From the IMG/VR virus record IMGVR_UViG_3300048926_000237, positions 1 to 7,390 of that record: 7,390 nt of DNA. One strand, written 5' to 3'. Source of the DNA: a virus. The notes under the pieces were generated by a model. That model was not told where the DNA came from. It was given only the letters and a program-made list of their open reading frames with translations, and made no database searches. The first letter of the stretch is position 1; every line of letters starts with the position of its first letter. The translations under genes were made by a program, and so were the position numbers. Positions 1 through 7,390 of the stretch are shown here, piece by piece.

Positions 1-51
1 ATGAACAAAAGCGGCTCCAAATCCAGCATGCGCTGGCTCGGCAAGTAAGAG
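1..51 (+). CDS. 3' fragment of the pVI-like gene (duplicate of 7264..7314 region; not a separate gene)
   Basis: Reads MNKSGSKSSMRWLGK-stop, identical to the C-terminus of the 7003..7311 CDS. It is part of the terminal overlap. Confidence 0.85.
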
Positions 52-127
52 GCTTACCCCATGCTGATCATTCGTACCGGCCTGCCAGGTGCAGGCAAGA
101 CCCTCAACGCCATTCGCGAAATCGACC
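1..127. repeat. Terminal redundancy, copy 1 (identical to 7264..7390)
   Basis: Base-by-base comparison of 1..127 with 7264..7390 shows no mismatch. Confidence 0.98.
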
Positions 128-1341
128 TCGAGCACGCTGCAGACCCGAACGACCCGACCAAGCGTCTGCACAAAGACCCGAACGACCCCGATCTGCCGCC
201 TCGGCCGATCTACTACAACGGTATCCCAGACCTGCTAGTCGATAAGCTGAAGGGCAACTGGATCGAGTGGCACACCCCCGAAAAGTGGTTCGAGCTTCCA
301 GACGGCGCCGTTATCGTCGTCGACGAAGCCCAGGGCACCTTCGGCACCGATATAGGCCGCGCCCGCGTTGAAAAGGTCACCCGTTTCGAGAAGCACCGGC
401 ACCACGGCTGGGACATTCACTTAATCACCCAGCACCCCAGCTTGCTGGCTCCAGCAGTGCGCAAGCTCGCCGGCAAACACATCAACTTTTTCAGGCCCTA
501 CGGGCGCTCCAAGGGCATCTTTCGGCACGAGTATGAAATGTGCATCGACAGCCCGGAAAAGCGCTCCAACTTCAAAATGTCGCAGGAAACCAAGGTCGAA
601 CTGGACCCGGCGTACTTCGGTATCTACAAGTCCAGCACCGTCCACACCCACAAGAAGGTGACGCCCCGATTCATCAAAATGTTGCCGCTCTACATCCTCG
701 GCGTCGTTGGCCCGCTGGCACTCCTCGCAGGTGGTTTCTGGTGGCTCATTAGCAGCAGTCAGGACGAGAACGATGCGATCAGGCAGGCGCAAGGGCAGGG
801 CAGTGACCTGCTCCCATCCGCTGCCACCGCAGAAGCCTCTGAGCAGCCCCGCACGACTGAGAAGTCGTCAACCGCCTCTAAGTCAGAGCAGTACCTAGAA
901 GACGCGACGCCGCTCGTTTCTGACCTGCCGCAGTCTGCGCCCAAGTATCACGAGCTGGCCAAGCCACGCGATTTCCCGCGGCCTGTCTGTGCTGCCAGCA
1001 ACGATGATCGTGTCATCGACAAGGCCATTCACCGAGGCCAGAAAATCGGCTTCTACCAGGGCAAGCGTGCTGCCTGTCAGTGCTACACGCAGCAGGTGAC
1101 CCGCATGGAGACCACCTTTGACTTCTGCATGGATGTGGTTACCAACGGGTACTTTGACGACACGCGTGCAGCTCCTGTCATCGCTAGCGGCAACCAGCGT
1201 GGGTTATCTGGCCATGCGTCACCCGACATAACGGCTGCTGCGAGAGACCGAGGGCGCGCAGCGTCCTCGCAGCAGCCGGTATCATCGGCATCCGGTGACA
1301 TTGTTGTCGTCGGCTCCGGCAAACCCGGCATTCTTTGGTGA
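61..1341 (+). CDS. zot: Zot-like / pI-like phage assembly (morphogenesis) P-loop NTPase
   Basis: N-terminal MLIIRTGLPGAGKT Walker A (79..102) and hhhhDEAQ Walker B-like VIVVDEAQ. One TM segment (LPLYILGVVGPLALLAGGFWWLI) lies about 205 aa in, followed by a periplasmic Cys-containing C-terminal domain. GAGG RBS at 49..52. Its position after the pVI-like gene matches inoviruses. Confidence 0.93.
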   Translation: MLIIRTGLPGAGKTLNAIREIDLEHAADPNDPTKRLHKDPNDPDLPPRPIYYNGIPDLLVDKLKGNWIEWHTPEKWFELPDGAVIVVDEAQGTFGTDIGRARVEKVTRFEKHRHHGWDIHLITQHPSLLAPAVRKLAGKHINFFRPYGRSKGIFRHEYEMCIDSPEKRSNFKMSQETKVELDPAYFGIYKSSTVHTHKKVTPRFIKMLPLYILGVVGPLALLAGGFWWLISSSQDENDAIRQAQGQGSDLLPSAATAEASEQPRTTEKSSTASKSEQYLEDATPLVSDLPQSAPKYHELAKPRDFPRPVCAASNDDRVIDKAIHRGQKIGFYQGKRAACQCYTQQVTRMETTFDFCMDVVTNGYFDDTRAAPVIASGNQRGLSGHASPDITAAARDRGRAASSQQPVSSASGDIVVVGSGKPGILW

Positions 1342-1350
1342 GGACTGACC

Positions 1351-1461
1351 ATGAAGCGACCCGTTTTCCGTGGCTATAGCGATCTCGATGCATTCATCGA
1401 CGGCTTGGCCTGGTGGACTGTGATGATTGCCGCCACTGTCGCCATGATCGTCTTCCTGTAG
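1351..1461 (+). CDS. 36-aa small membrane peptide (MKRPVFRGYSDLDAFIDGLAWWTVMIAATVAMIVFL), function unknown
   Basis: Not in the ORF track (too short). ATG at 1351 is preceded by GAGGA (1340..1344) at 6-nt spacing and lies 10 nt after the zot stop. Basic N-terminus plus one C-terminal TM helix. Confidence 0.45.
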   Translation: MKRPVFRGYSDLDAFIDGLAWWTVMIAATVAMIVFL

Positions 1462-1494
1462 GCTTCGCATAATGATCAGGGATTCATGGTTAAT
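1462..1494. other. dif-like sequence (candidate XerC-arm / attP)
   Basis: GCTTCGCATAATG (1462..1474) matches the XerC-arm side of gammaproteobacterial dif (recalled as GATTCGCATAATG... in Pseudomonas) at 12 of 13 positions. TCATGGTTAAT (1484..1494) loosely resembles the XerD arm TTATGTTAAAT (8/11) but sits 5 bp too far away. Confidence 0.3.
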
Positions 1495-1546
1495 GGCGTC
1501 CGGAAAATCGTCCCGATCCGGGCGTCATTGACCCATAATCCCCGTT

Positions 1547-1777
1547 ATGCGAACGCCCCTCGACATCCCCACGCACCTTGTGAAAGACGCCGCCCTTTAC
1601 GCGCCTTCTCGCGATCCTCTCGATGCTGTTTGCCACGTCCTGCAGGACTACCCTAGGTTGGTTTCCGAGGTGCGCGAGCTGCGCCGCCGTGTAACCGACT
1701 TGGACGGCGAGGGCGCCGAGCTGGACGACCTTCTTGCCAGGCTTCAGCACGTTGCCAGGCAGATTCTCGACCTCTGA
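1547..1777 (+). CDS. Small ribbon-helix-helix-like protein with helical/coiled-coil tail (76 aa)
   Basis: N-terminus MRTPLDIPTHLVKDAA follows the MRTxLDIdddLlxeA pattern of VapB/DUF2191-type RHH proteins. The C-terminal half is heptad-like (VSEVRELRRRVTDLD...LLARLQHVARQILDL). No SD is visible, and CATAAT (1534..1539) ends 7 nt before the ATG, so the mRNA may be leaderless. It is on the same strand as the other phage genes. Confidence 0.5.
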   Translation: MRTPLDIPTHLVKDAALYAPSRDPLDAVCHVLQDYPRLVSEVRELRRRVTDLDGEGAELDDLLARLQHVARQILDL

Positions 1778-1779
1778 TT

Positions 1780-1966
1780 TGTTAGCACGCGGATCTCCTG
1801 CAGGATCTGACCAGGTTGAATTCTGTTAGCACCCCGCCTGTGGAGCTGTTAGCAGAATTCGCCCCGGGAAGTCCTCGAGCTGGAATCTTCTGTTAGCATT
1901 CCTATCGATAGAAGTGCTAACATAATGCTCCGCGGCGCCAACCAGGTGATCGCTTTTTTGTTAGCA
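1780..1966. repeat. Array of six TGTTAGCA octamers (five direct, one inverted): candidate iterons/operators
   Basis: Exact TGTTAGCA at 1780, 1824, 1847, 1891 and 1959, and its reverse complement TGCTAACA at 1915. Start-to-start spacings are 44, 23, 44, 24, 44 bp. Confidence 0.85.
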
Positions 1967-1975
1967 GGGGAAGCT

Positions 1976-2239
1976 ATGCCAACCATCATGATTCGCCACG
2001 CAACAGACGATCAGCTTCGCGAGGCCATGCGCCTGACTGGTCACACCACTGCGTCCAAGGCCCTCGTTGACTGCGTGGCCATCGCCAGCAAGAAGACTGA
2101 CGAATCCTCTCGCTTGCGTCAGGAGGTCTACGTGCTCAAGCAAGAACTGGCCTTTTCCCAGCAGGTTATTCGCCGTGCCAAGGACTCTGCAGCCGCGCTT
2201 CTCGATCACGTTGCCCAGGGCGACTTGCTCAACGGATAG
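1976..2239 (+). CDS. VapB/DUF2191-like ribbon-helix-helix DNA-binding protein with long helical tail (87 aa)
   Basis: TIMIRHATDDQLREAMRLTGHTTASKALVDCV matches the beta-strand/DDxLxxEAMxLTG/helix signature of VapB-type RHH antitoxins. The tail SSRLRQEVYVLKQELAFSQQVIRRAK is coiled-coil-like. ATG 1976 follows AGGGGAAG. The track start at 1925 would place an octamer repeat and a -10-like box inside the gene. Confidence 0.7.
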   Translation: MPTIMIRHATDDQLREAMRLTGHTTASKALVDCVAIASKKTDESSRLRQEVYVLKQELAFSQQVIRRAKDSAAALLDHVAQGDLLNG

Positions 2240-2354
2240 TGCCCAGCTCTCAAGCTGACCACTCCACGCTGATCACTCGCTTTTGCTCGTGTTGGCACGC
2301 TCTTTCATCCCGCGAGGCGATCCACTCGCACATTTGCGATGGGCCGGAACGGGC

Positions 2355-2376
2355 CAGGGGCGAAGCCCTGCTTTTT
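2355..2376 (+). terminator. Short GC-rich hairpin followed by T5 (candidate terminator for the 1976..2239 gene)
   Basis: CAGGG (2355..2359) pairs with CCCTG (2366..2370), followed by CTTTTT (2371..2376). Confidence 0.4.
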
Positions 2377-2400
2377 GAGCGCTCGACGGCGCCCGGAGGG

Positions 2401-2427
2401 GTGGGGGTGCTGTTACACCCCCACTTT
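2401..2427 (+). terminator. Perfect 9-bp GC-rich hairpin plus TTT (terminator and/or ssDNA structural signal)
   Basis: GTGGGGGTG (2401..2409), loop CTGTTA, CACCCCCAC (2416..2424), then TTT. Confidence 0.5.
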
Positions 2428-2428
2428 G

Positions 2429-2448
2429 GTATGGACTTCCATACTTTT
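2429..2448 (+). terminator. 7-bp palindromic hairpin plus TTTT
   Basis: GTATGGA (2429..2435), CT, TCCATAC (2438..2444), then TTTT (2445..2448). It lies immediately 3' of the convergent repressor gene. Confidence 0.4.
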
Positions 2449-2453
2449 GCTGC

Positions 2454-2834
2454 TCAACCCTGCTTCAGCAGCTCCCTGTTCTGGTGCTGCATGATCAGAG
2501 CTCTGATTACCTCTTTCGTGGTCTCTCTTTCCTGGCCCTTAAGCTTTCTAAGCTGTTGAAATAAAAGGCTTAAATCTCCATCCGGGCCTAGCTCTTCCTC
2601 GTCGAACAGCAGCTGGTCTGCTGTACACCCCAGCGCTATCACTACTGCCTTGACCTTCGACACGCCTGTGTCGCCTATACCGGCTTCCATTCTTTGGATC
2701 GCTTTCAGGTTGAGGCTTGCCAGCACTGCAAGCTGGCCCTGTGACAGGCCGGCCGCCTCTCTGAGCTTTCGCATGTTCTCGCCGAGGGTCATTTCTGTCG
2801 TGCTCTTGGGACGTTCATAGGCCAATTTGACCAT
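2454..2834 (-). CDS. XRE / Cro-C1 family helix-turn-helix transcriptional repressor (126 aa), likely the phage immunity repressor
   Basis: LGENMRKLREAAGLSQGQLAVLASLNLKAIQRMEAG is a typical HTH_XRE motif. It is the only minus-strand gene and is divergent from rep. Start chosen at ATG 2834 (MVKLAYERP) because AAGGAG lies 8 nt upstream on the minus strand. The track start at 2864 would contain that RBS. Confidence 0.9.
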   Translation of the reverse strand: MVKLAYERPKSTTEMTLGENMRKLREAAGLSQGQLAVLASLNLKAIQRMEAGIGDTGVSKVKAVVIALGCTADQLLFDEEELGPDGDLSLLFQQLRKLKGQERETTKEVIRALIMQHQNRELLKQG

Positions 2835-2873
2835 GTTTTTCACTCCTTCTGTCTCAACCGCCAATCACCTTGG

Positions 2874-2927
2874 GACAAATATGTCTTGACCGGGACAAAT
2901 TCGTCCTTATGATGCGACGCATATGTC
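2874..2927. promoter_or_regulatory. Three pseudo-palindromic 12-bp operator-like sites in the repressor/rep divergent region
   Basis: GACAAATATGTC (2874..2885), GACAAATTCGTC (2894..2905) and GACGCATATGTC (2916..2927). Half sites are GACA/TGTC-like and starts are spaced 20 and 22 bp apart. The first two are embedded in the direct repeat GGGACAAAT. Confidence 0.5.
2886..2913 (+). promoter_or_regulatory. Sigma70-type promoter for rep
   Basis: TTGACC (2886..2891), 16-bp spacer, TATGAT (2908..2913), about 40 nt upstream of the rep ATG. Operator-like site 2 fills the spacer and site 3 covers the predicted start point. Confidence 0.55.
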
Positions 2928-2953
2928 TCATCATCTGACCACGGATGTCCTGA

Positions 2954-4084
2954 ATGTTCATTGATTGGCTCACTGTCTCGCAGGAACACCCGTTCGACCT
3001 TCCGGTCGTCTGCGACGTGTTCACGCTGACCATCGACGCCAATACCGATGAGGTGCTCAGCACCCGGCAGCCACGCTTCAAGCATGAGGCCAGTCATTCG
3101 ACCTCGATCACCATCCATGTCCAGGGGCGCAAAGTTCGCGTCGAGGGCAACCCAAGCAGAGTAGGGCGCCTTGATAACCTCTTCGGGTTTACCACCATCG
3201 AACAATGCATTGCCGTCTACAACGCGATCCTGCGCGAATACGGCCTTCCGGGTTTCACCCGTTGCACTGGCTCTGACCTGCGCCAGGGTCAGTCGGGCGG
3301 CTCGGCTGGCGATTGGATCGGTGACGGCGCCAAGATCGAACGTATCGATCTGACAACCAATGTCACGGTTGGCGAGGGCAACGTCCTTGCCTACCTGCGC
3401 GGCGTTTCCAGCCAGCGCCTGGGCCATTCCATCGGCTTCCTCTACCCCAACGGTCGTACCGTCAGCTGGACCCCCAAGGGCAACGGCAAAGGCGGTCGCC
3501 TGCAGTATCGCAAGGCCTACGACAAGACCTTCGAACTCGACGCCAACCTGCTGCCACGCATGAAGCGCCTGTATGGCGATGAATCCCCCGAATTTCAGTA
3601 CGCCCAGCGCGTACGCGACTACTGCGCCCAGCACGGCGTTGTTCGCATGGAACAAGAGCTGAAAAACGAATACCTCCAGCGGCACCACCTTGCGTGGTGG
3701 GGGCTATTCGACGAACGCCGCTTCGGTGAATTGCACGGTGAATTTCTGAGAGTAGATGAGCGATTACAGGTGACTGCGATGGACATGATGACGATAGCTG
3801 AGAAGCTCCTAGAGACCGGTGTTGTAGCCAGTCGACAGGCTGCAAATTCCACGGCATCCGCCGCGATTCTCTGGATGCACGGCCACCAGTTCGACTTCTC
3901 CAAGTCGCAAGCCAAGGTCAACGCCGCCCGCTTGAATCAGATCGGCATCAACATCCGCAACGCCTGCGATACCAGCCGCTTTGCGCCTGTGTTCGTTCGC
4001 CAGTGCCGCGAAATCACCAAGTCCAACGTCCTGGCCATCCCGAGCTGGTACCAGCGCGCGAACCACCTGCAGGTGGCTGCATGA
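2954..4084 (+). CDS. Rolling-circle replication initiation protein, gII/Phage_CRI-like
   Basis: Several blocks line up by eye with Ff gene II protein. These are MFIDWLTV (Ff MIDMLVL), GNPSRVGRLDNLFGFTT (Ff ASPAKVLQGHNVFGTTD), IERIDLTTN (Ff ISRIDATFS) and VRMEQELKNEYL (Ff VRFEARIKTRYL). It sits upstream of the ssDNA-binding gene as in Ff. Confidence 0.93.
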   Translation: MFIDWLTVSQEHPFDLPVVCDVFTLTIDANTDEVLSTRQPRFKHEASHSTSITIHVQGRKVRVEGNPSRVGRLDNLFGFTTIEQCIAVYNAILREYGLPGFTRCTGSDLRQGQSGGSAGDWIGDGAKIERIDLTTNVTVGEGNVLAYLRGVSSQRLGHSIGFLYPNGRTVSWTPKGNGKGGRLQYRKAYDKTFELDANLLPRMKRLYGDESPEFQYAQRVRDYCAQHGVVRMEQELKNEYLQRHHLAWWGLFDERRFGELHGEFLRVDERLQVTAMDMMTIAEKLLETGVVASRQAANSTASAAILWMHGHQFDFSKSQAKVNAARLNQIGINIRNACDTSRFAPVFVRQCREITKSNVLAIPSWYQRANHLQVAA

Positions 4085-4167
4085 TCGCCGCCACCCTCGA
4101 CATCGCCATCGTCTGCATGGCCGGCGCCGTTGCCATCGTCTGGCTCGGCGATTGGGTGCGCGCATGA
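4081..4167 (+). CDS. 28-aa hydrophobic peptide (MIAATLDIAIVCMAGAVAIVWLGDWVRA), function unknown
   Basis: Not in the ORF track. Its ATG overlaps the rep stop (ATGA at 4081..4084), and its own stop overlaps the next ATG (ATGA at 4164..4167). Single TM-like helix. Confidence 0.4.
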   Translation: MIAATLDIAIVCMAGAVAIVWLGDWVRA

Positions 4168-4355
4168 AGCCTTCTCTTACGCGTGACCGCCTTAAAGGAA
4201 CCCGCCACGTCCTGCACGTTATTTGCCTTGATGGTCGCCCCATTCTGCCCACCTATCTTGGCTGGTTCGAAGCGCCCCTTGTTGTCGTCGATAACGAGAC
4301 CCTGTGCCTCTACACCCCAGTTCGTTGGGTTCGTCTGCGAGGGCTTACCCATTGA
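4164..4355 (+). CDS. Hypothetical protein, 63 aa (MKPSLTRDRLKGTRHVLHVICLDGRPILPTYLGWFEAPLVVVDNETLCLYTPVRWVRLRGLTH)
   Basis: In-frame ATG inside track ORF 3981..4355, coupled by ATGA to the preceding peptide. Same strand as the operon. No recognisable motif. Confidence 0.5.
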   Translation: MKPSLTRDRLKGTRHVLHVICLDGRPILPTYLGWFEAPLVVVDNETLCLYTPVRWVRLRGLTH

Positions 4356-4627
4356 AAACAGTGAGCTTCCAGGGAACCCAACTGACTGCTGGCCAACGCC
4401 GCCAGCTGGAACAACGCCAACAGGCCAAGCCCGCATTTTTGGCGCCGCACCTCCAGCAGATGCTGGACGACAGCGCCCGCGAAATTGCCCGCATGAAAGA
4501 GCAGGGCGCCCAGGGTGAAAACCCGAACAAGTTCAAGCTCGAATATCAGACCAAGGGCACGCCCTGGCTCGGTGACGTGTTTGGATTTGCAACTTACGAA
4601 ACCGAGGAAAGTAACCATGCCATTTAA
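4352..4627 (+). CDS. Hypothetical Gln/Glu-rich protein (about 88-91 aa; start uncertain)
   Basis: Track ORF 4304..4627 starts at a GTG inside the previous gene. A TTG at 4352 overlaps the previous stop (TTGA). Other in-frame candidates are GTG 4361 and ATG 4460. The 3' end overlaps the gV-like start by 11 nt. Confidence 0.5.
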   Translation: MKTVSFQGTQLTAGQRRQLEQRQQAKPAFLAPHLQQMLDDSAREIARMKEQGAQGENPNKFKLEYQTKGTPWLGDVFGFATYETEESNHAI

Positions 4628-4907
4628 CGTACGCATCAAAATCACTTCGACTGATGTTGAGGAAAAGTCCGGCACAAATGCCCGCGGCCCGTGGAAGATC
4701 GTCGAGCAGGAAGCGTATATGTTCAAGTCCGGTGACGAGTTCCCGGAAAAGATTGTTCTCGCCCTGGATAACAACTCCCCGGCCTATGAGCCCGGCATGT
4801 ATGAACTCGACGAAAAATCCATCTACGTCGGCAAGTTCAAGCAGCCACAACTGCGTATGCGTCTCCGCCCACTAGCCGCCGTCGCCCAACAGCAAAAGGT
4901 CAGCTAA
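4617..4907 (+). CDS. gV-like ssDNA-binding protein (96 aa)
   Basis: ATG 4617 is preceded by GAGGAAAG. The size, position before the coat gene and sequence pattern (MPFNVRIKITSTDVEEKSGTNARGPWKIVEQEAYMF...FPEKIVLALD...PGMYELD) resemble the Pf3 ssDNA-binding protein as recalled (MNIQITFTDSVRQGTSAKGNPYTFQEGFLHL...). Confidence 0.8.
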   Translation: MPFNVRIKITSTDVEEKSGTNARGPWKIVEQEAYMFKSGDEFPEKIVLALDNNSPAYEPGMYELDEKSIYVGKFKQPQLRMRLRPLAAVAQQQKVS

Positions 4908-4935
4908 GCCAGAATTTTGCGTAGCAAAAACTGGC
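4908..4935 (+). other. Interrupted hairpin between the gV-like gene and the next RBS
   Basis: GCCAG (4908..4912) pairs with CTGGC (4931..4935), and TTTTGC (4915..4920) pairs with GCAAAA (4924..4929), with loop GTA. No T-run follows, and the GAGG RBS begins at 4937. Confidence 0.45.
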
Positions 4936-4948
4936 TGAGGAACGCGCA

Positions 4949-5161
4949 ATGAATTTCTTAGGCTGTGACGGTGTTTGGTTGCTCAACGCAGATGGCACCA
5001 CTGTTTGCCAAGGCAACATGAAGACTTTCACAGTTCAGGAAATGCGGGACCACTTGACCCCCGCTATGTCGCTCACTCAGAAAGCAGAACTTACGGGCGC
5101 ATTGGTTACGCTCTTTGTTCTGGTCTTTGTGGGCAAGAAACTTCGCACCATCACTCAATAA
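4949..5161 (+). CDS. Small membrane protein in the pVII/pIX position (70 aa; C-terminal TM LTGALVTLFVLVFVG then KKLR)
   Basis: GAGGA (4937..4941) lies 7 nt before the ATG. It sits between the ssDNA-binding and major coat genes, where Ff encodes its minor cap proteins. Shorter internal starts (MKTF..., MSLT...) cannot be excluded. Confidence 0.55.
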   Translation: MNFLGCDGVWLLNADGTTVCQGNMKTFTVQEMRDHLTPAMSLTQKAELTGALVTLFVLVFVGKKLRTITQ

Positions 5162-5172
5162 AGGATGCACTT

Positions 5173-5412
5173 ATGAAACGCACTCAACTGAAACTCAACG
5201 CCATGTGCAAAAAGTTCGGCCCGGCTGCCGCGACCATCGCCCTGGCCACCCTGGCTTCGCCTGTGTTCGCTGCTGAAGGCGACATCGACATCAGCAAGGG
5301 CCTGCTGTACATCGGTGGCGGTCTTGTTGCCGCTGGTGCCCTGGTTGCCGCAATGATCGGTCTCGTGACCCTGATCGGCGCCGGCAAGAAAGCTCAACGC
5401 GCCGGGACCTAA
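5173..5412 (+). CDS. gVIII-like major coat protein precursor (79 aa; predicted 33-aa signal peptide plus 46-aa mature protein)
   Basis: AAGGA RBS at 5161..5165. Signal peptide ends PVFA, followed by mature AEGDIDISKG (acidic), GLLYIGGGLVAAGALVAAMIGLVTLIGAG (hydrophobic) and KKAQRAGT (basic). The mature AEGD N-terminus matches Ff pVIII (AEGDD...). Followed by a strong terminator. Confidence 0.88.
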   Translation: MKRTQLKLNAMCKKFGPAAATIALATLASPVFAAEGDIDISKGLLYIGGGLVAAGALVAAMIGLVTLIGAGKKAQRAGT

Positions 5413-5436
5413 TACCACGCTGTAACTGCTGCACCA

Positions 5437-5468
5437 AGCCCGCTCGTATAACACGGGCGGGCTTTTTT
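5437..5468 (+). terminator. Rho-independent terminator after the major coat gene
   Basis: AGCCCGCTCGT (5437..5447) pairs with ACGGGCGGGCT (5453..5463), with one G-T pair and a 5-nt loop. The hairpin runs into TTTTTT (5463..5468). Confidence 0.85.
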
Positions 5469-5488
5469 ATTGCCCGGAGATTGTTTAA

Positions 5489-7003
5489 ATGGGGAACTTA
5501 CTATGTACCTTAACCCGGAAGATGTGGTCTTTCTCGGCGTGCTGTTTGCTCTTGGGCTTCTTTGCACAGGGCGCTAGTGCTGATGCCTATTATTGGAAGT
5601 TCCGAGATAACGCACCGCACCCCAGCCCACGCGCTGCCTGTAAAGTCGAAGCGGATAAACTTATTAGCGATGGCGGCAAATTCATAGCTGGTACTATTAA
5701 ATCTGTCACCCTCCTTGCTGATGACTATGCTGAGTGTATTGTTACCGCTCCCCGTGAATATGGTGGCGGCGATTTCAAATATACAATTATTCGCGGCGGA
5801 ACTTACTGTGAACCCCCATCCGTTTATAACTCCCAAACTGGCTCATGTGACACACCCGTAAGCAAGTGCGAGGAAAAGACCGGCAAAGAAACCGGTTTTC
5901 AGACTTCCGCTAAAGACTTGCTCTGGGAAGCCTGTATATCCGGATGCGCAGTTGCCGTTACCGGAATCCCCACTGTCAGCCAGCCGAAAACCTTTGGCCC
6001 AATGTTCGCTTACCACACTGGCATTTTTACCGGCGAGGAGTGCCCCCAGGACACGCCAGGTGCTGACACCGAACCACCCCCGCCAGCACCTACAGAAGAC
6101 GAAGAAGAGCAGGACTGCGGCCCAACAGAGCGCGTTGAGGACGCAGAGGGCAGGATTCACCTCATCAACAAGTGCACCACTACCACCACCAATCGCGACA
6201 ACCAGGGCTGTGCTGCCAGGGGCGGCTCGATTGGCACCATCAAGGGCGTCCAAGCCTGCATTGAGCAGCAGAAAGGCCCCAAAACGACAGAAACCAAGAA
6301 GGAAGAAACCAAGACCGAGACCAAGAATCCGGACGGCAGCAAGAAGAACGAAAACACCACAACCACCACCAAAACCGAGTGCAAGGGCGGTGTCTGCACC
6401 ACGACCACTACCACCACTAACAACAGCACCAAAACCAACGCTGACGGCTCTCCTGGCGGTTCATCGTCCAACTGCAAGGGTGATAAGTGCCCAGGTACTG
6501 GCACTGGCGGCAACGGTGGTGGCGGTGGTGGATCGTCCGGCAACGGCGACCAGGGCGACGAAGAAACCCCCAAATCAAGCGTAGGCGGGGAGGCGTGTGA
6601 TGCTGCAGTCACCTGCACCGGTGATGCCGTCCAGTGCGCCATTCTCCGTCAGCAGAAAACCGCCCAGTGCGATGCCGCCAAGTTTCGCGAGGTCACCCCG
6701 AAGAAAGAGGCTGAACTCAAGACCAGCATCGAGACTGAGTTTTCCGGCGAGAAGTATTCGCCCATCAAGGCCGACGCTGACAGCACTTTCACCCTTGACG
6801 GAATGATCGACACCAGCAGCCGCTTTTCCAAGGTTTGCCCGGCCATCCCCGAATTCTCGTTCCCGTCCATCGACGGTCAGTCCATCAGCGTTTCCATGAC
6901 CTGGGTCGCCGACTGGTGCCAGTACCTGGTCTGGATCGGCTACCTGATTGTCGCCTTTGGCATGCGCCGCGCTGCCGAAATCATCGCAGGAGGTATGAAC
7001 TAA
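5489..7003 (+). CDS. gIII-like adsorption / minor coat protein (504 aa)
   Basis: GGAGA RBS at 5476..5480. Signal peptide ends ...LLLGFFAQGASA before DAYYW. Cys-containing N-terminal domains are separated by Pro-rich (EPPPPAPTEDEEE), Thr/Lys-rich and Gly-rich (GGNGGGGGGSSGNG) linkers. The C-terminal block CTGDAVQCAILRQQ...C is followed by the membrane anchor YLVWIGYLIVAFGM, resembling TspB-type/pIII C-terminal domains. An alternative start is ATG 5522. Confidence 0.85.
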   Translation: MGNLLCTLTRKMWSFSACCLLLGFFAQGASADAYYWKFRDNAPHPSPRAACKVEADKLISDGGKFIAGTIKSVTLLADDYAECIVTAPREYGGGDFKYTIIRGGTYCEPPSVYNSQTGSCDTPVSKCEEKTGKETGFQTSAKDLLWEACISGCAVAVTGIPTVSQPKTFGPMFAYHTGIFTGEECPQDTPGADTEPPPPAPTEDEEEQDCGPTERVEDAEGRIHLINKCTTTTTNRDNQGCAARGGSIGTIKGVQACIEQQKGPKTTETKKEETKTETKNPDGSKKNENTTTTTKTECKGGVCTTTTTTTNNSTKTNADGSPGGSSSNCKGDKCPGTGTGGNGGGGGGSSGNGDQGDEETPKSSVGGEACDAAVTCTGDAVQCAILRQQKTAQCDAAKFREVTPKKEAELKTSIETEFSGEKYSPIKADADSTFTLDGMIDTSSRFSKVCPAIPEFSFPSIDGQSISVSMTWVADWCQYLVWIGYLIVAFGMRRAAEIIAGGMN

Positions 7004-7311
7004 TGCCCGCAATCATCGGCTTGTTTCTCCGCGCTCTTGCCTGGGCGCTCCCTGGTCTCGGCTGGAGCCTGCTCAAGGGCCTCGGCTTCGGTGCAGTCAC
7101 CTTTACCGGCGTATCCCTCGCCATGGATCAGGCCAAGGGCTACGTCTTCTCCAGCCTCGGCGCGTTGCCCACTGCCTGGCTCCAGTTGCTCGGCGTCCTG
7201 CAGATCGACGTGTATTTCAACATCCTGTTTTCCGCCTACGTTGCCCGCGCTGTGCTGTGGGGCATGAACAAAAGCGGCTCCAAATCCAGCATGCGCTGGC
7301 TCGGCAAGTAA
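7003..7311 (+). CDS. pVI-like minor coat / DUF2523-like membrane protein (102 aa)
   Basis: The ATG overlaps the pIII-like stop (TAATG, 7001..7005). The protein is multi-TM and hydrophobic (MPAIIGLFLRALAWALPGLGW...). It lies between the adsorption protein and zot, as in Pf-type phages. The track ORF start at 6835 lies inside the previous gene. Confidence 0.85.
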   Translation: MPAIIGLFLRALAWALPGLGWSLLKGLGFGAVTFTGVSLAMDQAKGYVFSSLGALPTAWLQLLGVLQIDVYFNILFSAYVARAVLWGMNKSGSKSSMRWLGK

Positions 7312-7390
7312 GAGGCTTACCCCATGCTGATCATTCGTACCGGCCTGCCAGGTGCAGGCAAGACCCTCAACGCCATTCGCGAAATCGACC
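7264..7390. repeat. Terminal redundancy, copy 2 (identical to 1..127)
   Basis: Same comparison. It contains the 3' end of the pVI-like gene, a GAGG RBS and the first 67 nt of the zot-like gene. Confidence 0.98.
7324..7390 (+). CDS. zot: 5' fragment of the zot-like gene (duplicate of 61..127; window overrun)
   Basis: Identical to 61..127 and part of the terminal overlap. Confidence 0.9.
   Translation, partial: MLIIRTGLPGAGKTLNAIREID

Follow-up and report, generated by a model that had tools for sequence, protein, structure and literature searches.

Two small, apparently paralogous proteins of a Pseudomonas inovirus: a candidate box-binding protein with its own array and an attP-linked relative

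Comparable systems and the phage context

The Mnt repressor of phage P22, a member of the Arc/MetJ superfamily, is a protein of about 80 aa with an N-terminal ribbon-helix-helix (RHH) fold and a C-terminal coiled coil joining dimers, and it recognizes a symmetric operator. MetJ binds as an RHH dimer to the 8-bp palindromic metbox; several boxes are bound cooperatively, and a corepressor is needed. The proteins omega of pSM19035, ParG of TP228, ParR of R1, and CopG are short autoregulating RHH proteins that act on plasmid repeat arrays, and in ParR and ParG a terminal peptide passes the complex to a partner. Small DNA-binding proteins encoded beside immunity and replication genes are usually components of a regulatory switch.

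In Pseudomonas inoviruses, an omega-like RHH protein, ORF13 of PMBT54, was proposed to function in episome maintenance (PMC10534721). Pf-like prophages of 7 kb without an integrase were described recently (PMC10675462). They are common across Pseudomonas, clinical P. aeruginosa among them, with small genes that carry the annotation "hypothetical". The attP(+) of CTXphi is a forked hairpin formed from two dif-like sites (PMC3089051).

The stretch of DNA analyzed here (7,390 nt, hereafter the window) is identified from its sequence as a 7.26-kb Pseudomonas inovirus without an integrase, which is predicted to integrate at dif via the host XerCD. Position 1 of the window is repeated at 7264, and the circle is 7263 bp long, in agreement with a preliminary description of this DNA. 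That description also stated that the circle carries no toxin ORF, and this holds, as no window ORF matched a toxin or defence family in Pfam or PADLOC. Two small genes, ORF-A and ORF-B, are followed by a terminator-like stem-loop (Table 1). No sigma-70 promoter was called for either of them in a strict promoter scan. The XRE repressor has three 16-bp operators of its own at 2871-2928, which overlap the TTGACC-16-TATGAT of the XRE/Rep promoters. The best explanation for the locus as a whole, considered moderately probable, is that ORF-A and ORF-B are a paralogous pair in which ORF-B binds a box array and ORF-A is linked to attP.

Table 1. Positions of the genes, boxes, and attachment-site elements in the window
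Feature	Position	Strand	Description
attP	1461..1556	+	CTXphi-type fold-back attP, formed by + strand pairing between two dif-like sites in inverted orientation
XerC arm 1, TTCGCATAA	1464..1472	+	Same sequence as dif of P. aeruginosa at positions 3-11
CATAAT hexamer	1534..1539	+	Belongs to the XerD-like arm in site 2 of attP (ATTATG on the opposite strand); direct reading
XerC arm 2, TTATGCGAA on the + strand	1545..1553	-	Contains the start codon of ORF-A
ORF-A	1547..1777	+	76 aa; attP-linked putative paralog; RHH-like N-terminus at residues 1-35, coiled coil at 24-75
Six exact TGTTAGCA boxes	1780, 1824, 1847, 1891, 1915 (inverted), 1959; span 1780..1966	.	Three pairs
Box 5 plus T, TGCTAACAT	1915..1923	+	Resembles an extended -10 (TGnTATAAT); putative ORF-B promoter element
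ORF-B Shine-Dalgarno, GGGGAAG	1967..1973	+	Immediately 3' of box 6; direct reading
ORF-B	1976..2239	+	87 aa; putative specificity strand 3-8, helix 1 11-21, turn T21-G22-x-T24-T25, heptad helix 26-85
Codons Q81-G-D-L-L85	2216..2230	+	Q-x-D-[LM]-[LFI] motif, the best conserved in the family
Terminator-like stem-loop with T-run	2355..2370	+	Ends the rightward ORF-A/ORF-B transcription unit

Two conserved genes and their predicted fold

ORF-A and ORF-B are genuine conserved coding genes. ORF-A matches phrog_13909 (E 1e-33) and ORF-B matches phrog_8031 (E 1e-13), and their homologues are of near-constant length; nearly all of the 66 ORF-A homologues have 76 aa, and those of ORF-B have 83-88 aa. 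Both had been described as real small proteins, and these matches agree with that. The variability at the three codon positions of ORF-A (0.83/0.49/1.36) shows the pattern of a coding frame. A minus-strand ORF at 1490-1750, raised earlier as the possible expressed product in place of ORF-A, was rejected; its frame is not conserved and is interrupted by stop codons in 27 of 63 homologues. The start of ORF-B is placed at 1976 and not at 1925, because the N-terminus MPTIMIRH is conserved and is preceded by the Shine-Dalgarno sequence.

Pfam, PHROGs, PADLOC, and NCBIfam gave no functional name for either gene. ORF-A and ORF-B are uncharacterised proteins, and the biological role given to each below is a proposed one, through which two PHROG families of unknown function would gain a testable role. 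A match to an NCBIfam plasmid replication DNA-binding protein (16.6 vs 85 bits) and matches to DUF5813 and DASH_Dad3 were treated as coiled-coil noise. An exhaustive profile search with ORF-A returned only 42 representatives, none with an informative new genomic context. Its matches are small (32-99 aa) except four long coiled-coil proteins (819-2447 aa), which were taken as noise.

AlphaFold2 monomer models (pLDDT 90 and 87 for ORF-B and ORF-A, in that order) have the same topology, in which the chain starts extended, forms a helix of 10 residues, passes through a loop of 4-5 residues, and ends in a single long helix. These elements are residues 1-10, 11-21, and from 26 in ORF-B, and 1-8, 9-18, and from 24 in ORF-A; the pLDDT of ORF-B falls over its last residues. 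Both models thus contain the RHH strand-helix-turn-helix topology within about 40-45 residues, where the strand is modelled simply as extended, the dimeric beta-sheet that defines RHH being outside the reach of monomer models. The G-x-S/T/N feature that precedes helix 2 in RHH proteins is seen in nearly all of the ORF-B family as T-G-x-x-T/S-(A/G)-S, and the corresponding turn of ORF-A is P-S-R-D in close members and L-T-G-R in distant ones. Conserved hydrophobic residues recur every 3.5 residues in both families (3/2000 and 0/2000 shuffles), and both proteins have a heptad helix of 50-60 residues. The topology and the heptad periodicity bear out the RHH-like N-terminal pattern and coiled-coil helices of the preliminary description. 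It is reasonably likely, as part of the best explanation as a whole, that both proteins have an RHH-like N-terminal unit whose second helix runs on into the coiled coil, an assignment based on topology, a short motif, and DNA co-variation.

No significant match to a known RHH family was obtained with Pfam, NCBIfam, PDB sequence profiles, or Foldseek against PDB and BFVD. The full-length family profiles matched only coiled coils among PDB sequences, and Foldseek gave nothing below E 1 in either database. The weak Foldseek list for ORF-B consists mostly of RHH proteins (MazE-mt1, TCP, NikR, ParD, and AtaR), and a 'MNT repressor' is named among weak Foldseek matches as well.

The two families were related to each other by hhalign (Prob 95.1%, E 3.3e-8, 71 columns in register), a score possibly inflated by their common coiled-coil composition. 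Direct BLASTP between ORF-A and ORF-B gave nothing, and the link is visible only between profiles. ORF-A and ORF-B families are accordingly treated as apparent distant paralogs, and the earlier suggestion of a duplication is reasonable because of the hhalign relationship.

The preliminary description called both proteins VapB/DUF2191-like, and the profile searches do not uphold membership in that family. PF09957 scored 13.7 bits on ORF-B, below the gathering threshold of 23.4 (E 0.058, 17 residues), was found at E below 1 in 2 of 13 ORF-B family members, and did not match ORF-A. The likeness is local. Residues 11-27 of ORF-B resemble PF09957, and the strand and helix 1, ending in L-T-G (DDQLREAMRLTG), the small size, and the RHH-type N-terminus are shared with VapB; the sub-threshold VapB and antitoxin matches align exactly on this strand and helix. 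The N-terminal profile of ORF-B gave one antitoxin match in PDB, its best, to the 44-aa 7e4j, which is non-significant (E 0.77). The interpretation of the two proteins as orphan VapB-type antitoxins, either decoys that neutralise host VapC-like toxins or relics of a lost TA pair, draws on this resemblance; it is disfavoured and extremely improbable. The Pfam score lies far under the cut-off, and none of the 120 ORF-B relatives listed (146 found) has any Pfam domain. No PIN or other toxin gene is present in the window, or among the called genes beside ORF-B homologues in the three non-inovirus contexts inspected (satellite, plasmid, and chromosomal); at about 100 related viral loci, the flanking ORFs were compared solely with the proteins of this window. 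The conserved C-terminal half of ORF-B is a coiled coil with a Q-x-D-L-L peptide instead of a tail that wraps a toxin. Furthermore, ORF-B is accompanied by a multi-box array of its own, and co-varying DNA boxes are needless for a decoy. An anti-TA decoy function, which the preliminary description offered as its more speculative idea, is unsupported; the DNA specificity has diversified together with its own boxes, which argues for an element-specific function in cis.

The box array and its co-variation with ORF-B

The octamer array reported between the two genes was recovered as six exact TGTTAGCA boxes, arranged in three pairs, with a spacing of 44 bp within a pair and 23-24 bp from one pair to the next. 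The expected number of exact copies is 0.16, and the genome has no further one outside the array; the array itself is therefore the likely target of ORF-B. The 52-bp units are imperfectly palindromic (box-TTT-CCTGG...CCAGG-AAA-box). The 36-bp spacers contain a second conserved palindromic element (CCTGG...CCAGG, CTCGAG, or CTGCAG), which is not explained by the box-binding model. Across relatives with five different box sequences, the pair spacing is mostly 44 bp with a few cases of 43, 54, or 55 bp, and the gaps between pairs are mostly 22-25 bp or 34 bp, larger in loci L031, L037, and L086. The end of the last box is 8-25 nt 5' of the ORF-B ATG in all relatives.

A repeated octamer array was found solely in loci with ORF-B. 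It lies directly 3' of ORF-A in 17 of 20 two-gene loci; among the exceptions, the boxes are mainly one-mismatch copies in L004, and an insertion moves ORF-B and the boxes further downstream in L027 and L031. The array is also present 5' of ORF-B where ORF-A is absent, and no octamer array, iterons, or repeated motif was found 3' of ORF-A in about 60 loci with ORF-A only. By this co-occurrence the array is assigned to ORF-B alone, the XRE repressor having its separate operators. The preliminary description connected both proteins and the XRE repressor with the array in a regulatory role; such a role is very likely for ORF-B, whereas the array belongs neither to ORF-A nor to the repressor. Rep iterons were also considered and rejected, since the boxes accompany ORF-B into elements with unrelated replication genes.

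The N-terminal strand of ORF-B co-varies with the box sequence. MPTIMIRH, found in the window and in L086, whose proteins are about 40% identical overall, is associated with TGTTAGCA. The strand (M)LLTIRDV is associated with TGCTAGCA, KTLTLRDV with TGATAGCA, and MHLIVRDF with TGATATCA, and the two groupings MLIK./MLVKLPD have the same box, TGGTACCA. Positions 3 and 6, which are symmetric, are the only ones at which the box sequences vary. Six strand groupings map to five box sequences and one mixed plasmid set (TGGTAGCA, TGCTATCA, and TGATAGCA). Predictions made from this correspondence were confirmed at two loci: P0178 (MHLIVRDF), from a prophage remnant in a chromosome, is preceded by TGATATCA boxes at the four positions -133, -89, -65, and -21, and P0175 (MLLTIRDV), in a P4-like satellite of P. 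aeruginosa, has TGCTAGCA boxes 44 bp apart. A sixth class was not predicted; P0228 (MLIQIRQI), encoded on a plasmid, has TG[GAC]TA[GT]CA boxes in 43-44-bp pairs with one 24-bp gap. The co-variation suggests that the strand specifies a short (pseudo)palindromic site, as is characteristic of RHH proteins.

Thus, ORF-B is most likely an RHH-type, self-regulating box-binding protein. Its N-terminal strand would read the 8-bp near-palindromic TGTTAGCA boxes, as the co-variation indicates. The 44-bp pairs correspond to about four helical turns, and dimers linked by the coiled coil would probably combine along one face of the DNA into a higher-order complex. In the putative ORF-B promoter, box 5 would serve as the extended -10 and box 4 (TTAGCA) lies in the -35 region. 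Boxes 4-6 overlap this likely promoter and the ribosome-binding site, and ORF-B would for this reason repress its own gene; the autoregulation is judged from position, with no canonical sigma-70 promoter called in the array.

The array and ORF-B appear to constitute a self-contained portable module, which a P4-like satellite and a plasmid also carry. This box-plus-binder module moves among filamentous phages, P4-like satellites, and plasmids. It would have diversified into at least five mutually orthogonal box/strand specificities, which points to an element-specific function in cis, such as episome maintenance or partition, or the control of copy number or expression. The recognition table, relating strand residues to box positions 3 and 6, is open to mutagenesis and could supply a set of orthogonal DNA-binding parts.

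ORF-B as predicted here resembles P22 Mnt in being a small phage protein with an RHH-like DNA-reading tip followed by a coiled coil. Unlike in Mnt, the second helix is predicted to continue straight into the coiled coil, the 8-bp boxes form 44-bp pairs in place of a single operator of about 17 bp, and an additional Q-x-D-L-L peptide is conserved at the C-terminus; no sequence match or significant structural match to Mnt was detected. Multiple 8-bp palindromic boxes are shared with MetJ, but metboxes are tandem and contiguous, and MetJ has no coiled coil and no sequence similarity to ORF-B. With omega, ParG, ParR, and CopG, ORF-B shares several short direct or inverted repeats around its own promoter and a specificity that diverges between elements. 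However, the repeats of those systems are contiguous units of 7-11 bp in contrast to 44-bp-phased pairs, those proteins are without a long coiled coil, and no sequence relationship to ORF-B was found. They also work with a ParA/ParM partner gene, and none is present beside ORF-B in the phage.

The C-terminal Q-x-D-[LM]-[LF] peptide of ORF-B is presumably a handle for a conserved partner. The motif, as Q-x-D-[LM]-[LFI], is present in 113 of the 120 family members listed (146 found). The beta-clamp-binding motif consists of Q at position 1, an aliphatic residue at 2, any residue at 3 with a preference for Asp, L/M at 4, and F/L at 5, in a flexible region (PMC11139829). The ORF-B motif differs at position 2, which is G or K and not aliphatic; Gly at this position weakens clamp binding, and Lys is not covered in that review (PMC11139829). 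ORF-B could be a DNA-anchored adaptor, with its RHH tip on its own array, and so a minimal single-protein maintenance device found in three kinds of mobile elements, although this extension is judged decidedly improbable. If the peptide does bind the sliding clamp or another host hub, the module would give small episomes a new connection to host replication or segregation.

Another view of the two genes takes ORF-A and/or ORF-B as the Cro-like or antirepressor arm of a lysogeny switch, which opposes the XRE repressor and controls Rep. The genes are direct neighbours of the immunity and replication region and are convergent with the XRE gene, and the specificity classes look like heteroimmunity. 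This is nevertheless quite unlikely, considering that no TGTTAGCA is found near the XRE/Rep promoters with their own operators, that most phages of the same XRE/Rep layout are without ORF-B, and that a P4-like satellite and a plasmid, whose regulators are unrelated, carry the ORF-B module too.

The palindromic organization of the 52-bp units, together with the frequent inversion of non-palindromic boxes within a pair, would also suit a single-strand element that acts in cis, for example a minus-strand origin or a packaging signal composed of hairpins, with ORF-B as its accessory binder; in Ff phages, signals of this type are located in the intergenic zone, which is also where the array lies. 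The single-strand fold of 1775-1975 is, however, no better than that of shuffled sequences (z -1.6, 14/200), against a z of -5.8 for the attP hairpin. About 60 related phages have no array, so that an essential role as origin or packaging signal is excluded, and the same module resides in the dsDNA elements mentioned above. A single-strand element is accordingly rated very unlikely and was dropped as an explanation.

The attachment site and ORF-A

The attP region has a single-strand fold with dG -29.5 kcal/mol (z -5.8), and 0 of 200 shuffles were as stable. Among 31 relatives, 95.7% of the cells of its 31 pairs are paired, compared with 32-41% when the partners are slid. Compensatory changes are seen in 16 pairs, and 0 of 500 shuffles reach the observed score. 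G.T wobbles are frequent, as would suit a fold formed by the + strand. In the folded site, the XerC and XerD arms formed by the inverted dif-like sites flank a centre that is partly unpaired. The dif of PAO1 is GATTCGCATAATGTATATTATGTTAAAT (PMC2731167).

XerC arm 1 is located 78-83 nt 5' of the ORF-A ATG in 55 of 68 ORF-A places, and 88-108 nt upstream in 11 more, where the start is placed differently. As for arm 2, a scan with a one-mismatch limit located TTATGCGnn at -2, overlapping the ATG, in 44 of the 68 places, and 10-28 nt upstream of the assigned start in 4; the other 20, mostly starting ATGCGCTGC, are beyond this limit in the last two bases. The ATG within XerC arm 2 accounts for the conserved 'MR' start of ORF-A.

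Prophages are consistent with integration at dif via XerCD and regeneration of dif at one end. The Pf 17897 prophage record is bounded by TTCGCATAATGT repeats. In P. cavernae, an attP1-like junction (8920), ORF-A (9001), and a perfect dif (10640) follow one another. Prophage remnants adjoin a complete dif in the predicted polarity, with ORF-A as the first gene inside attL.

This site is similar to that of CTXphi in having two opposed dif-like sites about 70-90 nt apart whose pairing in the + strand produces a XerC arm, a mismatched centre, and a XerD arm, as well as in the lack of an integrase and the complete dif regenerated at one end. It differs in the Pseudomonas host, in a hairpin of about 95 nt against about 150 nt, and in the coding gene that begins inside the second XerC arm; the use of Xer is here predicted from sequence. 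A CTXphi-type single-strand attachment site with an embedded gene start is thereby identified in Pseudomonas phages.

The N-terminal 40 residues of ORF-A are near-invariant in closer relatives (>=60% identity) and variable in the most distant members, and the rest of the phage genomes differs between the carriers of the near-invariant N-terminus. Because of this conservation, ORF-A, as the paralog without boxes, may recognize a target that is itself conserved, either a site within or close to attP/dif or the Xer machinery; no DNA target for it was found. More specifically, ORF-A could be a Xer accessory factor with a role like that of TLCphi XafT; it would bind attP/dif or XerC/XerD and promote or direct integration. 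The position of its start codon in XerC arm 2 (44/68) and downstream of XerC arm 1 (66/68), its near-invariant N-terminus in otherwise divergent phages, and its place inside attL beside dif are in line with this, and XafT offers a precedent (PMC6744903, PMC9226527). On the other hand, ORF-A has no similarity to XafT/DUF3653, CTXphi-type integration reportedly needs XerC catalysis only (PMC3089051), and Pf 17897-like phages retain the hairpin and have lost ORF-A, which is thus not needed for attP as such. An accessory role in Xer recombination is possible but unlikely, and linkage to attP remains the preferred description of ORF-A.

The preliminary description also noted a CATAAT box 7 nt ahead of the ORF-A ATG as a hint of a -10 element and a leaderless transcript. 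The position is correct, but the hexamer is better explained as part of the XerD-like arm; the equivalent in relatives is mostly ACATAG or TGTAAC, which are poor -10 sequences. In this phage, the ORF-A transcript may be leaderless.

Two conserved genes and their families

The window of 7390 bases represents a circle of 7263 bp whose ends overlap (position 7264 repeats position 1), and its gene content is the standard set of an integrase-less inovirus. Among named phages, Phage silverpheasant213 and Pseudomonas phage 17897 are the closest, the latter a member of groups of 7-kb prophages without an integrase (PMC10675462). TTGACC-16-TATGAT (2886-2913), the Rep promoter, is the sole strong promoter match in the window, and it is overlapped by 16-bp direct repeats which are probably operators of the divergent XRE repressor. 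A 36-aa ORF directly 3' of Zot (1351-1461) has a hydrophobic C-terminal half (MKRPVFRGYSDLDAFIDGLAWWTVMIAATVAMIVFL) and no match in Pfam or PHROG; it may encode a small membrane protein.

Features of the window and their coordinates
Feature	Position	Remark
Zot/pI	61-1341	
Fold-back attP, CTXphi type	1461-1556	+ strand fold; inverted dif XerC arms at hairpin base
Hairpin base	1464-1472 and 1545-1553	TTCGCATAA paired with TTATGCGAA
ORF-A	1547-1777	+ strand
Box array	1780-1966	TGTTAGCA
ORF-B	1976-2239	+ strand
Terminator-like hairpin	2355-2370	3' of ORF-B
XRE repressor	2454-2864	leftward
16-bp direct repeats, three	2871-2928	TGGGACAAATATGTCT and variants, spacing 20 and 22 bp; faced by XRE repressor gene
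G2P-type Rep	2954-4084	
G5P	4617-4907	
Major coat protein	5173-5412	
pIII-like protein	5489-7003	
pVI (DUF2523)	7003-7311	

ORF-A and ORF-B are genuine conserved genes. ORF-A matches phrog_13909 (E 1e-33) and has 66 homologues in the databases, almost all of exactly 76 aa. Among 63 distinct homologous genes, variability at the three codon positions is 0.83/0.49/1.36, highest at the third, and stops interrupt the minus-strand frame 1490-1750, once considered as the possible expressed product instead, in 27; this objection to ORF-A therefore fails. ORF-B matches phrog_8031 (E 1e-13). Because its close homologues (83-88 aa) begin with MPTIMIRH, its start is placed at 1976, preceded by GGGGAAG, and not at 1925. 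AlphaFold2 confidently predicts one architecture for the two proteins (pLDDT 90 and 87), in which about 8-10 extended residues lead into a 10-residue helix, and a short loop connects this to a single long helix. Conserved hydrophobic positions recur in the long helix with a period of 3.5 residues, and thus the coiled-coil tails noted in the preliminary description are real.

The same description took both proteins for orphan RHH (ribbon-helix-helix) proteins of VapB/DUF2191 type. The VapB assignment fails: PF09957 (VapB) aligns with 17 residues of ORF-B at 13.7 bits, below the cut-off of 23.4, has a match in only two of 13 ORF-B family members, and does not match ORF-A. None of the 120 listed ORF-B-family clusters (146 recovered by profile) has a precomputed Pfam domain. 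Profile searches of PDB sequences with ORF-A and ORF-B, and Foldseek against PDB and BFVD, returned nothing significant. The weak signals for ORF-B are mutually coherent: its Foldseek list consists almost entirely of RHH proteins (MazE-mt1, TCP domain, NikR, ParD, AtaR), a profile restricted to the N-terminus has as its top, non-significant match an antitoxin of 44 aa that covers the strand and helix 1, and a T-G-x-x-T/S turn is present in nearly all family members. Since these signals agree, an RHH-like fold is likely for ORF-B and plausible for ORF-A. No ORF of the window matches a toxin family, as had been stated, or a defence family, and the two proteins do not look like orphan antitoxins.

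Exhaustive searching with HMMER brought in distant relatives of ORF-A and showed a small family of 42 representatives at 50% identity; these are 32-99 aa long apart from four long coiled-coil proteins, taken for noise. Distant members carry an ORF-B-like loop, A-x-L-L-T-G-R. Profile-profile comparison aligns the two families with a probability of 95.1% and E 3.3e-8, a score that may be inflated by the coiled-coil composition common to both. Over 71 columns, beginning at the strand and reaching the end of the coiled coil, the alignment stays in register, N-terminal units included. Judged from these profiles, ORF-A and ORF-B are paralogs, in line with the earlier suggestion of a duplication.

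The box array and the ORF-B strand

The octamer TGTTAGCA occurs in six exact copies (boxes 1-6), all between ORF-A and ORF-B, against 0.16 expected. In a comparison of 100 related viral loci, ORF-A, where present, always lies directly after gene I; in 20 loci ORF-B comes after ORF-A, and 17 others have ORF-B but no ORF-A. Arrays of a repeated octamer are found only in loci with ORF-B. The octamer varies among phages and co-varies with the N-terminal strand of ORF-B.

ORF-B strand classes and their boxes
ORF-B strand	Box
MPTIMIRH	TGTTAGCA
(M)LLTIRDV	TGCTAGCA
KTLTLRDV	TGATAGCA
MLIK./MLVKLPD	TGGTACCA
MHLIVRDF	TGATATCA

The differences between classes are confined to the symmetric positions 3 and 6 of TGnTAnCA, the pattern that would be expected from a twofold-symmetric reading head. 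In all classes the boxes of a pair almost invariably have a spacing of 44 bp; a few units have 43, 54 or 55 bp. The gap between pairs is mostly 22-25 bp or 34 bp, larger in three loci (L031, L037, L086), and 8-25 nt separate the end of the last box from the ATG.

The code was used as a prediction for two homologues. In the MHLIVRDF class, a homologue on a chromosome is preceded by four TGATATCA boxes, at -133, -89, -65 and -21. A homologue of the MLLTIRDV class in a P4-like satellite of P. aeruginosa (integrase, Toprim/DUF927 primase, Ogr/Delta and P2-type capsid genes) is flanked by TGCTAGCA boxes 44 bp apart. A plasmid homologue with the strand MLIQIRQI, outside the five classes, has TG[GAC]TA[GT]CA boxes that are spaced 43-44 bp within a pair, while the pairs are separated by gaps of 57 and 24 bp; it adds a sixth pairing and is not a test of the code. 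Comparison shows apparent specific recognition of the boxes by the ORF-B N-terminal unit. This indicates strongly, if indirectly, that the N-terminal strand of ORF-B is the part that binds the boxes, and it shows that boxes and ORF-B make up a portable two-part module.

Satellite and plasmid homologues place the module outside inoviruses. The satellite homologue (L101 6936-7384, P. aeruginosa chromosome) adjoins the Toprim/DUF927 primase gene, and the plasmid homologue (L106 5770-6311, on a 57-kb Pseudomonas plasmid) lies about 1.4 kb upstream of a ParA-like ATPase gene. Insertions of 1.4-1.7 kb separate ORF-A and ORF-B in L031 (4550-6225) and L027 (5222-6954). The L031 insertion carries two cargo ORFs, one of which encodes a protein of 133 aa whose C-terminal end is CopG-like. 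Upstream of ORF-A, this locus also has an IS transposase.

ORF-A and the attP hairpin

In the plus strand, the 95 nt that lead up to and span the ORF-A start fold into a long hairpin (dG -29.5 kcal/mol, z -5.8). TTCGCATAA at its base is the XerC arm of the Pseudomonas dif, GATTCGCATAATGTATATTATGTTAAAT (PMC2731167), and the Pf 17897 prophage record has TTCGCATAATGT at both boundaries. Of 68 ORF-A places scanned, 55 have the plus-strand XerC arm 78-83 nt upstream of the ATG, and 11 others, with a different start assignment, have it at a distance of 88-108 nt; the inverted arm overlaps the ATG with at most one mismatch in 44. In 31 diverse relatives the stem shows 95.7% pairing, against 32-41% with partners slid, and 16 pairs have compensatory changes. 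Many G.T wobbles in the stem point to folding of the plus strand.

In CTXphi, attP(+) consists of two inverted dif-like sites, and the XerCD substrate is unmasked in single-stranded DNA only (PMC3089051); the window hairpin shares this design. Prophage remnants in P. cavernae and another Pseudomonas are bounded on one side by an attP1-like junction together with ORF-A and on the opposite side by a complete dif, the layout that a CTXphi-type mechanism would predict. The hairpin implies that single-stranded phage DNA would be integrated at dif in Pseudomonas in a XerCD-dependent manner. Several IMG/VR contigs (L015/L016, L041, L098/L100, L008) carry two phage copies in tandem; tandem prophages are required for new genomes after irreversible CTXphi-type integration.

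Because the hairpin is a CTXphi-type attP, the hexamer CATAAT, previously read as a -10 box, represents the XerD-like arm of site 2, where the opposite strand reads ATTATG, and the conserved 'MR' start of ORF-A is set by the XerC arm. The equivalent hexamer is unlike a -10 in most relatives, and the proposed leaderless transcript therefore has no backing from conservation, though it may occur in this phage. If transcription reads through from upstream, the stem would enclose the ORF-A ATG. The ORF-A N-terminus is variable in the most distant members and nearly invariant in closer relatives; this near-invariance suggests that its target is conserved, for instance attP/dif DNA or the Xer proteins. 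In Pf 17897-like phages (L002 108-125; L098 4797-4815) the hairpin is intact, only the first few ORF-A codons remain (ATGCGATGCCGC), and the box array follows directly; ORF-A is thus precisely deleted.

Proposed role of ORF-B

ORF-B dimers would occupy box pairs on one DNA face, 44 bp being about four turns, and would be joined via the long heptad helix. Together with the T after it, box 5 (TGCTAACAT, 1915-1923) looks like an extended -10, box 4 (1891) lies in the -35 region, and box 6 (1959) abuts the ribosome-binding site of ORF-B. Because boxes 4-6 coincide with these elements, their occupancy is predicted to shut off the ORF-B gene itself. No exact TGTTAGCA box was found in the genome besides the six of the array, and therefore the promoters of Rep and XRE are apparently not under ORF-B control. 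The 36-bp spacers within box pairs (1788-1958) contain a second conserved, roughly symmetric element, TTT..CCTGG....CCAGG..AAA (variants CTCGAG, CTGCAG and GCCGGC), which is common to relatives of all box classes and stands outside the proposed model.

Orthogonal specificities are typical where co-resident elements must not cross-talk, as in partition sites, replication-control iterons and immunity. Since the ORF-B specificities are diversified into orthogonal classes, a role in element-specific maintenance, copy or expression control is favoured over a lysis-lysogeny switch, one of the options in the preliminary description. ORF-B is functionally similar to P22 Mnt (RHH plus coiled coil) and to omega, ParG and ParR, RHH proteins of plasmids that recognise arrays of repeats surrounding the promoters of their own genes. 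The ORF-B homologue in the Pf 17897 record is already labelled 'DNA-binding protein', and an omega-like RHH protein has been suggested for maintenance of another Pseudomonas inovirus (PMC10534721). New are the ORF-B family itself, outside all curated models, its code of strand and box, the constant 44-bp geometry of the box pairs, its conserved C-terminal peptide, the distribution of the module over three kinds of mobile element, and the fusion of a paralog, ORF-A, to a CTXphi-type attP in Pseudomonas phages.

The C-terminal peptide of ORF-B, Q-x-D-[LM]-[LFI], is the most conserved part of its family (113 of 120 listed members). It fits the bacterial clamp-binding motif (PMC11139829) at four of five positions, the match being weakened by G or K at position 2, and is speculatively regarded as a putative clamp-binding motif.

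Between ORF-B and the XRE gene lies the stem-loop GGGGGTGCTGTTACACCCCC (2403-2422), the sole stretch about 94% identical to Pf 17897. It has an exact copy in 30 related loci, on the plus strand every time, and nearly all of these carry the window-type Rep gene within the fetched stretch. This stem-loop may be the hairpin of a rolling-circle origin or may act as a bidirectional terminator.

Follow-up and report, generated by a model that had tools for sequence, protein, structure and literature searches.

Small RHH regulators that act on repeated operators are a familiar type. MetJ, with its 8-bp metboxes, and Arc and Mnt of phage P22 are small RHH dimers that use a beta-ribbon to bind near-palindromic boxes cooperatively, and all three autoregulate or act near their own gene; Mnt also has a C-terminal coiled coil for tetramerization. 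A second group of RHH proteins, represented by omega (pSM19035), ParR at parC (R1 and pSK41), and ParG at parH (TP228), binds arrays of short repeats. The omega repeats function in either orientation and are located upstream of the omega operon and at other loci, where they serve regulation as well as maintenance, and the RHH centromere-binding proteins of type Ib and type II partition also autoregulate. These RHH repressors and RHH centromere-binding autoregulators are the closest systems to the octamer array analyzed here, which precedes the gene for an 87-aa protein in a filamentous phage genome, and the resemblance is functional.

The 87-aa protein is like MetJ, Arc, and Mnt in size and in the predicted order of its elements, but it ends in a C-terminal helix of ~60 residues and has no significant sequence or fold match to them. 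The boxes of these repressors are contiguous or 8-11 bp apart, whereas the boxes analyzed here are 44 bp apart, with 22-34 bp between modules. The likeness to omega, ParR, and ParG is that members of the 87-aa family are likewise present in a conjugative element, together with several clusters of sites; in contrast to those systems, the phage has no cognate ParA or ParM, its repeats are non-contiguous, and its octamer is unrelated. Plasmid Rep iterons and the gpII origin repeats of phage Ff share with the array the use of direct short repeats at ~11/22-bp multiples on one side of the helix, but the sites analyzed here co-vary with the small protein encoded downstream and not with Rep. ORF13 of the Pf3-like Pseudomonas phage PMBT54 is an omega-like RHH protein that may, in its authors' view, help to maintain the episome or control its copy number, and no repeat array is reported in that paper (PMC10534721). 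ORF13 and the predicted 87-aa protein would both be small RHH proteins of filamentous Pseudomonas phages; ORF13 belongs to another lineage, and the two are likened by description. Passages in two papers (PMC10178880, PMC3783159) describe MADS-domain "floral quartets" and designed coiled-coil looping peptides in which coiled coils join dimers seated on two short boxes at a spacing that depends on helical phase, but these proteins are eukaryotic or artificial and unrelated to the 87-aa protein, their loops are at least 60 bp, and the parallel is one of analogy only. Our literature searches found no description of the 87-aa family or of the octamer array, in agreement with a first reading of this DNA made without databases (the sequence-only reading), according to which Ff and Pf origins are not known to be built in this way.

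The window (the whole stretch of DNA analyzed, 7390 bases) carries a 127-nt terminal redundancy (assembly overlap) at its ends, so the genome is a circle of 7263 bp, and it is that of a Pseudomonas-type inovirus. When the whole genome was compared with GenBank phages in a near-identity search, partial matches in the Rep region were the only ones obtained and no close relative was found; the GenBank phages include only distant relatives, two of which have a homologue of the 87-aa gene (phage silverpheasant213, L001, and Pseudomonas phage 17897, L003). Close relatives were present in P. aeruginosa assemblies as 7-kb circular "plasmids." The window contains genes for a Zot-like assembly ATPase (61-1341), a 36-aa ORF (1351-1461), and a 76-aa protein (phrog_13909; 1547-1777, + strand), then the octamer array (1780-1966), which lies between the 76-aa gene and the 87-aa gene (phrog_8031; 1976-2239, + strand). 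These are followed by a conserved hairpin (2401-2424), the gene for an XRE repressor on the - strand (2454-2834), and genes for a G2P-family Rep (2954-4084) and a G5P-like ssDNA-binding protein (4617-4907), with the coat and adsorption genes downstream of the latter. Immediately beyond the 87-aa gene is a non-coding region, which is followed by the convergent XRE gene, and a search for a type II toxin-antitoxin feature found no toxin-like ORF on either side of the 87-aa gene in the window. Three direct repeats between the repressor and Rep genes (2871-2928) overlap TTGACC-16-TATGAT, the predicted Rep promoter. Rfam gave zero matches on the window.

An exact search for TGTTAGCA found five copies on the + strand, at positions 1780, 1824, 1847, 1891, and 1959, and one on the - strand, at position 1915, with no other exact copy on either strand of the 7390 bases. 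The expected number of copies is 0.16, and six or more were present in 0 of 200 dinucleotide-preserving shuffles. Allowing one mismatch added just three scattered matches (2290, 3640, and 6061), a number that is not above chance. The start-to-start spacings of the six copies are 44, 23, 44, 24, and 44. These results confirm what the sequence-only reading had reported on the five direct copies and one inverted copy, on their alternating 44/23-type spacing, and on the absence of a further exact copy in the genome. The one near-copy that it had pointed to, CTGTTACAC in the hairpin at 2401-2424, proved to be unrelated to the octamer, as this hairpin is identical in relatives that have TGATAGCA or GGTACCA as their box.

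The six copies form three octamer-N36-octamer modules. Module 1 consists of O1 (1780-1787, + strand), which starts 2 nt past the stop codon of the 76-aa gene, and O2 (1824-1831, + strand), which is 44 bp from O1 and is preceded by a conserved ACCAGGTTGAATTC. Module 2 consists of O3 (1847-1854, + strand), 23 bp from O2, and O4 (1891-1898, + strand), 44 bp from O3. The promoter-proximal module consists of O5 (1915-1922, - strand), which is inverted and reads TGCTAACA on the + strand, and O6 (1959-1966, + strand), which is 44 bp from O5 and directly 5' of the RBS GGGGAAG (1967-1973) and the ATG at 1976. Several smaller features of the sequence-only reading were also recovered: GAATTC mirrors O2 and O3, at 1818 and 1855; O4 and O5 are an inverted pair, with 19-nt arms that are 84% complementary, around the palindrome CTATCGATAG (1902-1911), midway between the two sites; CATAAT (1921-1926) shares bases with O5 at the 3' end of that inverted site; and O6 adjoins the RBS. 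Together with the T at 1923, O5 forms TGCTAACAT (1915-1923), which resembles an extended -10 element. A strict sigma-70 scan found no canonical promoter within the array, and a sigma-54 -24/-12 element around ACCWGGT was rejected on inspection by eye because its spacing does not fit. Folding of the array (1775-1975) as ssDNA gave z = -1.6, and 14 of 200 shuffles folded at least equally well, on which ground a single-stranded origin or packaging hairpin was rejected; the dif-like hairpin neighboring the array gave z = -6.1 as ssDNA.

A survey around homologues of the 87-aa gene yielded 20 non-redundant loci with 95 sites; a narrower profile alignment (A2) gave only 2 and 3 loci in scans of genome and metagenome collections. 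All 20 loci have the array layout next to the homologue of the 87-aa gene, and it is 5' of the gene in all except one. Of 48 long intervals, 45 measure exactly 44 bp, two 43 bp, and one 54 bp; the short intervals fall into two size groups, 22-24 bp (17 cases) and 32-34 bp (7 cases); and the final site lies 5-30 nt before the ATG, adjoining the RBS. Because the short intervals shift by ~10-11 bp, or one helical turn, they point to binding on one face of the helix. Most relatives have two modules, versus three in the window, and five loci (L001, L036, L020, L032, and L035) have two or three extra boxes, 44 bp apart, directly 3' of the gene.

A logo of the 95 sites gave TGNTANCA as the generic box, with G2, T4, A5, and C7 invariant, T1 present in 80% and A8 in 92% of the sites, and A/T-rich flanks. 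Variation is confined to positions 3 and 6, and it produces six site classes. On the question raised by the sequence-only reading, whether octamer and spacing are conserved in related inoviruses, the spacing is conserved (44 bp in 45/48) and the octamer word is not, as it falls into these six classes. Phage silverpheasant213, for example, has TGATAGCA/TGCTATCA, and Pseudomonas phage 17897 has TGGTACCA, each in the same layout as in the window. The close relative L022 has a direct TGTTAGCA where O5 of the window is inverted, a paired change of positions 3 and 6 that leaves the box intact. The proximal module has a further constant feature: directly after its first site, T(T/A)(T/A)T is present in all 19 of 19 loci, and the combined sequence, TGNTANCAT, is similar to an extended -10 element.

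When the site classes were set against the N termini of the proteins encoded beside them, MPTIMIRHA was found with TGTTAGCA (the window, L022, L004, L007, and L028), KTLTLRDV or ATLTLRNV with TGATAGCA (L001, L036, and L032), (V/I)QLRDF with TGGTAGCA (L024 and L029), LLTIRDL with TGCTAGCA (L033), (L/I)(I/L)IRD with TGATATCA (L025/L030 and L034), and ML(V/I)K with TGGTACCA (>10 loci). On this sequence comparison, box class tracks the first ~12 residues, the predicted RHH strand, and not the remainder of the protein, the Rep type, or the repressor. Outside residues 1-12, identity to the window protein is no more than 34% for L007 and 43% for L028, which have the same octamer as the window, whereas L027 (59%) and L024 (49%) have different octamers. 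The Reps of L001 (TGATAGCA) and L023 (GGTACCA) are 79% identical to the window Rep, with three octamers in all; L004, L007, and L028 share the window octamer, and their Rep lacks BLASTP similarity to the window Rep (E = 0.21). Each of the two Rep types is found with TGTTAGCA and also with TGGTACCA. What follows Rep type instead are non-coding blocks elsewhere, as the hairpin GGGGTGCTGTTACACCCC (2401-2424) is restricted to loci with the window type of Rep and TTATCCGGGTCTTGGTGTCTGG to two loci with the other type.

As a test of this association, octamers were predicted for eight loci before their contigs were examined. Five of the eight predictions (P0033, P0037, P0066, P0052, and P0010) agreed with the octamer found, and three did not: P0040 and P0057 gave TGATATCA, and P0034 gave TGCTAGCA. 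The TGATATCA and TGCTAGCA boxes of these loci are putative new specificities. A simple residue-to-base code, in which R goes with G6 and K with G3, failed for these same two classes.

The 87-aa protein is likely a member of the RHH superfamily. An AlphaFold2 monomer (13 sequences, pLDDT 90) has an extended segment at residues 1-10 (MPTIMIRHAT), a helix at 11-21, a turn, and a single helix at 26-85, and the N-terminal sequence runs in the order PTIMIRHA, DDQLREAMRLTG, HTTAS, and then helix. Many homologues start with canonical RHH-type strands (KTLTLRL, ALTIRNIS). The 8-bp near-palindromic box, which occurs in both orientations and co-varies with the N-terminal strand, would indirectly fit a dimer that inserts its paired strands into the major groove. 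Pfam and NCBIfam contained nothing significant for the 87-aa protein, and in PHROGs it matched phrog_8031, which has no annotated function. Below the Pfam threshold there were matches to VapB (E = 0.058, window protein) and FitA-like_RHH (E = 1.4e-4, homologue P0052, below the cut-off). Foldseek searches of PDB and BFVD returned top lists rich in RHH folds (MazE, NikR, ParD, AtaR, Mnt, and NikA), all with E > 1, and a PDB profile search matched residues 36-75 to generic coiled coils only. The family comprises 201 clusters at 50% identity among 1.84 billion representatives, nearly all of ~85 aa, and the most conserved part is at the C terminus (motif LLDHVAQGDLLNG; SAAALLDHVAQGDLL).

The earlier description of the array as lying between two RHH genes is not established by any family match: for the 87-aa protein, an RHH assignment is suggested by the sequence pattern, the AlphaFold2 topology, and the sub-threshold matches, and for the 76-aa protein by a similar predicted topology only. 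The two are not paralogues, as BLASTP finds no similarity between them. The 76-aa protein has no annotated family in Pfam, NCBIfam, or PHROGs, and in 66 homologues it is at least 60% identical, with a nearly invariant N terminus.

Taken together, these comparisons lead us to a main reading, to which we assign a probability of about 0.65, in which the six octamers would be the cognate sites of the predicted RHH protein of 87 aa, with its second helix running on as a single helix of ~60 residues. The array is probably the cognate, autoregulatory operator set of an uncharacterized RHH-plus-long-helix family. The suggestion that it is the operator set of the flanking RHH proteins is thus supported for the 87-aa protein, by the co-variation of octamer and N terminus across ~20 loci, and not for the 76-aa protein, as arrays exist without its gene.

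In the mechanism we propose, one dimer would occupy each TGNTANCA box and read it with an N-terminal two-stranded ribbon, with specificity carried by box positions 3 and 6. Dimers 44 bp apart (~150 A) would be tied together by their long helices and C-terminal motif into a rigid module, so that the long helix would act as a 44-bp ruler. As a 60-residue helix would span ~90 A of the ~150 A, neighboring helices could overlap by ~20 residues; the most conserved C-terminal segment is ~20 residues long. The sequence-only reading had proposed cooperative binding with DNA looping or wrapping. Cooperative, phased binding is strongly suggested by the invariant 44 bp and the ~10-11-bp steps, but looping or wrapping is a poorer fit: DNA has a persistence length well above 44 bp, an interval too short for a free loop, and a rigid protein bridge would better account for its exactness.

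The proximal module includes both the extended -10-like TGCTAACAT (1915-1923) and, next to the RBS, the last site (1959-1966). Transcription would start near position 1930, placing box 6 in the 5' leader beside the RBS, and occupancy of this module would repress the gene of the 87-aa protein itself. Modules upstream of it, and in some relatives downstream as well, could add cooperativity or act as barriers. As the strict sigma-70 scan returned no promoter, the argument for autoregulation has the extended -10 resemblance as its sole basis. Autoregulation also cannot be the whole function, because clusters of sites occur 3' of the gene or between convergent genes (L030). A role in maintenance, pairing, or acting as a barrier is possible beyond autoregulation.

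An RHH operator array is an ordinary component; what is unusual is the strict 44-bp rule and the modular change of specificity. The exact 44-bp interval is kept across elements whose proteins are only ~30-50% identical, and a single framework, TGNTANCA, gives rise to six site classes through two box positions and a few N-terminal residues. The family ranges over XerCD-type filamentous phages of Pseudomonas (P. aeruginosa prophages and episomes) and a conjugative element. It is a compact natural data set from which to study the RHH recognition code and a candidate for a rigid protein spacer on DNA, and it offers a handle on the regulation or maintenance of the replicative form in little-studied phages.

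A more far-reaching form of this proposal, which we regard as tentative and on balance doubtful, is that the 87-aa family would be a DNA-templated ruler, in which RHH dimers on 8-bp boxes, linked head-to-head through their 60-residue helices and the conserved C-terminal motif, form a rigid chain with 44-bp steps, a new maintenance, pairing, or insulating complex of Pseudomonas inoviruses and conjugative elements. If so, the few N-terminal residues that swap box specificity would create independent groups, comparable to incompatibility or immunity groups, and the conserved palindromes in the spacers would be where the complex, or else a host partner, makes contact.

An unlikely alternative is that the array is a centromere-like or maintenance site, at which the RHH protein would coat phased sites in the manner of ParR, ParG, or omega and its C-terminal motif would recruit a host or other partner for segregation, pairing, or copy control. 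Such a role, to which we attach the same low likelihood, could coexist with autoregulation and would cover both the replicative form and the conjugative element. RHH centromere-binding autoregulators are established for type Ib and type II partition, and conservation is much higher in the C-terminal motif than in the N terminus that would read DNA, as would be expected of a partner surface. The relatives that were assembled as 7-kb circular "plasmids" in P. aeruginosa, the several phages with arrays on both sides of the gene, and the different gene block at the equivalent position in L002 are all compatible with this alternative. However, the only NTPase encoded in the window is Zot, as open reading frames and family scans revealed no ParA/ParM gene, and known centromeres consist of contiguous repeats, not boxes 44 bp apart. 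By the NTPase that partition systems encode, the array does not belong to one.

The conjugative element bears on both sides of this question. Homologues with TGATATCA boxes (L025/L030) are found there in the company of genes for a relaxase, type IV secretion, a coupling protein, topoisomerase III, and H-NS. The homologue of the 87-aa gene adjoins a ParA-like locus, and the element has two extra three-box clusters, ~105-bp inverted repeats ~10.8 kb apart, each between convergent genes and away from promoters, which speaks for a maintenance site. The ParA-like gene of L030, which lies downstream of the homologue of the 87-aa gene and encodes a 203-aa product with a deviant Walker A motif, nevertheless comes with a separate RHH-like partner of 86 aa and with TGAGGTTG iterons of its own.

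Recognition of the octamers by the 87-aa protein could also be questioned if the sites were bound by some other factor (the 76-aa protein, the XRE repressor, or a host protein) and the link to the 87-aa gene were only positional. We consider this improbable. The 76-aa protein has a similar predicted topology, and its gene adjoins the array in the window, but it is highly conserved whereas the octamers vary; its gene is missing from seven loci with arrays (L003, L006, L021, L023, L024, L027, and L028); and in L002 the 76-aa gene is present without an array. Judged by this gene content, the 76-aa gene is context and is not required for the array. A conserved factor or a host factor could bind CCWGG, CTGCAG, and GCCGGC, which are conserved whatever the octamer, but a host factor would not be expected to switch specificity among phages that all apparently come from Pseudomonas. 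A role as XRE (cI/RstR-like) operators is not supported, as arrays accompany very different XRE proteins or none that was detected, and the Rep promoter has repeats of its own (2871-2928).

There is a slim chance that the array assists XerCD recombination at the dif-like hairpin as an accessory sequence, as at cer and psi, with the RHH protein as an architectural factor that would control integration. Plasmid Xer core sites have accessory regions of ~180 bp beside them, and arrays begin ~10-25 bp from the dif-like hairpin in six loci that lack the 76-aa gene (L003, L006, L021, L023, L024, and L028). Wherever the 76-aa gene is present, as in the window, array and hairpin are no longer adjacent, and arrays are also found 3' of the gene and in the conjugative element, where no dif-like hairpin was found near them. 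Moreover, CTX-type attP is a folded single strand during integration and would offer no double-stranded accessory region at that step.

The most improbable reading makes the octamers binding sites of the G2P-family Rep, either as iterons or within the plus-strand origin: the array is non-coding, lies between the assembly genes and the replication module, and has spacings near multiples of ~22 bp, as plasmid iterons do, but this proposal of the sequence-only reading is not supported, as octamer class does not track Rep, folding of the array as ssDNA is not significant (z = -1.6), and no G2P Rep was found in the region of the conjugative element examined, where TGATATCA arrays occur.

The cognate-site reading leaves the spacers between the boxes to be described. 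Module 1 of the window contains the palindrome TCCTGCAGGA (1796-1805), then GATCTG, and then ACCAGGT (1810-1816) within 1796-1816, and the spacer of the proximal module contains CCGCGGCGCC (1930-1939) and ACCAGGT (1941-1947) within 1930-1947. CTGCAGGATCT and CCWGGT(Y)GAAWTC recur in the distal module of relatives with other octamers, including L030 of the conjugative element, and the proximal modules of relatives repeatedly contain GCCGGC/GGCGCC and CCWGG. Centers like CTATCGAT recur in the 24-bp intervals of L029, L033, and L001. Palindromes of 6 bp are ~3 times richer in the spacers than in the rest of the genome (8 in the window versus 2.4 expected), with similar ratios at all loci, and CCWGG is enriched several-fold. 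These motifs point to a second binding partner or to some structural constraint.

The conserved spacer motifs (CTGCAGGATCT, CCWGGT, GCCGGC, and CTATCGAT) would be superfluous if the protein were purely a ruler. The array region also contains restriction-type sites for PstI/SbfI, EcoRI (two), SmaI, XhoI, ClaI, SacII, and NarI. An engineered polylinker was ruled out as their origin, as the palindrome-rich layout recurs in many independent natural contigs.

The window carries an exact terminal redundancy of 127 nt (positions 1-127 and 7264-7390), which is the assembly overlap of a circular genome with a true length of 7263 bp, and in this circle a g6p-like open reading frame and the start of zot span the junction. 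Three circular P. aeruginosa "plasmids" of ∼7 kb in PLSDB (CP138196.1, NZ_CP124661.1, and NZ_CP143905.1) each encode a homologue of the 87-aa RHH-like protein, and what was deposited as a plasmid is in each case probably the episomal replicative form of a related filamentous phage.

When folded as single-stranded DNA, window positions 1464-1553 form a long imperfect hairpin (TTCGCATAAT...TTATGCGAA; -29.5 kcal/mol, z = -6.1), the 3' arm of which contains the ATG (1547) of the 76-aa gene. Both ends of this hairpin appear to resemble the XerC arm of a Pseudomonas dif site, and the structure as a whole is like a folded single-stranded attP of the CTX type. The same hairpin ends also flank relatives; Pseudomonas phage 17897 (L003) has 12-bp terminal repeats (TTCGCATAATGT), and loci L012-L014 and L028 show prophage junctions. 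A single contig carries L017 and L019 as tandem copies of a prophage.

A perfect hairpin with a 9-bp stem (GTGGGGGTG-CTGTTA-CACCCCCAC) is found at 2401-2424, with a terminator-like stem and T-run just upstream of it (2355-2370). Its core, GGGGTGCTGTTACACCCC, is identical in phage silverpheasant213 (L001), L003, and four other related loci (L005, L008, L021, and L023), all six of which have the same Rep type as the window, and the core was not found in the loci with the other Rep type. The 2401-2424 hairpin is a candidate for the plus-strand origin or nick site, or for a bidirectional terminator. Three direct repeats (TGGGACAAATATGTCT, CGGGACAAATTCGTCC, and TGCGACGCATATGTCT; 2871-2928, spaced by 20 and 22 bp) lie where the XRE repressor gene and the Rep gene diverge, and they overlap TTGACC-16-TATGAT (2886-2913), the sole σ70-like promoter detected in 1400-3000. 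These direct repeats are probably operators of the XRE repressor.

In the spacers between the boxes, both in the window (1780-1966) and in the arrays of all related loci, 6-bp palindromes (CTGCAG, CTCGAG, GAATTC, CCCGGG, GCCGGC, GGCGCC, and ATCGAT) and CCWGG are enriched ∼3-fold. Because this enrichment is present in independent natural contigs, it is not an artefact. It gives the region the look of a cloning polylinker.

Boxes also occur on L030, a conjugative plasmid or ICE-like contig, where two clusters of ∼105 bp (701-796 and 11512-11606) each contain three TGATATCA boxes at 43-44 bp and each sit between convergent genes. The two clusters are nearly identical, form mutual inverted repeats ∼10.8 kb apart, and bracket a relaxase, a resolvase, an RHH gene, and a par-like locus. 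Directly 3' of this RHH gene is a run of TGAGGTTG iterons (10265-10450), after which come a ParG-like gene of 86 aa and a ParA-like gene of 203 aa whose Walker A motif is deviant.

The 76-aa protein (phrog_13909, window 1547-1777) gave no family match. It shares its predicted topology (an extended N terminus, a short helix, and one helix of ∼50 residues; pLDDT 86) with the 87-aa protein and is far better conserved than the latter, with 66 homologues of at least 60% identity. The nearest of these, at 96%, is encoded by a contig of 7580 bp from Pseudomonas sp. PA15(2017). Phage blackswan219-1 (L002) has the 76-aa gene and lacks both the 87-aa gene and the array; the equivalent place (L002 5770-6600) is taken by a different gene block, which carries a separate inverted repeat, TGCTATCG...CGATAGA.

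In some relatives, as at L034 686-835 and L027 2754-2885, the RHH-like gene ends in a stop codon that is overlapped by a short hydrophobic open reading frame (43-49 aa), no equivalent of which is evident in the window.
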